Positions 1 to 64,000 of a stretch of 64,000 bases of DNA are shown in pieces. The number at the start of each line of letters is the position of its first letter. The stretch's first letter is position 1. The notes under the pieces are model-generated. The model was not told the origin of the DNA. It worked only from the letters and a program-made list of their open reading frames with translations, and ran no database searches. Position numbers and translations under genes: made by a program. Source of the DNA: Chitinophaga pinensis (GTDB taxonomy: Bacteria > Bacteroidota > Bacteroidia > 2-12-FULL-35-15); NCBI GenBank assembly GCA_945879015.1, contig CAMCUO010000009.1, positions 6,444 to 70,443 on the forward strand, read 5' to 3'.

Positions 1-372
1 GCTATCCATTCCTATTTTTTGATATTCACTTTTAATAAGTAATACTTCCTTAATCTCCATTCCTCTCGCATCCAACGTTAATGTTGATGTTGGGTAGAAA
101 TAAGGTTTTGCTGTAATAGTAGCTTTACCAAACATATATTGTTTGGTCCAATCAAAGCTAACATCTAATTTTGTATGAAGAATATCATTCGTGCGGGTTT
201 CAGAGGCATGATATTGCTCCACTTCTACATTTGAAGAAAAAGCTTGAATGGTGTCCAAGTTCATCACAACCAAATCGTCATCTGCTTGAGTAGATTTTTT
301 AAATAAATTACAAGAAGACAGAATCCCGATAGCAATCGGGACAATAAGAAAAATACGTGTTTTAAAGATCAT
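1..372 (-). CDS. M1-family metallopeptidase (aminopeptidase N-like) lipoprotein, N-terminal 124 codons; gene continues past window start
   Basis: Own reverse-strand translation from ATG at 372-370: MIFKTRIFLIVPIAIGILSSCNLFKK... (lipobox-like ILSSC), then ...HTKLDVSFDWTKQYMFGKATITAKPYFYPTSTLTLDARGMEIKEV. This resembles the N-terminal beta domain of Bacteroidota aminopeptidase N. The frame is open to position 1. It is absent from the ORF track because it is truncated. Confidence 0.6.
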   Translation of the reverse strand, partial: MIFKTRIFLIVPIAIGILSSCNLFKKSTQADDDLVVMNLDTIQAFSSNVEVEQYHASETRTNDILHTKLDVSFDWTKQYMFGKATITAKPYFYPTSTLTLDARGMEIKEVLLIKSEYQKIGMDS

Positions 373-525
373 CACTTTTATTTTAGGAAATCAAAGGTTG
401 TAAAAATAATGCTGATTTCAAACAAATAAATGACAGGCGGTGAAACGAGAGAAAATATAGCCAGAACTCCGATTCCTACCTCTGAGATATTTTGAATCGC
501 GGTTAAATAATAATATATTTGCAAG

Positions 526-1050
526 ATGCTAAAAGTAAAAGTAAACCTGCCTACCGGACAGGCAGACAATCAGAAAGAGCACGTTATTGAGCTCGAAAAC
601 GCAAGTGCTGGAACCATTGATGGCAAGGCATTTGCTTGGGATGTGATTGAAGTAAAGAACGGTAGTTTTCATGTGATAAAAGATAATCGTTCGTACAATG
701 TGGAAGTGATAAAAGCGGATGCTTCCGAAAAAAGTTTTTTGGTAAGCGTGAACGGAAATAAGTATCAGCTGAATGTAAAAGATAAGTTTGATGAGTTGTT
801 GAAGAGTTTAGGATTTGATGATTTAAATGCTAAAAAAGTAAATGAGATAAAAGCTCCAATGCCTGGATTGGTTTTGGATGTGAGAGTTGCAGAAGGAGAT
901 ACAGTTAAAAAAGGAGATGCTATTTTAGTTTTAGAAGCCATGAAAATGGAAAACATTATCAAATCACCTACGGATGGAACCATCAAAAAAATCAATGTAA
1001 AGAAGGGTGTAGCAGTTGAGAAAAACCAGGTTTTGATAAATTTCGCATAG
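526..1050 (+). CDS. Biotin/lipoyl-attachment protein (biotin carboxyl carrier protein-like subunit of an acyl-CoA carboxylase/decarboxylase)
   Basis: 174-aa ORF. The C-terminal biotinyl domain has the canonical EAMKMEN motif (LVLEAMKMENIIKSP) and the flanking APMPG...V.GD.V..G..L hammerhead pattern. Confidence 0.85.
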   Translation: MLKVKVNLPTGQADNQKEHVIELENASAGTIDGKAFAWDVIEVKNGSFHVIKDNRSYNVEVIKADASEKSFLVSVNGNKYQLNVKDKFDELLKSLGFDDLNAKKVNEIKAPMPGLVLDVRVAEGDTVKKGDAILVLEAMKMENIIKSPTDGTIKKINVKKGVAVEKNQVLINFA

Positions 1051-1160
1051 GTTACGGATAGCGAATCTTTTCGAATATTTCGTATCTGTGTTTTCTAAAG
1101 CTGCCAAAAATAATTTTTAACCGTCTAGATTCGTAAAATTCGTTTTATTCGTTATCTGTA
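1051..1160. repeat. Imperfect inverted pair of ATTCGT-word repeat arms filling the BCCP-sod spacer
   Basis: Right arm at 1129-1160 is ATTCGTAAAATTCGTTTTATTCGTTATCTGTAC. Left arm at 1051-1090, GTTACGGATAGCGAATCTTTTCGAATATTTCGTATCTGTG, is approximately its reverse complement. The right arm is nearly identical to 42759-42793. Confidence 0.7.
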
Positions 1161-1173
1161 CAAAACTGAAATC

Positions 1174-1917
1174 ATGAACAATAGAAGAGACTTTATAAAA
1201 AAATCAGCGCTTGCTTTGGCAGCTATAACTGCCGGTTCAGCAATTGGAAACACATTAGGGACGAATGGATTCCTTGAAAGTGCTTTGGTTGACGGAGGAA
1301 AATATACGCTCCCTGCTTTACCTTATGCTTACGATGCTTTGGAACCTCACATTGATAAATTAACAATGGACATTCATCATAGCAAACATCACAAAGCTTA
1401 TGTAGACAACATGAACAAAGCATTGGAAACTGTTGATGGCAATGTGTTGGGAAGTCCTCAAACATTTGAAAATATTTTTGATAAAATAGCAAAATTACCT
1501 GCTGCTTTACGTAATAATGCTGGCGGTCATTACAACCATTCATTATTTTGGTCTTTAATGACGCCCAATGGTGGCGGTGAACCAAAAGGAAAATTAGCAG
1601 ATGCAATTAAAACAACATTCGGTTCTTTTGATGAATTTAAAAAACAATTTGCAGAAGCAGGAATGAAACGTTTTGGTTCAGGTTGGGCCTGGTTGGTAGA
1701 AACAAAAGAGGGAAAATTGGTTATCACCTCAACACCTAATCAGGATAATCCATTGATGAACTTAGAATCAGTAGAAGTAAAAGGGGCCCCGATTTTAGCT
1801 TTAGATGTTTGGGAACACGCCTACTATTTAAAAAATCAAAACAAACGCGCTGACTATATTGCTTCCTGGTGGAATGTGGTGAATTGGGAAACTGCAGAAA
1901 AAATATTTGAGTCCTAG
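1174..1917 (+). CDS. sodA: Fe/Mn-family superoxide dismutase with twin-arginine (Tat) signal peptide
   Basis: 247 aa. The N-terminus [21 protein letters not shown] fits the Tat motif (RRxFxK plus hydrophobic stretch). The mature part has Fe/Mn SOD signatures: [28 protein letters not shown]. Confidence 0.9.
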
Positions 1918-1920
1918 AAT

Positions 1921-2077
1921 TTTCACCACTAAGACACTGAGGTCACTTAGAAAATTTTTAGAGACTTAAGGAAATAAGTAAAAACAAAAACACCCAAATA
2001 AATAATTTGGGTGTTTTTGTTGTAAATAAAACTTAGTGTTCTTAGTGCCTTAGTGGTGAAAAAACTTAGTGGTGAAA
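1921..2077. repeat. 13-bp inverted repeat (TTTCACCACTAAG / CTTAGTGGTGAAA) plus four direct CTTAGTG words flanking the convergent terminator
   Basis: TTTCACCACTAAG lies at 1921-1933. Its exact reverse complement CTTAGTGGTGAAA occurs at 2049-2061 and 2065-2077. CTTAGTG also starts at 2032 and 2041. Confidence 0.8.
1991..2019. terminator. Bidirectional rho-independent terminator between sod (+) and pfkB-family kinase (-)
   Basis: Perfect 9-bp stem CACCCAAAT (1991-1999) / ATTTGGGTG (2005-2013), with an A-run upstream and a T-run downstream. Confidence 0.8.
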
Positions 2078-2078
2078 A

Positions 2079-3002
2079 TTACACCAACGCTATATCAAAC
2101 TGTACTAAATCAACAAACTCTTGTACTCGTCTATCTACTTGACCTTGAGTTAATTCTAATAAATTTTCCGTTCCAAATTTTTCTACACAAAACGATGCTG
2201 TTGCGGAACCAAAGATGATTGCACGTTTCATATTATCGAAAGAAATATCTTTTGTTTCTGCTAAATAACCTATGAATCCACCAGCAAAGCTATCTCCCGC
2301 ACCTGTTGGGTCAAACACATCTTCTAATGGTAATGCTGGAGCAAAGAAAACTTGTGTTTTATCAAATAACAAAGCACCGTGTTCTCCTTTTTTAATAATT
2401 AAATATTTTGGTCCCATCGCCAATATTTTTTGTGCTGCTTTCACTAAAGAATATTCTCCAGAAAGCTGACGAGCTTCTCCATCGTTGATTGCGAGTACAT
2501 CTACCATTGCAATTGTTTCCACTAAATCATTCATTGCAATGTCCATCCAAAAATTCATCGTGTCGAGCACAATTAATTTCGGACGATTTTTTAATTGCAG
2601 AATAACTTGCTGTTGAACTTTAGGAACTAAATTTCCCAACATTAAAAATTCGCAATCTTGGTAGGCATCAGGAACAATTGGATTAAAGCCTTCAAGTACG
2701 TTTAGCTCGGTGGTAATGGTATCTCGACTATTCATATCGTTGTGATATTTCCCTGACCAGAAAAAAGTTTTTTGATCTTTTAAAATTTGCAACCCATCTG
2801 TATCAATATGATGTTTTTTCATCATATCAATGTGTTTTTGAGGAAAATCACCCCCAACAACTGACACTAAATTTATTTTTTTTGTAAAATAAGAGGCCGC
2901 TAAAGAGATGTAAGTGGCTGCACCACCAAGAATTTTATCGGTTTTTCCAAAAGGCGTTTCAATTGCATCAAAGGCGACAGTACCAACTACTAATAAACTC
3001 AT
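2079..3002 (-). CDS. PfkB-family carbohydrate/nucleoside kinase
   Basis: Has the PfkB signature DPTGAGDSFAGGF near the C-terminus and an N-terminal GG dipeptide region (ILGGAATY). I prefer the ATG at 3002 (MSLLVVGTVAFD) over the track start at 3032. Confidence 0.8.
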   Translation of the reverse strand: MSLLVVGTVAFDAIETPFGKTDKILGGAATYISLAASYFTKKINLVSVVGGDFPQKHIDMMKKHHIDTDGLQILKDQKTFFWSGKYHNDMNSRDTITTELNVLEGFNPIVPDAYQDCEFLMLGNLVPKVQQQVILQLKNRPKLIVLDTMNFWMDIAMNDLVETIAMVDVLAINDGEARQLSGEYSLVKAAQKILAMGPKYLIIKKGEHGALLFDKTQVFFAPALPLEDVFDPTGAGDSFAGGFIGYLAETKDISFDNMKRAIIFGSATASFCVEKFGTENLLELTQGQVDRRVQEFVDLVQFDIALV

Positions 3003-3108
3003 GTTATCGATTATTATTAAAATTTCGCGCAAATATATTGCATATTTGCTTTGAACGTGCTAATATTGCACTCCTTTTTCGAAAGGGTTATTAACCAAGA
3101 CAAAAAAT

Positions 3109-3190
3109 TCCCTTTTATCCGCCCAGGCGGATGGTTAGAGTCCCGCAAGTGCGGGATTAATAAGAGGGTCCCTGGGAAAGTCCAGTAAGA
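3109..3190 (+). pseudogene. Decayed tRNA-Asn-like copy 1 (non-functional)
   Basis: Aligns by eye to the real tRNA-Asn at 3292. TCCCTTTTA matches the acceptor 5' half, TGGTTAGAG the D loop, and TTAATAAGAGGGTCCCTGGGAAAGTCCAG the anticodon 3' half, variable region and T arm. The 5' anticodon stem is replaced by the hairpin TCCCGCAAGTGCGGGA (3141-3156). An extra hairpin CCGCCCAGGCGG sits in the D arm. The 3' acceptor strand is not complementary. Confidence 0.6.
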
Positions 3191-3224
3191 ATTGAAAAGA
3201 TTGAAGTAAAAACCAGGTTATAAA

Positions 3225-3275
3225 TTCTCCAGTTCAGCTGGTTGAGTCCCGCATATGCGGGATTAATCAGAAGAA
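3225..3275 (+). pseudogene. Decayed tRNA-Asn-like copy 2 (fragment)
   Basis: AGTTCAGCTGGTTGAG (D-arm-like), then the hairpin TCCCGCATATGCGGGA (3247-3262), then TTAATCAGAAG (anticodon loop/stem 3' half). It has no T arm or acceptor 3' strand. Confidence 0.55.
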
Positions 3276-3291
3276 GACTGTAAAGATAAAT

Positions 3292-3365
3292 TCCCTCTTA
3301 GCTCAGCTGGTTAGAGCATCTGACTGTTAATCAGAGGGTCGCTGGTTCAAGTCCAGCAGAGGGAG
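3292..3365 (+). tRNA. tRNA-Asn (anticodon GTT)
   Basis: Manual cloverleaf: acceptor TCCCTCT/AGAGGGA, D arm GCTC-AGCTGGTTA-GAGC, anticodon arm TCTGA-CTGTTAA-TCAGA (GTT), variable GGGTC, T arm GCTGG-TTCAAGT-CCAGC, discriminator G. CCA is not encoded. Confidence 0.93.
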
Positions 3366-3370
3366 CAAAA

Positions 3371-3396
3371 GCCTCACAGAAATGTGGGGCTTTTTC
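3371..3396 (+). terminator. Rho-independent terminator after tRNA-Asn
   Basis: Stem GCCTCACA / TGTGGGGC (one G.U pair), loop GAAA, followed by TTTTTC. Confidence 0.7.
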
Positions 3397-3778
3397 TTTT
3401 TTAGGTTAAACACATTATCCCTTAAAAGGCACTTTTACCCCTGTAACTTACCAATAACTTACCAATAATTTATTCCTGTTTTAGCCATAAATAACATAAT
3501 ATGGCAACATTAAAACTTACAATTGATGGCTCACGCGCTTACTAGGGAATTCGCTTGCCTTTTTTAGCCCAATTCAAGAGTGCAGAAAGATCGCATTTTA
3601 GCTGCCTCAGACCGAGTTTAATACCCCTCAGGAGTTGGGGCTCAAAGTTTTGTTTCAATTCATTTAATTGATTTTCTAACCCCTTAGTTGCCACCCAGAT
3701 AGTGTCTTTTTTATCTTCGCAAATGATTTTACCTGAATTTACGCCAATCCCTAAAAGCCATCTTCGTAAGTATACTTT

Positions 3779-6280
3779 TTAAAAGGAAAACTTAAAAGAA
3801 GGTTTCACAATAAAGTAATAAACACCCGGATTGTAAACATCGGTTATTCGCCAGATAAAGTCGATTCTTGAAATTTTGAAAATGTTTTCAATCCCAAAGC
3901 CAACTTCATAATAAGGTTCATTTATTTTATTCAGATTTTCGGGAAACAGATAACGAGCATTGTAATTTGCATCACTTATCGTCCCGAAATACCCTTTAGC
4001 GAAAACAAAGTTCCGCCATTTTAATTTATTAATCAGGGGAATTCTATCTAACAACAGACCTTCGATATGTTGTTCCAAATGCACCGAAACATACTGATCG
4101 GAGGCGTACTCCAGAAAATTCATTAAATTAAAGGCATACTCATCCATAATAACGAGCTGATTTGCGAAAGGAAGATCCAAATACGGATAAGGAACCGTGT
4201 TGAATGTTTTACCTGCTTCAATATAATATTTAAAGTAGCCCAATTTCTGAGTTCTGATCTGCTGTTTAAAGGAGATCTTTAGTTTCTGGAAATTGAATTC
4301 TGATCCAAGGGTTTTATCCGCTAATTTCCACTGAACAGCTATGTCGGGAAATTTTTTAAAGGTGTTTTTATAATCGTCTTTATTATAAAAATTGCCATTC
4401 ACATCTTTGTTTTGCCAACTGTATTTTAAGGTAAGATCAATACCTGAAGTAAAATAATTCGAAGTACTATCCAGCTGATTGCTCTCATCCAGAGATTTAA
4501 AAAAACCATTATTTACTGGCGTTATAACAGAATTAAAATAATTTAGTTTAGTTGCAAGTCCGGTTGTCCAGTTATTTTCAAAATAAAGATTAAAATCCCT
4601 CACATAATTTTTGGAGACATTTGTTTGTCCAACCTGAATAAAAGAAGACAATACGTGATCCAATTCGATGTTATTAAAACTTCTGCTGAGTTGTTCAATA
4701 TCATCACGGTAATAAATTCCTAATTTGCTTTTTATTTTTTTTGTTCTGCCAAAATTAAATTCGGGTTTAATTTTATATTTCCATTTTTCATCCAATGTTC
4801 CATAAGCTACATATGTTGACAGTGAAAAAGGACCAGAGAGTTGGTCATTGGTTTTGAAACCCAACTTCATTCTTGATTTTTCGATATTGTTATAGCTGTA
4901 AAAGGAATATACATCGCCGATGTCAATTGACAGAATTGGATAATAACCTGTTGCAATTCCTTTAACAATATTTTTTCTCAATATAAATCGGGGATCATCC
5001 TCCAATTTTTCGGCCATTTTAAATACGCCTTTGTCCTGATCAGACAAATCAAAATGACGTGCTTGTTTCCAGTAATCTTCTGATTTGAGAGCTGAACTAT
5101 CCGATTCAACTACAATGCTGCTTCCTTTGAAGATCTTTTTAGGTAAAACAGTATCGATTTGATAATTTGTAAAGCTGGCATTTTTACGACCAAAAAAACC
5201 AGTCAGATCTGAGGAATTTTCTACCACCGTAAAGTCACCTATCACATCCGATTCGGTGAGCATCCAATGGGAAGAAGTCAACCGTTCATATTTTTGGTTG
5301 ATCCAGAAACTACGGACAAAATTAACATTGGCCATGATATCGAACCGAACAGTTATCTCTTTGAGAGCAGCATCCGCGGAATCAATGGTCATTTCTCCAA
5401 TGAAGGCAAGATCTCTTTTCTGCTTCGGCAAAAATGTAATTTTATATACTTTGTCTAAGCCTTTACCGAGACTGTCAGTTAAATAAAATTTATAATTGAA
5501 TTTATAATTATCATTTAACGGACTAGGAAAACTTTTATCTAAAATGGTAACATAATTGTCATAAAAATTGGGTGCCTGATATAGATCTTCCACAAACTTC
5601 ATGATCTTCGGCCCTTCCAAACCGGTTGTATTTACGGCAGTAACATAATCTTTCCTTTCGTTAGGGGAACTCTTATAATAATGTTCCACTACTTTTTCAA
5701 TGAGTAGTACTGGCAAGTAAGTGATTCCATCAGTAGTAGTATCGACATTATTCCAAATAAAATCAAAGGGGCGAAGTAAAATATTCTTCTTTATTTTATC
5801 TGTAAAATGATTCAGATCAAACCGAATTTTCGAATACTCTTCACAGAAATAGTTTACTTTATTATCCGGATTATTCTTTCCTTTATTATCGATAATTCTC
5901 CTAAGTACGCGCCAGGCAGGATTTTCACCAGGCCTTACAACAAACTCATTAAGTTGATAAAATTGCGGTGAAATTTCTACCGTTACTTTTTGACGTTGAT
6001 TAACTTTAAATCCAATCTTTTGAGTGTTATAACCTAAAGAAGAAATAATAAGGGAATCTTCTTTTAAATCAACTGTATTGATCGTAGCTTTGAAATATCC
6101 GGAAGTATCGCTTGTTGTACCTATTTGGGTTCCTTTAAAAAAAATGTGAACAAAAGGAATTGGTTCTTTGCTCCCCTTTTCTAAAATGAAACCTTCAACT
6201 GTGGTGGTCTGAGAATAACCAAACGAAACAATTGACAATAAAGCCACCAAAAAAAATAAACAGCGTTTAAGTAAGGTCAT
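3779..6280 (-). CDS. Large outer-membrane-type protein with N-terminal carboxypeptidase-regulatory-like domain (DUF5686-like family)
   Basis: 833 aa. It has a signal peptide (LFFLVALLSIVSFGYSQ) and a CarboxypepD_reg-like segment (VEGFILEKGSKEPIPFVHIFFKGTQIGTTSDTSGYF). The rest is long, aromatic-rich and predicted beta, ending in an aromatic residue (KPSFKFSF). The family assignment is from memory of similar ~830-aa Bacteroidota proteins. Confidence 0.65.
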   Translation of the reverse strand: MTLLKRCLFFLVALLSIVSFGYSQTTTVEGFILEKGSKEPIPFVHIFFKGTQIGTTSDTSGYFKATINTVDLKEDSLIISSLGYNTQKIGFKVNQRQKVTVEISPQFYQLNEFVVRPGENPAWRVLRRIIDNKGKNNPDNKVNYFCEEYSKIRFDLNHFTDKIKKNILLRPFDFIWNNVDTTTDGITYLPVLLIEKVVEHYYKSSPNERKDYVTAVNTTGLEGPKIMKFVEDLYQAPNFYDNYVTILDKSFPSPLNDNYKFNYKFYLTDSLGKGLDKVYKITFLPKQKRDLAFIGEMTIDSADAALKEITVRFDIMANVNFVRSFWINQKYERLTSSHWMLTESDVIGDFTVVENSSDLTGFFGRKNASFTNYQIDTVLPKKIFKGSSIVVESDSSALKSEDYWKQARHFDLSDQDKGVFKMAEKLEDDPRFILRKNIVKGIATGYYPILSIDIGDVYSFYSYNNIEKSRMKLGFKTNDQLSGPFSLSTYVAYGTLDEKWKYKIKPEFNFGRTKKIKSKLGIYYRDDIEQLSRSFNNIELDHVLSSFIQVGQTNVSKNYVRDFNLYFENNWTTGLATKLNYFNSVITPVNNGFFKSLDESNQLDSTSNYFTSGIDLTLKYSWQNKDVNGNFYNKDDYKNTFKKFPDIAVQWKLADKTLGSEFNFQKLKISFKQQIRTQKLGYFKYYIEAGKTFNTVPYPYLDLPFANQLVIMDEYAFNLMNFLEYASDQYVSVHLEQHIEGLLLDRIPLINKLKWRNFVFAKGYFGTISDANYNARYLFPENLNKINEPYYEVGFGIENIFKISRIDFIWRITDVYNPGVYYFIVKPSFKFSF

Positions 6281-6519
6281 TAATTAAAAATAAGTTCCAT
6301 TAATTGATGCGATAAAAATAGGAAAAAAGAGCTTGATTATGATGAATGTTTCCAATTTCATTCAAAGTCAAATCTCTTTGAAAGTGTTTTATATCGGGCT
6401 TTAAAATAAAATGCATGCCTTATAAATCTGTATATTTGCCTCCCTTAAAGCCATAGACATAAAACGTCAGAAGTGATGTTTGAAAATTGTTTCAGATAAT
6501 TTTAAAATGCGCATTTGAA

Positions 6520-7650
6520 ATGAATATAAAATACAGCAAAAAAAATTACCTTAATTTAACTACTCATACGGCTTTAGGAATGAGTCTGCCCGTTTGGATC
6601 AGGCTGTTGATCAAAAACAAACTTGCGATCGATATTCGCTTTTTACCCAAAGTGCTATTTTTGACAGGCAACATTCTTATAAATATTCCCTTTCAATTAT
6701 ATGAATCCCTCCGTTATAACAGAAAAATTAAAAACACCATTGTAAAAAGTCCGATTTTTATTTTGGGTCATCCGAGAAGCGGAACAACTTATTTACATTA
6801 TGTATTAAGTAAAGATCCCGATTTTTCATTCTGCTCGACCAACGAGGCACTTATCCCGAATACATTTTTAAGCATTGGAAAATTCACGACTAAGATTCTT
6901 GAGATGGCGATGCCCGAAACAAGACCGCAGGACAATGTAAAAGCAGGTGCCGCAAAGCCAAAGGAAGAAGAATTTGCAATGGGAAACATCAGCAGTACCT
7001 CCGTGGTGCACGGCTATTATTTTCCAAAAAGTATTAATAAAGTGTTTGATGAAACAGTAACTTTTGAAAAAGGGGATCCAGACATCCTTTCTCATTGGAA
7101 AGCCAGATTATCCTATTTTGTAAAAAAATTAAGCTATAAACATACTGGCAAAAGAATTTTACTCAAGAGTCCGGCAAACACAGGAAGAGTTAAAGAAATA
7201 CTTGAATTGTATCCGGACGCATGTTTCATTCATATCCACCGCGACCCATTTGAAGTGTATCAATCGAATGAAAAGCTATATGAAAAAATACTTCCTTTAC
7301 TTAGCTTTCAAAAAGTAGAAAATAAATTTATAGAAGACTACATCCTTTATTCTTATGAAAAGATGTACCGAAAATATTTAAAGGAGAGATCAATAATTCC
7401 GGAAAAACAATTGTTTGAAGTCTCTTATTCGGACTTTGTTTCTGCACCCATTGAATGCACCGAAAAAATTTATGCGCATCTGAATTTAGGTGATTTCGAA
7501 AAAGCCCGGCCGTTTTTAAATGAGGAAGTTCAGTCTGTCAAAAATTATCAAAACAATTTATACTCCGGAATGTCTGAAAAAACAAAGAGCCAAATAAAAG
7601 AAAAATGGGCTTTTTTCTTTGACGCCTTCGGATATGACAAAAACAACTAA
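6520..7650 (+). CDS. PAPS-dependent sulfotransferase family protein
   Basis: 5'-phosphosulfate-binding loop GHPRSGTTYLH and a 3'-phosphate-binding element HIHRDPFEVYQS. I prefer the ATG at 6520 (MNIKYSKK); the track start at 6487 is TTG. Confidence 0.8.
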   Translation: MNIKYSKKNYLNLTTHTALGMSLPVWIRLLIKNKLAIDIRFLPKVLFLTGNILINIPFQLYESLRYNRKIKNTIVKSPIFILGHPRSGTTYLHYVLSKDPDFSFCSTNEALIPNTFLSIGKFTTKILEMAMPETRPQDNVKAGAAKPKEEEFAMGNISSTSVVHGYYFPKSINKVFDETVTFEKGDPDILSHWKARLSYFVKKLSYKHTGKRILLKSPANTGRVKEILELYPDACFIHIHRDPFEVYQSNEKLYEKILPLLSFQKVENKFIEDYILYSYEKMYRKYLKERSIIPEKQLFEVSYSDFVSAPIECTEKIYAHLNLGDFEKARPFLNEEVQSVKNYQNNLYSGMSEKTKSQIKEKWAFFFDAFGYDKNN

Positions 7651-7659
7651 AGAATAAGT

Positions 7660-9096
7660 CTAAACTCTTTTTATTTTACCGCTGCCCGTCAACTCAATCT
7701 CATCAACAATCGTAATAAATTGCGGCAACTTGAAAGCGGACAATTTTTTTCTGCAATACATAATCAGTGCTTCCTTGTCAATCTCCTGATTTTTTTCAAC
7801 TTCAATTTCAACAGCAACAACTTCACCCATCAAGGGATGGACCTTAGCAAATGCTTTCGAGTTTTTTACCCCTTTATATGTATTGATCAGCTCCTCGATC
7901 TCATTTGGGAAAACTTTATTTCCCGAAACGTTGATCACATTCTTTTCCCTGCCTTTAATGATTATTAAGCCATCTTTTTTGCGCACAGCATAATCACCCG
8001 TCATGAACCAGCCGTTTATTAATACGTCATTTTTTAAGGTTGGCGGACTCAAATATCCACCAAACATTCCCGGACCCTTTATACCTAAAAGTCCGATCTC
8101 ACCATCAGGCAGGGGATTCATATCGGCATCCAAAATTACAACATCGTAAGCAGGAAGAGCATAGCCGACTGCTTCCGGAAACTCTTTAGAATGTTTCAGA
8201 TTAAGTATCGGTAAACCAATTTCTATAATACCGTATGCCTGACTAACAGGAATTGAATATTTTTTTTCGAAGGAATTACAAATTTCTGCGCTTATAGCAG
8301 TTGTTGTGGAAACAACTTTTGATAAACCGGGAAGCTCAATCGTTTGTGGATAGGACGCTAAAAGCTTAATGTGCATAGGCGAAGCATATAAAAATGTTCC
8401 TTTTTTATCCAGCACACTTTCGATAATACTTTCGGCAAGAAAATTAGTATTAATAATAATTCCAACTCCATACTTTATATATAAAACAATGGAAACAACA
8501 AAATGATATGCCATTGGAAGCACCCAAACAACTCTGTCGTTCTCAGAAAGCTGAAGTTGCTCATTGGCCGCAACAACCCTTTCCAATGCGGAAGTATGTG
8601 AGATCAGGACACCCTTGGCTTTACCCGTAGTGCCCGAGGTAAAACGAATAAAAGCGATATCTTCCACAAAATCAACAACAGGATCTTTTTCAGATCTTTT
8701 TGTTTGACTGATAAAAAGCGGGCTATCAAAAAGCGAAATTCGATTGCAGTTTTCTCCAATAGAAGCATGCTGTTCAGAATCAGAAATAATCAGATGAATT
8801 TTCACCTCCTCTAGTGCGTTGATAATTTCACTTGCTTTTTGCTGATGAGATATTGGCATTGCAACGGCATTACAGCCAACACTTGCATATAAAGAAATAA
8901 TAAAATAACGACTGTTATTAGTGATGATTCCAACACCAATTCCAGAACTTACACCCTTGCTAATCAAATAATCTTTTAGCAGTTCTGTTTGTTCAAATAA
9001 TTCAGAATATGTTAGTGCACCGTATTCATCAAAAATAGCCGTTTGATCGGGCCAGTTTTTTGCTGCATTAATTAATGTGTTATATATATTATTCAT
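7660..9096 (-). CDS. Adenylate-forming acyl-AMP/acyl-ACP (or CoA) ligase
   Basis: ANL-superfamily cores are present: FTSGTTGKAKGV, YGIIE, TGDYAVRKKDGLIIIKGREKNVINVSGNKVFPNEIE, SGKIKR. The ATG at 9096 overlaps the stop of the upstream FAD oxidoreductase gene. Confidence 0.85.
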   Translation of the reverse strand: MNNIYNTLINAAKNWPDQTAIFDEYGALTYSELFEQTELLKDYLISKGVSSGIGVGIITNNSRYFIISLYASVGCNAVAMPISHQQKASEIINALEEVKIHLIISDSEQHASIGENCNRISLFDSPLFISQTKRSEKDPVVDFVEDIAFIRFTSGTTGKAKGVLISHTSALERVVAANEQLQLSENDRVVWVLPMAYHFVVSIVLYIKYGVGIIINTNFLAESIIESVLDKKGTFLYASPMHIKLLASYPQTIELPGLSKVVSTTTAISAEICNSFEKKYSIPVSQAYGIIEIGLPILNLKHSKEFPEAVGYALPAYDVVILDADMNPLPDGEIGLLGIKGPGMFGGYLSPPTLKNDVLINGWFMTGDYAVRKKDGLIIIKGREKNVINVSGNKVFPNEIEELINTYKGVKNSKAFAKVHPLMGEVVAVEIEVEKNQEIDKEALIMYCRKKLSAFKLPQFITIVDEIELTGSGKIKRV

Positions 9097-10342
9097 TGCC
9101 AAATAATAATTCTTTATTTAATAAAGCTATCATTTCTTTCTGCTCTTCTAATGTTTCACAAGTCGCTATTTTACCTGCCGCGTAACCCGTTTGCAAACAA
9201 GTTCCAATCACTCTTGCGCTTGCAATTGCTTTTGTGGTAGCCGAAATATTTTTCCCTGCAAAAAACAAATTATCAAATGCATATGAGATCAGACAATCTG
9301 CAGGAATCATATATGCATCATCAGGTCCAAAATATTCCATCGACACATTTCCATCACTTTGCCATTCTTCGATCGGCCAGGTTCCAACAGCAATTCCCGT
9401 ATCCATTTTTTTACACGAAAGCACATCTGATTCAGTAAGTATGTATTTTCCCTTTGAACGTTTTAATGTACGAATTCCCAATTTAGGAAAAATTGTTTCG
9501 ATCAATGCGTATTTTAAACTTTCGACTTCTTCTGTTAAAAATGGAAATACTGTTTCAATACTTGTTCTTCCTTTTAAATATAGTTCATTGTTAGTTTCAT
9601 CAAGATCGGTGATCGCATCCGGAAATGTAATTTTAAAATCCGCTTGTTTGTTTTTTAATGAGCCGGGAACAACACTCAAAAATGTAAAACTTTGTGGCCA
9701 GCTATTTTTCTTCACCAACATTGACATCGCTTTTTTTAAAGACATATTCAACGAAAACTCTGAATCAGACAAAACGCCTTTCACTCTGAAAATTTGTGAT
9801 GCGGATTGATAACTTGGACTAGCAATCATTTCTAATCCTGCCAGTTGAGAAACAACTCCGTTTCCGCTGCAATCAATTACGGCCTTAGGAAGTATTTCAA
9901 CGCTTTCTTTTCCACTTGCTACAATCAGCCTGTTAATTGAATTCATTTTTTTATCCACGCGGATTATTTCGGAAAACTTCATGATGTGGATGCCATTAGC
10001 AAGAAGTTCTATTTCTAAAAAGGACTGCAAAACGGACCATTCATAAGAAAGAATAAACAACCCTTTGTGATAGTTTTTTGGAGTTTTTTCAATTGATATA
10101 GAAATCAGTTTATTCAAAAAAGCTGTTGAAAAAGAGTAGCCTGCAATTCGAGGATATTCGGAAAATGTGCGGTAATAAGCACCGCAAATTGTACCAACAT
10201 TACTTTGTGTGGCGTTGCCTCCGAGTGAATCGCTTTTTTCTATAATAAGTACTTTTTTCTTTTCTTTTGCAGCCGCAATTGCCGCGGAACATCCTGCAAT
10301 TCCGGCACCAACAATTACAACATCTACCTCGAAGGAAATCAT
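9089..10342 (-). CDS. FAD-dependent oxidoreductase
   Basis: N-terminal dinucleotide-binding fold VVIVGAGIAGCSAAIAAAKEKKKVLIIEK..LGGN. 417 aa. It shares an ATGA overlap with the upstream acyltransferase gene. Confidence 0.75.
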   Translation of the reverse strand: MISFEVDVVIVGAGIAGCSAAIAAAKEKKKVLIIEKSDSLGGNATQSNVGTICGAYYRTFSEYPRIAGYSFSTAFLNKLISISIEKTPKNYHKGLFILSYEWSVLQSFLEIELLANGIHIMKFSEIIRVDKKMNSINRLIVASGKESVEILPKAVIDCSGNGVVSQLAGLEMIASPSYQSASQIFRVKGVLSDSEFSLNMSLKKAMSMLVKKNSWPQSFTFLSVVPGSLKNKQADFKITFPDAITDLDETNNELYLKGRTSIETVFPFLTEEVESLKYALIETIFPKLGIRTLKRSKGKYILTESDVLSCKKMDTGIAVGTWPIEEWQSDGNVSMEYFGPDDAYMIPADCLISYAFDNLFFAGKNISATTKAIASARVIGTCLQTGYAAGKIATCETLEEQKEMIALLNKELLFGNE

Positions 10343-11634
10343 TCTATAAATTTTTTACCATTAATTAATTCGAATTTCAATTGCTTTTCTAATTGAACCA
10401 TTTCTACTTCAGAAAGAACTTCCTTGTAATACAAAACCATTATTTGTAATCGTCCTTTAAACCTCATAAATGCAATTGTTAGTCCGGGAGGATAAATATT
10501 CGGTGGAAAACTCAAGGCATCAGTCACGTTCAATCCATCAAATTTTAAAAGTTCTTCGGGATGATCTTCCGCAATCGTAAATAAAAATCCGGAAAGCGAA
10601 CCTCCTTGTGGACCCTTTATTAACTGGTAATACAAGCTAGATGGAATTCTTCTTAAAAAATGCATCAACACATCGTATGCGCGTGGAATCCCTTTTCGAA
10701 TCTGATCTACCATTTGATCATTGATTGTTTTTACGGCATGCTCCAGTGATTCCAACACCTCAGAATTTAGTCTGTAAAATAAAAAGGACAGGTGATTTCC
10801 CAAAAGAGGACCAACAGCCCCTTTTTTGCGTTTATTCTGCGGTACAGGAATCCAAAAATTACTGACTGTTGATTTACGCTGGATCAATATTTCTTTTACG
10901 GCTCTGGCGCTGCAAGCCAAATAAAAAGGGCTTCGTCCGAATTTCGCTCCAAGTTTAGGAGCATTCAAATCGATTTCCATTGTCTCTTCTTTCGTAAAAC
11001 GGATCACTTTTATTTTTTGATCCACTTCTGGATGTCTCGTTTCAGGACTGAGACCGGAAGTTGGTTTTTTGGAAGATGCAGACAAAAAAAACGTCGCTTT
11101 CACGGCTTCTTTTAATGTAGAGACATTAAATTTAATTTTAGTATTATCTGAAATGTATCCGCTGCTGCTCTCCGATCCATTTAGTTGTTTAAGAAACAAT
11201 ACTGCTCCATAACTATCCATGATCAGGTGATTCCAGGAAAATATAAGCGCAGTTTTCCTGTCAGATCTTCTAATAATATCAAAAGAAAAAAGCGGAGAAT
11301 TTACAGCCGAAATTTTTTTGTTGATCAACAGATCCGGAAGAAATGAATCGTTTTCATGTGCGGTTACCTCGATTTTCTTCCACTGATTCGATTCCCATTT
11401 TGGGAGTGCAAATAATCCATTTTTATTGATTGAAAGAGAAGCAAGATATTGTGATGCTTTGTTATTTGTTATTTTGTTTTTAAAATCAGCAACATTTAAT
11501 TCGCCATCAAGTTCCAGCAGATAACGGCACGTATTTCCGGATAAACCTTTATGATGATCATGTTTTTCTAAGGCCAAAATAAAACAATCTGCAGCCGTTA
11601 AGGGAACACTGTTTATTTGATTAGAATTATCCAT
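10339..11634 (-). CDS. HxxxD acyltransferase of the condensation / WS-DGAT / PapA-like superfamily
   Basis: The N-terminus VPLTAADCFILALEKHDHHKGL resembles the WS/DGAT start (PLSxxDxxFLxxE...). The candidate catalytic motif is NHLIMDSYGAVLF (HxxxD). 431 aa. Confidence 0.6.
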   Translation of the reverse strand: MDNSNQINSVPLTAADCFILALEKHDHHKGLSGNTCRYLLELDGELNVADFKNKITNNKASQYLASLSINKNGLFALPKWESNQWKKIEVTAHENDSFLPDLLINKKISAVNSPLFSFDIIRRSDRKTALIFSWNHLIMDSYGAVLFLKQLNGSESSSGYISDNTKIKFNVSTLKEAVKATFFLSASSKKPTSGLSPETRHPEVDQKIKVIRFTKEETMEIDLNAPKLGAKFGRSPFYLACSARAVKEILIQRKSTVSNFWIPVPQNKRKKGAVGPLLGNHLSFLFYRLNSEVLESLEHAVKTINDQMVDQIRKGIPRAYDVLMHFLRRIPSSLYYQLIKGPQGGSLSGFLFTIAEDHPEELLKFDGLNVTDALSFPPNIYPPGLTIAFMRFKGRLQIMVLYYKEVLSEVEMVQLEKQLKFELINGKKFIE

Positions 11635-11637
11635 AAA

Positions 11638-11889
11638 TTAAAGATACCTAAAAGTACATTCGGCCAATGTTTGAATGGATTTTAAATTCTCGGGAGTCAG
11701 GTCTTTCTCAGAAATGGCAACTTCAAATTTCCGTTCGATAAACAAAACCAATTCAATGATCGACATGGAATCTATTCCAATATCGCTGAAGAGAGTATCA
11801 GGAGTAATACTTAAGGAGCTATCTAAAATAGCAGACTGAACAAATAAAAGAAGTTCATTGCAAATATGTTCTTTGCTAATCTTTTCCAT
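11638..11889 (-). CDS. Stand-alone acyl carrier protein
   Basis: 83 aa, with the phosphopantetheine attachment motif GIDSMSIIEL. Confidence 0.85.
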   Translation of the reverse strand: MEKISKEHICNELLLFVQSAILDSSLSITPDTLFSDIGIDSMSIIELVLFIERKFEVAISEKDLTPENLKSIQTLAECTFRYL

Positions 11890-11897
11890 TATAAAAA

Positions 11898-13175
11898 TTA
11901 ATTAATGCGCGTTTTAAGTTTATACAAACGATAAGAGATCACGATGGAAAACACAAAGAAAAGTCCGAGTTTTAAAACCTGGTATTGGATTGCATACCAG
12001 TCGCCACCCTTAATAAATAACTCGTAATAACCCGTGAGTGCCCAGTTAAGCGGAGACAAGGAGCTGATGGTTTGCATAACAGGAGGCATAATATTTACGG
12101 GCACCCAGATACCTCCGAGCGCAGACATGATCAGAATACTAATGCCGCCAAAGACAGCAGATTGCTGTGGTGTGTTGAATAATGTTCCGATCAATAAGCC
12201 ATAACTAACTGCAGCCAAAGATAGCATCATTGTGAGTGCGGTCAATGCGAGCCAGTGCGTTCCAATATCTAAGACAGATAGGCCCAACAGTGGCATCACA
12301 TATTTCCCGAGTAAGATGATCACTACAAATTGAACAATTGCAACTAAAAAATAAACAAAAAGTTTACCTGATAATATTGATAGATAATTACCTGGAAATG
12401 TTCTCAACCTGATAAACATTCCTTCCGAGCGTTCATAAATGATACTGCCGCCCAAAGGCAGAACGATAAAAAATATTGAAAAAATAGCCCAGGCAGGAAT
12501 GTTATGCTGAACAGCACTAGGCTGATATGTTTTTTTAAGATCTCTGACAGCATATGCTTCCTCATAAACAAAAAAATCAGACTCAGGCAGCACCGCTTTT
12601 GAATCTGATTCTAATAGTTGTGCAATTTTTTCACCCATTATCTGAAACAATATCTTTGTTTTTATGGAAGAGATCAACTCTTTTAATCCACTATTTATAC
12701 CCATTACAAACGATTTGTTTGCTGTAGGATCGATGATGATCTCTACTTTTACCTGCTGCGGCTCTTTTATTACTGTGCTTTTCTGATCAAAAAAAACATT
12801 CACCATTTCGGCCACATTTTCCCGCAGTACATTTGTCGAATTTTTCGGTATCACTAATGCTGCAAGAAATTCGCCCTCAACAATTCTCTTTTTGATATCA
12901 TCGGATGATCTGTATTTTGTCCCGTCATCAACTGTTAAATCACAAATTCCGAATTTCTTAAACCCGTTTTCGATTGCTAAGCCAAGACTGTCATTATCAT
13001 TGTTAACGAGCAATACAGGGATTCCGGACTGAGAAAGACTTTTATATGCCTCGTGTTGAATGAGCGTCATAATGAATACTAGCAAAACGGGCATCACAAA
13101 AAGAACTGTGATACCGGTTTTGTCAACGATCAACAATTTGACTTCTTTAATTAAGGTTGAAATTAATCGATGCAT
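11898..13175 (-). CDS. ABC-2 type transporter permease
   Basis: 425 aa. The topology is one N-terminal TM, a large extracytoplasmic loop, then a cluster of about 5 C-terminal TMs, as is typical of ABC-2 exporters. It lies 1 nt downstream of the ATPase gene. Confidence 0.8.
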   Translation of the reverse strand: MHRLISTLIKEVKLLIVDKTGITVLFVMPVLLVFIMTLIQHEAYKSLSQSGIPVLLVNNDNDSLGLAIENGFKKFGICDLTVDDGTKYRSSDDIKKRIVEGEFLAALVIPKNSTNVLRENVAEMVNVFFDQKSTVIKEPQQVKVEIIIDPTANKSFVMGINSGLKELISSIKTKILFQIMGEKIAQLLESDSKAVLPESDFFVYEEAYAVRDLKKTYQPSAVQHNIPAWAIFSIFFIVLPLGGSIIYERSEGMFIRLRTFPGNYLSILSGKLFVYFLVAIVQFVVIILLGKYVMPLLGLSVLDIGTHWLALTALTMMLSLAAVSYGLLIGTLFNTPQQSAVFGGISILIMSALGGIWVPVNIMPPVMQTISSLSPLNWALTGYYELFIKGGDWYAIQYQVLKLGLFFVFSIVISYRLYKLKTRIN

Positions 13176-13176
13176 A

Positions 13177-13929
13177 TTAGTCCCTTATTTTTCTTCCAGT
13201 AAATTTTAAAAATACATCTTCCAAATCAGTTCCATTCTCTTGTCGTATCAACTCTAGAGGGCTTCCCAAACAAAGTATTTTCCCTTGATCCATAATTGCA
13301 ACTCTGTCGCAAAACAATTCAGCTTGTTCAAGATAGTGGGACGTATAGAGAATCGTCATTTTTTTATTAACATTAAGTTCCTTTAAATGTTCCATCATAG
13401 ACGTTCGTGTCTGTACATCCATTCCCACTATTGGTTCATCCAACAATAAAATGCTAGGCTCATGTAATATTCCACCGATCAGATTTATTCTACGCTTCAT
13501 TCCACCAGAATAATTTTTGACAGGCTTATCACTATTTTTATCAAATCCGAATTTGGACAAACATTCCTGCACTCTTTCTTTCAAGACTTTCCCTTTCAAG
13601 CCATACATTCGTCCAATAAAAAGCAGATTGTCCCTTCCGGATAAGGTTGGATAAAGTGCGATGTCTTGGGGAACCACACCAATTATTTTTTTAATAGATT
13701 CCAGATTTTTACTGATCGAGTATCCTGCAATTTCGGCATTTCCGCTACTTGCTTGGAGTAAACCACAAATGATTGAAAAGAAAGTCGTTTTTCCCGCTCC
13801 GTTTGGCCCCAACAATCCAAATATTTCTCCATTAAAAATATCCAGATTCATTTCCTTGAGAGCAAACGAATCATTCCCAGGATATTTTTTGGACAAATTT
13901 GAAATCCGTATGCAGCAATCCCCCTTCAT
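13177..13929 (-). CDS. ABC transporter ATP-binding protein
   Basis: Walker A GPNGAGKTT, signature SGGMKRR, Walker B LLLDEP. Confidence 0.92.
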   Translation of the reverse strand: MKGDCCIRISNLSKKYPGNDSFALKEMNLDIFNGEIFGLLGPNGAGKTTFFSIICGLLQASSGNAEIAGYSISKNLESIKKIIGVVPQDIALYPTLSGRDNLLFIGRMYGLKGKVLKERVQECLSKFGFDKNSDKPVKNYSGGMKRRINLIGGILHEPSILLLDEPIVGMDVQTRTSMMEHLKELNVNKKMTILYTSHYLEQAELFCDRVAIMDQGKILCLGSPLELIRQENGTDLEDVFLKFTGRKIRD

Positions 13930-14266
13930 TTATTTAATTTTTTAAGAAAAACAAAATTAGTCGTTTTAAAATAAAACAGGCTATTTTTTACGGATTTAAA
14001 TAAACGCAAATGTGCCACTTCAACAATAAAAAAAAGAAGGTCATCGTACTGCGAATCCAAAACTGGATGAACAAACTCGCTTGTCTGTTTTGGTGGCCTT
14101 TCAGACGCAAAAAAAGGCATTTTAGGACAAACGGATAATCGATACAGAAAATTGATTCTTAGCAAAGAACCGACTCTATTGCAGCAGCAACAGCCCTTAC
14201 AAAAGATTTTTCAATAAAATTATTAAAATTCCGTATCATTGTAATTCAAAATCGTTTATTGGTAAA

Positions 14267-15754
14267 ATGAAGAAATCGTGTGCGGTAGTTGGTTCGGGAA
14301 TTGCAGGATTGGCTGCTGCAATTCGGATTGCAGCAAAAGGGTATGCCGTTGATGTTTATGAGACCAATGATTATGCAGGAGGCAAAATGAGGGAACTGCG
14401 AAAAGACGGATATCGTTTTGATATGGGTCCGTCTGTTTTTATGTTGCCCGAACTTATTGACGAATTATTTGAACTTTGCCACAAAAACCCGCGCGATTAT
14501 TACACCTACAACCCGCTGGATATTTCGTTTAAATATTTTTTTGAGGACGGCTGTGTTATAAATGCTTATGCCGATGTAGAAAAATTCGGAGAAGAAATAG
14601 CACTTAAAACAATTGATACCAAGAAAACATTTGACAACTATCGGAAGGACATAGAAACGAAATTCAAGATAACGAATGGGGTATTTATTGAAAATTCGTT
14701 ACATGTATTCCTTAACTTCATTAATTGGAGAACAATTTACGGTCTGTTCAATTTTCACAAGATCGATGCATTTAAGTCGATGAATAAAGGAAACAAATCC
14801 TTTTTTAAGGATCCCCGTTTGGTTCAATTACTCAATAATTTCGCAACGTATGTCGGATCAAACCCTTTTGTTGCACCTGCCACACTAAACGTTATCCAAC
14901 ATTTAGAAATTAATTTAGGAACTTATATCCCTGAAAAGGGCATGTATTCTATTGTTTCTGCGCTTGTAAAATTAGCAGAAGACATGTCCGTAAAATTTCA
15001 CTACAACACTACTGTTGAAGAAATTATTACAGCATCAGCAGACAATGGAGGGAAAAAGAAAAAAGTGATCGGAATAAAAACAAAAAAAGCTGACCTTATT
15101 TCTTACAATCGTGTGATTAGCAACATGGATATCTACTACACATTTAACAAATTATTGCCTAAAGAACCTGCGCCTAAAAGAATTCTGGAACAACCAAAAT
15201 CAAGTTCGGTAATTGGATTTTTCTGGGGTGTAGATAAAAAACATGAAACTTTGGGAATACACAATATGCTTTTTTCGAATGATGATGAAGCAGAATACAA
15301 AGCGATATTCAATAACAATATAGTAAGTGATGACCCTTCTATATATATTTCCATCTCATCCAAACAGATAAGGGAAGATGCTCCAAAAGATTGCGAGAAT
15401 TGGTTTCTGTTTGTAACGGCCCCAAATGATCAAGGTCAGAATTGGGATGAATTAGTGATTCGGACACGTAAAAATGTTTTTGAAAAAGTGAACAGGATGC
15501 TTAGAACAGATATCGAAAAACACATTCAGTTCGAGGAGTTGTTGACGCCACCAATGATCAAGGAAAACTATTCAAGTCCCTTTGGTGCTGTATACGGAAA
15601 TAGCTCAGATGATAAATTTGCATCCTTTTTCCGTCATTCTAATTTTTCTAAAAACATAAGCGGTTTATATTTTGTAGGAGGAAGTGTTCATCCCGGAGCG
15701 GGAATTCCGATGTGTTTGAATTCTGCAAAAATAATGGGCAAGGTTTTTTCTTAA
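14267..15754 (+). CDS. Phytoene-desaturase-family carotenoid desaturase (CrtI/CrtD-like)
   Basis: 495 aa. N-terminal FAD fold AVVGSGIAGLAAAIRIAAKGYAVDVYETNDYAGGK, and a C-terminal GLYFVGGSVHPGAGIPM motif typical of CrtI/CrtD enzymes. Confidence 0.8.
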   Translation: MKKSCAVVGSGIAGLAAAIRIAAKGYAVDVYETNDYAGGKMRELRKDGYRFDMGPSVFMLPELIDELFELCHKNPRDYYTYNPLDISFKYFFEDGCVINAYADVEKFGEEIALKTIDTKKTFDNYRKDIETKFKITNGVFIENSLHVFLNFINWRTIYGLFNFHKIDAFKSMNKGNKSFFKDPRLVQLLNNFATYVGSNPFVAPATLNVIQHLEINLGTYIPEKGMYSIVSALVKLAEDMSVKFHYNTTVEEIITASADNGGKKKKVIGIKTKKADLISYNRVISNMDIYYTFNKLLPKEPAPKRILEQPKSSSVIGFFWGVDKKHETLGIHNMLFSNDDEAEYKAIFNNNIVSDDPSIYISISSKQIREDAPKDCENWFLFVTAPNDQGQNWDELVIRTRKNVFEKVNRMLRTDIEKHIQFEELLTPPMIKENYSSPFGAVYGNSSDDKFASFFRHSNFSKNISGLYFVGGSVHPGAGIPMCLNSAKIMGKVFS

Positions 15755-15778
15755 AGATAAATTTGAAAAAAGATACGT

Positions 15779-16270
15779 CTACTCTCCTCTAATCTTCTTC
15801 TTTTTTTTTGCAATCAAATAATATTTAAAAGGAACCAAAAGCATCCCATAACAAACGTCATCCTCTTTTTTATAATCCGGCTTTCCATCATTTTGATGAT
15901 GCGCAAGGTGTCCGTATTTTAGTGCCAACAAATGAGGGCTCTTGGTTTTTGCCAATAAATTTATTCTCTTATGAATCAAACCATCGTGTATAAGAGCATA
16001 ACATACTCCATAAAGTGTAATTCCAATCCCCACATACATCTTGTAATCACAACCATGCCGAATGCCAAACATTATTAACATCCAACTGGGAATCACGAAT
16101 ATTAATGCGAAAAAATCGTTTTTTTCGAATTTATTTTTGTGGGGGATGTGATGATCTCTATGTAATTTCCAGAGAAAGCCGTGCATAATAAAACGGTGCA
16201 TCGTCCAAGCAACAGCTTCCATCAGGATAAATGAAACAATTATTATAAGGGCATTCCAGAGATAAATCAT
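15779..16270 (-). CDS. crtZ: Beta-carotene hydroxylase (fatty-acid-hydroxylase superfamily)
   Basis: 163 aa with four histidine boxes in the CrtZ arrangement: HRFIMH, HRDHH, HDGLIH, HLAHH. Confidence 0.8.
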   Translation of the reverse strand: MIYLWNALIIIVSFILMEAVAWTMHRFIMHGFLWKLHRDHHIPHKNKFEKNDFFALIFVIPSWMLIMFGIRHGCDYKMYVGIGITLYGVCYALIHDGLIHKRINLLAKTKSPHLLALKYGHLAHHQNDGKPDYKKEDDVCYGMLLVPFKYYLIAKKKKKIRGE

Positions 16271-16499
16271 TATTCAAAAATTTGTTCAATAAGCACTATT
16301 ATTCCTATTCAATTATTCCATTTAATATAAAACCGAAAAATCCAGGTTTATATTCCAAATCCATATAAATTTTATCAAAACTCGGTTTACTTATATACTT
16401 TTTCAGTAAGCAAAGATAAATAAAAATTACCCTTTTGAAGGATTTTTAACCTTTATTAATACTCGTATATTTTCTATAGTGAATCTTGATTGTCTGTGG

Positions 16500-16938
16500 T
16501 TAATTGAACCTCCAGTAGCGGAGTTGGAATAGTTGCAAGTGCAGGAGTTGTTTGGAATATGAATTGGTAATAGTTAGTGATTTTTGGAGTGTTGCACAGC
16601 CTTGTGTTGGTTGCAATGGCGTAGCTGTTTGGGATGGCGTTTCATGGACACCACTCGTAAATGGCGTTAACAATGATGTACTTTCGATAACAGTATGGAA
16701 CAATGAAGTAGTAATTGCGGGAGATTTCACTCAAGCCAATGGTGTTCCAATTGCAAGAATCGCGAAATGGAATGGCACCGTTTGGGAATCTGTTGGACCA
16801 ATTGGAAGTTTTACTAATGATACCCGTGCCATGGTAGAATGCGATGGTGAACTTTGGGTGGGTGGCGATTTTAATAATGTTGGAGGAAATTCAGCATTGC
16901 ATGGTGATTTTTTTATTGTAAAACGAGGGGGGAAATAG
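16500..16938 (+). pseudogene. Stranded fragment of a beta-propeller-repeat (secreted/T9SS-type) protein
   Basis: The 128-aa ORF shows only repeated blades: VAVWDGVSWTPL...VIAGDFTQANG...IAKWNGTVWESVG...LWVGGDFNNVGG. It has no signal peptide and no C-terminal sorting domain. A similar WN..W fragment lies in another frame just upstream (16540-16570). Confidence 0.5.
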
Positions 16939-17359
16939 AAAAATTTTTGGTAATTAAATCAAATAAACAGCTTTTAAACAATCATTGCTGGGTTTTTATT
17001 GGAAAGTTATCTATATTTTGATTAGTGAGGATCCGACTTTAAATGCAAAAACCCTAGGGTTTTAATATTCTCATAATATAAAGCAGCATTAGATATTAAA
17101 GCAAATTCCAATACAGCAATAATGATTTTACATCCTTTTTCTTGTCATTTTTATTTCTGAAATTTTACCAAGACGGATTTTAGTTTGTGCTATAAAAAAG
17201 TATTTCTTTCGGATTTCTTAGGAAAGAAAAATCGAACAACAAACAATTCGAACACACTTTTCTTTCCTCTATGATACGCTAGTAACTATTTGTCGAAATT
17301 ATAATGCCTATATGTCTTTATTATTTAGTAATTTCGTGTGCTAAATATTCAACCCCATT

Positions 17360-19348
17360 ATGGGCAAAGACCATCATCACGTTCACAAACTATCCGCAGC
17401 GGGCTTACTTGTAACATTAGGAATTATTTTTGGAGACATTGGAACTTCTCCTCTATACGTATTGAAAGCTATTGTTGGTGAAGGGCCAATCGATAGCATA
17501 ACAGTGCTTGGTGGCATCTCTTGTATTTTTTGGACACTTACTTTACAAACAACTTTAAAATATGTTATTCTAACTCTTCGTGCTGATAACAAAGGTGAAG
17601 GTGGAATTTTTGCACTTTACACTTTAGTAAAAAAGACCAAAGTAAAATGGCTGATGTTTCCTGCTGTTATTGGAGGAAGCGCAATTCTTGCAGAAGGCAT
17701 TATCACTCCTCCTATTTCCGTTTCCTCTGCAATTGAAGGATTGCGAATGGTGGATTCCTTAAAACACATTCCTACTGTTCCCATTGTAATTGTAATTATT
17801 ATTATTCTTTTTGCAATTCAGCAATTCGGTACTAAATCAATTGGAAAATTATTTGGCCCAATAATGCTTGTTTGGTTTTTGATGTTGGGAATACTTGGAG
17901 TATCACAACTTTCTGATAACTGGTCGGTGTTAAGTGCATTAAATCCAATGTACGGATACGATTTATTAGTAAAACATCCTGGAGGGTTTTGGGTCTTAGG
18001 CGCTGTTTTCCTTTGTACAACTGGAGCGGAGGCTTTGTATTCCGATTTAGGACATTGTGGTAAAGAAAATATTCGCATCAGTTGGATGTTTGTTAAAGTT
18101 ACTTTGGTGCTGAATTACTTCGGTCAAGGTGCTTGGCTTATTGCTCATCAAGGAGAACATTTGAACGGATCTAGTCCTTTCTACACCATAATGCCAACCT
18201 GGTTTTTACCCTTCGGAATTGCATTAGCAACTGTTGCAACAATAGTTGCCAGTCAGGCATTAATAAGTGGATCGTTTACGCTCATAAACGAAGCTATTCG
18301 CTTAAACTTTTGGCCAAAAGCCAAAATCAAATATCCTAGCGACCTCAAAGGTCAGTTATATATTCCATCTGTGAATTGGTTATTGTGTGCTGGTTGTATT
18401 TTGGTTGTTTTGTATTTTGAGGAGTCTACTAAAATGGAGGCGGCATACGGGTTAACAATTATTTTAGGAATGTTAATGTCCTCGCGTTTACTTGCATACT
18501 ATATGCGCATCAAACGTTTCTGGAAACCAATTATTTCAGGATTTATTGTTGTTTATCTTTTTGTTGAGATAGCTTTTTTGGTGGCACAGATGGATAAATT
18601 CTTGAAAGGTGGTTGGATTAGTTTAATGATTGCAGTGTTGCTTACATCCATTATGCTTATCTGGTATTATGCACGCAAAATCAGAAACAGATATGTGGAG
18701 TTTGTAAAACTTGCAGATCATTTACCCATTCTTGAAGACTTAAGTAGAGACTTAAGTGTTCCTAAATATGCAACACATTTAGTTTACTTAACAAGTGCAG
18801 ATAATAGAGAAGAAATTGAATCGAAAATTATTTATTCGATAATGCAGAAGCAGCCGAAACGTGCCGATATCTATTGGTTTGTACACGTTGATGTTGTAGA
18901 TGAGCCCTATCGAATGGAATACAAAGTTTGTGAATTTATTCATGATGATGTAATTCGAATCGATTTCAGATTAGGTTTCCGTGTTGCTCCTCGGGTGAAT
19001 TTAATGTTTAGAAAAGTGGTGGAAGATATGGTTAAGAACAAAGAAGTAGATATTACAAGTAGATACAAATCATTGAATAAAAATAATATCATTGGTGATT
19101 TTAGATTTATTGTAATCGAAAAATTCTTGTCGTACGAAAACGAATTGCCTATTCACGAAAAACTTATTTTGGATGTTTACAGTGTATTGAAACATTTGAG
19201 TTTATCAGAAGAAAAAGCATTTGGATTGGATACCAGCTCCGTAACAGTGGAAACCGTTCCATTGATTATTGCGCCACCAAAGGCTATTAACTTAAAACGG
19301 ATTATAGATTCTGAAGACATTATTCATCCCCCAGAACATAAAGAATAA
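17360..19348 (+). CDS. kup: KUP/HAK/KT family potassium uptake transporter
   Basis: 662 aa. It has the hallmark GIIFGDIGTSPLYV, about 12 TMs and a C-terminal cytoplasmic domain. Confidence 0.92.
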   Translation: MGKDHHHVHKLSAAGLLVTLGIIFGDIGTSPLYVLKAIVGEGPIDSITVLGGISCIFWTLTLQTTLKYVILTLRADNKGEGGIFALYTLVKKTKVKWLMFPAVIGGSAILAEGIITPPISVSSAIEGLRMVDSLKHIPTVPIVIVIIIILFAIQQFGTKSIGKLFGPIMLVWFLMLGILGVSQLSDNWSVLSALNPMYGYDLLVKHPGGFWVLGAVFLCTTGAEALYSDLGHCGKENIRISWMFVKVTLVLNYFGQGAWLIAHQGEHLNGSSPFYTIMPTWFLPFGIALATVATIVASQALISGSFTLINEAIRLNFWPKAKIKYPSDLKGQLYIPSVNWLLCAGCILVVLYFEESTKMEAAYGLTIILGMLMSSRLLAYYMRIKRFWKPIISGFIVVYLFVEIAFLVAQMDKFLKGGWISLMIAVLLTSIMLIWYYARKIRNRYVEFVKLADHLPILEDLSRDLSVPKYATHLVYLTSADNREEIESKIIYSIMQKQPKRADIYWFVHVDVVDEPYRMEYKVCEFIHDDVIRIDFRLGFRVAPRVNLMFRKVVEDMVKNKEVDITSRYKSLNKNNIIGDFRFIVIEKFLSYENELPIHEKLILDVYSVLKHLSLSEEKAFGLDTSSVTVETVPLIIAPPKAINLKRIIDSEDIIHPPEHKE

Positions 19349-19359
19349 TTACTAAAAAA

Positions 19360-19386
19360 GGCTGCCTCAAAAGAGACAGCCTTTTA
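19360..19386. terminator. Bidirectional terminator between kup (+) and the TPR gene (-)
   Basis: Stem GGCTGCCTC / GAGACAGCC (one mismatch), loop AAAA, flanked by A-run and T-run. Confidence 0.65.
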
Positions 19387-19405
19387 ATTTTATTCCATTT
19401 AACTA

Positions 19406-21001
19406 TTAACACTTCAATCCTGCAATTACTTTCTTCGCTTGAGCGTTTGTTGGATCCAACTCTAATACCTTTTGCATATATAATTTAACATTCGGACAAT
19501 CTTTTTTCTCAGCATAATATGCTGCTAAATAATTATACGCACCAATTAAATCGTTTTTATTTTTTTCAGCTTCTTCTGGTTTTACTTTCGTTAAATAGGT
19601 TTCATAGAAAGCTTTTGCTGCCCAATTTTTATTACCTGGATCCAATTGCACATTTGCTTTGGCTCTCCATAAATACCCGTATTGTGATTCTGGTTGAATT
19701 TTAATAATTTGTACTGCAGCAGAATCTGTATTTATAAAATCTTTTGCCGGATAGTATGCTCGAACCAATCCAAGATAATCATTTACTGAAGGCTTCCCTT
19801 TTTCCATTTTCACTTTGTAAGCAGCGATAGCTTCTGGAAATCTTTTCATTTTGATGTAAGCATTTGCGAGGTCTAAATTCAGATCAATTTTTTCAGGTTG
19901 CAACTCTAATGCTTTCTTAAAATCATTAACAGCAGAATTAAATCCAATAGAATCTTTAGCTGTCTTTAAAAGCAACTTTGCACGGTATTCGTAATCCAAA
20001 GGAATTATTTTATCAGCAGGTTGATTTGTAAACAAGTTGTTTATGTTTTCTAATCCTCCAACGTAGTCAGCAGTTTCATATTGGCTATAAGCCATATATC
20101 TATATGTAAATGGATTTACCGGCACACATTTTAAAGCTTCTTTTCCTGCTTCAACAGATTCTTTATAATTCTTAGCTTGATTTAAAATTCCAGAATATTG
20201 ACTTTTTGCACTACAATCATTATTTAATTGTAAGTAACGTTTTGCATTGTATGCAGCATTTCCATATTGTGTAGCACGTAAATAAATCTCAGCTAACTCA
20301 CGGTAAGCAGGCGCAAACATCGAGTCAATTAGTTTCGCTTTTTTGTATGTATCAATAGCCAACTGAAAATTCTTAGCACGATTCCAAACTTGTCCTTGTT
20401 TCAATAATGCTCTAGATGATTTAGGGTCAAGTGCTCCTGCTTTTTCGTAATTCTCCACTGCTTTTGTTCCGTTGTTTTGTTCTAAAAAAGCATCTCCAGT
20501 TAAAATATAAACTTCTGAATTTTTTGGTTCTAGCTTCGTAGCCTTTGCCAATAAAGTAAATGCGTCTGTTAAGTTTTTTGTTGGAGCGGCAATGTATGCT
20601 TCTGCAATTTTCATAAACACTGTTGCATTTTTTTCTGCACCTAAAGTAGTTGCTTTAAAAAAGTTTGCTTTTGCTTCAGCAGTTTGTCCTTTATACCACT
20701 GAACTTTTCCTAGTCCAACATAAGGCAACGGATTTGTTGGGTTTACATCAGCACCTTTTTGATACATAGTGTTTGCCATTTCCATGTTATCATTTTTAAA
20801 ATAGTTTTCACCATAATAAAAATAATAATCACCACTGTTGGGTTGAGTTTGAATCAACAATTTATAAGCAGCGTCTGCTGATTCAAATTGTTCGTTGGTA
20901 GTAAGTTTTAATGCATCATTTAAAGTTTGTGCAAACATGGTTGAAGAGGCAACCAAAAACAATCCTACTATTAATTTCGACTTTTTAATCTGGGCTTTCA
21001 T
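19406..21001 (-). CDS. Secreted tetratricopeptide-repeat protein (last gene of the Ton cluster)
   Basis: Signal peptide MKAQIKKSKLIVGLFLVASSTMFAQ from the ATG at 21001. TPR-like A/Y/L periodicity runs throughout (for example AIDTYKKAKLIDSMFAPAYRELAEIY). Confidence 0.8.
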   Translation of the reverse strand: MKAQIKKSKLIVGLFLVASSTMFAQTLNDALKLTTNEQFESADAAYKLLIQTQPNSGDYYFYYGENYFKNDNMEMANTMYQKGADVNPTNPLPYVGLGKVQWYKGQTAEAKANFFKATTLGAEKNATVFMKIAEAYIAAPTKNLTDAFTLLAKATKLEPKNSEVYILTGDAFLEQNNGTKAVENYEKAGALDPKSSRALLKQGQVWNRAKNFQLAIDTYKKAKLIDSMFAPAYRELAEIYLRATQYGNAAYNAKRYLQLNNDCSAKSQYSGILNQAKNYKESVEAGKEALKCVPVNPFTYRYMAYSQYETADYVGGLENINNLFTNQPADKIIPLDYEYRAKLLLKTAKDSIGFNSAVNDFKKALELQPEKIDLNLDLANAYIKMKRFPEAIAAYKVKMEKGKPSVNDYLGLVRAYYPAKDFINTDSAAVQIIKIQPESQYGYLWRAKANVQLDPGNKNWAAKAFYETYLTKVKPEEAEKNKNDLIGAYNYLAAYYAEKKDCPNVKLYMQKVLELDPTNAQAKKVIAGLKC

Positions 21002-21082
21002 ATTATTTTTTTTTGTCAGATTGAACAACCATATATTATCCTGTTTTAAAATTATAGGATATGGTGGTTTCATAATATTATA

Positions 21083-22039
21083 TTATTCTATATTAACTTC
21101 TACTAATCTTACCGGAGCAATAGCTGGGATCAATCCTGCTTTTAAAATCATTAGTTGTCCTTTGTCTCCAGCCACAAAGGATACAAATCCCATACCAAGT
21201 CCCGCACGTGTTTGTCTGCTAATCATATACACGTTTCTGGTAAATGGGTATTCTTTCGTTTTAATGTATGCCTGATAGGCTTTTAATGGCTTTGAGCCCT
21301 CTTCTTTTGCTATTGCAACCACTTTCACTTTTTTGAGGATATTCGTTGATGCTGAGTCGTCCATGTCGCTAATCCAGTTAACGCTTAAAAACCCTATTGC
21401 ATTTTTATGAGTGCTAACATATTCAATTACTTCGTTATTTGATTTTACAGCAAACACATTTTTTGAAAACCCCTTTCCTTCAAGCAGTGTATCTCTCATG
21501 TATCTAGCGTTTGCAGAACCTGCATTATCAAAAACAACATTTATTCCTTCTAATTCTGATTTATCATTTAGTTGTTTCCAAAGAGAATCACTCCCAGTTA
21601 AAATGGATTTTACTTGCGCTACAGTTAATGTTGTATCTGTGTTTTCAGGGTTTACAAGCAGCACAATCGCATCTTCTGCAATTTTGGTTGAAATAGGAAA
21701 CAAGTTCTTTGCCTCAAAGGATTTTCGTTCTGTTGGAGTAAGATCTCGACACATCACCACCACTTTACAGGAATCGTTTATCATCCGAGTAAGTGCTTCA
21801 TTTTCGGGAAGATAATTTACGTGAATTTTTGCGTTTTTGTAAATCGCCTCGAATGTAAACACTTGATTGTCAAATAGTTTCTGAAAAGATTCGTCCACCA
21901 CAACATTTACTTCTCCTGATGTTGGTGTATCTGTAGGGGCTGGTTTTCCCCCGTCACTTGAACACGACAACATCGTTGCAAAAACTACACTTATGCCAAC
22001 AAAAAAAATATTTTTAATATTAAAATTCTTATTCAGCAT
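21083..22039 (-). CDS. PstS-family (phosphate-binding-protein-like) periplasmic lipoprotein without cognate ABC genes
   Basis: Lipobox ATMLSCSSDGG, and a type-2 periplasmic-binding fold resembling PstS/PhoT-family proteins (VVVDESFQKLF..., NAIGFLSVNW). I prefer the ATG at 22039. No pstCAB genes are nearby. Confidence 0.65.
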   Translation of the reverse strand: MLNKNFNIKNIFFVGISVVFATMLSCSSDGGKPAPTDTPTSGEVNVVVDESFQKLFDNQVFTFEAIYKNAKIHVNYLPENEALTRMINDSCKVVVMCRDLTPTERKSFEAKNLFPISTKIAEDAIVLLVNPENTDTTLTVAQVKSILTGSDSLWKQLNDKSELEGINVVFDNAGSANARYMRDTLLEGKGFSKNVFAVKSNNEVIEYVSTHKNAIGFLSVNWISDMDDSASTNILKKVKVVAIAKEEGSKPLKAYQAYIKTKEYPFTRNVYMISRQTRAGLGMGFVSFVAGDKGQLMILKAGLIPAIAPVRLVEVNIE

Positions 22040-22298
22040 TTGCTGTTTCTTTCGATTCAATTTTTGTTTTTATTCTAATTGATTTGTTGATGTATCTACG
22101 ATAAGCAATATAAAAACGTAATGCACCGAACAAAATTAGAACAATTCCTATGATACTTCTTCCTTTTGGCATAAGATCGATCCAAGTGTCGGTGAAAAGG
22201 AACATTATGCCGATGGCAAGATAAAAAGCAAAAAGCAAAAAACTAAGGTAAAACCTTGGTTTGTTCCATGAATATTTTAGTTTGATTCTAAAACTCAT
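22029..22298 (-). CDS. Small two-TM membrane protein (paralog A)
   Basis: 89 aa with two hydrophobic helices (FYLSFLLFAFYLAIGIMFLF and IIGIVLILFGALRFYIAY). It is similar in layout and sequence to the adjacent 67-aa ORF, and its ends overlap both neighbours by 11 nt. Confidence 0.6.
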   Translation of the reverse strand: MSFRIKLKYSWNKPRFYLSFLLFAFYLAIGIMFLFTDTWIDLMPKGRSIIGIVLILFGALRFYIAYRRYINKSIRIKTKIESKETANAE

Positions 22299-22491
22299 TT
22301 TTTTGTTCTTTCTTGTGTTTGCGAATAATTAAAAAAGTTCTGATTACTGAGTAAATAAGCATGGTTGCGCCAAGTTCTTTTCTATAATTAGGAAATGTGT
22401 TGAGGGCAATATCCGTGAAAAAAAACAGCAATCCCAAGCCTAGATAAACTGCTATCATTAAAAAATTTGAATAATAGCGTATTTTATTCAC
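22288..22491 (-). CDS. Small two-TM membrane protein (paralog B)
   Basis: 67 aa, GTG start. FLMIAVYLGLGLLFFFTD...GATMLIYSVIRTFLIIRK parallels paralog A (AFYLAIGIMFLFTD...GIVLILFGALRFYIAYRR). Confidence 0.55.
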   Translation of the reverse strand: MNKIRYYSNFLMIAVYLGLGLLFFFTDIALNTFPNYRKELGATMLIYSVIRTFLIIRKHKKEQKNEF

Positions 22492-22539
22492 GGACGAATT
22501 GCTGTTAGTTTATTTTCAAGTAGAAAAAAATCTACAATA

Positions 22540-23355
22540 CTATCTTAAAATAAATTTAATTGGTAAGTTAAATTGAACACGAACTTCGCGACCATTTTGC
22601 TTACCTGGCTTCCAATTAGGCATTGATTTAACAACACGCATTGCTTCTTTATCGCAACCTGGTCCGCCCGAAACACCTCTTAATACTTTAACATCAGTGA
22701 TACTTCCATCTTTTTCAACAACAAATGTTACGTAACACGTACCTTGAATTTGTCCTTCTTTTTCCATTTGAGGATAAGAAACATTTTTTTGAATGTATTT
22801 CATCATCGCTGCTTCACCGCCTGGGAAAGCAGGCATTTGCTCAACAATAGTAAGTGGAGTTTCAATTACCGCTTCTACTACACCAGTCCCTTTTTCTTCA
22901 GGAATAATAATTTCATCTCCTGTTCCTTCAACCGTTTCTGTACTAATTTGTGGAGTTTCTTCTGTTTGAAGTGGTGGTGGTTCATCTATAACTTCATCAT
23001 CCGTAACAACAGGAGGAGTAAACTTCACCGTTTCCATTACTGGTGGTGGCGGTGGCGGTGGCGGTGGTGGCTCCGATTCGTCAATTGGAGGAGGAGCCGT
23101 AAGATCAACAATGGTGTTGTCGATAGGCACTTCCACTTCTTCCATTTTATTATTTATCCAATCAATAATTGCCGGCATACTAACGGCTAAAATAAATGTA
23201 GCTCCAGTAATTAATACAGCAAACGCAACACTACGATTATGATTTCTACGTAAGTCGTATGCTCCGTATGATTTATGTCTGTCTTCGAAAACTAGGTCGT
23301 TGCGCACAGGGGCAACTACACTGTTCCAATTATTAAATATGGATGATTCTGCCAT
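22540..23355 (-). CDS. tonB: Energy transducer TonB
   Basis: N-terminal TM anchor, a proline-rich spacer (EPPPPPPPPPPV) and a C-terminal TonB domain (YPQMEKEGQIQGTCYVTFVVEKDGSITDVKVLRGV...EAMRVVKSMPNWKPG). Confidence 0.9.
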   Translation of the reverse strand: MAESSIFNNWNSVVAPVRNDLVFEDRHKSYGAYDLRRNHNRSVAFAVLITGATFILAVSMPAIIDWINNKMEEVEVPIDNTIVDLTAPPPIDESEPPPPPPPPPPVMETVKFTPPVVTDDEVIDEPPPLQTEETPQISTETVEGTGDEIIIPEEKGTGVVEAVIETPLTIVEQMPAFPGGEAAMMKYIQKNVSYPQMEKEGQIQGTCYVTFVVEKDGSITDVKVLRGVSGGPGCDKEAMRVVKSMPNWKPGKQNGREVRVQFNLPIKFILR

Positions 23356-23362
23356 CTTTATT

Positions 23363-24016
23363 TTATTTAGCTGTTGACTTTAATAATTCTAATTCTTTTG
23401 CTCCTAAATCTACAACTGCGTATTTACCAATGTTGCAAATATTTAATTCATCAATTAAATCAATTACATTTTTATAAACTGCCTTGTCGTCTGATTTAAC
23501 CAATACTGTTAGAGCTGACGCTATTCCCTTTTCTCTTCTTACCAAGCGCTTAAATGTAGTATCAGCAATTTCTTTTTTCTTAAACTTTTCGGCTAAATCG
23601 TTTATGTTTTTAATTGTTGGAGCGTTTCTATCTAGTAAAATTTTATGCAATCCTTCTGATGAAAAATCTGTTTTAGTCAGTTTTGTTAATGGTTTCCCTT
23701 CTTTGTTTTCCATTCCTTCTGCAAAAAATTCTCCGTAATAATAATATGCTTGTTCTTTTCCGTCTTTATCTTTTTCTGTTAAAATAAAGGTAAGAGCATT
23801 GGTAACCTTAATTCTATCCTTTTCATCTTTTGGATCTGCTGGATAATTAATTTCCAATGTTTTTGGCTTTGCGAACGTAGACGTCAAAACGAAAAACGTA
23901 AGGAGCAAAAATGCCAAATCCACCATTGGTGTCATATCTATTCGTGTTGATGATTTTTTAGCCCGCTTTTTTTCGTGCTTTCCACCACCGCCACCACCTG
24001 TATTTACTTCTGCCAT
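23363..24016 (-). CDS. exbD: ExbD/TolR-family biopolymer transport protein (long form)
   Basis: IDMTPMVDLAFLLLTFFVL TM motif. 217 aa. Confidence 0.85.
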   Translation of the reverse strand: MAEVNTGGGGGGKHEKKRAKKSSTRIDMTPMVDLAFLLLTFFVLTSTFAKPKTLEINYPADPKDEKDRIKVTNALTFILTEKDKDGKEQAYYYYGEFFAEGMENKEGKPLTKLTKTDFSSEGLHKILLDRNAPTIKNINDLAEKFKKKEIADTTFKRLVRREKGIASALTVLVKSDDKAVYKNVIDLIDELNICNIGKYAVVDLGAKELELLKSTAK

Positions 24017-24082
24017 TTTATTCCGATTAAATGTTTTTAGTGCAAGAATTATTTATTAGATGCATTCCATAAATAATATTTT

Positions 24083-24751
24083 TTATTCTTTTGCTGGTGC
24101 AGGACCTTGTTCTAAGTCAGTAATCAAATTAAAAGAGTAAATTTCTAAATCGGTAAACACTTCGATTACTTCTTTTACTGCAATGTAATTTGCTTCTCCA
24201 TCTGCTTTGATAGCAAATCGCAAAGGCTCATATTTAAATTCTCTGCCAAGTTTTTCCGCTTTATCCTTTTCGCTTTTAGCTTGCTTAGCCGCTTCTATTC
24301 TGCCGAATTGAATCCAGTCGCCTAACTCATTGTGTAAAGAATCGTGAGGTATACCAGGAGATTTGCTTTTTACTCTATCCGCATCTTCCATGTTTATATA
24401 CTTCTTTAAGCTTGCCATTGGAACTCCAATACTAGTCATTCCACCAAAAGTTTCTACTTCTTTTGCTGTGAATTCGATTCTATATTGTTGCGCCATTTTC
24501 TGCAAAGTTCTTTTGCGAACATCCGAGTCGTTGATATTATAAAAAGGGTGCCCTTTGTCATCAATAGAGATTAATATTACATTTTTAGGTAATAACTTAT
24601 CTGCGGTAGAAGAAGGAGTATCAACAATAACGGGTTCAGTAACTCTAGAAGTAGCAGTAAGCATAAAGAAGGTAACCAAAAGGAAAGCTAAATCCACCAT
24701 TGGAGTCATGTCCAACGTGGGGCTACCTTTAGATGATTGTACTTCAGCCAT
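24083..24751 (-). CDS. exbD: ExbD/TolR-family biopolymer transport protein (long form)
   Basis: LDMTPMVDLAFLLVTFFML TM motif. 222 aa. Confidence 0.85.
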   Translation of the reverse strand: MAEVQSSKGSPTLDMTPMVDLAFLLVTFFMLTATSRVTEPVIVDTPSSTADKLLPKNVILISIDDKGHPFYNINDSDVRKRTLQKMAQQYRIEFTAKEVETFGGMTSIGVPMASLKKYINMEDADRVKSKSPGIPHDSLHNELGDWIQFGRIEAAKQAKSEKDKAEKLGREFKYEPLRFAIKADGEANYIAVKEVIEVFTDLEIYSFNLITDLEQGPAPAKE

Positions 24752-24791
24752 ATCTGTTTTTTTAAAAAATTAATTTATCTACTACCGAGAA

Positions 24792-25589
24792 TTATTTAGA
24801 TGTTTTCAAAGTGTGCAATAAGCTGTATCCAGCTTCGTCCATACTGTGAGTAATTGAATCTACACGGCTAGAGAAATAGTTGTAAGAAATAATTCCAACA
24901 ACAGAACCCAAGATACCGATAGCTGTATTGATAAGTGCTTCAGAGATACCTGTTGCAAGTGCAGCTGTATCAGGGGAACCTGCAGCAGACATAGCTGCAA
25001 ATGAACGAATCATACCTAATACTGTTCCAATCAAACCCCAAAGAGTTGCAATTGTAGCACAAGTTGTGATGATTGATAAATTTTTAGATAGCATTGGCAA
25101 TTCCAATGAAGTTGCTTCTTCTAATTCTTTTTTAACAGCGTCAATTTTATCTTCGCTATTTAAAGAACTATCGTTTTGAACTGTCTGAAGTTTTTCAACA
25201 CCAGCACGAACAACATTTGCAAGTGAACCTTGTTGTTTATCACATGCAGCAATTGCTTCCTCGTGTTGGTTGCTTGCTAATAAAGATTTGATAGTACGTA
25301 AAAATTCGTCTGATCTTCCTTTTCCTTTAGCTTTTGAAATGGTAATAAATCTTTCAATTGAAAAAGTAACAACAACCATAAAAATTGCCATCAATAAAGG
25401 CACGATTACTCCACCAGAATACATCATTCCTAGATAATCTCCTTGTTTTGGATGACCTTCTGCATCAAAGTGTGACGCATCACCTAATATAAAGACATAA
25501 ATTAGAATTCCAATTCCTAAACAGATTGAAATTGCTACAAGTGCGGTCATAAAGCTAAATCCGCCTGATGTTGATTTTTGATTACTCAT
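24792..25589 (-). CDS. exbB: MotA/TolQ/ExbB proton-channel protein
   Basis: 265 aa with three TMs and the conserved C-terminal channel region (LWGLIGTVLGMIRSF...TGISEALINTAIGILGSV). Confidence 0.88.
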   Translation of the reverse strand: MSNQKSTSGGFSFMTALVAISICLGIGILIYVFILGDASHFDAEGHPKQGDYLGMMYSGGVIVPLLMAIFMVVVTFSIERFITISKAKGKGRSDEFLRTIKSLLASNQHEEAIAACDKQQGSLANVVRAGVEKLQTVQNDSSLNSEDKIDAVKKELEEATSLELPMLSKNLSIITTCATIATLWGLIGTVLGMIRSFAAMSAAGSPDTAALATGISEALINTAIGILGSVVGIISYNYFSSRVDSITHSMDEAGYSLLHTLKTSK

Positions 25590-25822
25590 ATTTATTTGAT
25601 TTTGGTTAATTTTATTATTTAGTTTTTAATACATGCAAATTCGTGAAAATATATTCTTTTTTTTCTACTAAAATTTTCTTCAATAGGGCATCAAACATAC
25701 TAAATCTATTTCTAAAGTAAAAATTTTTCATGTGTAAATAAATGGTTAATTATCTTAAAGTAAAGCTAGCTTATAACCGCAAATTACTATAAAAGATTGC
25801 ATTGAGAATTTCCCTTTTATTA

Positions 25823-25857
25823 AATGGTGGGATTTGAGACGTTAATGGTGGGATTTG
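25823..25857. repeat. Direct 14-mer doublet AATGGTGGGATTTG x2 (21-nt period)
   Basis: Exact copies at 25823-25836 and 25844-25857, in the dedA-exbB spacer about 235-270 nt upstream of the exbB start. Confidence 0.8.
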
Positions 25858-25871
25858 GTATTTAAAGGAAG

Positions 25872-25919
25872 CCTCATCCGTCCCGCTTATAGCGGAACAC
25901 CTTCTCCAAATGGAGAAGG
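25872..25919. repeat. Double-hairpin REP-like element, copy A
   Basis: CCTCATCCGTCCCGCTTATAGCGGAACACCTTCTCCAAATGGAGAAGG. Hairpin 1 is CCGC-TTAT-AGCGG and hairpin 2 is CCTTCTCC-AAA-TGGAGAAGG. Its homolog is at 39717-39762. It lies 12 nt past the dedA stop codon. Confidence 0.8.
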
Positions 25920-25930
25920 AAAAAGAAAAA

Positions 25931-26560
25931 TTAGCGGTTTTTGGTCGCTTTTGTTTTCACAAAGAGTGAGGCTATCGTTATGATTATCAGTCCGATAATG
26001 ATATAACCAATGTTGTTGAACACCCATGGATCGGAACCTAAATAATATCCTATTCCAGCCAGAGAACCCACCCAAATAATGGCTCCAATTATATTGTAAA
26101 ATATATATTTTTTATAGTCCATTTGAATCATCCCACCTATCACTGGTGCAAAATTGCGGATCAAAGGAAGAAAGCGCCCTACTATCAATATTTTTCCGCC
26201 ATGTTCATCATATAAATTTATGGTACGGTCTATCCACCATTTTTTGAATATAAAGATCTTAGTATCTGGCTTCATGCATCTTGGCCCCATCGTTTTAAAG
26301 CCAAACCAATAGCCAATGTAATAACCAACTATTGCAGCGATGGAAAGCAAAATGATTAAGACAGGAAGATTTACTCCCAATGTTTCGGCCTTTGAATGAC
26401 AAAGAATCCCTGCCATAAAGATGAGGGAGTTTCCTGGCAGGAAAAACCCTGCTAGAAAAGAACATTCAGCAAAAACTATAAAGATTAGGAAAGCCAGACT
26501 ACCCCAATTAATGATATATTGGGCATCACTAAAATTCCTGATAAATTGTATTACTTCCAT
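25931..26560 (-). CDS. DedA-family (VTT domain) membrane protein
   Basis: 209 aa with DedA motifs: FLPGNSLIFMAG, GRFLPLIRNFAPVIGG. Confidence 0.88.
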   Translation of the reverse strand: MEVIQFIRNFSDAQYIINWGSLAFLIFIVFAECSFLAGFFLPGNSLIFMAGILCHSKAETLGVNLPVLIILLSIAAIVGYYIGYWFGFKTMGPRCMKPDTKIFIFKKWWIDRTINLYDEHGGKILIVGRFLPLIRNFAPVIGGMIQMDYKKYIFYNIIGAIIWVGSLAGIGYYLGSDPWVFNNIGYIIIGLIIITIASLFVKTKATKNR

Positions 26561-26583
26561 TCGGGGTGCAAAAATACAATTTT

Positions 26584-26603
26584 CCGTTGACTAAAGTCAA
26601 CGG
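26584..26603. repeat. Perfect 8-bp/TAAA-loop hairpin CCGTTGAC-TAAA-GTCAACGG between the dedA paralogs
   Basis: It has the same CCGT....TAAA....ACGG-CAA architecture as 33489-33508. Confidence 0.75.
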
Positions 26604-26617
26604 CAACAAGCCAATAA

Positions 26618-27250
26618 TCATTTTTTGTTCTTTCTTTCTCTGAAGAAAGTAACGGCCACCGGAATAGTAGTAATAATGATCAGTCCTATTACAATATAAC
26701 CGATGTTTTTCTGCACCCATTCATAGGTTCCGAGAAAATAACCGATGCTGCACAAGGTTCCGATCCAGGCAAGAGCTCCTACAACATTATACAGCATGAA
26801 TTTTTTAAAATCAATTTTCACAACACCTGCCAGGATGGGCGCAAAGGTGCGGATGATGGGCAAAAAGCGGCCAATGATCAATGTCTTTCCGCCATTCTTA
26901 TTGTAGAATTCCTGCGTCACCTCCAGGTATCTTTTTTTAAAAATGAGTGAATCTTTTCTTTCAAATAAGGGTGGTCCTACTTTATAACCGAACCAGTAAC
27001 CTACAATGTTTCCAAGTATTGCAGCAGCACACAGTAATAAAATCAGAACCGGCAAATTCACCCCGAGTAATTCCGGTTTAGAAACACAAATCATTCCTGA
27101 GATAAAAATAAGTGAATCACCGGGAAGAAAAAATCCGATGAGGAGTCCGGTTTCAGCAAACACGACAAAAAGCAGCAATGCCAAACCACCATATGCAATA
27201 ATGGATTGAGGATCGGTAAGTTGTTTGAGGAATTCGACTACGGATTGCAT
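26618..27250 (-). CDS. DedA-family (VTT domain) membrane protein, tandem paralog
   Basis: 210 aa: FLPGDSLIFISG, GRFLPIIRTFAPILAG. The start codon overlaps the gltP-family stop by 1 nt (TAATG). Confidence 0.88.
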   Translation of the reverse strand: MQSVVEFLKQLTDPQSIIAYGGLALLLFVVFAETGLLIGFFLPGDSLIFISGMICVSKPELLGVNLPVLILLLCAAAILGNIVGYWFGYKVGPPLFERKDSLIFKKRYLEVTQEFYNKNGGKTLIIGRFLPIIRTFAPILAGVVKIDFKKFMLYNVVGALAWIGTLCSIGYFLGTYEWVQKNIGYIVIGLIIITTIPVAVTFFRERKNKK

Positions 27251-28494
27251 TAATCCAGTTTTACTTTATCGATACTTGCATCTGTAGGAATACCTAATTC
27301 TCCTTCCCATTTAGAGATAACGGCTGTTGCCACTGCGTTTCCTACAACGTTAGTTGCGGAGCGGCCCATGTCTAAAATTTGATCTATCCCAAGCAACAAC
27401 AATAATCCCGCTACCGGAATATTAAAATGTGCCAGCATGCCTGCAATTACAACCAAGGATGCGCGGGGAATTCCAGCCATTCCTTTGCTTGTCACTAATA
27501 AAATTAAGAGCATAGTTACCTGTTGTCCAACCGTCATTTCAATGCCGTATGCTTGCGCGATGAACACGGTTGCAAAAGTCATGTACATCATTGAACCGTC
27601 TAAATTAAAGGAGTATCCGAGTGGTAACACAAAACTCACAATTCGATTTCCACAACCAAAACGCTCTAGCGATTCGATTGTTTTTGGCATTGCAGCTTCT
27701 GAACTAGCTGTGCTGAATGCTAGTAAAATTGGTTCTTTGATATAGTTTAACAATTTGAAAAAATTAATTTTCATAAAGAAACAAATCAAGAAAAGAATAA
27801 CAAAGACGAATAAAAACAATCCTAAATAAAATGTTCCAATTAAATAAACGTATCCTGCAAGCACACCCAATCCTTGTTTTGCGACCACTGCTGCTAATGC
27901 ACCAAACACTCCAAACGGAGCGAATGCCATTACATAGTTGGTGACTTTAAACATGATGTGTGAAACGGAATCGAAAAAATCAACGACTACCTTCCCTTTA
28001 TTCCCAACAGATGCCGCTGCAATTCCAAAAAATAATGCAAAGATTACAATTGGTAAAATTTCATTTTTTGCCATTACATCCACAATACTTTCTGGAATAA
28101 TATGATTGATGAAATTTTTTGTGTCGAATTGTTTAGCTGCTTCAACCCCTACTGCAGCATCTGCTGCAGGTAATTCTAAATGCATTTTTTTCCCCGGAGC
28201 AAAAACATTCACCAACATTAATCCCAATAACAAAGAAATAATAGCTGCAGTTGTAAAATATAAAAGTGTTTTAATTCCGATGCGCCCGACCGATTTAAAA
28301 TCACCCACCTTCGCTACACCCACTACCAATACAGAGAATACCAAAGGCGCAATGATCATTTTTATGAAGCGCATAAAAATATCGCTAAGAATATGTAGAC
28401 TTGGTGCAAAGTCTTTCCAGAAATATCCAACGATAATTCCCAGGAGCATTCCTGCAAATATTTGAACGATGAGAGAGGGTGCTTTAAATTTCAT
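27250..28494 (-). CDS. Dicarboxylate/amino acid:cation symporter (DAACS, GltP/DctA family)
   Basis: 414 aa, multi-TM, with DAACS hallmarks (SSEAAMP, NLDGSMMY, VDMGRSATNVVGNAVA). Confidence 0.88.
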   Translation of the reverse strand: MKFKAPSLIVQIFAGMLLGIIVGYFWKDFAPSLHILSDIFMRFIKMIIAPLVFSVLVVGVAKVGDFKSVGRIGIKTLLYFTTAAIISLLLGLMLVNVFAPGKKMHLELPAADAAVGVEAAKQFDTKNFINHIIPESIVDVMAKNEILPIVIFALFFGIAAASVGNKGKVVVDFFDSVSHIMFKVTNYVMAFAPFGVFGALAAVVAKQGLGVLAGYVYLIGTFYLGLFLFVFVILFLICFFMKINFFKLLNYIKEPILLAFSTASSEAAMPKTIESLERFGCGNRIVSFVLPLGYSFNLDGSMMYMTFATVFIAQAYGIEMTVGQQVTMLLILLVTSKGMAGIPRASLVVIAGMLAHFNIPVAGLLLLLGIDQILDMGRSATNVVGNAVATAVISKWEGELGIPTDASIDKVKLD

Positions 28495-28662
28495 ATTTTT
28501 TGCTCGCAGTTTTCGCGGATTTTCGCAGATCTGCTTTTTGTTTAAAACAAATATAGGTTTTGTGGGGCAATTATGCGAAAGAAAATAAGCCGCAGACTCG
28601 CAGATTATATATGGTGTGGTAATTACTTCAGATTTATTGCCTTTGGCAATGATTAGAAAGTT

Positions 28663-30033
28663 CTACAACAACTTAATCACAAAATCAGGGAACAAGCCCA
28701 TTACGATGATTATGATTGCAATAAATAACAATAATAATTTATGGTTGCTTTCAACCGGAACAGCTTCTGTACTTGTGCTTTCTTTGAAATACATTGCGAT
28801 GATTAATCTGAAATAATAATACACTCCGACTAAAGATGCGATGATTGCAATTAAAACTAATCCTACATTTCCTGCAACAAATGCTGAGGTGAAAATGTAA
28901 TACTTTGCGAAGAAGCCTGCTGTAGGCGGAATTCCTGCTAAAGATAAAAGCGCAATTGTCATCACAACTGCAAGGAACGGATTTGTTTTTGCTAGACCGT
29001 TGAATGAATCTACTCCGTCTCCGTTTTTTGCATTTGAAATAATATGCACGATACAGAATGTTCCGATAGAACCAATTGAATATGCTGCTGCATAAAATAA
29101 AATCGCGCTATTCGAATAATCGTTTCCTGCTAATAAAGCCAACAACATATATCCAGCATGTGCCACACTTGAATAAGCAAGCATACGTTTTGTGCTTGTT
29201 TGAACGACAGCTGTTATGTTTCCAACCAATAATGTTAATGCCGCCATTACCCAAACTACATTCATCCATGTTCCACTTACTTCCATAAATGTTGTAGAAA
29301 ACAATCTTAAGAAAGCTGCAAAAGCTGCTGTCTTCACAATGGTCGACATGAATGCAGTAATCACAGTTGGTGCACCTTGATAAACATCAGGAGCCCAGAA
29401 ATGAAATGGCGCAGCAGAAACTTTAAATGCCATTCCGATTAACATTAATAATACTCCAACAGAAAAAATTGCAGTAGATGCCGTTCCAGCAGAAACAGCA
29501 TCAGCAATTTCAGAAAGATCGAACGAGCCTGTCGCTCCGTAAATTAAAGCAATTCCGAAAAGCAAGAATCCAGTTGCAAAAGCACCCATGATTAAATATT
29601 TGAATGCGGCTTCGTTTGATGAAATATCTGATTTGCTACTTCCAGCTAAAATGTACATTGGAATAGATAAAATTTCGATTCCTAAAAATAACATCGCCAT
29701 GTTGTTGTACGAAACCATCATTACAGCTCCTACCAAGGCAAACAATACTAATGCAAAATGATCTGTTAAGTTTGATTCTTCTTTAAAAAACCCTTCTGCC
29801 ATGATGAACCACAGAAATGCTACCACAATAATTACTCCTGTAAATGCTACAGCGTAATTATCATATTGCATCATTTTATAATACGTATGATTTGTATCCC
29901 AATCAAAAACGTTTAGCACAAATGCAGTAACTAAACCAAGCAATACAATTGGGTACAACAATTTTTTGAAGCTGAAAATTTCAGCTAATAATGCAATAAC
30001 ACCTAAAGAAGAAAGTAATACTAATGCTTTCAT
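28663..30033 (-). CDS. nuoN: NADH-quinone oxidoreductase subunit N
   Basis: 456 aa polytopic antiporter-like subunit, last in the nuo order. Confidence 0.9.
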   Translation of the reverse strand: MKALVLLSSLGVIALLAEIFSFKKLLYPIVLLGLVTAFVLNVFDWDTNHTYYKMMQYDNYAVAFTGVIIVVAFLWFIMAEGFFKEESNLTDHFALVLFALVGAVMMVSYNNMAMLFLGIEILSIPMYILAGSSKSDISSNEAAFKYLIMGAFATGFLLFGIALIYGATGSFDLSEIADAVSAGTASTAIFSVGVLLMLIGMAFKVSAAPFHFWAPDVYQGAPTVITAFMSTIVKTAAFAAFLRLFSTTFMEVSGTWMNVVWVMAALTLLVGNITAVVQTSTKRMLAYSSVAHAGYMLLALLAGNDYSNSAILFYAAAYSIGSIGTFCIVHIISNAKNGDGVDSFNGLAKTNPFLAVVMTIALLSLAGIPPTAGFFAKYYIFTSAFVAGNVGLVLIAIIASLVGVYYYFRLIIAMYFKESTSTEAVPVESNHKLLLLFIAIIIIVMGLFPDFVIKLL

Positions 30034-30043
30034 ATATATTCCT

Positions 30044-30074
30044 ACGAATTACGAATTTTAGCGAATTACGAATA
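30044..30074. repeat. Heptamer word run ACGAATT ACGAATT tta GCGAATT ACGAATA in the nuoM-nuoN spacer
   Basis: Read directly at 30044-30074. Confidence 0.8.
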
Positions 30075-30091
30075 TTTCGCTTATTCTATTT

Positions 30092-31558
30092 TTAATGTCC
30101 TAATGCAACTCTAAGTCCTGCTAACAATTGATCTACTGCTGGTGACACAATATCTGTTAATGGTTTTGGAAATACTCCAAACACAATAATTGCTGCACAT
30201 ATAATTAACAATACTGCTTTTTCACTTTTCTCCAATGGCGCAAATGAAGAAGTGATTCCGTTTGTTTCACCCAACATAATGGATTGGTAACTGCGCAACA
30301 TATATACTGCTCCAAGAATCACAGACAATCCTGCAAACCCCGCCATCCATGGGTTGAATTGATACACACCATTCAGCAATAAAAATTCTCCAACAAATCC
30401 GTTTGTTAATGGAAGCGCAACACTTCCTAATAACACGATTAAAAACAAAAAAGCAAATTGTGGATTCACATTTCTGATTCCACCTAAAGCTGCTATTTCT
30501 CGAGTGTTTGTGCGTTTTTGAATTAAATCAACAATGAAGAATAATCCAACAACGTTAACACCGTGACTCAACATCTGAATCATTGCACCCTGAACACCTT
30601 GTGTATTCATAGATAAAATTCCTGCAGCAATTAATCCAACGTGAGCGATAGATGAATACGCAATTAATCGTTTAAAATCTTTTTGTACGATAGCAATACA
30701 TGAAGCATAAACAACTCCGAATACCGCTAGTCCAATTGCAAGGTTTGCATATTTTTCGACTCCTAATGGTGCTAATGGTAACAACCAACGAATAACTCCA
30801 AAGGTTCCCATCTTTAACATGATTCCCGAAAGCATCATTGTTCCTTGTGTTGGAGCTGTTGTATAAGTATCAGGTTGCCAAGTGTGGAAAGGGAAAACTG
30901 GCATCTTCACAGCAAATGCTATAAACATTGCCCAAAACACATATCCTTGATGAACAACATCTAAACTTTGTCCGGCTGAATACAATGCAGCAATATCAAA
31001 ACTATGTCCCCCTGGTGTGTGTAGATATAAATAAATTAATCCTCCCAGCATAAACAAACTTCCAGCTAATGTGTAAACAAAAAACTTGAAAGTGATTCTT
31101 GCTCTGTCTTCTCCGCCCCACAACAAACAAATAAAGTAAATCGGAATAAGTGCAAGCTCCCAGAACACATAAAATAAGAATCCATCCAATGAAACAAATA
31201 CTCCAACCAATGCCATTTGCATGATTAGAATTAATGAATAAAATGCAGAAGGATTTTTATGTTCTGTTTTAAATGAAGTAAGAATAATAACTGGAACTAA
31301 AAATGTAGTAAGTAAAACCAACAACATCGAAATCCCATCAATGCCCACATGGAAGGTTATTCCAAGAGATTGAACCCATGCATAATTCCATTCGAATTGT
31401 GTAGTTGCATCTTGATGAAAATGTCCCAATGCAAAAACTGCAATTGCAAATTCTAAAATTGCAGCACCCAATGCAAGCGTTTTAACTTGTGGTCCTTTTA
31501 CAAACAACAAGAGTAAACCTGCGACTAAAGGAAAAAATATTAATAATAATGTGATCAT
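30092..31558 (-). CDS. nuoM: NADH-quinone oxidoreductase subunit M
   Basis: 488 aa, ND4-like antiporter subunit, by operon position. Confidence 0.9.
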   Translation of the reverse strand: MITLLLIFFPLVAGLLLLFVKGPQVKTLALGAAILEFAIAVFALGHFHQDATTQFEWNYAWVQSLGITFHVGIDGISMLLVLLTTFLVPVIILTSFKTEHKNPSAFYSLILIMQMALVGVFVSLDGFLFYVFWELALIPIYFICLLWGGEDRARITFKFFVYTLAGSLFMLGGLIYLYLHTPGGHSFDIAALYSAGQSLDVVHQGYVFWAMFIAFAVKMPVFPFHTWQPDTYTTAPTQGTMMLSGIMLKMGTFGVIRWLLPLAPLGVEKYANLAIGLAVFGVVYASCIAIVQKDFKRLIAYSSIAHVGLIAAGILSMNTQGVQGAMIQMLSHGVNVVGLFFIVDLIQKRTNTREIAALGGIRNVNPQFAFLFLIVLLGSVALPLTNGFVGEFLLLNGVYQFNPWMAGFAGLSVILGAVYMLRSYQSIMLGETNGITSSFAPLEKSEKAVLLIICAAIIVFGVFPKPLTDIVSPAVDQLLAGLRVALGH

Positions 31559-31571
31559 ATGTTGTTAAATT

Positions 31572-33470
31572 CTAAAATAATTGAGTGAATAATATCAATA
31601 CAATACTAATCACCATTACAAAAATGTAAAACCCAATGTTTCCTGTTTGTGCTAAACGTATTGTTCCGCTCATCCAGCTAACCGCAGAACCTACACCATT
31701 TACAATTCCATCTACCAATTGATTGTCGATTACTTTATGGAATGCTTCTGATAATAAATTCAATGGTTTTGTAATTAATGTTTCGTAAATTTCATCTACC
31801 CAATATTTATTATAGACTAATTTATGTAATGGTTTTAATTCTTCGTCCTCATCAACTGGAATTGTATTTTTCTTAGAGTAAATTGTGTATGCATAATATA
31901 TTGCTGCGATCATAACAACTGTTGCAACGCCCATTAAAATGTATTCTGTTTGGTGAGATAAATGATGAACCAAACGGAAAGAAGAAGCTTCGAATACTGG
32001 ACTTAAAAATTCTTCTAAATAATGAGTGCCGTGTAATACAGCTGGAATGCCAACCAATCCACCAACGATAGATAAAACCGCCAACACAATTAAAGGAATT
32101 GTCATTGATGGTGGTGATTCATGTAAATGATGTTCTTGTTCGTGAGTTCCTCTAAATTTTCCGTGAAAGGTTAAGAAGTACAATCTAAACATGTAGAAGG
32201 TTGTCATTGCTGCACCTAAAATTCCAAAGAACCAAAGTAGTTTATTGTGAGCAAAAACATTTGCTAATATTTCATCTTTAGAAAAGAATCCAGAAAATGG
32301 GAAACAACCAGCGATTGCGAGTGTTCCGATTAAGAAGGTGATATGTGTTTTAGAAATATACTTTTTCAATCCGCCCATTTTACGAATGTCTTGTTCGCCA
32401 CCCATTGCGTGAATCACACTTCCAGCACCAAGGAATAACAATGCTTTGAAGAATGCGTGAGTCATTACGTGAAACACCGCTCCGGTATAAGCACCCACTC
32501 CAAGTGCGAGGAACATATATCCTAATTGTGAAACAGTAGAATAAGCCAATACTTTTTTAATATCGTTTTGAGCCAAGCCGATTGTTGCAGCAAACAAAGC
32601 CGTACAAATTCCGATTATTGCAACTACATTCATTGCCTCTGGAGAAAGTGTATATAAAATGTTTGAACGAGCAATCATGTAAATACCTGCAGTTACCATC
32701 GTTGCAGCGTGGATCAATGCAGACACAGGAGTTGGTCCCGCCATCGCATCAGGCAACCAAGTGTATAATGGAAGCTGTGCGCTTTTTCCCATTGCTCCGA
32801 CAAATAACAACAAAGCAATAATCGTAATAGTTGTATTTCCCGAGCCCATATTTTTTGCTTGTTCAAACACATCGTGATAACCGATACTTCCGAACGTTAC
32901 AAAAATTAAAATGATGCCTAATAAAAATCCTAAGTCGCCCACACGATTCATGATGAATGCTTTTTTCGCGGCATTATTATAAGCTGTGTTTTTAAACCAG
33001 AATCCAATTAATAAATAAGAACACAATCCAACACCTTCCCAACCCACAAACATGATTAGATAATTTGAACCCATCACCAACAACAACATGAAGAAAATAA
33101 AGAGATTCAAATAAGCGAAGAAACGAGAGAAGCCTTCATCGTGACTCATATACCCAACAGAGTAAACGTGAATCAAGAATCCAACTCCTGTAATGATTAA
33201 TAAGAATAAAGAAGAGAGTGGGTCGATTAAAAAAGAAAATGGAATAGAAAGTTTTCCTGCAGAAATCCAATTGAATAATTCGATAGTGTATTCTTTTTGA
33301 ACACCATTTTTTAATTCAAAAAATATTCCAACAGCAATTGCTAGAGCACCAAAAATTACTCCGCTTCCAATTGTACCAACAAGTCCTTTCGATAATTTTT
33401 TCCCAAACAATCCAATGATAATAAATCCCATCAAGGGAAGAAGAGGAACTAACCAAACTAATTTTATCAT
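31572..33470 (-). CDS. nuoL: NADH-quinone oxidoreductase subunit L
   Basis: 632 aa, ND5-like, with the C-terminal lateral-helix extension. Confidence 0.9.
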   Translation of the reverse strand: MIKLVWLVPLLPLMGFIIIGLFGKKLSKGLVGTIGSGVIFGALAIAVGIFFELKNGVQKEYTIELFNWISAGKLSIPFSFLIDPLSSLFLLIITGVGFLIHVYSVGYMSHDEGFSRFFAYLNLFIFFMLLLVMGSNYLIMFVGWEGVGLCSYLLIGFWFKNTAYNNAAKKAFIMNRVGDLGFLLGIILIFVTFGSIGYHDVFEQAKNMGSGNTTITIIALLLFVGAMGKSAQLPLYTWLPDAMAGPTPVSALIHAATMVTAGIYMIARSNILYTLSPEAMNVVAIIGICTALFAATIGLAQNDIKKVLAYSTVSQLGYMFLALGVGAYTGAVFHVMTHAFFKALLFLGAGSVIHAMGGEQDIRKMGGLKKYISKTHITFLIGTLAIAGCFPFSGFFSKDEILANVFAHNKLLWFFGILGAAMTTFYMFRLYFLTFHGKFRGTHEQEHHLHESPPSMTIPLIVLAVLSIVGGLVGIPAVLHGTHYLEEFLSPVFEASSFRLVHHLSHQTEYILMGVATVVMIAAIYYAYTIYSKKNTIPVDEDEELKPLHKLVYNKYWVDEIYETLITKPLNLLSEAFHKVIDNQLVDGIVNGVGSAVSWMSGTIRLAQTGNIGFYIFVMVISIVLILFTQLF

Positions 33471-33488
33471 ACTCTTTATTATTTTAAT

Positions 33489-33532
33489 CCGTCAGATAAA
33501 TCTGACGGCAATGAATTATCGGCAATGAATTA
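33489..33532. repeat. Hairpin CCGTCAGA-TAAA-TCTGACGG followed by the direct 13-mer doublet CGGCAATGAATTA x2
   Basis: Hairpin at 33489-33508. 13-mers at 33506-33518 and 33520-33532; the second overlaps the nuoK stop codon. Confidence 0.8.
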
Positions 33533-33847
33533 CCATTTTAATTTGTTCAAAATATTTATGTCGGATGATTTTGTATTTCTGTACACCATCATCAAAATTG
33601 CTAATCCTACAGCTACTTCTGCAGCAGCTACAGCCATAATAAAAAATACAAATACTTGTCCTTTACTATCAGATAAATAACTAGAGAAAGCAACAAGCAA
33701 TAAATTCACTGCGTTCAACATCAACTCTATTGACATGAAAATGATAATTGCGTTTCGTCTAAGTAAAACACCAGCCACACCAATGGTAAAAAGCACTATG
33801 CTTAAAAATAAATACCACTCGATAGGAACTATTTGTATTGCGCTCAT
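33530..33847 (-). CDS. nuoK: NADH-quinone oxidoreductase subunit K
   Basis: 105 aa, three TMs, ND4L-like. Confidence 0.9.
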
Positions 33848-33849
33848 TC

Positions 33850-33884
33850 TAGATATTAGATATTAGATTTGAGATGTTAGATTT
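33850..33884. repeat. Five tandem heptamers TAGATAT TAGATAT TAGATTT GAGATGT TAGATTT
   Basis: Read directly in the nuoJ-nuoK spacer. An AATCTGCACA doublet also lies at about 33945-33970. Confidence 0.85.
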
Positions 33885-33971
33885 AATTCTGCTCATCTGT
33901 AAATCTTGTTTTTTATTTTTTAATTTCTTTTTTTAATAATTTTCAAATCTGCACATCAGTAATCTGCACAG

Positions 33972-34472
33972 CTACTTTATACTTTTCTTTCCTAACATTA
34001 CCGCTCCAACCATTGCTGCTAATAATAATATAGATGCCAATTCAAATGGCAATAAAAATTCGTTGAACAATGTCATTCCTAAATTTTCTATTAAACCGAT
34101 ATTCGAATTAAATGTATTGGTTGTTTGAATTGCCTCTGCCCCTCTTAATGCCCCAACCAAAACCACAAGCAATAATCCTGAAGCAACTACTGCCGACGAT
34201 TTTAACCAAACACTTTTATGAGGTTCTGTTTCCTTGTTCAAGTTTAAAAGCATAATAACAAACAGAAACAAAACCATAATCGCACCTGCATAAACAATAA
34301 TGTGAACCACTGCTAAAAATTGCGCGTTCAATAAAATATAATGACCAGCAATTGCAAAAAAGGTAAGTACTAAATACAATACACTGTGTATTGGATTTTT
34401 AGTAGATACCACTCTCAATGCGAAAAAAATTGCCAGGAAGGTGAGAAAAATAAATAGAGCTTTTGTAATCAT
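33972..34472 (-). CDS. nuoJ: NADH-quinone oxidoreductase subunit J
   Basis: 166 aa, ND6-like, by operon position. Confidence 0.88.
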   Translation of the reverse strand: MITKALFIFLTFLAIFFALRVVSTKNPIHSVLYLVLTFFAIAGHYILLNAQFLAVVHIIVYAGAIMVLFLFVIMLLNLNKETEPHKSVWLKSSAVVASGLLLVVLVGALRGAEAIQTTNTFNSNIGLIENLGMTLFNEFLLPFELASILLLAAMVGAVMLGKKSIK

Positions 34473-34529
34473 AATATTTTTGTTAGTTATTGGTTACTTC
34501 CCTTCGACTACGCTCAGGGTGACGTTTAT

Positions 34530-35135
34530 TTAATGACCACTAACTTTTGTTTTTTTGTTTTTATCAAATGTCTGATTGTGTGCATAGTGTTTATCTAATT
34601 TAAACTCTTTCACATCTGGCGTTTGGCGTTTTGTTAAATCAATCGGATTTTCTTTTGATTCTACTAAAATGCTTTTGCCATAAATAAATTCTTTACGTGT
34701 ATAAAAGCTATCCACTTTTCTGTCTGTTAAAAAGATTGCTTCTTTCGGACAAGCTTCTTCGCAATCGCCACAGAAAATACAACGCAACATATTTATTTCG
34801 TAAATCGTAGCATATTTTTCTTCGCGATATAAATGCTCTTCTCCTGGTTTGCGTTCTGCAGAAACCATTGTGATTGCTTCTGCTGGACAAGCTACTGCAC
34901 AAAGCCCACAAGCAGTACAACGTTCTGCACCTTTTTCGTCACGTTTTAAAACATGTTGTCCACGATAAATTCCGCTATACTCACGTGTTTGTTCAGGATA
35001 TCTTATGGTTGCTGATTTCTTAAAAAGGTGAGTAAATGTAATCCACATACCGCTGAAAATAGCGGGGAAGTACATTCGTTCCATGAATGTCATCTCCTTT
35101 TTTGAAACAACTTGTGATCTGTTTGTTAATTGCAT
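34530..35135 (-). CDS. nuoI: NADH-quinone oxidoreductase subunit I (2x[4Fe-4S] ferredoxin)
   Basis: Two CxxCxxCxxxCP motifs (CTACGLCAVACP, CIFCGDCEEACP). I prefer the ATG at 35135 (MQLTNRSQ), because the longer track ORF runs into the inverted-repeat arm at 35144-35177. Confidence 0.88.
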   Translation of the reverse strand: MQLTNRSQVVSKKEMTFMERMYFPAIFSGMWITFTHLFKKSATIRYPEQTREYSGIYRGQHVLKRDEKGAERCTACGLCAVACPAEAITMVSAERKPGEEHLYREEKYATIYEINMLRCIFCGDCEEACPKEAIFLTDRKVDSFYTRKEFIYGKSILVESKENPIDLTKRQTPDVKEFKLDKHYAHNQTFDKNKKTKVSGH

Positions 35136-35143
35136 TTTATAAT

Positions 35144-35704
35144 CAGTTGGCAGTTGGCAATTTTTAAAAGTTGGCAATGTTTTTAGTTAATACTTTACCT
35201 CTTCCTTAATTTTCAACTTTATATTTTTACTAAATTTAGTTAATTCCGTTTTTACAATATTAGCTATTGCTTTCCTGTGTATTTTTCTGGGTTTTCAATC
35301 ATATGCCCAATCATTCTTCCTATTTCTTCAGAACGTTTTAAATAATCATCATACTGCTCTTTCTCAATATATTCACAAGCCAAAGCAAAATCCAACCACA
35401 CCTGAGTCTCGCTATTTTCCATGTCTGCATCTGAACATTTGCTTACAAAATGAGCAGGGTAAAGTCTTTTTCTGTAGCCTTCGCCAACATTCGAACAAAC
35501 AGAACGAGATGATCTTCTAATTTGACTCGTTAGACCAAATTTCTCTTCATTTGGAATTTTTTTGATTCTTTAAAAATTAGCACTGATAAATCAAATGCTT
35601 TTTTATAAACATTCAAATCTCTGAAACTTCCCATATATTAAAAGAACTATTTATTTTTATTTTTTTCCCTTTGCCAACTATTTTCTTTTGCCAACTGCCA
35701 ACTA
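35144..35704 (-). mobile_element. IVS-like cassette 1: frameshifted four-helix-bundle gene bracketed by a bipartite inverted repeat, filling the nuoH-nuoI spacer
   Basis: The outer arms CAGTTGGCAGTTGGCAA (35144-35160) and TTGCCAACTGCCAACTA (35688-35704) give 16 perfect pairs, plus a terminal G.U in the minus sense. The inner arms are AGTTGGCAA (35169-35177) and TTGCCAACT (35671-35679). An 8-nt unpaired spacer lies on each side. Confidence 0.5.
35264..35634 (-). pseudogene. Four-helix-bundle protein (23S rRNA intervening-sequence protein family, PF05635/TIGR02436-like) with one frameshift
   Basis: Own translation. Frame 1 reads MGSFRDLNVYKKAFDLSVLIFKESKK and then stops. The continuation is in another frame: PNEEKFGLTSQIRRSSRSVCSNVGEGYRKRLYPAHFVSKCSDADMENSETQVWLDFALACEYIEKEQYDDYLKRSEEIGRMIGHMIENPEKYTGKQ*. 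Restoring one nucleotide in the A7TT run (forward about 35555-35565) gives an intact ~122-aa family member (..KKFPNEEKFGLTSQIRRS..). Confidence 0.75.
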
Positions 35705-36748
35705 TTTTCCAAAATAAGCCATAATCTCATGACGCATCATCCATGCGCCAGTTAATACCATATTCAATATCGATAATGGAATTAATATTTTCCATCCTAA
35801 ATTCATTAATTGATCGTAGCGGAAACGTGGCAATGTCCAACGAACCCACATGAAGAAGAAAATGAATCCTACAATTTTCATGAACAAGAAAACAAATCCT
35901 AAAATGGCTAACCAGTTTGGATCCTGTACCCAGCGACCAATCAGAGGCATATTGTATCCACCAAAATAGAATGTAGAAATTACCGCAGAAGAAATAAACA
36001 TGTTAATGTATTCTGCAAATAAGAACAATCCTAATTTCATAGAACTATATTCTGTGTGATATCCACCCACTAATTCTGTTTCACATTCTGGTAAATCAAA
36101 CGGAGCTCTATTCGTTTCTGCGAAAGCGCAAATAATAAAAATCAAACAACCAAGAGGTTGATATAAAACATTCCAATGCCAAGTAGTTTGTTGTGCAGCA
36201 ATTTCTCCTGTGCTTAATGTTCCGGTTACCATTACTAAAGCAATGATGGAAATTCCCATCGCAACTTCATAGCTAATCATTTGTGATGATGCACGAATTG
36301 CCCCCAACAAAGAATATTTATTATTAGATGCCCAACCACCAATCATAATTCCGTAAACACCTAATGAAAGAACACCAAACAAATAAAGAATTCCAATATT
36401 CACATCTGCAATTTGCATTGGATAATCAACACCACCAATGTTGATTGATTTTCCCCAAGGAATAATTACACCAGTCATACAAGCAGTAAGCATACACAAT
36501 CCCGGACCAATAATAAAAAGCACTTTGTTGGAAACACTTGGAATCATTTCTTCCTTCATGAACATTTTCACTGCATCCGCTAATGGCTGAAGAATTCCGA
36601 AAGGACCAGCTCTATCAGGACCAATACGGTCTTGAAGGAATGCCGCAACTTTACGTTCCATGTATGTGCTATATGTTGCAACCAATAATGTGATTGAAAA
36701 AACAATCAACACTAAAATGGCTTTATATATTAAAAAATTCCACTCCAT
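35702..36748 (-). CDS. nuoH: NADH-quinone oxidoreductase subunit H
   Basis: 348 aa, ND1-like (RKVAAFLQDRIGPDRAGPFGILQPLADAVK). Confidence 0.92.
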   Translation of the reverse strand: MEWNFLIYKAILVLIVFSITLLVATYSTYMERKVAAFLQDRIGPDRAGPFGILQPLADAVKMFMKEEMIPSVSNKVLFIIGPGLCMLTACMTGVIIPWGKSINIGGVDYPMQIADVNIGILYLFGVLSLGVYGIMIGGWASNNKYSLLGAIRASSQMISYEVAMGISIIALVMVTGTLSTGEIAAQQTTWHWNVLYQPLGCLIFIICAFAETNRAPFDLPECETELVGGYHTEYSSMKLGLFLFAEYINMFISSAVISTFYFGGYNMPLIGRWVQDPNWLAILGFVFLFMKIVGFIFFFMWVRWTLPRFRYDQLMNLGWKILIPLSILNMVLTGAWMMRHEIMAYFGK

Positions 36749-36760
36749 AAATTATTTTTT

Positions 36761-36780
36761 CCGTCAGATGAATCAGACGG
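36761..36780. repeat. Degenerate copy of the CCGTCAGA...ACGG hairpin (CCGTCAGATGAATCAGACGG) in the nuoG-nuoH spacer
   Basis: 17/20 identical to 33489-33508, but only a 5-bp stem remains. Confidence 0.6.
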
Positions 36781-36792
36781 CTATGACATTAA

Positions 36793-37785
36793 TTATTTTT
36801 TACTTGCTATTTGTTTTTGTTGTTTACCAATATCCAATTTCAATTGCGCTAAATTTTCATAATGATTTTGAGAAATTACAGAATGGCGACTGATGTGAGA
36901 TGGTTTTTCTATCACCCAATCTTTCGCATCTTTTTTCTCAAAACGACAATCGTTACAAATCCAATCGATTGCTTCGCCCCACTGATCTTTGCGAGAAGTC
37001 ACACGTAACACTTCGTTTCCTTTCATCCAAATAGCAACTTTGCCTGAACACTTTGTACAATTACGATGAGCATCCATTGGTTTAGTAAACCAAACACGAC
37101 TCTTGAAGCGCCATGTTCTATCGGTTAATGCGCCAACTGGACAAACATCAATTACGTTTCCAGAGAAATCGTTATCGATTGCTTTCTCGATGTATGTGCT
37201 GATTTCAGAAGCATCGCCACGGAACAACATTCCTTGGAAACGGTTATTTGTAATTTGATCGGCCACTTTAATGCAACGGAAACACATGATACAACGAGTC
37301 ATGTGTAATTTGATGTAAGGACCAATATCTATTTGAGCAAAAGTTCTTCTTGAAAAATCGTAACGTGTTTTTGCTAATCCGTGTTCGTAGCCTAAATCTT
37401 GTAAATGACATTCACCTGCTTGATCGCAGATTGGACAATCTAATGGATGATTGATTAATAAAAATTCAACAACCCCTTTGCGAGCTTCTAACAATTCTGG
37501 AGAAGTGATATTTACTACTTCCATTCCATCCATCACATTTGTTCTGCAAGATGCAACAGGCTTTGGCATTGGACGAGGATCTTTTTCAGAACCTTTTGTT
37601 ACTTTCACAATACAAGTACGACAATATCCACCACTCGTTTTTAATTTCGAATAATAACACATTGTAGGAGGTGCAATTTTTGCATCCACCTCAGGATTTT
37701 TATCTACAAGCATACGTGCTGCTTGCAAGATGGTTGTTCCATCAGGCACTTCTATTGTATGTCCGTCTATCGTTACTTTAGCCAT
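36793..37785 (-). CDS. nuoG: NADH-quinone oxidoreductase subunit G, short form (Fe-S domains only)
   Basis: 330 aa with 2Fe-2S (CYYSKLKTSGGYCRTC) and 4Fe-4S (HPLDCPICDQAGEC, CIMCFRC) cysteine motifs. It has no molybdopterin-like C-terminal domain. Confidence 0.88.
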   Translation of the reverse strand: MAKVTIDGHTIEVPDGTTILQAARMLVDKNPEVDAKIAPPTMCYYSKLKTSGGYCRTCIVKVTKGSEKDPRPMPKPVASCRTNVMDGMEVVNITSPELLEARKGVVEFLLINHPLDCPICDQAGECHLQDLGYEHGLAKTRYDFSRRTFAQIDIGPYIKLHMTRCIMCFRCIKVADQITNNRFQGMLFRGDASEISTYIEKAIDNDFSGNVIDVCPVGALTDRTWRFKSRVWFTKPMDAHRNCTKCSGKVAIWMKGNEVLRVTSRKDQWGEAIDWICNDCRFEKKDAKDWVIEKPSHISRHSVISQNHYENLAQLKLDIGKQQKQIASKK

Positions 37786-37786
37786 T

Positions 37787-39130
37787 TTATGCTCCTGCTA
37801 ATTGATGTACACTATAATAATGTTTAACGTCTTTAATTTTTTCTGGATGATTGATGTATTCTTCAAACTCCGCACGGAAGTGACGAATAGCACTTGCCAC
37901 AGGCCACGCAGCTGCATCACCTAATGGACAAATTGTATTCCCTTCAATTTTTCTTTGAATATCCCAAAGCAAATCAATATCACTTGGCTTACCATGTCCT
38001 TCAACAATACGGTGAAGAATTTTTTCCATCCAACCTGTTCCTTCACGACAAGGAGAACATTGTCCGCAACTTTCATGATGATAGAAACGAGCAAATGTGT
38101 AAAGATTTTTTACGATGCTCGTTGTTTCATCATACACAATGAATCCACCTGAACCCAACATTGTTCCTGTTGCAAATCCACCTTCACTTAATGATTCGTA
38201 CGACATCAAACGCGGTTCGCCTTTGTCGTTTTTCAAAATTAATTCTGCTGGTAAAATAGGAACAGAAGAACCTCCAGCAACAACTGCTTTTAGTTTTCGT
38301 CCGTTAATAATTCCACCGCAATATTCTTCCGAGTATATAAATTCTTCAACAGGTAATCCCAATTCAATTTCGTAAACACCAGGTTTATTAATGTGTCCAG
38401 ATGCTGAAATTAATTTTGTTCCTGTGCTTCTTCCAATTCCGATTTTTGCATATTCGTCTCCACCCATCATGATGATTGGACAAACAGTTGCAATTGTTTC
38501 CACGTTATTTACAACAGTCGGACAGCCCCATACACCAGCGATTGCCGGGAATGGTGGTTTGATACGCGGGTTTCCACGTTTTCCTTCTAATGATTCTAAC
38601 AATGCTGTTTCTTCACCACAGATGTATGCACCTCCACCCACTTGCACGTAGCAGTCGTGTGAGAAATCTGATCCTAAAATATTTTTTCCTAATAATCCAG
38701 CAGCGTATGCTTCATCTAAGGCTTTCTCTAAAATTCTTGCAACATAAAAATATTCTCCACGGATATAGATGTAAGATGTTTTTGCTCCTAATGCATAAGA
38801 CGAAGTGATCATTCCTTCAATCAATAAATGAGGAATTACTTCCATCAAGTAACGATCTTTGAATGTTCCCGGTTCCGATTCATCAGCATTACAAACTAAG
38901 TAACGCTCAACACCTTCTGGTCGTGCAAGGAAACTCCATTTCATTCCTGTTGGGAAACCTGCACCACCACGCCCTCTTAATCCTGATTTTTTTACTTCTT
39001 CCAACACTTCAGGAGGAGTCATTGTTTTCAATGCTTTTTCTACTGATGCGTAACCGCCATGTTGACGATACACTTCAAGTGTTGCGATTCCCGGAACTTT
39101 GTCGTTATGAATTAATAATTTCTTCCCCAT
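37787..39130 (-). CDS. nuoF: NADH-quinone oxidoreductase subunit F
   Basis: GLRGRGGAGFPTG (FMN/NADH site) and ESCGQCSPCREG (4Fe-4S). Confidence 0.93.
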   Translation of the reverse strand: MGKKLLIHNDKVPGIATLEVYRQHGGYASVEKALKTMTPPEVLEEVKKSGLRGRGGAGFPTGMKWSFLARPEGVERYLVCNADESEPGTFKDRYLMEVIPHLLIEGMITSSYALGAKTSYIYIRGEYFYVARILEKALDEAYAAGLLGKNILGSDFSHDCYVQVGGGAYICGEETALLESLEGKRGNPRIKPPFPAIAGVWGCPTVVNNVETIATVCPIIMMGGDEYAKIGIGRSTGTKLISASGHINKPGVYEIELGLPVEEFIYSEEYCGGIINGRKLKAVVAGGSSVPILPAELILKNDKGEPRLMSYESLSEGGFATGTMLGSGGFIVYDETTSIVKNLYTFARFYHHESCGQCSPCREGTGWMEKILHRIVEGHGKPSDIDLLWDIQRKIEGNTICPLGDAAAWPVASAIRHFRAEFEEYINHPEKIKDVKHYYSVHQLAGA

Positions 39131-39672
39131 TACAAAGTATTTTTATAATCCATGTCTGTGTAACTTCTTCTTTTTCCAGCAGCACGATAATCTTCTAGTA
39201 ATTTATCTACTTTTTCAAGAGTTAAATTTTCGTGATACGATGCCCCGCATTGCAATAATGGTGCTGTTCCGCAACTTCCTAAACATTCTACTGTTTTAAT
39301 AGTGAACATTCCGTCTTTCGTTGTTTCTCCTTCTTTGATTCCTAATTTTTTCTCTAAGTGCTTAACAACATCTTCAGCTCCACGTGTCCAGCACGATGAC
39401 GTACGACATACTTCCAACAAACATTTTCCAACCGGTTTTAAATTATACATCGAATAAAAAGATGCTACTTCATAAACTTCAATTGGTTTGATGTTTAAAA
39501 CTGAAGCAACGTAATCCATTGTTTCCGGACTTAACCAGCCGCCAAATTCAGCCTGAGCAATGTGCAGAATCGGAAGCAATGCCGACTTGTGTTTGCCTTC
39601 AGGATAACGCTTGATCATCTTGTGAACCAAGGCAAGCGTTTCTTCGTTAAATTTTATTTCTACTTGTGCCAC
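39130..39672 (-). CDS. nuoE: NADH-quinone oxidoreductase subunit E
   Basis: 180 aa, 2Fe-2S thioredoxin-like (CRTSSC...CLGSCGTAP). GTG start; 1-nt overlap with nuoF. Confidence 0.9.
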   Translation of the reverse strand: MAQVEIKFNEETLALVHKMIKRYPEGKHKSALLPILHIAQAEFGGWLSPETMDYVASVLNIKPIEVYEVASFYSMYNLKPVGKCLLEVCRTSSCWTRGAEDVVKHLEKKLGIKEGETTKDGMFTIKTVECLGSCGTAPLLQCGASYHENLTLEKVDKLLEDYRAAGKRRSYTDMDYKNTL

Positions 39673-39716
39673 TAATTATAATTTATTTTTAATAATAGTC
39701 ACTCTCTTCCTTAACA

Positions 39717-39762
39717 CCTCATCCGTCCGCCCTTGCGGACACCTTCTCCAAAATGGAGAAGG
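39717..39762. repeat. Double-hairpin REP-like element, copy B (nuoD-nuoE spacer)
   Basis: CCTCATCCGTCCGCCCTTGCGGACACCTTCTCCAAAATGGAGAAGG. It has the same order and orientation as copy A (25872-25919) and begins 27 nt past the nuoD stop codon. Confidence 0.8.
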
Positions 39763-39788
39763 GAAATCGCTCCGTTTGTTTATTTATC

Positions 39789-41006
39789 CTATGCGTCTAA
39801 TTCTCCAGCAATCACATTCATACTACTCATTGTTAAAATTGCATCAGAAAGCATTCCGCCTCTGATCATTTCTGCGTAAGCTTGATAATAAATAAAACAC
39901 GGTCTGCGCATATGCAAACGATAAGGTGTTCTTCCTCCATCACTAATTAAGTAGTAACCTAATTCTCCGTTACCACCTTCTACTGCATGATATACTTCTC
40001 CTTTCGGAATTTCTGTTTCACCCATCACAATTTTAAAGTGATAGATTAATGCTTCCATATTATTGTATACTTCTTCTTTCGGAGGAAGGAAAAATTCAGG
40101 AACATCAGCATGAAAAATTCCAGCAGGTTCTTTTTTTATTTTTGCAATTGCTTGATGAATAATTTTTACACTCTCCCACATTTCTTGTTGACGCACCATA
40201 AAACGATCGTAAGTGTCGCCTTGTGTTCCAACAGGAATAATAAAATCAAAATCTTCGTAAGAGCAATATGGATTCATTACACGAACATCATAATCAACTC
40301 CAGCCGCACGTAAATTCGGACCAGAGAAACTATAATTCAATGCACGCTCTGCAGTTATTGGTCCGCAGTTAATTGTGCGATCCATAAAAATTCTGTTTCT
40401 CATTAAAAGATTTTCGAATTCTTTTAATGCAGAAGGAAAGTCAATTAAAAATTTATCTAATAAGTCCCAAGCTTTCGGGGTAAAATCTCTTTCTAATCCA
40501 CCTATGCGACCAATGTTAGTTGTTAAACGTGCTCCACATAATTCTTCATAGATATCATAAATACGTTCACGCATTTGGAAGATGTATAAGAAGCCGGTCA
40601 TTGCACCTGTATCCACACCAATAACAGAATTACAAATAACGTGATCAGAAATTCTTGCTAATTCCATAATGATAACGCGCATATATTGTACACGTTTGGG
40701 AATTTCAATTCCCAATAATTTTTCTACTGTCATGTGCCAACCCATGTTGTTGATTGGCGATGAACAATAATTTAAACGATCGGTGATTGGAGTGATTTGA
40801 TAGTATGGTCTGCGCTCAGCTAATTTTTCGAATGCACGGTGAATGTATCCGACAGTTGCTTCGGAATCCATAATTATTTCGCCATCCATTTTCAACACGT
40901 TCTGAAAAATACCGTGTGTCGCGGGATGCGTTGGCCCTAAGTTAAGAGTGGAGTATTCTGTCTCTATTAACTCTTGATTTGTATTTGTATTTTTTTCTTT
41001 GCTCAT
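39789..41006 (-). CDS. nuoD: NADH-quinone oxidoreductase subunit D
   Basis: LNLGPTHPATHG hallmark. I prefer the ATG at 41006 (MSKEKNTNTN), because the longer track ORF reads through the repeat arm at 41018-41049. Confidence 0.92.
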   Translation of the reverse strand: MSKEKNTNTNQELIETEYSTLNLGPTHPATHGIFQNVLKMDGEIIMDSEATVGYIHRAFEKLAERRPYYQITPITDRLNYCSSPINNMGWHMTVEKLLGIEIPKRVQYMRVIIMELARISDHVICNSVIGVDTGAMTGFLYIFQMRERIYDIYEELCGARLTTNIGRIGGLERDFTPKAWDLLDKFLIDFPSALKEFENLLMRNRIFMDRTINCGPITAERALNYSFSGPNLRAAGVDYDVRVMNPYCSYEDFDFIIPVGTQGDTYDRFMVRQQEMWESVKIIHQAIAKIKKEPAGIFHADVPEFFLPPKEEVYNNMEALIYHFKIVMGETEIPKGEVYHAVEGGNGELGYYLISDGGRTPYRLHMRRPCFIYYQAYAEMIRGGMLSDAILTMSSMNVIAGELDA

Positions 41007-41017
41007 TAGCCTCTTTA

Positions 41018-41463
41018 AGTCAAAAGTTTTAAAGTCAAAAGTCAAAAAGACTTTATCTTATTTTTTTAAGTTAATAATTATTGTTCCAAGAACTTTTGAA
41101 ATTTCTAATAATTCACTTTTATCGTTTTTCATTAAACTAATATCTAAATCATATCCCTCTTCAATTGTTTCCATCCAAAAATCTGTTTCATTTGCTGAAC
41201 GTAAAGCAATTTCATAATACCTTATCAACTCCCTTTTTGAACTACTCGCTTTTCCTTCTCTAACATTTGCTCCCACCGATGTGCCGCTTCGCAATATTTG
41301 ATCTCTTAAAGAATATTCAACGCCCTGAACTTTTAATTCAAGTACTAACTTAATTATTCTAACCGCAAACTTCTTTGTCCTAACACGAATGTCCTTATCG
41401 TATTCCATAAATCCCTTCAACCATCAAAAGCTTTTTTGACTTTTGACTTTCTCTCTTTTAACT
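41018..41463 (-). mobile_element. IVS-like cassette 2: intact four-helix-bundle gene bracketed by a bipartite inverted repeat, filling the nuoC-nuoD spacer
   Basis: Long arms: AGTCAAAAGTCAAAAA (41033-41048) and TTTTTGACTTTTGACT (41433-41448), 16 perfect pairs. Short arms: AGTCAAAAG (41018-41026) and CTTTTAACT (41455-41463), 8 pairs plus one position that is G.U in the minus (mRNA) sense. A 6-nt unpaired spacer lies on each side. Confidence 0.5.
41058..41420 (-). CDS. Four-helix-bundle protein (23S rRNA intervening-sequence protein family, PF05635/TIGR02436-like)
   Basis: 120 aa. RTKKFAVRIIKLVLEL...LRDQILRSGTSVGANVREGKASSSKRELIRYYEIALRSANETDFWMETI matches the family pattern (KFA..I..L....L..Q.LRS.TSIGAN..E...A.S..DFI.K..IALKEA.ET.YWL), recalled from memory. 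Confidence 0.8.
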   Translation of the reverse strand: MKGFMEYDKDIRVRTKKFAVRIIKLVLELKVQGVEYSLRDQILRSGTSVGANVREGKASSSKRELIRYYEIALRSANETDFWMETIEEGYDLDISLMKNDKSELLEISKVLGTIIINLKK

Positions 41464-41467
41464 TTAT

Positions 41468-41977
41468 TTATCTTCCAAACATTTTATCATCTTTATCTTC
41501 ACGTGTTCCATCTTCCAATGCATATTCTTTTCTCATTGGGAAATATCCCAAATCATCCATATTTAAAATGCGTTTTAAGTTTGGATGTCCTCTAAAAATT
41601 ATTCCGTAAAAATCATACTCCTGTCGTTCCATCCAATTAGCAGCAGAAAACACAGGTGTTAATGAAGGAACATTTACATCGCTAGTGCTGAAAAATATTT
41701 TTATTCTGATTCTTAAATTTTTTGGAAGGTTGTGTAATTGATACATCACAGCAAATTCTTGTCCTGCATTATCAGGATAATGAATTGTTGCCATGGTTGT
41801 TAAATATTGAAAAGCTAGCTCTTCATCTTTGTAAAGAAAATCAGCTACATCACAAATGATATCACGCTTCACAACAAACTCAGGATAATCAACATTCATT
41901 TTAGATGAAATAAATCCATCTCCGAATTGAGCTTTTAATTTGTTTTCTACTAAGGTTAATAATGCTTGTGTTTCCAT
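41468..41977 (-). CDS. nuoC: NADH-quinone oxidoreductase subunit C
   Basis: 169 aa: ERQEYDFYGIIFRGHPNLKRIL. Confidence 0.92.
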   Translation of the reverse strand: METQALLTLVENKLKAQFGDGFISSKMNVDYPEFVVKRDIICDVADFLYKDEELAFQYLTTMATIHYPDNAGQEFAVMYQLHNLPKNLRIRIKIFFSTSDVNVPSLTPVFSAANWMERQEYDFYGIIFRGHPNLKRILNMDDLGYFPMRKEYALEDGTREDKDDKMFGR

Positions 41978-41984
41978 GGTCTCA

Positions 41985-42017
41985 CCCCCAACCCCTCTCC
42001 TTGTTCAAGGAGAGGGG
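41985..42017. repeat. C-rich leader plus 11-bp hairpin (CCCCCAA-CCCCTCTCCTT-GTTC-AAGGAGAGGGG) just upstream of the nuoC start codon
   Basis: Read directly. A related, shorter element is at 42696-42720. Confidence 0.75.
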
Positions 42018-42066
42018 GGAAGAATTCGTTTTAGTTATATGATATATTTTCTATTCTCAATTTTTG

Positions 42067-42087
42067 CTTTTGACTTTTGACTTTTTT
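42067..42087. repeat. Solo extra copy of the cassette-2 right arm (CTTTTGACTTTTGACTTTTTT) in the nuoB-nuoC spacer
   Basis: It contains TTTTGACTTTTGACT, complementary to 41033-41047, in the same orientation as the arm at 41433-41448. Confidence 0.75.
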
Positions 42088-42101
42088 CCCTTTTGATTTA
42101 T

Positions 42102-42662
42102 TTATTCCATTCCGTATTTATTCAACAACGCTTTATATTCAGGAGAATCTCTTCTTCTGATAGATTCTGACTCCACTAATTTTTGAATTTGTAAAATTCC
42201 GTCTAATACTTGTTCAGGGCGAGGAGGACAACCAGGAATGTAAACATCTACTGGAATAACTCTATCAATTCCTTGAAGAACGCTGTATGTATCAAAAATT
42301 CCACCGCTAGAAGCACATGCGCCCATTGATAAAACCCATTTAGGCTCTGCCATTTGTTCGTATACTTGTTTTAGTACCGGAGCCATTTTTTTAGAGATGG
42401 TTCCCATTACCATTAATAAATCTGCTTGACGAGGAGAGAAACTTAAACGTTCAGCTCCGAAACGACCTAAATCGTAAGTAGAAGCCATGGTTGCCATAAA
42501 TTCGATTCCGCAACAAGAAGTAGCAAACGGCAAAGGCCACAATGAATTTGCACGTGCCATACCAACTACCTTATCAATACGTGTAGCAAAAAATCCTGGC
42601 CCTTCAATTCCCGGAGGAGCATCAGCATCTAATTCTATTTTTGATTTTTCTTTTGTACTCAT
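42102..42662 (-). CDS. nuoB: NADH-quinone oxidoreductase subunit B
   Basis: [26 protein letters not shown] prefer the ATG at 42662 (MSTKEK); the track start at 42680 is TTG. Confidence 0.92.
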
Positions 42663-42695
42663 TATGTTTTTCGCTTTCAATGAAGATCTTTTAAT

Positions 42696-42720
42696 CCCCC
42701 CAACCCCCTTTTTAAGGGGG
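42696..42720. repeat. C-rich leader plus 7-bp hairpin (CCCCCCAA-CCCCCTT-TTT-AAGGGGG) upstream of nuoB
   Basis: It shares the CCCCCAACCCC leader with 41985-42017. Confidence 0.7.
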
Positions 42721-42758
42721 AATTTGTTCTAACAATAATTTTATTGCAATTTACACAG

Positions 42759-42793
42759 ATTCGTAATATTCGTTTTAATTCGTTATCCGTAAC
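42759..42793. repeat. ATTCGT-word repeat ATTCGTAATATTCGTTTTAATTCGTTATCCGTAAC, abutting the nuoA stop
   Basis: Near-identical to 1129-1160, apart from one substitution in each of the first and last words and small indels. Confidence 0.8.
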
Positions 42794-43171
42794 CTATTCC
42801 CATTTTAGCGCACCCTTTTTCAGGATGTAATAAAATCCAACTAATAAAAAGCCTACAAACGTTAGCATTTCTACAAATCCTGCTAATCCTAATTCCTTAA
42901 AATTTACTGCCCATGGATACATAAAAATCACCTCCACATCAAACAGTACAAATAAAATTGCGATTAAAAAGTATTTGATTGAAAAAGGTAAACGCGCATT
43001 GCCTTGTACCTCAATACCACACTCAAATGTTTCTGATTTAATTTTTGATTTCTTTTTTGGTCCAAGCTGATGAGTAAGGAACAACATGAACATTACAAAA
43101 CCAATAGCAACCAAAAACATTAAAGCAATAGGGAGAAAATCTACAGGAGCACTTTGTACAGATAAAAGCAT
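42794..43171 (-). CDS. nuoA: NADH-quinone oxidoreductase subunit A
   Basis: ND3-like: FECGIE...FSIKYFLIAILFVLFDVEVIFMYPW. I prefer the ATG at 43171 (MLLSVQSAP). Confidence 0.9.
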   Translation of the reverse strand: MLLSVQSAPVDFLPIALMFLVAIGFVMFMLFLTHQLGPKKKSKIKSETFECGIEVQGNARLPFSIKYFLIAILFVLFDVEVIFMYPWAVNFKELGLAGFVEMLTFVGFLLVGFYYILKKGALKWE

Positions 43172-43331
43172 ATAAATAGGTTTTTCTTTTCGAATCAATT
43201 TTAGGTATTTTTTTTGAAATAACCCAAATTTTGCGAACAAATTTAGTGTTTTATAGATAGGAGAATATACTAATTTGATTATTTAGACAGAATACATTTT
43301 ATTCCCGCTGAAACACAGAGGACTATAAATA

Positions 43332-43360
43332 AAAAATCCCACCTCATTTGCTGAGACGGG
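43332..43360 (-). terminator. Probable terminator after the giant adhesin gene
   Basis: The minus-sense reading CCCGTCTCAGCAAATGAGGTGGG forms an imperfect stem, followed by ATTTTTTATTT. Confidence 0.5.
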
Positions 43361-43384
43361 ACTTCTATTCTTTTATTATCTTGA

Positions 43385-46300
43385 TTAATACACAATAATT
43401 TTCTTCACTACATCGTGTTTATCATTTGTCAAGATAATGGTATAAACTCCTTTTCCATAATCAACAACGCTGAATGGTTTGTTATAATTACCAGAGAAGT
43501 TTTTCAATTCTTCCTTATAAATCAACTGACCTAAAGCATTCGTTAATTCTAACGTATAGTTCGCAGGAGTATATACATTAAATGTAATGTTAAAATTACC
43601 ATCACTTGGATTAGGATAGATGTTTAAACCATACTGATTACTTGCATCACTAATTCCAACATTTATAATTACTTCTGGAGCAGATTCTGCGGATGCACAA
43701 CCACTTGTTGTTACAATTACGGTATAGGTTCCATTTGATGTAAATGTATAGTTTTGGTTAGTAGCACCAGCAATCAATACTCCATTTAAATACCACTGAT
43801 TTCCTGTTGCAGAACTTGATGTTAACGTTGTTCCTGATACAGAAATTGTTGGTGTTGGAGGAATTGGATTTACAACCATTGTAATTCCTGTACTAGTTGC
43901 GGTAAGCGGACTAGCACAAGTTGCATTAGATGTTAAGATACACGTTACGATATCTCCATTCGCTAATGTTGTGGTTGTATAAGTAGTTCCACCTGTTCCA
44001 ACGTTAGTTCCATTTACTTGCCATTGATAAGTTGGAGTAGTTCCACCATTTGTTGAAGTTGCTGTAAATAAAACTGATGTTCCTGCACATATTGGTCCTG
44101 CAGGACTTGCAACAACACTCACTGACGGAGTAACAGTAGCATTTACTGTCATTGTGATAGCATTTGAAGTTGCTGTAGCTGTACTTGGACAAGCTGCATT
44201 CGATGTCATAATACAAGTTACAATGTTTCCATTTGCCAATGTTGTGCTTGTATAAGTTGTTCCGCCTGTTCCAACATTCAATCCATTCACTTGCCACTGG
44301 TATGTTGGAGTTGTTCCACCATTCGTTGGTGTTGCAGTAAATGTTACAGATGTTCCTGCGCATATTGCTCCTGTTGGACTAGCAACAATAGTTACCGAAG
44401 GAACTACAACTGGATTTACAGTCATTGTAATTGCATTGGATGTTACAGTAGCTGATGGGCTAGGACATGTTGCATTAGATGTTAAAATACACGTTACAAT
44501 TTGTCCGTTTGTTAAAGTACTAGAAACGTATGTCGGACTATTTGTTCCAACGTTACTTCCGTTAACTTGCCATTGATAAACAGGTGTTGTTCCTCCGTTT
44601 GTAATACTAGCAGTAAATGTAACAGATGTTCCTGCACATATTGCTCCTGCAGGACTAGCAACTATACTAATAGTTGGAGTCACTGTTGGAGTCACTGTCA
44701 TTGAAATGGAATTAGATGTTAACGTAACAGGACTTGGACAAACAGCATTAGAACCCAAAATACAAGTTATAATATCGCCATTGTTTAATAAAGCGGATGA
44801 ATATAATGGACTATTGGTTCCAACGTTAGCGCCATTTATTTGCCATTGATATGTTGGTGCTGCACCACCATTGGTTATTGTAGCAGTAAAGTTAACTACT
44901 GTTCCTGAACAAATTGTTCCTGTTGGACTAGCTACAATACTTATTGTTGGTGTAACCGTTGGATTCACCGTCATCGTAATTGCGTTAGATGTTGCAGTTA
45001 TTGGAGCAGCACATGGAGAACTTGAAGTTAATATACACGTTACAATATCGCCATTTGCTAAAGTTGTTGATGTATAAGTTGTTCCGCCTGTTCCAACGTT
45101 TAATCCATTTAATTGCCATTGATAAGTTGGAGTTGTTCCACCTCCACCAGCAGTTGCAGTGAATGTTACAGACGTACCAGAACAAATCGGTCCAGTAGGA
45201 CTTGCAACAATACTATTTGTTGGAACAACGCTACCACTAACAACAACCGCTACTGTTGAAACTGGACTAGTACAGCCCAACACAGTAACTGTTAAGCTAT
45301 AAGTACCAGCCATACCTGCTGTTGCAGATGGACGAGAAGGATCTTCAAGAGCAGAAGTATAAGCCAAGGGACCTGTCCATGCATATGTTGCACCAGCTAC
45401 AGTATTGGATGTCAATAAAATTGTTGAACCAGTACAAACAGGAGAATTACTTCCAACTGTTGGTGCTGCAGGGATTGGATTCACAACAATAGTAACCGTT
45501 CCAGCTAAACTAGTACAACCACCATTTGTAACTGTTAATGAATATGTCCCGCCCATAACTGTTGTAACACTTGTTAATGCTGGAGGATTTCTCACTGCTG
45601 CTGCATAACTATTTGGGCCAGTCCAGCTATAAGTATACCCACCACCTAAGTTAGGAGTAGTTAAAGTAATTGTACCACCTGCACAAATTGCGGCAGGAGT
45701 TGTACTTCCGTTAATACTTGGAACCGGAGTTGCCGGCAATGCGTTCACAACAACTGTTGTTGTTGCAACTGCACTTGTACATCCACCAACTGTAACTGTT
45801 AAACTATATGTTCCTGCCATCGCAAGTGTTGCAGAAGGACGAGTTGGATCTTCTAAAGAAGAAGAAAAGGCTGCAGGTCCTGTCCATGAATAAGTTGCAC
45901 CTGCTATTGTATTTGATGTCAAACTAATTGTTTGTCCAACACAATCAGGAGTACTACTTCCAACTGTCGGTGTTGCTGGTGTAGTGTTTACAGCAACTAC
46001 TGTTGTAGCAACGGCACTTGTACATCCACCAACTGTTACTGTTAAACTATATGTTCCTGACATGGCTGTTGTTGCAGATGCAATGCTTGGATCTTCCAAT
46101 GCTGAAGTATATGCAAGAGGTCCAGTCCAACTATATGTTGCACCTGCTACTGTGTTTGATGTTAATAATATAGTAGAGCCAACACAAACCGGGGAATTGC
46201 TTCCTGCTGTTGGTGTTGCTGCGGCTGTGTTGACAGCTACTGTTGTTGTCGCTATAGCACTTGTACATCCGCCTACAGTAATTGTTAAGCTATATGTTCC

Positions 46301-49300
46301 TGCCATACCAGCTGATGAAGATGCAATACTTGGATCTTCTAATGCTGAAGTATATGCAAGAGGTCCAGTCCAACTATATGTTGCACCTGCTACTGTATTT
46401 GATGTCAATAAAATTGTTGAGCCAACACAAACTGGTGTATTACTTCCTGCTGTTGGTGTTGCTGGAGATGTGTTTACAACTACTGTTGCAGTTGCCATTG
46501 CACTTGTACATCCGCCAACAGTTACTGTTAAACTATATGTTCCTGCCATTGCTGCTGTAGCAGCTGGACGAGTTGGATCTTCTAATGCAGAAGAATATGC
46601 GCTCGGTCCTGTCCATGAATATGTTGCACCAGCAACGGTATTCGATGTTAATAATATTGTTGAACCAGCACAAACAGGAGAATTACTTCCTGCTGTTGGT
46701 GTTCCAGGAACGGCATTCACAGCTACTACCGTAGTTGCAATTGCACTTGTACAACCTCCAACTGTTACTGTTAAACTATATGTTCCAGCCATTGCTGCTG
46801 TTGCGCCTGGACGAGTTGGATCTTCTACTGATGAACCAAAAGCACTCGGCCCTGTCCATGAATAAGTTGCGCCTGCAACAGTATTAGAAGTCAATAAAAT
46901 TGTTGAGCCCATACAAACTGGGGAATTACTTCCTGCTGTTGGTGTTGTTGGAGCTGCATTGATAACAACAGTAGTAGTTGCTTGCGCACTAGCACAACCA
47001 GCAACTGTTAATGTTAAGCTATATGTTCCTGCCATTGCCAATGTAGCTAATGGAATAGATGGATCTTCTAAAGCAGAGGCAAATGCTGCTGGTCCAGTCC
47101 AAGCATAAGTTGCGCCTGCAACTGTATTGGAAGTTAAACTAATCGTATTCCCCTCACAAACAGGAGAATTACTTCCTGCTGTTGGTGTTGCTGGAATAGC
47201 GTTTACAACTACCGCAGTTGTTGCAACTGCACTTGTACACCCACCAACTGTTACAGTCAAACTATATGTTCCAGCCATTGCAACTGTTGCTGCTGGACGA
47301 GTTGGATCTTCTAATGCAGAGCTGAAAGCTGCTGGTCCTGTCCAAGCATACGTTGCCCCGGCAACAGTATTCGAAGTCAATAAAATTGTTGCCCCTGCAC
47401 AAACAGGAGTGTTGCTACCCGCTGTTGGTGTTGCGGGAACTGCATTTACAACAACTGTTGTTGTTGCAACTGGGCTAGTACAACCAGCTACAGTTACGGT
47501 TAAACTATATGTTCCAGCCATTGCTAATGTTGCAGCTGGACGAGTTGGATCTTCCAATGCAGAGGTGAAAGCTGCTGGTCCGGTCCAAGAATATGTTGCA
47601 CCTGCAATTGTATTTGAAGTCAACAAAATTGTACTTCCAACACAAACTGGTGTGTTACTTCCAACTGTTGGAGCAGCCGGAATAGCATTCACTGTCATTG
47701 TAATTGCGTTAGATGTTGCTGGACTTCCAGTAACACCTGGTAAATTAGAAACCATAACACAAGTAACAATGTTTCCGTTTGCCAATGTAGTTGATGTAAA
47801 TGTTGATGCTGTTGCGCCACCTACAGGCGTTCCGTTTATATACCATTGATATGTTGGAGCAGACCCACCATTTGTTGGAGTTGCAGTAAATGTTGCAGAA
47901 GCTCCCACACACGTTGGATTTGTTCCGGTAGTTTGCGCTATCACTACACTTGCAACTGGCGCACTAACGCCTGTAATATTAATATTATCTAAATAAAGCA
48001 TTTGTCCCCAACCAGATTTGTTTTGGAATTTCACCATCACATTTGCTTGTCCGGCATACGGAGTCATGCTTACTGTTTCTGTTCTCCACTGCGCTGCTGT
48101 AGGGACAAACACTGTTGTTGCATTATCAGGAGCAGTAGATAAAAGAGTTGACCCTTTCGCATAAACTCTTGACCACGTTGAACCACAATTTGTAGAAACA
48201 AACACAATTAATGAATCGAAATACGTTGCATTGTATCTACAATAGGCAACATCAAAAGTCATTGTTGCAGAAGAAACTCCAGTAAAATTATATTTTGGAG
48301 TAATCATTTCGTCAAGATATCCCGCTGTTGAAGTTGGTGGAGTTAAATTGTCCATTGCAGCACATTGTGTGCTTGTTCCGAATCCTCCACAGGCAGTTGA
48401 TTGCGTCCAAGCAAAATCAGCATCTGGATTTATCAATTGCCAATTAGGAGGAATAAATGTTGCTTGAAATCCTTCTACCAAAGGCAATGCAATGGGTGAA
48501 GAAACTGTTATATAAGCTGTTTTTGTTTCAGTATCACTTCCGTTTGCATTTGTTGCAACCAATGTAACCGCATAAGTTCCTGCAGTATTGTAACAAATGT
48601 TTGTTGGATTTTGAATTGTTGATGTTCCCGGAGTTCCTCCGGTAAATGTCCAACTCCAAGATGTAGGAGATCCTGCAGAAATATCTGTAAAGTTGATACA
48701 ATCGCCCACGCAAATATTTACTCTGCTTGCTGTAAAATCCGCAACTGGTGGAGATGTTCCTGGTGAAGCTAAATCTGATTGCCAAATGCTGCGACCAAAA
48801 GTGGCAGCTCTCAATTTCAAAGCAGTATAATGAATTTCTAATTCTCTTACCGATACATTTGGCAAACCAGTATTGTATGGAGTCCAAGAACCGGCAGTGT
48901 TATCGCGGTAATAAACCCCAACATCTGTTCCAACATATAATGGATCATTTACCGAACTTCCTTGGTAAACAATACAGTTTGCAGGTAAATTAGGTAATCC
49001 TGTAGTATAATTGCTCCATGTAACACCTGCATCTGCTGAGTACCAAACTTTATTTGCTGCTGAGTAACCTGAAAAAGTTACCCAAACTCTGTTAGCGTTT
49101 AGTGGGTCTATTGCAATGTAAGAAATAGCAGCAGATGCTGTAGGAAGCCCTGCAGTTCTATCTATAAAGGCCGCTCCCGTAGTGCATGCATAAAATTTAT
49201 CGATTTTTGCAGCATAAATATAATTAATGTTTGAAGCCGCATTTGCTATTGCAATTACGTTTCCTGTTCCGCCTGAAATTGTTCCTACTTGTGTCCAACC

Positions 49301-51199
49301 ACCGCCACCGGTAGTGCTTTTATAAACTTGTGCTTTTCCAACAAAAAGTGTTAGCGCATTACTTGGCGCCATACAATATGGTGTAACCCAATCTCCATCA
49401 GCATTAACTCCTGTTCCTCCACTTGCTACAATTTGTGTTGTATAATTTCCGCCTGTTGTTGTTTTTCTAATATCTCCATAATATAATTCCCCATATTGAA
49501 TATTTGCGTTCGACCAATCAATAATAGATTCCATTCCATCGCCACCTAATGGTCGATTCCATGCTGTTCCTCCTACCCATCGAGCTGTTCCGTTATCTTG
49601 CCAACCTGTATTTAAAAGATTTGCATTGGTTGCTGATAATCCTATTCTGTATGCTTGAGAAATTTGTAATCCATTACTTAAGTCGCTCCAAGAAGTTCCA
49701 CTAGTTGTTGTTCTAAACAAACCACCATCGCAACCTGCAAAATAAGTTGTTCCGCTACCTGGTAAATATTCAATCGCGTGAACATCTGCATGCACATAAG
49801 GCGCACCCGAACCAGTCCATTCAGCATTTAATGTCCACCCTGTTCCACCATTTGTAGAACGCCAAATATTAATTCCGCCCACCATTACTTGATCAGCATT
49901 TAAAGGAGAAACAGCAAGTGCTAAATCATACCAGCCTTGTCCACCAGCAGTAGCACCTGTGTTAGAATATCCTAATATATTGGGAGTTGTAGAACGTGCT
50001 GTAAATGTTGCTCCGTTATCTGTTGAACGATATAATCCTTGAAATCCAAAAGCCGTATTTGCCGCTAAAACATATACATAAGCGGAGTTTGCTGCAGTTA
50101 CTGCAACTGATAAACGAGATACAGATGCTGCTGTTGGCAAACCTGTAGATGTTGTTGCGAAGGTTGTTCCAGCATTTGTTGATCTATAGAATAATGTTGT
50201 TGAAGTTGCATAAACAATGGTTGTGTCACCGGGACGATATTCAATGTCTTTCATGTTAGCTGCTGCTGATGCAATTTGCACCCAACTAACACCGCCATTA
50301 CGAGTACGATAAACACCATTGCTTGTTGCTGCAAAAAGTGTATTTGGATTTTGTGGATTAATTAATAATCGACTGATTGTTCTTCCTTGTGTAATTAACC
50401 AACTTAAGCCTGTTGGGTTCCAAGTGGTTCCACCATTTGTTGTTTTTAATACTCCGATTGAATAAGTGTCTTGTGCTTCTCCGTCACCTGTAGCAAGGTA
50501 TTGAATCAATGGACTGGTTGGATGAATTGCCAAATCGGTTGTTCCGATTACTGCTAACTGATCTGTTCCAGTTGTCCAAGTTGTTCCGCTATTAGTTGTT
50601 TTCCAAAGTCCGCCACCTGGAGAACCAACATAAATTGTTGTCGAAACTAATGGGTCGAATCTAACGAAATTACAACGACCTGCACCGCCACCACCAGAAG
50701 GAATTGCAGTTGTAGGACCAATGATTGTCCAGTTTGCCGCCAATGTTGTTGGAGTTGTTGGTCCGCCTGCTCTTGTTCCGCCTGCTGCTCCAGCATAAAA
50801 GTCATTTAAATAATCGTTCCACGCATTTACCATAACCGAACGGTCTCCAGAAGGATATAATCTCGATTCCATTTGATTTTCCCAACGCTTATATGCTTTC
50901 CAGCCTCCTTCCATTTTTCCTTTTTGAAGCGCTTCAGGAACAGTAGTTGGAACAGCAACACCTTTAGCAGGAATCAAAGGTGCTTTTGCCGAAGGCAATT
51001 TTGCTCTTTCTGCTTCCTTGAGTTTTTCAGTCTCTCTAAACTTTGGCTCGGAGTCTTTATAATAATCGTTAAATGCTTTTTGAACGTCATAAAAATTGAT
51101 AGTCGGATCTTGCATTTTATCCACCCATGTTTGGGAAAAAGCTGTGTTTACAATCGATGTAAGTGCAAAGAATGAAGAAAAAAGTAAAAATTTTTTCAT
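43385..51199 (-). CDS. Giant (2604 aa) T9SS-secreted repeat adhesin: signal peptide, Asp-box/BNR beta-propeller region, PKD domain, jelly-roll (MAM/choice-of-anchor-J-like) domain, 6 YQW-type and 10 Cys-pair Ig-like repeats, C-terminal sorting domain
   Basis: Signal MKKFLLFSSFFALTSIVNTAFSQ. There are about 9 Asp-box-like motifs (TTNSGTTW, TTNGGTTW, TRNGGVSW, STDNGATF, STNGGTGW, SADAGVTW...). PKD domain: PVADFTAS...GTYAVTLVATNANGSDTETKTAYITV. The C-terminal Por_Secre_tail-like domain is NIYPNPSDGNFNITF...GVYTIILTNDKHDVVKKIIVY. Confidence 0.88.
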   Translation of the reverse strand: MKKFLLFSSFFALTSIVNTAFSQTWVDKMQDPTINFYDVQKAFNDYYKDSEPKFRETEKLKEAERAKLPSAKAPLIPAKGVAVPTTVPEALQKGKMEGGWKAYKRWENQMESRLYPSGDRSVMVNAWNDYLNDFYAGAAGGTRAGGPTTPTTLAANWTIIGPTTAIPSGGGGAGRCNFVRFDPLVSTTIYVGSPGGGLWKTTNSGTTWTTGTDQLAVIGTTDLAIHPTSPLIQYLATGDGEAQDTYSIGVLKTTNGGTTWNPTGLSWLITQGRTISRLLINPQNPNTLFAATSNGVYRTRNGGVSWVQIASAAANMKDIEYRPGDTTIVYATSTTLFYRSTNAGTTFATTSTGLPTAASVSRLSVAVTAANSAYVYVLAANTAFGFQGLYRSTDNGATFTARSTTPNILGYSNTGATAGGQGWYDLALAVSPLNADQVMVGGINIWRSTNGGTGWTLNAEWTGSGAPYVHADVHAIEYLPGSGTTYFAGCDGGLFRTTTSGTSWSDLSNGLQISQAYRIGLSATNANLLNTGWQDNGTARWVGGTAWNRPLGGDGMESIIDWSNANIQYGELYYGDIRKTTTGGNYTTQIVASGGTGVNADGDWVTPYCMAPSNALTLFVGKAQVYKSTTGGGGWTQVGTISGGTGNVIAIANAASNINYIYAAKIDKFYACTTGAAFIDRTAGLPTASAAISYIAIDPLNANRVWVTFSGYSAANKVWYSADAGVTWSNYTTGLPNLPANCIVYQGSSVNDPLYVGTDVGVYYRDNTAGSWTPYNTGLPNVSVRELEIHYTALKLRAATFGRSIWQSDLASPGTSPPVADFTASRVNICVGDCINFTDISAGSPTSWSWTFTGGTPGTSTIQNPTNICYNTAGTYAVTLVATNANGSDTETKTAYITVSSPIALPLVEGFQATFIPPNWQLINPDADFAWTQSTACGGFGTSTQCAAMDNLTPPTSTAGYLDEMITPKYNFTGVSSATMTFDVAYCRYNATYFDSLIVFVSTNCGSTWSRVYAKGSTLLSTAPDNATTVFVPTAAQWRTETVSMTPYAGQANVMVKFQNKSGWGQMLYLDNINITGVSAPVASVVIAQTTGTNPTCVGASATFTATPTNGGSAPTYQWYINGTPVGGATASTFTSTTLANGNIVTCVMVSNLPGVTGSPATSNAITMTVNAIPAAPTVGSNTPVCVGSTILLTSNTIAGATYSWTGPAAFTSALEDPTRPAATLAMAGTYSLTVTVAGCTSPVATTTVVVNAVPATPTAGSNTPVCAGATILLTSNTVAGATYAWTGPAAFSSALEDPTRPAATVAMAGTYSLTVTVGGCTSAVATTAVVVNAIPATPTAGSNSPVCEGNTISLTSNTVAGATYAWTGPAAFASALEDPSIPLATLAMAGTYSLTLTVAGCASAQATTTVVINAAPTTPTAGSNSPVCMGSTILLTSNTVAGATYSWTGPSAFGSSVEDPTRPGATAAMAGTYSLTVTVGGCTSAIATTVVAVNAVPGTPTAGSNSPVCAGSTILLTSNTVAGATYSWTGPSAYSSALEDPTRPAATAAMAGTYSLTVTVGGCTSAMATATVVVNTSPATPTAGSNTPVCVGSTILLTSNTVAGATYSWTGPLAYTSALEDPSIASSSAGMAGTYSLTITVGGCTSAIATTTVAVNTAAATPTAGSNSPVCVGSTILLTSNTVAGATYSWTGPLAYTSALEDPSIASATTAMSGTYSLTVTVGGCTSAVATTVVAVNTTPATPTVGSSTPDCVGQTISLTSNTIAGATYSWTGPAAFSSSLEDPTRPSATLAMAGTYSLTVTVGGCTSAVATTTVVVNALPATPVPSINGSTTPAAICAGGTITLTTPNLGGGYTYSWTGPNSYAAAVRNPPALTSVTTVMGGTYSLTVTNGGCTSLAGTVTIVVNPIPAAPTVGSNSPVCTGSTILLTSNTVAGATYAWTGPLAYTSALEDPSRPSATAGMAGTYSLTVTVLGCTSPVSTVAVVVSGSVVPTNSIVASPTGPICSGTSVTFTATAGGGGTTPTYQWQLNGLNVGTGGTTYTSTTLANGDIVTCILTSSSPCAAPITATSNAITMTVNPTVTPTISIVASPTGTICSGTVVNFTATITNGGAAPTYQWQINGANVGTNSPLYSSALLNNGDIITCILGSNAVCPSPVTLTSNSISMTVTPTVTPTISIVASPAGAICAGTSVTFTASITNGGTTPVYQWQVNGSNVGTNSPTYVSSTLTNGQIVTCILTSNATCPSPSATVTSNAITMTVNPVVVPSVTIVASPTGAICAGTSVTFTATPTNGGTTPTYQWQVNGLNVGTGGTTYTSTTLANGNIVTCIMTSNAACPSTATATSNAITMTVNATVTPSVSVVASPAGPICAGTSVLFTATSTNGGTTPTYQWQVNGTNVGTGGTTYTTTTLANGDIVTCILTSNATCASPLTATSTGITMVVNPIPPTPTISVSGTTLTSSSATGNQWYLNGVLIAGATNQNYTFTSNGTYTVIVTTSGCASAESAPEVIINVGISDASNQYGLNIYPNPSDGNFNITFNVYTPANYTLELTNALGQLIYKEELKNFSGNYNKPFSVVDYGKGVYTIILTNDKHDVVKKIIVY
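43865..45235 (-). repeat. Five tandem ~91-aa Ig-like repeats (YQWQ.NG type) inside the adhesin gene; a sixth copy lies at about 47680-47950
   Basis: The unit IVASPTG.IC.GTSVTFTAT.TNGGTTPTYQWQVNG.NVGT....Y.S.TL.NG.IVTCI.TSN..C......TSN.ITMTVN repeats back to back. Confidence 0.85.
45235..47680 (-). repeat. Ten tandem 81-aa (243-nt) repeats, consensus ATPTAGSN.PVC.GSTILLTSNTVAGATYSWTGP.A..SALEDP.RP.AT.AMAGTYSLTVTVGGCTSA.ATT.V.VN
   Basis: The period was measured on DNA: TATATGTTCC at 46048 and 46291 are 243 nt apart. Unit 9 is divergent and slightly longer. Units 6 and 7 are nearly identical. Confidence 0.9.
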
Positions 51200-51602
51200 T
51201 TTTATCTAATTTAAAGAGCTATTTAATTTAACGAATCTATTCTTTAATTTTCAGGAAAAAAAACTTTTAGACTGGATTTAGATAAATGTCCTTTTTTAGT
51301 CGGTTAATGGTTTTTTGCTCTGTATTAACAAGATTGATTTTTCTTGCAATAGGTTGCACTAAAAACCCTTAAAATCGAATAAGAGAATCGACTTACATCA
51401 TTCCATTTTTCGCAAAATTATGTTGTTAAAAAACTCTGATTTAACAATGACATGTTCATTACTTTATGTCGTGTTTAAAAAATAGCCGTTTTTGTTTTAT
51501 AGTTTTATGCCGAAACTAAACCGCTATTCTAGAGTATAACCTTATAGGTAATATTGAAAATGTTTAGTTTGTGAAATATCAACCTGTAAAATCGTTCTGT
51601 TT

Positions 51603-52934
51603 ATGGTGAAAGAGAAAAAAATTTTCGTTCTTGATACGTCTGTAATTATTTATGACCACATGGCCGCTAAGAGTTTTAAGGAACATGATGTGGTAATTCC
51701 GATAACTGTTTTAGAGGAATTAGATAATTTCAAAAAAGGTAATGACACCAAAAATTTTGCAGCACGAGAGTTTACTCGATACATCGATAAAATATCCAAT
51801 GGTATTATTCTGCAAGATTGGATAAACATCAATGGCAAAGGCCACGGGATGATAAAAATAGAAATGCATCAAGATTCTAAAATCGATGCAGAAAGAGTTT
51901 TCGGAGAAAAAAAAGCTGATCACCGTATTTTAAATACTGCACTTTATGTTTCGGAAAAACATCCGAACAGAAAAGTAGTGATGGTTACGAAAGATATTAA
52001 TCTTCGCATCAAAGCAAAGTCACTCGGACTAAATGCGGAAGATTATGAAACCGGAAAAATTAAAGATGTTAACGAACAACTTTATACTGGAAGAAGTGAA
52101 ATACAAAAAGTTTCTACCGAAGTAATAAATGAAATTTACGAAAAAGGATTTTGTGAGCCATCCATTTTATTAAAAAAACAAAAACCAACTTCCAATCATT
52201 TTTATGTTTTAAAAAACGGAACAAAATCTGTACTTGCATCATATAGTCCGAGTAAAGATACATTAGAAAGAGTAAAAAAAGTTTCTGCATTTGGAGTAAA
52301 TCCACGCAATGCCGAACAAGCTTTTGCTTTGGATGCAATCATGAATCCGGATATAAAATTAGTTTCTATTCAAGGTGTTGCAGGAACGGGAAAAACACTG
52401 CTGTCGTTGGCTGGAGCGCTAGAACAGCGAAGAACGTTTCATCAAATTTATTTAGCGCGACCGATTGTTCCATTGAGCAATAAAGACATCGGATATTTAC
52501 CTGGAGATATTAAATCGAAGTTGAATCCATACATGGAACCGTTGTGGGATAATTTAAAGTTTATCAAAAATCAATTCAACGAAAAAGATAAAGAGTACAA
52601 ACAAATTACTGAAATGGTAGAACATGAAAAGTTAGTTGTTTGTCCGCTTGCATACATTCGTGGAAGAAGTTTATCAGATGTGTTTTTTATTGTTGATGAA
52701 GCACAAAATTTAACTCCACACGAAGTAAAAACAATTATTTCGCGTGCGGGAGAAAACACAAAAATGATTTTCACTGGTGATATTCATCAAATTGATACAC
52801 CATATTTAGACTCACAAAGTAATGGCTTGTCGTACTTAATTGATAAATTAAAAGACCAAGGACTGTATGCTCACATCACTTTAGAAAAAGGTGAAAGATC
52901 TGAGTTGGCGAATTTGGCTAATGAGTTCTTGTAA
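51603..52934 (+). CDS. PhoH-like ATPase with N-terminal PIN domain (PhoH2/YlaK type)
   Basis: PIN-like N-terminus (IFVLDTSVIIYD...VVIPITVLEELD), Walker A GVAGTGKT, Walker B FFIVDEAQN. 443 aa. Confidence 0.85.
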   Translation: MVKEKKIFVLDTSVIIYDHMAAKSFKEHDVVIPITVLEELDNFKKGNDTKNFAAREFTRYIDKISNGIILQDWININGKGHGMIKIEMHQDSKIDAERVFGEKKADHRILNTALYVSEKHPNRKVVMVTKDINLRIKAKSLGLNAEDYETGKIKDVNEQLYTGRSEIQKVSTEVINEIYEKGFCEPSILLKKQKPTSNHFYVLKNGTKSVLASYSPSKDTLERVKKVSAFGVNPRNAEQAFALDAIMNPDIKLVSIQGVAGTGKTLLSLAGALEQRRTFHQIYLARPIVPLSNKDIGYLPGDIKSKLNPYMEPLWDNLKFIKNQFNEKDKEYKQITEMVEHEKLVVCPLAYIRGRSLSDVFFIVDEAQNLTPHEVKTIISRAGENTKMIFTGDIHQIDTPYLDSQSNGLSYLIDKLKDQGLYAHITLEKGERSELANLANEFL

Positions 52935-52984
52935 GGTTCACCACAGATTACACAGATTTGCACGGATAATAATTTAAAACAAAA

Positions 52985-53016
52985 ACGCCTCGAGAATTTA
53001 TCTAGAGGCGTTTTTG
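52985..53016. terminator. Bidirectional terminator between phoH-like (+) and the propeller gene (-)
   Basis: Stem GCCTCGAGA / TCTAGAGGC (one mismatch), with an A-run before and TTTTTGTTTT after. Confidence 0.7.
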
Positions 53017-53034
53017 TTTTATAATCGTTTTCAA

Positions 53035-54132
53035 TTACTCTACAATCACAATCTTTTTTGTTTCAGTTGTATTCGTATTTGAAATAGTAAAGAAATAATT
53101 TCCTGCTGAAAGACTTGATTTATCAAAGCTTAGTGAGTGTTTTCCTTTTGGTTGATTTTCATCAACAATTATTTTTACACTTTTTCCTGTTACATCAAAC
53201 AATTCAATTTTCACATTTCCTTGTTCAGCAATTTCATATTTTATTTCTGCTGTTTTAGTAATTGGGTTTGGAGAAACAGAAAACTGAAATGCATCCGTTA
53301 CGGATTCATTTATTGATGTTGCGCTACCAAAATAATAGTACGTTGTATTATTACCAGAACCGGAATTGGGAACACCCAATGTATCAGTCAAGGCATTATA
53401 AAAAATATCTGCTGGACTACTTAATCCCATTCCTGTACCTACTGCTGTTGTGGCCGCTGTAAAAGTATTGTCATAGCGAGTAATTCGTGTTGGACTCCAA
53501 GAAGAAAGATAATAATATGTCCCTGCGCCATCTTTTGTAATTCCATCTATGCTGCTTAGGCCACTTGAAGCCACCAAAGTAGTAACAGTAGAATCGTTCA
53601 AGGCAACCGCTTTAATTGCACCGGTCCACTGAACAAAAACACAACGGTTATTCGGTTGATCATAAATAATTCCATTCGGGCTCGAAAGACCTGTAGAAAC
53701 AAATGTAGTGAACAGCCTAGTGTTGGTGTTGAAGCGGAAAATTCTATTTGCACTGTAGTCAGTAACATAAAGATTTCCTGCTAAATCGTGTGTGATTCCG
53801 TTCAAAAAACTTGCACCAGTAATTACTTTACTAAATACCAGTGCTGCTGTATTAATATTATAAGCTCTCAAACTTCCTCCTGCACAAGCATAAAGTGTAT
53901 CACCAACAATTTCTAATCCGTGAGGGCCTCCTCCCGAAAAACCAGTTGATACAAAAACAGCTATCGCTCCTGTTGCACTATTGCGAGTTAATATATTATT
54001 TCCACCATTGTTGGCAATAAACCAGCGATTGTTGGCGTAGTCGAACTCTATGCTTTCTGGACTGTTATACGCTTGTGAAAACATTGTAGTTGTAAACAAT
54101 AGCGCACATAAAGAGGCGATTAATTTTTTCAT
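53035..54132 (-). CDS. Secreted six-bladed beta-propeller (SGL/NHL-like) protein with T9SS C-terminal sorting domain
   Basis: Signal MKKLIASLCALLFTTTMFSQA, propeller-like repeats (GPHGLEIVGDTLY, LNGITHDLAGNLYVTDY, SPNGIIYD, IDGITKDGAG) and a C-terminal sorting domain (FSVSPNPITKTAEIKYEI...GNYFFTISNTNTTETKKIVIVE). Confidence 0.75.
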   Translation of the reverse strand: MKKLIASLCALLFTTTMFSQAYNSPESIEFDYANNRWFIANNGGNNILTRNSATGAIAVFVSTGFSGGGPHGLEIVGDTLYACAGGSLRAYNINTAALVFSKVITGASFLNGITHDLAGNLYVTDYSANRIFRFNTNTRLFTTFVSTGLSSPNGIIYDQPNNRCVFVQWTGAIKAVALNDSTVTTLVASSGLSSIDGITKDGAGTYYYLSSWSPTRITRYDNTFTAATTAVGTGMGLSSPADIFYNALTDTLGVPNSGSGNNTTYYYFGSATSINESVTDAFQFSVSPNPITKTAEIKYEIAEQGNVKIELFDVTGKSVKIIVDENQPKGKHSLSFDKSSLSAGNYFFTISNTNTTETKKIVIVE

Positions 54133-54140
54133 TGTGTTTT

Positions 54141-54353
54141 TTAGCTTTTAGTGATTTTTTCTAATTCCATTCCGCAAACCGTGCATGTGCCCGGTTTATC
54201 TAATATTTCCTCCGTGCATTTCATTGGACACTGGTATTGTTCTTTTGCTGTTTCAATAGGTCCTTCTTGCTTCTTTTCTGCGCTACCACACGAAACAAAA
54301 GTTGTTGACACCAAAGCAATTACGGTAAAAAGTAAAAAGGCTTGCTTTTTCAT
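54141..54353 (-). CDS. Small lipoprotein consisting of a single heavy-metal-binding domain (HMBD, CxxC...CxxC)
   Basis: 70 aa. Lipobox TFVSCGS. YQCPMKCTEEILDKPGTCTVCGMELEK matches the YxCPMH....PGxCPxCGMxL pattern found at the N-termini of Bacteroidota metal-efflux proteins. Confidence 0.7.
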   Translation of the reverse strand: MKKQAFLLFTVIALVSTTFVSCGSAEKKQEGPIETAKEQYQCPMKCTEEILDKPGTCTVCGMELEKITKS

Positions 54354-54470
54354 TTGATAAAAAATTATTAATTATTCACTAAATTACATATTTTTATGAG
54401 CGAATGAAATAAAATTGAAACTAATAATTATATTTGTCGTTAACATACACGCAAAACACATTTGTCTATA

Positions 54471-54746
54471 ATGAAAAAACTAATTTTTTTACTTTTATTC
54501 TGTTTGGGATTAAGCTCATTTGGGTTTTCTCAGGCGGCAGGAAAAGGTGGTGCAGAAAAGGGGTCTGAATCAAAAGTAAAACCTCGCGGACAGATGCGTC
54601 ACTTTGAAAAAAGAAAGCGCGATCCAAAGATGAAGCACAACGGCACAACATATAAAAAGAAAAAATCAGAACACAAAGTTGATGGAGATGGCTTTAGCAA
54701 CTCTCCTAGCAAGGGCAGAAGAAGATTATTTAAAAGGAAGAAATAA
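54471..54746 (+). CDS. Small secreted, highly basic protein (hypothetical)
   Basis: MKKLIFLLLFCLGLSSFGFSQA signal, then a K/R-rich low-complexity tail. A strong terminator follows. Confidence 0.5.
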   Translation: MKKLIFLLLFCLGLSSFGFSQAAGKGGAEKGSESKVKPRGQMRHFEKRKRDPKMKHNGTTYKKKKSEHKVDGDGFSNSPSKGRRRLFKRKK

Positions 54747-54760
54747 ATTTTCATATAAAA

Positions 54761-54788
54761 ATCCCTACTCAAACGAGTAGGGATTTTT
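54761..54788. terminator. Rho-independent terminator (bidirectional)
   Basis: Perfect 9-bp stem TCCCTACTC / GAGTAGGGA, loop AAAC, with an A-run before and a T-run after. Confidence 0.8.
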
Positions 54789-54810
54789 ATATTTAGAATA
54801 CTAACTTTAA

Positions 54811-55251
54811 TTACCGAATTGCGAACTCCGCATTAATAGAATAATTGAGTTTTATTGTTTTATCACCGATTGTGCTTCCCGCTCCAAAACTTTCACCTAA
54901 GTCAGAATAGCCAGACCCACCATACGATTGCGATATTATGTTAGAAATTTTTCCACGGTAATTACTTTCTCTTCCGTTATCATATGTTCCATCGTTCACA
55001 GAAACAAATCCTGTTTTTCTTCTACACAAATTGCTTTGCCAACTTTTTCTCCAATCGCTCTTATATTGTAAACTTCTTTTTGTCTTTATTAATGTATTCT
55101 CGAAGTATAACCGACATGTAAATTTCAGCTCGAACAATTTCCAATTAGGCCGATCCTATTACTTTAATACTGCGTTCTTCTTGTGTTTCTTGTGCTTTTG
55201 TTGTAAAAGTAAATGCCCAAATTACGGAAAGGATAAAGATTGTTTTTTCAT
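54811..55251 (-). pseudogene. Degraded SIMPL/DUF541-like periplasmic protein gene (multiple frameshifts and in-frame stops)
   Basis: Own translation from the ATG at 55251 gives MKKQSLSFP*. Shifted frames continue with FILSVIWAFTFTTKAQETQEERSIKVIGSA*, then LEIVRAEIYMSVILREYINKDKKKFTI*ERLEKKLAKQFV*. These pieces resemble the N-terminus of SIMPL-domain proteins. The 108-aa track ORF (54811-55137) is probably an out-of-frame remnant. Confidence 0.45.
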
Positions 55252-55263
55252 GTTTTATGCTTT

Positions 55264-56082
55264 TTAATTGTGTGAACTGCTCCAAAGATCAACGTTGATC
55301 TGTGATTCTAAATTGTTTTCAATTGCATCAGGAAGTGCTGGAAAAAAATTAATTTGTGTTAAACGTTCTACCGAATCGATGCTTACAGCAAAATCAAAAA
55401 TGCTTTGTTTACTTCCTTCGTTAGGCATTATAAAAGCAATTCCTTTTTTTTCTTTCCCATATACATCCAATATAATTTTATAATAATATTTTGGAATAGC
55501 TACTTTGTTTTTTTCTCCAATAGTTGGCAAACCCTTTTCTAAAACACCTGCCGTTACAATAAATAGCTCCTCTTCTTTTTTTGCCCAAGTACGCACCGCC
55601 GATTCTAACGTTTTCCAAATGCCTCGGTTGAACTTTGGTGTTTGCGGACTCATATTACTCATATAAAAAGATTCGCTCATGGCAATTTCACTCCAGGCCA
55701 TGTCTCCTGCCGGACAAAGATGTCCACGATCATAACCCGATTTTTTATAATCCTCTGGAATAGCTGAGCCCGTTTTAATTGCTTTGTCTTCACGAAAATC
55801 ATCTGTTCTTTCTTCCTCGTTATTATTGCACATTCCTGCTGTCAATCTGTAGGCAACCCATTTTGCTTGTTCATAGTTTTCGTCATAACAAAGAGTATAG
55901 CCAAGATGCTTCACCACTTGTTCTTTTTTTTTAAATTTTGGGTAGAACGTTTTTGCGAAATTTCTAATACTGTCAGAACTTATTAGTTTATCAAGAATTT
56001 CTGGTGATCTCTTTTTTACAGAGTTAAAATTCCCGACATAAAAAACAACAAAAAGTGGGAGGAATATCCTTATAAATAGCAT
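55264..56082 (-). CDS. DNA/RNA non-specific endonuclease (EndoG/NucA family), membrane-anchored or secreted
   Basis: Active-site SGYDRGHLCPAGDM and downstream SNMSPQTPKFNRGIW. N-terminal hydrophobic anchor MLFIRIFLPLFVVFYVG. I prefer the ATG at 56082; the track start at 56133 is GTG and would overlap sixA. Confidence 0.82.
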   Translation of the reverse strand: MLFIRIFLPLFVVFYVGNFNSVKKRSPEILDKLISSDSIRNFAKTFYPKFKKKEQVVKHLGYTLCYDENYEQAKWVAYRLTAGMCNNNEEERTDDFREDKAIKTGSAIPEDYKKSGYDRGHLCPAGDMAWSEIAMSESFYMSNMSPQTPKFNRGIWKTLESAVRTWAKKEEELFIVTAGVLEKGLPTIGEKNKVAIPKYYYKIILDVYGKEKKGIAFIMPNEGSKQSIFDFAVSIDSVERLTQINFFPALPDAIENNLESQINVDLWSSSHN

Positions 56083-56123
56083 AACTTTACCTATATAATT
56101 TCTGTTTAAAGATAGTTTAAAAA

Positions 56124-56615
56124 ATGAAAACACTCTACCTTATTCGTCATGCAAAGTCTGATTGGTCAATCGGCTACGTTTCGGATATTGATCGCCCATT
56201 AAACGAAAGAGGATATAGTGATGCTCATACAATGAGCTTGATAGTTAAGGAGAAAAAAATTGTTCCTGATTTGATAATAAGCAGTCCCGCGGTTAGAGCA
56301 ATTTCAACAGCATTACTATTTTGCAGAATTTTAAATTACGACCCTAAATCAATTTTGATAAATAAAAATTTATACGACACATCTGCAAAAGAGTATATTC
56401 ACGCTATTTCTAAAATAGACAACAAACATAAAGTTGTTTTTTTATTTGGTCACAATCCCACAATTACAAATACGGCAAATGCATTAACCAATGCAATGAC
56501 TGAAGAAATGCCGACTTGTGCCATTGCAGGAATACAGTCTGATGTAAGTGATTGGGATGTTTTTAGCAAAAAAAACAATGGGTTAGTTTACTTCGATATT
56601 CCTAAAAATCACTAA
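56124..56615 (+). CDS. sixA: Histidine-phosphatase-superfamily protein (SixA-like phosphohistidine phosphatase)
   Basis: 163 aa: LYLIRHAKSDW (RHG motif) and FGHNP. Confidence 0.75.
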   Translation: MKTLYLIRHAKSDWSIGYVSDIDRPLNERGYSDAHTMSLIVKEKKIVPDLIISSPAVRAISTALLFCRILNYDPKSILINKNLYDTSAKEYIHAISKIDNKHKVVFLFGHNPTITNTANALTNAMTEEMPTCAIAGIQSDVSDWDVFSKKNNGLVYFDIPKNH

Positions 56616-56704
56616 TAGTGGTCGGTTAATAAATTGTTAAGGTTTGGTTACACTGTATATTGCGTCTATAGTTTTCAGACATTTAAATACTAAAACATAA
56701 AAAC

Positions 56705-56974
56705 ATGAACAAAAAAGAACTTCGCAAAGAGCTTGAACTTACTTTGGTAAAAACAATTGAAGAAGTGTTAAGTAAAAAAAACGCTGAGGCCTCCAAAAAA
56801 GGTCGTAAAACAACTTATGAAGCTAGCAAAACAATTGCAAAAAAGTTTTATAAGTCTTTGAAAGAAAAACCTAAAGCAAAACAAAAGCCTGCAGCAGAAA
56901 ACAAATCTAAGAACAAGCCTAAAACAAAGGCTCTTGCTGCACAATCAACAAAGAAAGCAAAAAGCAAAAAATAA
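56705..56974 (+). CDS. Small lysine-rich histone-H1-like protein
   Basis: 89 aa with a C-terminal tail KEKPKAKQKPAAENKSKNKPKTKALAAQSTKKAKSKK. It has no signal peptide and lies 34 nt upstream of ppk1. Confidence 0.6.
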   Translation: MNKKELRKELELTLVKTIEEVLSKKNAEASKKGRKTTYEASKTIAKKFYKSLKEKPKAKQKPAAENKSKNKPKTKALAAQSTKKAKSKK

Positions 56975-57008
56975 ATCCGTAAATTAGAGCTGTTATTTTT
57001 TGTGAGGT

Positions 57009-59069
57009 ATGACTAAGAAAGGTATAGTTTTAATCAATCGTGAATTAAGTTGGCTGGCTTTTAATGAACGTGTTTTGCAAGAAGCAGAAGACAAGACTGT
57101 TCCTCTTATTGAACGCTTAAAATTTCTAGGAATATATTCCAACAATCGAGATGAATTTTTTCGTGTTCGTGTTGCTACGCTTAAGCGTGTTGTAAAACAT
57201 CAAAAGAAAGCAGAAGAATTAATGGGCGAAAATCCTGTTCGTCTATTAGATAAAATTCAAAAAGCCGTAATTACTCAGCAAGAAAAATTTGAGCGCACTT
57301 ATCAGCTTATTATACGAGAATTAAAAAAACAGAACATCTCTATTTTAAATGAAAACCAACTTACACCTGTTCAAGGCGCTTTCGTAAAAAATTATTTTCA
57401 TGAAAAAGTAAAGTCTTCGCTTTTCCCAATCATGCTTGACAATACAGCTGCGTTTCCTTATTTAAAAGACCGTTTAGGATATTTAATTGTTAAGCTCGGC
57501 AGAAAAGATAAAAGCAAAAAAAATAAATTTGCCATTATCGAAGTTCCTACTGATAACATCTCTCGATTTTTGGTTTTGCCAAAAGACAAGGATAAAAATT
57601 TTATTATTTTACTAGACGATGTTATTCGTTTTTGTTTAGATGACATTTTTCAAAATTTTGAATACGATTATGTGAAAGCTTATAATATTAAGCTGACACG
57701 CGATGCTGAAATTGATATCGACAACGACCTTTCAAAAAGTTTTGTTGAAAAAATTTCAAAAGGCTTAAAGGCTCGCAAAAAGGGGCAACCTGTTCGATTG
57801 GTTTATGATAGCGCTATTGCTCCTGACATGTTAGACTTTGTTATGAAAAAAGTAAAGTTGGGAAAAGAAGACAATCCTATTCCAGGAGGACGCTATCATA
57901 ATTTCAAAGATTTTATTTCGTTCCCAAATGTTGGTCACCCCGATTTGAGTTATAAAAAAATCAACCCATTAAAACATCCCGATTTAAAAGATCAATCGTC
58001 AATTATCAAAGTAATTAAAAAGAAAGATGTTCTTCTTACTTATCCATATCAATCGTTTGATCATATTATTGATTTTTTACGCGAGGCTTCTATCGATCCG
58101 AAAGTTCAAAGCATAAAAATAACATTGTATCGAGTTGCAAAAAATTCTAGTATTGTTCAGGCTTTAATAAATGCTTTAAAGAACGGGAAACAAGTGACTG
58201 CCGTAATTGAATTGCAAGCAAGGTTTGATGAAGAGGCAAATATCTATTGGTCGGATAAACTCAAAGAAGAAGGCGCAAATGTAATTTATGGTGTACCAGG
58301 ATTAAAAATCCATTCCAAAATGTTTTTGATTTCTAGAAAGGAATCTGGAATAATCAATCATTATGCTCATATCGGAACAGGCAATTTTAATGGCGATACA
58401 GCAAGAGTTTATACCGATCATACATTGCTTACATCCGACAATCAAATTACCGAAGAAGTAGAAAAGGTCTTCAATTTTTATTCTGATAACTTTAAAGGTG
58501 GCACCTATAAGCATTTATTGGTTTCTCCATTTTATATGCGTAAGCGTCTTTATCAACTTATTAACAAAGAAATTCAACATGCAAAAGCTAACAAGCCTGC
58601 TTCTATTTTTTTAAAACTAAATAATTTAGTCGACCCAGACATGATTCATAAATTGTATGAAGCAAGTTCAGAAGGGGTAGAAATAAAATTAATTGTAAGA
58701 GGAATTTGTTCATTGGTGGCAGGCTTAAAAGGCTTGAGTGAAAACATTGAAGCAATTAGTATTGTAGATAAATACTTAGAACACAGCAGAGTGTTCATAT
58801 TTCATAACAAAGGGAAAGAGAAATACTTTATATCTTCGGCCGACTGGATGACAAGAAACTTAGACCATCGTTCAGAAGTAGCTGTTCCAATTTATGATGA
58901 AATAGTTCAAAAACAATTAAAATCACTTATGGACGCGCTTTGGTCTGATAATAAAAAAGCTCGAATGTTAGGAAGTACACAAAACAATGAATATCGTATT
59001 ACAAGTGATAAAGTGAAAGTTCGTTCACAAGAAAAAATAGTTCATATGCTAAGATCAACCAGAAGATAA
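57009..59069 (+). CDS. ppk1: Polyphosphate kinase 1
   Basis: 686 aa. N-terminal NRELSWLAFNERVLQEA, and two PLD-like HxK motifs (KIHSKMFLI, EHSRVFIF). Confidence 0.93.
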   Translation: MTKKGIVLINRELSWLAFNERVLQEAEDKTVPLIERLKFLGIYSNNRDEFFRVRVATLKRVVKHQKKAEELMGENPVRLLDKIQKAVITQQEKFERTYQLIIRELKKQNISILNENQLTPVQGAFVKNYFHEKVKSSLFPIMLDNTAAFPYLKDRLGYLIVKLGRKDKSKKNKFAIIEVPTDNISRFLVLPKDKDKNFIILLDDVIRFCLDDIFQNFEYDYVKAYNIKLTRDAEIDIDNDLSKSFVEKISKGLKARKKGQPVRLVYDSAIAPDMLDFVMKKVKLGKEDNPIPGGRYHNFKDFISFPNVGHPDLSYKKINPLKHPDLKDQSSIIKVIKKKDVLLTYPYQSFDHIIDFLREASIDPKVQSIKITLYRVAKNSSIVQALINALKNGKQVTAVIELQARFDEEANIYWSDKLKEEGANVIYGVPGLKIHSKMFLISRKESGIINHYAHIGTGNFNGDTARVYTDHTLLTSDNQITEEVEKVFNFYSDNFKGGTYKHLLVSPFYMRKRLYQLINKEIQHAKANKPASIFLKLNNLVDPDMIHKLYEASSEGVEIKLIVRGICSLVAGLKGLSENIEAISIVDKYLEHSRVFIFHNKGKEKYFISSADWMTRNLDHRSEVAVPIYDEIVQKQLKSLMDALWSDNKKARMLGSTQNNEYRITSDKVKVRSQEKIVHMLRSTRR

Positions 59070-59071
59070 TT

Positions 59072-59968
59072 TTGAAATTTGCAGCTATTGATATAGGCTC
59101 TAATGCCGTTCGATTATTGTTTTGTAATGTTTACGAAGACAATGGCAAAACGTATTTTAAAAAGGCAGAATTAATTCGTGTGCCCATTCGTTTGGGCGAA
59201 GATTCTTTTCTTCATAAAAAAATTTCCACAAAAAAAGCCGACAAATTAGTTACTGCCATGAAAGCGTTTAAACATTTGATCGATGTTTACGATGCTGTTG
59301 ATTATCGTGCATGTGCAACTTCGGCTATGCGAGATGCAGAAAACGGATATGATGTTGTTGCTCGTGTTAGAAAAGAAGCAGGAATAAAAATTGAAATCAT
59401 AGACGGAAAAACAGAGGCAGATATTATTTTTTCCAATCACATAGAAGAACATTTAGACAAAGCGAATAACTATTTGTATGTTGACATTGGTGGCGGAAGC
59501 ACAGAAATAACTTTATTCTCTAAAAACAAAGTAGTGGTTTCTCAATCTTTTAATGTTGGGACTATACGAATGCTGCACGAACAGATCGACAAAGAATATT
59601 GGAGTTATTTTAAAAACTGGGTGAAAGAACAAACAAGTGGCTACAAGCCTCTTATTGCAATTGGTTCGGGTGGAAACATTAACAAACTTTTTAAAATGAT
59701 AGGTAGAAAACCAACCAAACCTATCTCTACTTTAAAAATAAAAAATCTCTACGAAGTGCTCGAATCGTATACATACGAAGAGCGCATGCAAGTATTTGGC
59801 TTAAACCCTGATCGCGCCGATGTAATTATTCCAGCCTCAAAAATCTTGTTGAGCGTATTAAAGAAAGCGGAAATAGAAAAGATCATCGCCCCTCAAATTG
59901 GGCTTTCCGATGGAATGGTGCATTTATTATACGAAAAATATTTGGAGAAAAAAGCGGAGAAGGTATAA
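59072..59968 (+). CDS. ppx: Exopolyphosphatase (Ppx/GppA family, short two-domain form)
   Basis: AAIDIGSNAVRL and DIGGGSTE ASKHA phosphate-binding motifs. TTG start 2 nt after the ppk1 stop. Confidence 0.88.
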   Translation: MKFAAIDIGSNAVRLLFCNVYEDNGKTYFKKAELIRVPIRLGEDSFLHKKISTKKADKLVTAMKAFKHLIDVYDAVDYRACATSAMRDAENGYDVVARVRKEAGIKIEIIDGKTEADIIFSNHIEEHLDKANNYLYVDIGGGSTEITLFSKNKVVVSQSFNVGTIRMLHEQIDKEYWSYFKNWVKEQTSGYKPLIAIGSGGNINKLFKMIGRKPTKPISTLKIKNLYEVLESYTYEERMQVFGLNPDRADVIIPASKILLSVLKKAEIEKIIAPQIGLSDGMVHLLYEKYLEKKAEKV

Positions 59969-60199
59969 TCAACTTTTGTTGAACACATAGAAAAAAACTC
60001 ATTCTTGTAGATACTTTTTCCACTCCTCCGATTCAGCAAACTTCTTTATTATTTGATTTCGATGTTGCAAAAAGCGTTTCATGTAATTTGTAAGGACTAA
60101 AAAATTAAAGTGCTATTAGATTTTATCAATTGTTAATCGAATTGTTTGCATTTTTAATTCGTTTTTAATCTGCTAAATTTGAATCTTATAAAACAAAAA

Positions 60200-60238
60200 C
60201 GGTATCAAAACCAGAATTTGGCTGAGATACCGTTTTTG
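60200..60238. terminator. Possible terminator hairpin in the ppx / anti-sigma-like convergent spacer
   Basis: Stem CGGTATC / GATACCG with a large 19-nt loop, flanked by A-run and T-run. Confidence 0.35.
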
Positions 60239-60426
60239 TTTTAATTCCTATTGGAGTAGCAACAGGTTTCAAAATATTTTAAAAAATTGGAGACACCGGC
60301 AACAAAAATCGCGTATGTAGTGGTGGTAGAGCTAAAAACAGGATTAATATTTTTGAATTTCTTTTTGTTTGACGTTGGACCAAACTAAAAAAACTCTTCC
60401 CGATGCCCCAATTTTATTTTGCTTTT

Positions 60427-61383
60427 CTATCTTGATAAATTAATTTTTCCTTTTTTCTCATAGGTCTTTCCATCCTTTCCGATGGCAGAAACGATGTAAT
60501 AATAAATTCCTTCTTGTGCTTTTTTACCATTTGGTGTTTTGCCATCCCACTTTCCATCTGTCCCAGAATAATCATAAACTACGTTTGCATTTTTGTCCAC
60601 AATCATAATGGTATATCTTTCTACGTTTACACGATTAAAAACAAATAAATCATCTTTCCCATCTCCATTTGGAGAAAATTCTGACGGAGTAGTAATAGAT
60701 GAATTTGCTAAGGCTTCTACTTTAATACTATCAACCGCTGTTTTTCCATCTGAGCTTATTGAAGTAAGGGTAATGGTATAAATTCCTGGCTCATCAAAAT
60801 ATTTTACTGGTTCAGCACCTGTCATTGGTTTTGTTCCATCATTAAATGTCCATTTGTTTATTTTTCCGCTTCCTAAATTTGAAAGACTAATAATCAAAGG
60901 AACGGCTCCACCAACACAACTAGAAGAAATAGAAGCAATACGATTATCTGATATTAATGCTTCAATCGCTTTTTTGTCTTTTTTAATTACAGGTATTTTA
61001 ATTGGTACTATTTCATTCTTAACAACTGCCGGAGTTTCTTTTACTACAGCTTTTTCAGGTGTTAAAAATAATTTTATTTCATCCGCACTCGGTTTCACTA
61101 CTTCAGATACAACTTTTAGCTGAACTACTTTTTTAGGTTCTGCTGTTTTTGTTTCTGTTTTTGTTCCATTCATCACAAATACTGTAGCAATAATAGCAGC
61201 AGCAGAAGACACGATTGAAATAACGGCGCTTGAACCAAGTTTGTTTAAAAGCATTTTGCCTAACAACCCTAAGCTAAAACCTTTCAATGCGGTTTGAACG
61301 TTTTTCCAAACAGTTGGGTTAACGTCCGCCTCAAAGTTTTCAAAGGACTCTTTAAACAAATCTTCTAAATTATCTTTCTTCAT
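60427..61383 (-). CDS. Anti-sigma-like single-pass membrane protein with PKD-like domain and T9SS type B (CHU_C / gliding-associated) C-terminal sorting domain
   Basis: The N-terminus MKKDNLEDLFKESFENFEADVNPTVWKNV is typical of ORFs downstream of Bacteroidota ECF sigmas. TM at SSAVISIVSSAAAIIATVFVM. PKD-like WTFNDGTKPMTGAEPVKYFDEPGIYTITLTSISSDGK. C-terminus FSPNGDGKDDLFVFNRVNVERYTIMIVDKNANVVYDY....WDGKTPNGKKAQEGIYYYIVSAIGKDGKTYEKKGKINLSR. Confidence 0.75.
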   Translation of the reverse strand: MKKDNLEDLFKESFENFEADVNPTVWKNVQTALKGFSLGLLGKMLLNKLGSSAVISIVSSAAAIIATVFVMNGTKTETKTAEPKKVVQLKVVSEVVKPSADEIKLFLTPEKAVVKETPAVVKNEIVPIKIPVIKKDKKAIEALISDNRIASISSSCVGGAVPLIISLSNLGSGKINKWTFNDGTKPMTGAEPVKYFDEPGIYTITLTSISSDGKTAVDSIKVEALANSSITTPSEFSPNGDGKDDLFVFNRVNVERYTIMIVDKNANVVYDYSGTDGKWDGKTPNGKKAQEGIYYYIVSAIGKDGKTYEKKGKINLSR

Positions 61384-61391
61384 TTTTTGTA

Positions 61392-61919
61392 TTATCTATC
61401 TATTGGTATAATTTTCTGTAAATGTGCTTTTGCCCTTGAGTATTGTGATTTAGAAGTGCCTTCTGAAATATTAAGCATTTCTCCTATCTCTTTATGTGAA
61501 TAACCCTCAATAGCATAAAGGTTAAAAACCGTTTTAAATCCAACAGGTAGTGATTGTATAATCTTTAAAAGATCCTTGGTCGCAAAACTGTCGTTTGTAT
61601 GTATATTAGATGGAAGCATAAATTCTACACTATCCAGCTCAATGTTTTGTTTTAATTTTTTGTTTTTACGAATATTGGTAAGTGCTGTGTTTACCATAAT
61701 CTTTCTAACCCAACCTTCTAAAGAACCTGTCCCTTTAAAGGACTCAATATTTTCAAAAATGCTAATAAATGCATTTTGTACTACATCTTCTGCTTCTTCT
61801 GTACTATCGCAATATCTTAGGCAAACACCCATCATCTTGCGAGAGAATTTTTCGTACAAGTTCTTCTGAGCAATTGCATTCTTATCGATGCACCCTTTTA
61901 CTATTTGCTCATCAGTCAT
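61392..61919 (-). CDS. ECF-type RNA polymerase sigma-70 factor
   Basis: 175 aa. Region 2 (EDVVQNAFISIFENIESF) and region 4 HTH (EGYSHKEIGEMLNISEGTSKSQYSRAK). Confidence 0.9.
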   Translation of the reverse strand: MTDEQIVKGCIDKNAIAQKNLYEKFSRKMMGVCLRYCDSTEEAEDVVQNAFISIFENIESFKGTGSLEGWVRKIMVNTALTNIRKNKKLKQNIELDSVEFMLPSNIHTNDSFATKDLLKIIQSLPVGFKTVFNLYAIEGYSHKEIGEMLNISEGTSKSQYSRAKAHLQKIIPIDR

Positions 61920-62044
61920 AATCGATTTCTAGTGTATAGACGCAAAGTTGCATTATTTGGTTGCATGGATAATGTTTTTTTTAGTTTTTATCAACAAATC
62001 TTTATTTATCCATAAATCAATAGCACTTTTGGGGTATGGCAAAG

Positions 62045-64000
62045 AAATTTCAAAGCAAAACGCAGGGAAAGAAAAAGAGCTTTTTTTTCGAAGAAATACT
62101 AAAAGTATTGTCTGCCAACCGAAATAAATCGCTCAATTACAAGCAGATAGCTGCCGAATTAAAGATTACCGATTTTGCTCAAAGGCAATTAATCAACGTT
62201 ATTTTAGAGGAATTAAAGAACAGTGGATCTGTAATAGAGCACGAAAGAGGGAAATTTAAAATAAAAAGCGTTGAAATGTATATAACAGGCAAGGTGGATA
62301 TGACTTCCACTGGTAGCGCTTATATTATATCTGAAGAAACCGAAAAAGATGTAGTAGTTGCCCCTAAAAAAACGCTCAATGCAATGCATGGCGACATTGT
62401 TAAAGTGCGTGTATTTCCTCAAGGAAAAGGAAAGCAAGAAGGTGAAATTGTGGAGGTAATTGAGCGCAATAAGACCGAATTTGTAGGAACGATACAGGTT
62501 TCACCAAAATTTGCCTTTTTAGTTCCTAGTAATATTAAAATGCATGTAGACATCTATATTCCTATAGAAAAACTAAATGGGGCAAAAGATGGACAAAAAG
62601 CCATTGCTAGAATTGTAGAATGGCCTAAAAACGGGGTAAATCCAATCGGAGAAATCAAAACGGTTTTGGGTGATGTAGGCGAAAATAACACCGAAATGCA
62701 TGCAATTTTAGCAGAATATGGTTTGCCTTATGAATTTCCGAAAGATGTAGAACGAGCAGCCGACCTTATTCCTATAAAGATTACAGAAGAAGAGATTTCG
62801 AAAAGAAGAGATTTTAGAAAAATAACCACTTTTACTATCGATCCTGTTGATGCAAAAGATTTTGATGATGCTCTTTCTATCCAAAAATTAATAAACGGAA
62901 ACTGGGAAATTGGCGTCCACATTGCTGATGTGAGCCATTATGTAAAACCCGATTCGATGATTGACAAAGAGGCAATTTCTCGTGCTACCTCTGTTTACCT
63001 TGTAGACAGGGTTGTTCCAATGCTTCCAGAAGTTTTATCAAACAATGTTTGCTCTCTTCGTCCAAATGAAGAAAAATTGTGCTTCTCTTCTGTGTTTGAA
63101 ATGACGGACGATGCAGAGGTAGTTGCTGAATGGTTTGGAAGAACAATTATTAATTCCGACAGAAGATTTACTTATGAAGAAGCACAATTAGTAATAGAAA
63201 CAGAAGAAGGTGATTTTAAAGAAGAAATTTTAACGATGGATCGTCTTGCAAAAACGTTGCGCTCTAATCGTTTTAAAAAAGGAAGTATTGCTTTTGAAAA
63301 AATGGAAGTGAAATTTCATTTGGATGAAGTTGGAAATCCTACGGGAGTATTTTTTAAAGTGGCAAAAGATTCCAATCAATTGATTGAAGATTTTATGCTT
63401 TTAGCAAATAGAAAAGTAGCGGAATTTGTTGGGAAAAAGAAGCAAGACATAAGACACAAGACACAAGACCAAAAGGAAAGTAGCAAAGAAAGTCAACGAC
63501 CATTTGTATATCGTATTCACGACAAACCGAATCCAGATAAGTTGGCAAACTTTTCAGAATTTGTGGCGAAGTTTGGTTATAAATTAAATGTAAAAAACAT
63601 TAACACTGTTGCGGATTCATTGAATAATTTATTGAAAGAAGTCAATCAGAAAAAAGAATCGGGGATGATTGAAATGTTGGCTATTCGTACGATGGCGAAG
63701 GCGGTTTACACCACAAAAAACATTGGTCACTACGGATTAGGATTTGATTATTACACACATTTTACTTCCCCAATCAGAAGATATCCTGATGTAATGGTGC
63801 ATCGGTTATTACAACATTATTTAGATGGAGGAAAAAATCCTGACATCGATAAATTAGAAGAACAATGCAAGCACTCCTCCGACATGGAGAAACTAGCAGC
63901 TGATGCGGAGCGCTCTTCTATCAAATACAAACAAGTACAATATTTAACGGATAAAATCGGACAAGAGTTTGATGGTGTGATTTCGGGTGTTACGGAGTGG
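62045..64000 (+). CDS. rnr: Ribonuclease R (RNB family 3'-5' exoribonuclease), 5' part; continues past window end
   Basis: Own translation from the ATG at 62045: MAKKFQSKTQGKKKSFFFEEILKVL..., cold-shock-like region (GKVDMTSTGSAYIIS), RNB motifs (TFTIDPVDAKDFDDALS, VYLVDRVVPMLPE, HYGLGFDYYTHFTSPIRRYPD). The frame is open to 64000. It is absent from the ORF track because it is truncated. Confidence 0.9.
63444..63471 (+). repeat. Four tandem heptamers AAGACAT AAGACAC AAGACAC AAGACCA inside the rnr coding sequence
   Basis: Read directly. They encode part of the K/Q/D-rich segment KKKQDIRHKTQDQKESSKESQR, between LANRKVAEFVG and PFVYRIHD. Confidence 0.85.

Follow-up and report, generated by a model that had tools for sequence, protein, structure and literature searches.

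The closest described counterparts of the gene pair studied here are the Dma systems of Bacteroidota (short for dual membrane-spanning anti-sigma), whose members include Dma1/Das1 (BT_4721/BT_4720) and Dma2/Das2 of Bacteroides thetaiotaomicron and Reo/EcfO of B. fragilis (Pardue et al. 2024, PMC10927553). Dma1 spans both membranes, and a fragment consisting of its residues 1-40 pulled down the Das1 sigma factor. NigD-like proteins belong to the Dma1 regulon, which also has an effect on vesiculation, and Dma proteins are encoded beside sigma factors of the ECF21 type (PMC10927553).

The window analysed here, a stretch of 64,000 nucleotides, contains an ECF sigma factor gene on the minus strand (61392-61919) that encodes a protein of 175 aa. 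Both the length of this protein and its sigma-2/sigma-4 domain content are those of ECF (group IV) sigma-70 factors (~170-200 aa), with scores of 56.8 bits for Sigma70_r2, 52.5 bits for Sigma70_r4_2 and 96.5 bits for TIGR02937 (cut-off 42.9). NCBIfam gave no assignment to a specific ECF group, and no model in the library separates ECF21. The sigma stop codon is followed after a gap of 8 nt (61384-61391) by the gene for an anti-sigma-like partner of 318 aa (60427-61383, minus strand, stop codon included), in agreement with the spacing and the reading frames stated in the original prediction. The neighbours of the pair are rnr and ppx/ppk, and no TonB-dependent transducer is encoded beside it. 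Between the convergent anti-sigma and ppx genes we read from the sequence a 17-bp perfect inverted repeat (AAAACAAAAACGGTATC ... GATACCGTTTTTGTTTT; 60190-60242, unstranded), which is probably a bidirectional terminator; it was missing from a simple terminator scan because its 19-nt loop exceeds the limit of that scan.

The partner, all parts of which are encoded on the minus strand, begins with a cytoplasmic motif at residues 1-34 (MKKDNLEDLFKESFENFEADVNPTVWKNVQTALK; 61282-61383), which carries a net charge of -2 and is the predicted sigma-binding region on the evidence of conservation, profile alignment (hhalign) and model confidence (pLDDT). About 50 residues precede the hydrophobic segment, which forms a single transmembrane helix at residues 51-71 (61171-61233); the Kyte-Doolittle hydropathy in a 19-residue window peaks at 2.39 at residues 53-71, and the AlphaFold model contains a helix at residues 52-71. 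Hydropathy and conservation gave no cleavable Sec signal peptide, the hydrophobic stretch beginning only at residue 51. The helix is followed by a low-complexity linker rich in K, V, E and I (residues 72-150; 60934-61170; K 15, V 12, E 8, I 8, A 7, T 6, P 6), a predicted periplasm-spanning tether that is weakly conserved and variable in length across the partner family. When the partner was modelled alone, pLDDT was below 50 over residues 1-135. A PKD-type Ig-like domain occupies approximately residues 151-224 (60712-60933), with a PKD_4 score of 36.2 bits at residues 154-221 and a confident beta-sandwich in the AlphaFold model. At the C-terminus lies a T9SS sorting-type domain of type B without the (N/D)RWG motif (residues 231-318; 60430-60693), which matches CHU_C with 56.4 bits (cut-off 27) at residues 232-315 and TIGR04131 only marginally, with 36.0 bits against a cut-off of 35, at residues 231-317; FlgD_ig also matches this domain, weakly. 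A Foldseek search with the full-length model returned tandem Ig/FnIII-type folds, which are generic matches only. We found no Pfam match to FecR or DUF4974 in the partner and no OMP_b-brl_2 barrel, the C-terminal part being accounted for by PKD_4 and CHU_C. Overall, the original prediction had read the anatomy correctly: it described a sigma/anti-sigma-type pair whose partner has an uncleaved-looking transmembrane anchor far from the N-terminus, a PKD-like domain and a type B C-terminal domain, and all of the peptide motifs that it cited for the partner are found in the sequence.

Within the partner family, conservation is highest in the N-terminal motif. Among 16 sequences reaching down to 47% identity, residues D8, F10, K11, F14, E18, V21, P23, W26, K27 and N28 are invariant, and conservation of this kind at the N-terminus is the opposite of the pattern of a signal peptide. 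In AlphaFold models, partner residues 4-33 had pLDDT values of 84-94 when joined to the sigma factor and of 37-42 when the partner was modelled alone. The joined model was the natural in-frame sigma-stop-partner read-through of locus L002, a single chain for which the alignment consisted of eight paired (fused) rows plus sigma-only rows and for which pLDDT served as the readout. The rise in pLDDT is a hint that the N-terminus may bind the sigma factor. The statement that this motif is typical of Bacteroidota sigma partners held up well, because in 15 of 15 weak phylum-wide matches the open reading frame with the motif lies directly after a related ECF sigma gene. A narrow HMM detected no paralogue of the partner N-terminus in the same genome. 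A separate protein with 20 apparent repeats of the motif turned out to be a spurious match, namely an unrelated repetitive C-type-lectin protein.

The relationship to the Dma systems becomes visible through more distant partners of related sigma factors, which end in an OMP_b-brl_2 barrel (PF13568) and so fit the published architecture of Dma1. The N-terminal profiles of the partners that end in CHU_C and of those that end in a barrel aligned in hhalign with 98.5% probability (E=1.5e-15, residues 3-34), and in the sigma tree the sigma factors of both kinds of partner group together, apart from 10 other ECF sigma factors of the genome (support 83/90). NF058625 scored 62-102 bits, under its cut-off of 130, with all sigma factors tested, including those of the barrel-type partners. 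The link to Dma runs through these barrel-type homologues, which fit the published description, and not through the sequence of B. thetaiotaomicron Dma1 itself. Like Dma, the pair has a partner gene directly after a related ECF sigma gene, a short cytoplasmic N-terminal motif that is homologous by way of the barrel-type proteins, one inner-membrane helix with a long disordered periplasmic linker behind it (as judged by hydropathy, composition and pLDDT) and a C-terminal module of a kind normally delivered to the outer membrane. The module itself differs, being an eight-stranded OMP_b-brl_2 barrel in Dma and a PKD domain with a type B T9SS sorting-type domain here; the predicted regulon differs as well, consisting of T9SS adhesin-like cargo here as opposed to the Dma1 regulon with its NigD-like proteins and its effect on vesiculation. 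The original prediction had regarded an inner-membrane anchor and an outer-membrane address on one chain as a topological conflict unless the periplasmic part is cleaved off, and had missed a published precedent, the Dma family, in which an N-terminus of this type is joined to a barrel in the outer membrane (PMC10927553).

The pairing is strongly conserved. The sigma gene lies directly upstream of the partner gene in 37 of 37 related loci from metagenome-assembled genomes (MAGs), across which the sigma factor is 75-98% and the partner 34-83% identical, and in one locus the same pairing stands in an unrelated genomic context. A second match resembling the anti-sigma factor occurs a few kb downstream of the partner in 18 related loci. 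In the eight related loci inspected, this second match is the gene directly after the anti-sigma gene, and it encodes a CHU_C (type B) cargo protein of 1097-1267 aa. The family is large: a search with the N-terminal module among 1.84 billion proteins yielded 484 clusters at 50% identity, and among the 89 remote members with a length of 200 aa or more, CHU_C forms the end of 80. Its members live mostly in uncultured freshwater and soil Bacteroidota. Within the same genome, the 12 other ECF partners carry TPR, TonB_C+zf-HC2, FGE-sulfatase-like or no known domains, and none of these 12 has a sorting domain.

Upstream of the sigma gene we identified an ECF-type promoter, TGCAAC-N17-CGTCTA (61937-61965, minus strand; -35 at 61960-61965 and -10 at 61937-61942), which ends 17 nt ahead of the sigma ATG. 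The pattern TGCAAC-N17-C[AG]TCTA is found upstream of the sigma gene in nearly all of the 37 related loci that hold the region, and the promoter is still recognisable in five distant loci, including the one in an unrelated context. With its AAC-type -35 and CGT-type -10 elements, it is predicted to be of the autoregulatory type. We then searched this genome for the motif within 300 nt upstream of genes on the same strand. The motif precedes 16 genes, including the sigma gene, seven CHU_C genes and two genes with type A C-terminal domains (CTDs), and another motif-bearing gene stands first in the operon that contains an eighth CHU_C gene. Its occurrence before 7 of the 41 CHU_C genes of the genome corresponds to an odds ratio of 58 (P=1.5e-9), and type B genes are favoured over type A genes (7/40 versus 2/123, P=8e-4). 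The 17-nt spacer gave all 16 upstream sites, while each of six other spacers gave 0. In a sister species, the motif stands at 9 of 64 CHU_C genes, where 0.22 would be expected (P≈2e-12); at likely orthologous genes the -35 and -10 elements are kept and the spacer sequences differ. In a genome from a different family, it stands at 2 of 27 CHU_C genes (0.1 expected). A PKD+CHU_C end, as in the anti-sigma tail, is present in five of the eight target cargo proteins. These results suggest that the regulon of the sigma factor comprises its own operon and about ten secreted adhesin-like T9SS cargo genes, a prediction that rests on the motif scan and that takes in no more than roughly one in five type B cargo genes. 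Two other ECF sigma factors of the genome have similar promoters, GGCAAC-N16-CGTCT and TGTAAC-N16-CGTCT, so that cross-recognition is possible. The idea, put forward originally, that the circuit is coupled to the T9SS gains support that is real but indirect from the motif enrichment before type B cargo genes, and likewise from the type B cargo gene that directly follows the anti-sigma gene in the inspected loci.

On the machinery side of the T9SS, the genome has SprA and 16 PorP/SprF proteins; more than 160 of its proteins have sorting domains, with 41 domains of type B and approximately 123 of type A. A cognate PorP/SprF gene close to type B cargo is frequent but not obligatory. The PorP/SprF genes of this genome lie mostly directly after cargo genes, and none of the 16 is near the pair on its contig. 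Among the other CHU_C proteins of the genome, all those whose 5' ends are intact have a classical signal peptide in the first 30 residues. Where cargo domains have [ND]RWG, the partner reads VDKNAN. Exact RWG is present in 32 of the 41 CHU_C domains of the genome, and five more have the near variants RYG, REG, RLG, NWG and RIG; within the partner family, (N/D)RWG occurs in none of the 16 close members and in 5 of the 68 remote ones. The original prediction had overlooked that the sorting domain is an RWG-less variant. Because this motif is absent and the TIGR04131 score is marginal, recognition of the tail by the T9SS is possibly nil.

On balance, and with slightly better than even confidence, we favour the interpretation that the partner is a Dma-like anti-sigma factor in which the barrel is replaced by a T9SS adhesin C-terminal module and which couples adhesin transcription to the status of the T9SS. 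Sequence analysis establishes how the partner is built, that its N-terminus is homologous to that of barrel-type partners, that the pairing is conserved and that the promoter motif is enriched. We infer sigma binding, the regulon and, above all, the coupling of cargo transcription to T9SS status, including its sign. In the proposed mechanism, the cytoplasmic N-terminus of ~35 residues would hold the sigma factor at the inner membrane, and the transmembrane helix with the disordered tether of ~80 residues would carry the PKD+CTD module across the periplasm. The sigma factor would transcribe its own operon from TGCAAC-N17-CGTCTA together with about ten T9SS cargo genes, mostly for proteins with PKD and a type B CTD. 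The cargo-mimic tail may report the state of the type B T9SS branch, whether of the translocon, the shuttle or a PorP/SprF-type receptor, and once the tail is engaged, the anti-sigma factor would undergo regulated proteolysis and the sigma factor would be set free, so that cargo synthesis would track secretion capacity. With a mimic of the cargo tag on the inhibitor and the motif of the sigma factor before adhesin genes, adhesin output is probably matched to the state of the T9SS. A more specific version, which is possible although we regard it as doubtful, is that the anti-sigma factor serves as a tethered pseudo-substrate checkpoint of the type B branch and thus as a membrane-anchored counterpart of FlgM. 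An assembled, free translocon or PorP/SprF-type receptor would then seize or pull the RWG-less sorting domain, and the stretched tether would be cut, followed by intramembrane proteolysis and activation of the PKD+type B adhesin genes by the sigma factor.

In a rather unlikely alternative, the partner is a true anti-sigma factor and its PKD+CHU_C-like tail is a periplasmic Ig-type sensor never touched by the T9SS. Such a sensor might respond, for example, to a chaperone, a component of the envelope or cargo that has not been secreted, and its connection with the cargo genes would then be feedback or stress control of the ordinary sort. The absence of (N/D)RWG from 16/16 close and 63/68 remote family members, set against its presence in most cargo domains, is in line with this view, as are the marginal TIGR04131 score, the weak FlgD_ig match, and the lack of a Sec signal peptide in the partner and of an adjacent PorP/SprF gene. 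However, the type B hallmarks FSPNGDG..D, WDG and G.Y.Y are invariant across the partner family, and 80/89 remote relatives have retained CHU_C and not another Ig-like domain. Furthermore, an outer-membrane barrel forms the C-terminal end of the sister architecture, which suggests that targeting of the C-terminus to the outer membrane is a conserved principle.

If the tail does leave the periplasm, the protein could be a trans-envelope tether, its exported CTD held at the surface by a PorP/SprF-type protein while its N-terminus remains in the inner membrane; it would then sense surface contact, gliding pull or perturbation of the outer membrane and not secretion capacity. Type B cargo is reported to remain bound to PorP-like proteins at the cell surface, the genome has 16 PorP/SprF genes, and the tether offers ~80 disordered residues. 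Dma1 provides an example of a protein that spans both membranes (PMC10927553). We nevertheless judge this reading improbable: the threading of an inner-membrane-anchored chain through the translocon has no known T9SS precedent, the tether and the folded PKD domain leave little length for the periplasm plus the outer membrane, and an RWG-less domain may be export-incompetent. The C-terminal half of the partner resembles the end of a cargo protein, as would be the case if it were ordinary secreted T9SS cargo next to a sigma gene, with the hydrophobic segment as its cleaved signal peptide. We give this very little credence, however, since a cleaved signal peptide is contradicted by the position of the segment, which starts at residue 51 behind an acidic stretch where conservation in the protein is highest, and since the other CHU_C proteins of the genome with intact 5' ends carry theirs within 30 residues. 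In addition, the N-terminus is homologous to that of the Dma-like barrel-type partners, with Dma1(1-40) binding its own sigma factor (PMC10927553), and the adjacency to a sigma gene holds in 37/37 close and 15/15 distant loci.

In the literature searched, we found no published description of an anti-sigma family with a PKD+CHU_C tail, and the main text of the ECF classification paper (PMC7826278) does not describe the sigma/PKD+CHU_C architecture. New here is the presence of the predicted promoter motif of the sigma factor before type B cargo genes. The locus bears on the way in which Bacteroidota keep the production of their very large T9SS adhesins in step with secretion capacity; the T9SS regulation known so far (PorXY-SigP, PorA) has to do with machinery genes in a single pathogen. 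It offers a simple testable circuit, consisting of a sigma factor, an inhibitor with the address tag of the cargo and a recognisable promoter before the cargo genes, and it belongs to an anti-sigma family of hundreds of 50%-identity clusters. The recently described Dma principle, a physical link between an anti-sigma factor and the outer membrane, would be extended to a second outer-membrane delivery pathway, which suggests a general design. The pseudo-substrate checkpoint would, if true, form with the Dma proteins that end in a barrel a general principle of Bacteroidota, in which anti-sigma factors with a surrogate client of BAM or of the T9SS report on the function of the respective pathway.

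In the flagellar-assembly checkpoint formed by FlgM and sigma-28, FlgM is soluble and itself exported. The likeness to the present locus is one of concept only, in that the anti-sigma factor carries an export signal of the machine that exports the products of the regulon; late-gene expression follows the competence of the machine in the flagellar case, and there is no sequence relationship between FlgM and the partner. Unlike in FlgM, the predicted sigma-binding part here is anchored in the inner membrane, and release of the sigma factor would therefore need proteolysis and not export. The FecI/FecR/FecA system and the trios of ECF sigma factor, anti-sigma factor and SusC-like protein in Bacteroidota resemble the proposed circuit in that an inner-membrane anti-sigma factor extends through the periplasm to read an outer-membrane machine and the ECF sigma factor is released by proteolysis; the partner described here, however, is without a FecR domain and without a TonB-dependent transducer, and the T9SS, or else a protein of the PorP/SprF type, would serve as its counterpart on the outer side. 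In Porphyromonas gingivalis, the PorA-PorY/PorX-SigP pathway likewise has a protein with a T9SS CTD that feeds back on an ECF sigma factor tied to type IX secretion, and the study of this pathway reports no anti-sigma factor for SigP (PMC7712824). Unlike the partner, PorA is free cargo at the cell surface and works by way of a two-component system, and SigP controls the T9SS machinery genes (PMC7712824), whereas the predicted targets of the sigma factor described here are cargo genes.

Two ORFs had been described in the original prediction, and both are present as stated on the minus strand: an ECF sigma gene (61392-61919, 175 aa, from ORF reading and domain matches) and, 3' of it after an 8-nt gap, a gene for a 318-aa partner (60427-61383). 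The sigma contains Sigma70_r2 and Sigma70_r4_2 domains and scored 96.5 bits with TIGR02937. In the partner, a PKD_4 domain (36.2 bits, residues 154-221) precedes a CHU_C type B sorting domain (56.4 bits against a cut-off of 27, residues 232-315). Scoring with TIGR04131, proposed in the original prediction, gave a match at residues 231-317 that barely passed (36.0 bits, cut-off 35). An inverted repeat (60190-60242) with perfect 17-bp arms, a 19-nt loop and flanking A and T runs separates the convergent ppx and anti-sigma genes; its sequence makes it a likely bidirectional terminator, and it was absent from the output of a simple terminator scan.

The partner shows a single clear membrane helix (Kyte-Doolittle, 19-residue window), which peaks at 2.39 at residues 53-71 and is preceded by about 50 residues, with a net charge of −2 in residues 1-34. 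The linker that follows, to about residue 150, is rich in K, V, E, I, A, T and P. AlphaFold, run with a 16-row alignment, gave confident PKD and C-terminal beta-sandwiches and low confidence for residues 1-135, with helices predicted at 7-15, 23-34, 38-48 and 52-71. Across aligned sequences of as little as 47% identity, no part of the protein is as well conserved as the N-terminal motif, in which D8, F10, K11, F14, E18, V21, P23, W26, K27 and N28 are invariant. The hydrophobic segment begins at residue 51; elsewhere in the genome holding the window (G000), the remaining CHU_C proteins with intact 5' ends open with a classical signal peptide. The segment is thus predicted to be an anchor and not a signal peptide, and the uncleaved helix proposed originally is supported by the hydropathy, the late start of the segment and the conserved motif ahead of it. 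The reading of the partner as an ordinary T9SS cargo is excluded by sequence.

The pairing of the two genes is conserved. A sigma gene lies directly 5' of the partner gene in all 37 related loci, which come from uncultured Bacteroidota MAGs, and rnr is divergent in those with enough flank (full length in 28 of them). Across these loci identity is 75-98% for the sigma and 34-83% for the partner, and the gene of a much more distant member, P0149, follows a sigma of 55% identity and has other genes around it. A search of 1.84 billion representative proteins with a 76-position profile covering the N-terminus and helix matched 484 proteins at E ≤ 0.001. The domain survey took 89 of the listed matches of at least 200 aa, comprising 88 remote ones (at most 63 bits) and one spurious one (P0144, 99 bits). 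CHU_C is C-terminal in 80 of the 89, about half with PKD as well. The architecture therefore belongs to an old, large family rather than to a single fusion. Of the 13 ECF sigmas encoded by G000, most are followed by a single-pass partner; among these partners, only that in the window carries a sorting domain.

That sorting domain is a variant. The exact sequence RWG occurs in 32 of the 41 CHU_C domains of G000 and a near variant in five others; the partner has VDKNAN at this position. R[WYF]G was found there in none of 16 close family members and in 5 of 68 remote ones, while the type B hallmarks FSPNGDG..D, WDG and G.Y.Y are invariant across the family. The T9SS machinery of G000 includes SprA and 16 PorP/SprF genes, most beside cargo genes; none of the 16 is at the sigma/partner locus.

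The motif TGCAAC-N17-C[AG]TCTA lies 5' of the sigma gene in almost all related loci in which the region is present, and also in the distant loci L038, L050, L049, L046 and L047. In the window it occupies 61937-61965 on the minus strand, ending 17 nt ahead of the sigma ATG, and has the form of a classical ECF-type promoter, presumably an autoregulatory one. When the 3.1-Mb G000 genome was scanned for TGCAAC-N17-C[AG]TC[TA] up to 300 nt upstream on the same strand, 16 genes were found; the six spacer lengths 14-16 and 18-20 gave no upstream site. The 16 include the sigma gene itself, seven of the 41 CHU_C genes (Fisher odds ratio 58, P=1.5e-9), a small gene opening the operon of an eighth CHU_C gene, two genes for type A sorting domains, and five others, three of which encode small secreted proteins. 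The motif is commoner at type B than at type A genes (7/40 vs 2/123, P=8e-4). It lies near the start of 9 of 64 CHU_C genes in the sister species G363 (0.22 expected, P ~2e-12), where both hexamers are kept and the spacers differ at likely orthologous genes. In G099, a genome from another family that likewise has a partner ending in CHU_C, it lies at 2 of 27 (0.1 expected, P=0.005). The predicted targets are adhesin-like proteins of 650-1650 aa, and five of eight share the module of the anti-sigma tail, ending in PKD then CHU_C. Two other ECF sigmas of G000 have similar promoters with 16-nt spacers, and we therefore assign the TGCAAC-N17 sites to the window sigma by inference. As a sequence-based prediction, it is firm that a subset of the T9SS adhesin genes is marked by the motif, and the predicted regulon of this sigma is a new result. 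Inside genes of G000, TGCAAC-Nx-C[AG]TC[TA] is frequent at spacers of 14 (16 sites), 17 (26) and 20 (20), with 3-8 at other spacers; these copies possibly come from repeated coding sequence in adhesin genes.

A second match to the anti-sigma query lies a few kb downstream in 18 related loci. In all eight inspected it corresponds to a gene for a secreted CHU_C cargo protein of 1097-1267 aa, on the same strand directly after the anti-sigma gene (L001:5231-8533; L005:5170-8544; L011:5278-8592; L012:5220-8966; L017:5051-8821; L022:5242-8535; L027:5462-9265; L034:5454-8936). No separate TGCAAC-N17 site was found for the cargo gene in these eight loci, and it is therefore probably co-transcribed with the anti-sigma gene. 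It is missing at that position in the window, where ppx is found instead. C21_3796_7134, located elsewhere, has its own TGCAAC-N17 site and an N-terminus that resembles those of the downstream cargo proteins (by eye, unaligned). In L027, a 135-aa ORF between the anti-sigma and cargo genes (4986-5393) encodes little beyond a signal peptide and a CHU_C-like domain that shares 47% identity with the anti-sigma tail.

In eight loci the partner start shares its reading frame with the sigma stop codon, and reading them with NCBI table 6 yields a natural single-chain fusion. For one of them, L002, we folded the sigma, four residues (the read-through stop and three codons) and partner residues 1-85, using an alignment of 8 fused and 42 sigma-only rows. 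Partner residues 4-33 reached a pLDDT of 84-94 (pTM 0.70), compared with only 37-42 when the partner was folded alone (16 rows). This rise in the model hints at folding of the N-terminus upon binding to sigma.

The anti-sigma tail would signal the status of the type B branch of secretion, and sigma would be freed by proteolysis. Positive coupling, in which engagement of the tail would free sigma, is favoured because of the analogy with FlgM. Two main rivals stand beside the reading of the tail as a reporter of secretion: the tail may be a sensor domain independent of the T9SS, or the partner may truly span the envelope as a tether and sense surface events. Full-text literature searches turned up no paper in which an anti-sigma factor carries a T9SS sorting domain.

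Other anti-sigma variants were seen. L064, a locus elsewhere in G000 (C104:1400-4500), has on the minus strand a sigma gene (2331-2897) of the same clade as the window sigma in the tree, a gene for a 226-aa single-pass partner (1661-2341) that has a similar N-terminal motif with a W and lacks a folded C-terminal domain, and, about 480 nt after it, a gene for a PorP/SprF-family outer-membrane barrel (PorP_SprF, 215-1177). Its sigma promoter reads GGCAAC-N16-CGTCTT. L064 may be a "split" relative of the CTD-type systems and of the Dma proteins, the anti-sigma factors of Bacteroidota that span two membranes. P0147 (597 aa, with a C-terminal outer-membrane barrel) and P0212 (239 aa), both from the profile search, have 4-5 tandem cytoplasmic motifs ahead of the membrane helix, e.g. 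IDSLFKNGLKNHEEEISPSVWLNIAQKLD, and these repeats suggest that several sigma molecules may bind to a single anti-sigma factor. Another ECF partner of G000, outside the window (C65:9056-10564, minus strand), has a zf-HC2 anti-sigma motif, a single membrane helix, a long acidic linker and a TonB_C domain, and is a further anti-sigma with a C-terminal domain that normally docks on outer-membrane proteins.

In a phylum-wide sample of 400 genomes, all 15 weak matches to the N-terminal motif were ORFs starting right after a sigma 39-47% identical to that of the window. Most of these partners have 430-540 aa and, after a single helix near residue 40-50, a long stretch of low complexity that leads to a C-terminal OMP_b-brl_2 barrel; in L050 the C-terminal domain is CHU_C. 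Dma1 of B. thetaiotaomicron is an OMP_b-brl_2 protein encoded beside the ECF21 sigma Das1, with a helix in the inner membrane, a long disordered stretch in the periplasm and a barrel in the outer membrane, and its first 40 residues pull down Das1 (Pardue et al., PMC10927553). Residues 3-34 of the window partner matched the N-termini of the barrel-type partners in a profile-profile comparison (98.5% probability, E=1.5e-15). In a maximum-likelihood tree the sigmas of barrel-type and CHU_C-type partners form one group (support 83/90), with 10 of the 11 other G000 ECF sigmas included falling outside it (of 12, one near-duplicate was omitted); no library model separated this group. The window partner therefore shares the predicted sigma-binding half of Dma proteins. 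The sequence analysis firmly points to a Dma-like pair of a sigma and a predicted anti-sigma factor, with a cargo-type PKD and type B module in place of the barrel. The partner differs from Dma proteins in being without their defining C-terminal barrel, whereas the N-terminal half is common to both, as judged through barrel-type homologues that fit the description of Dma1.
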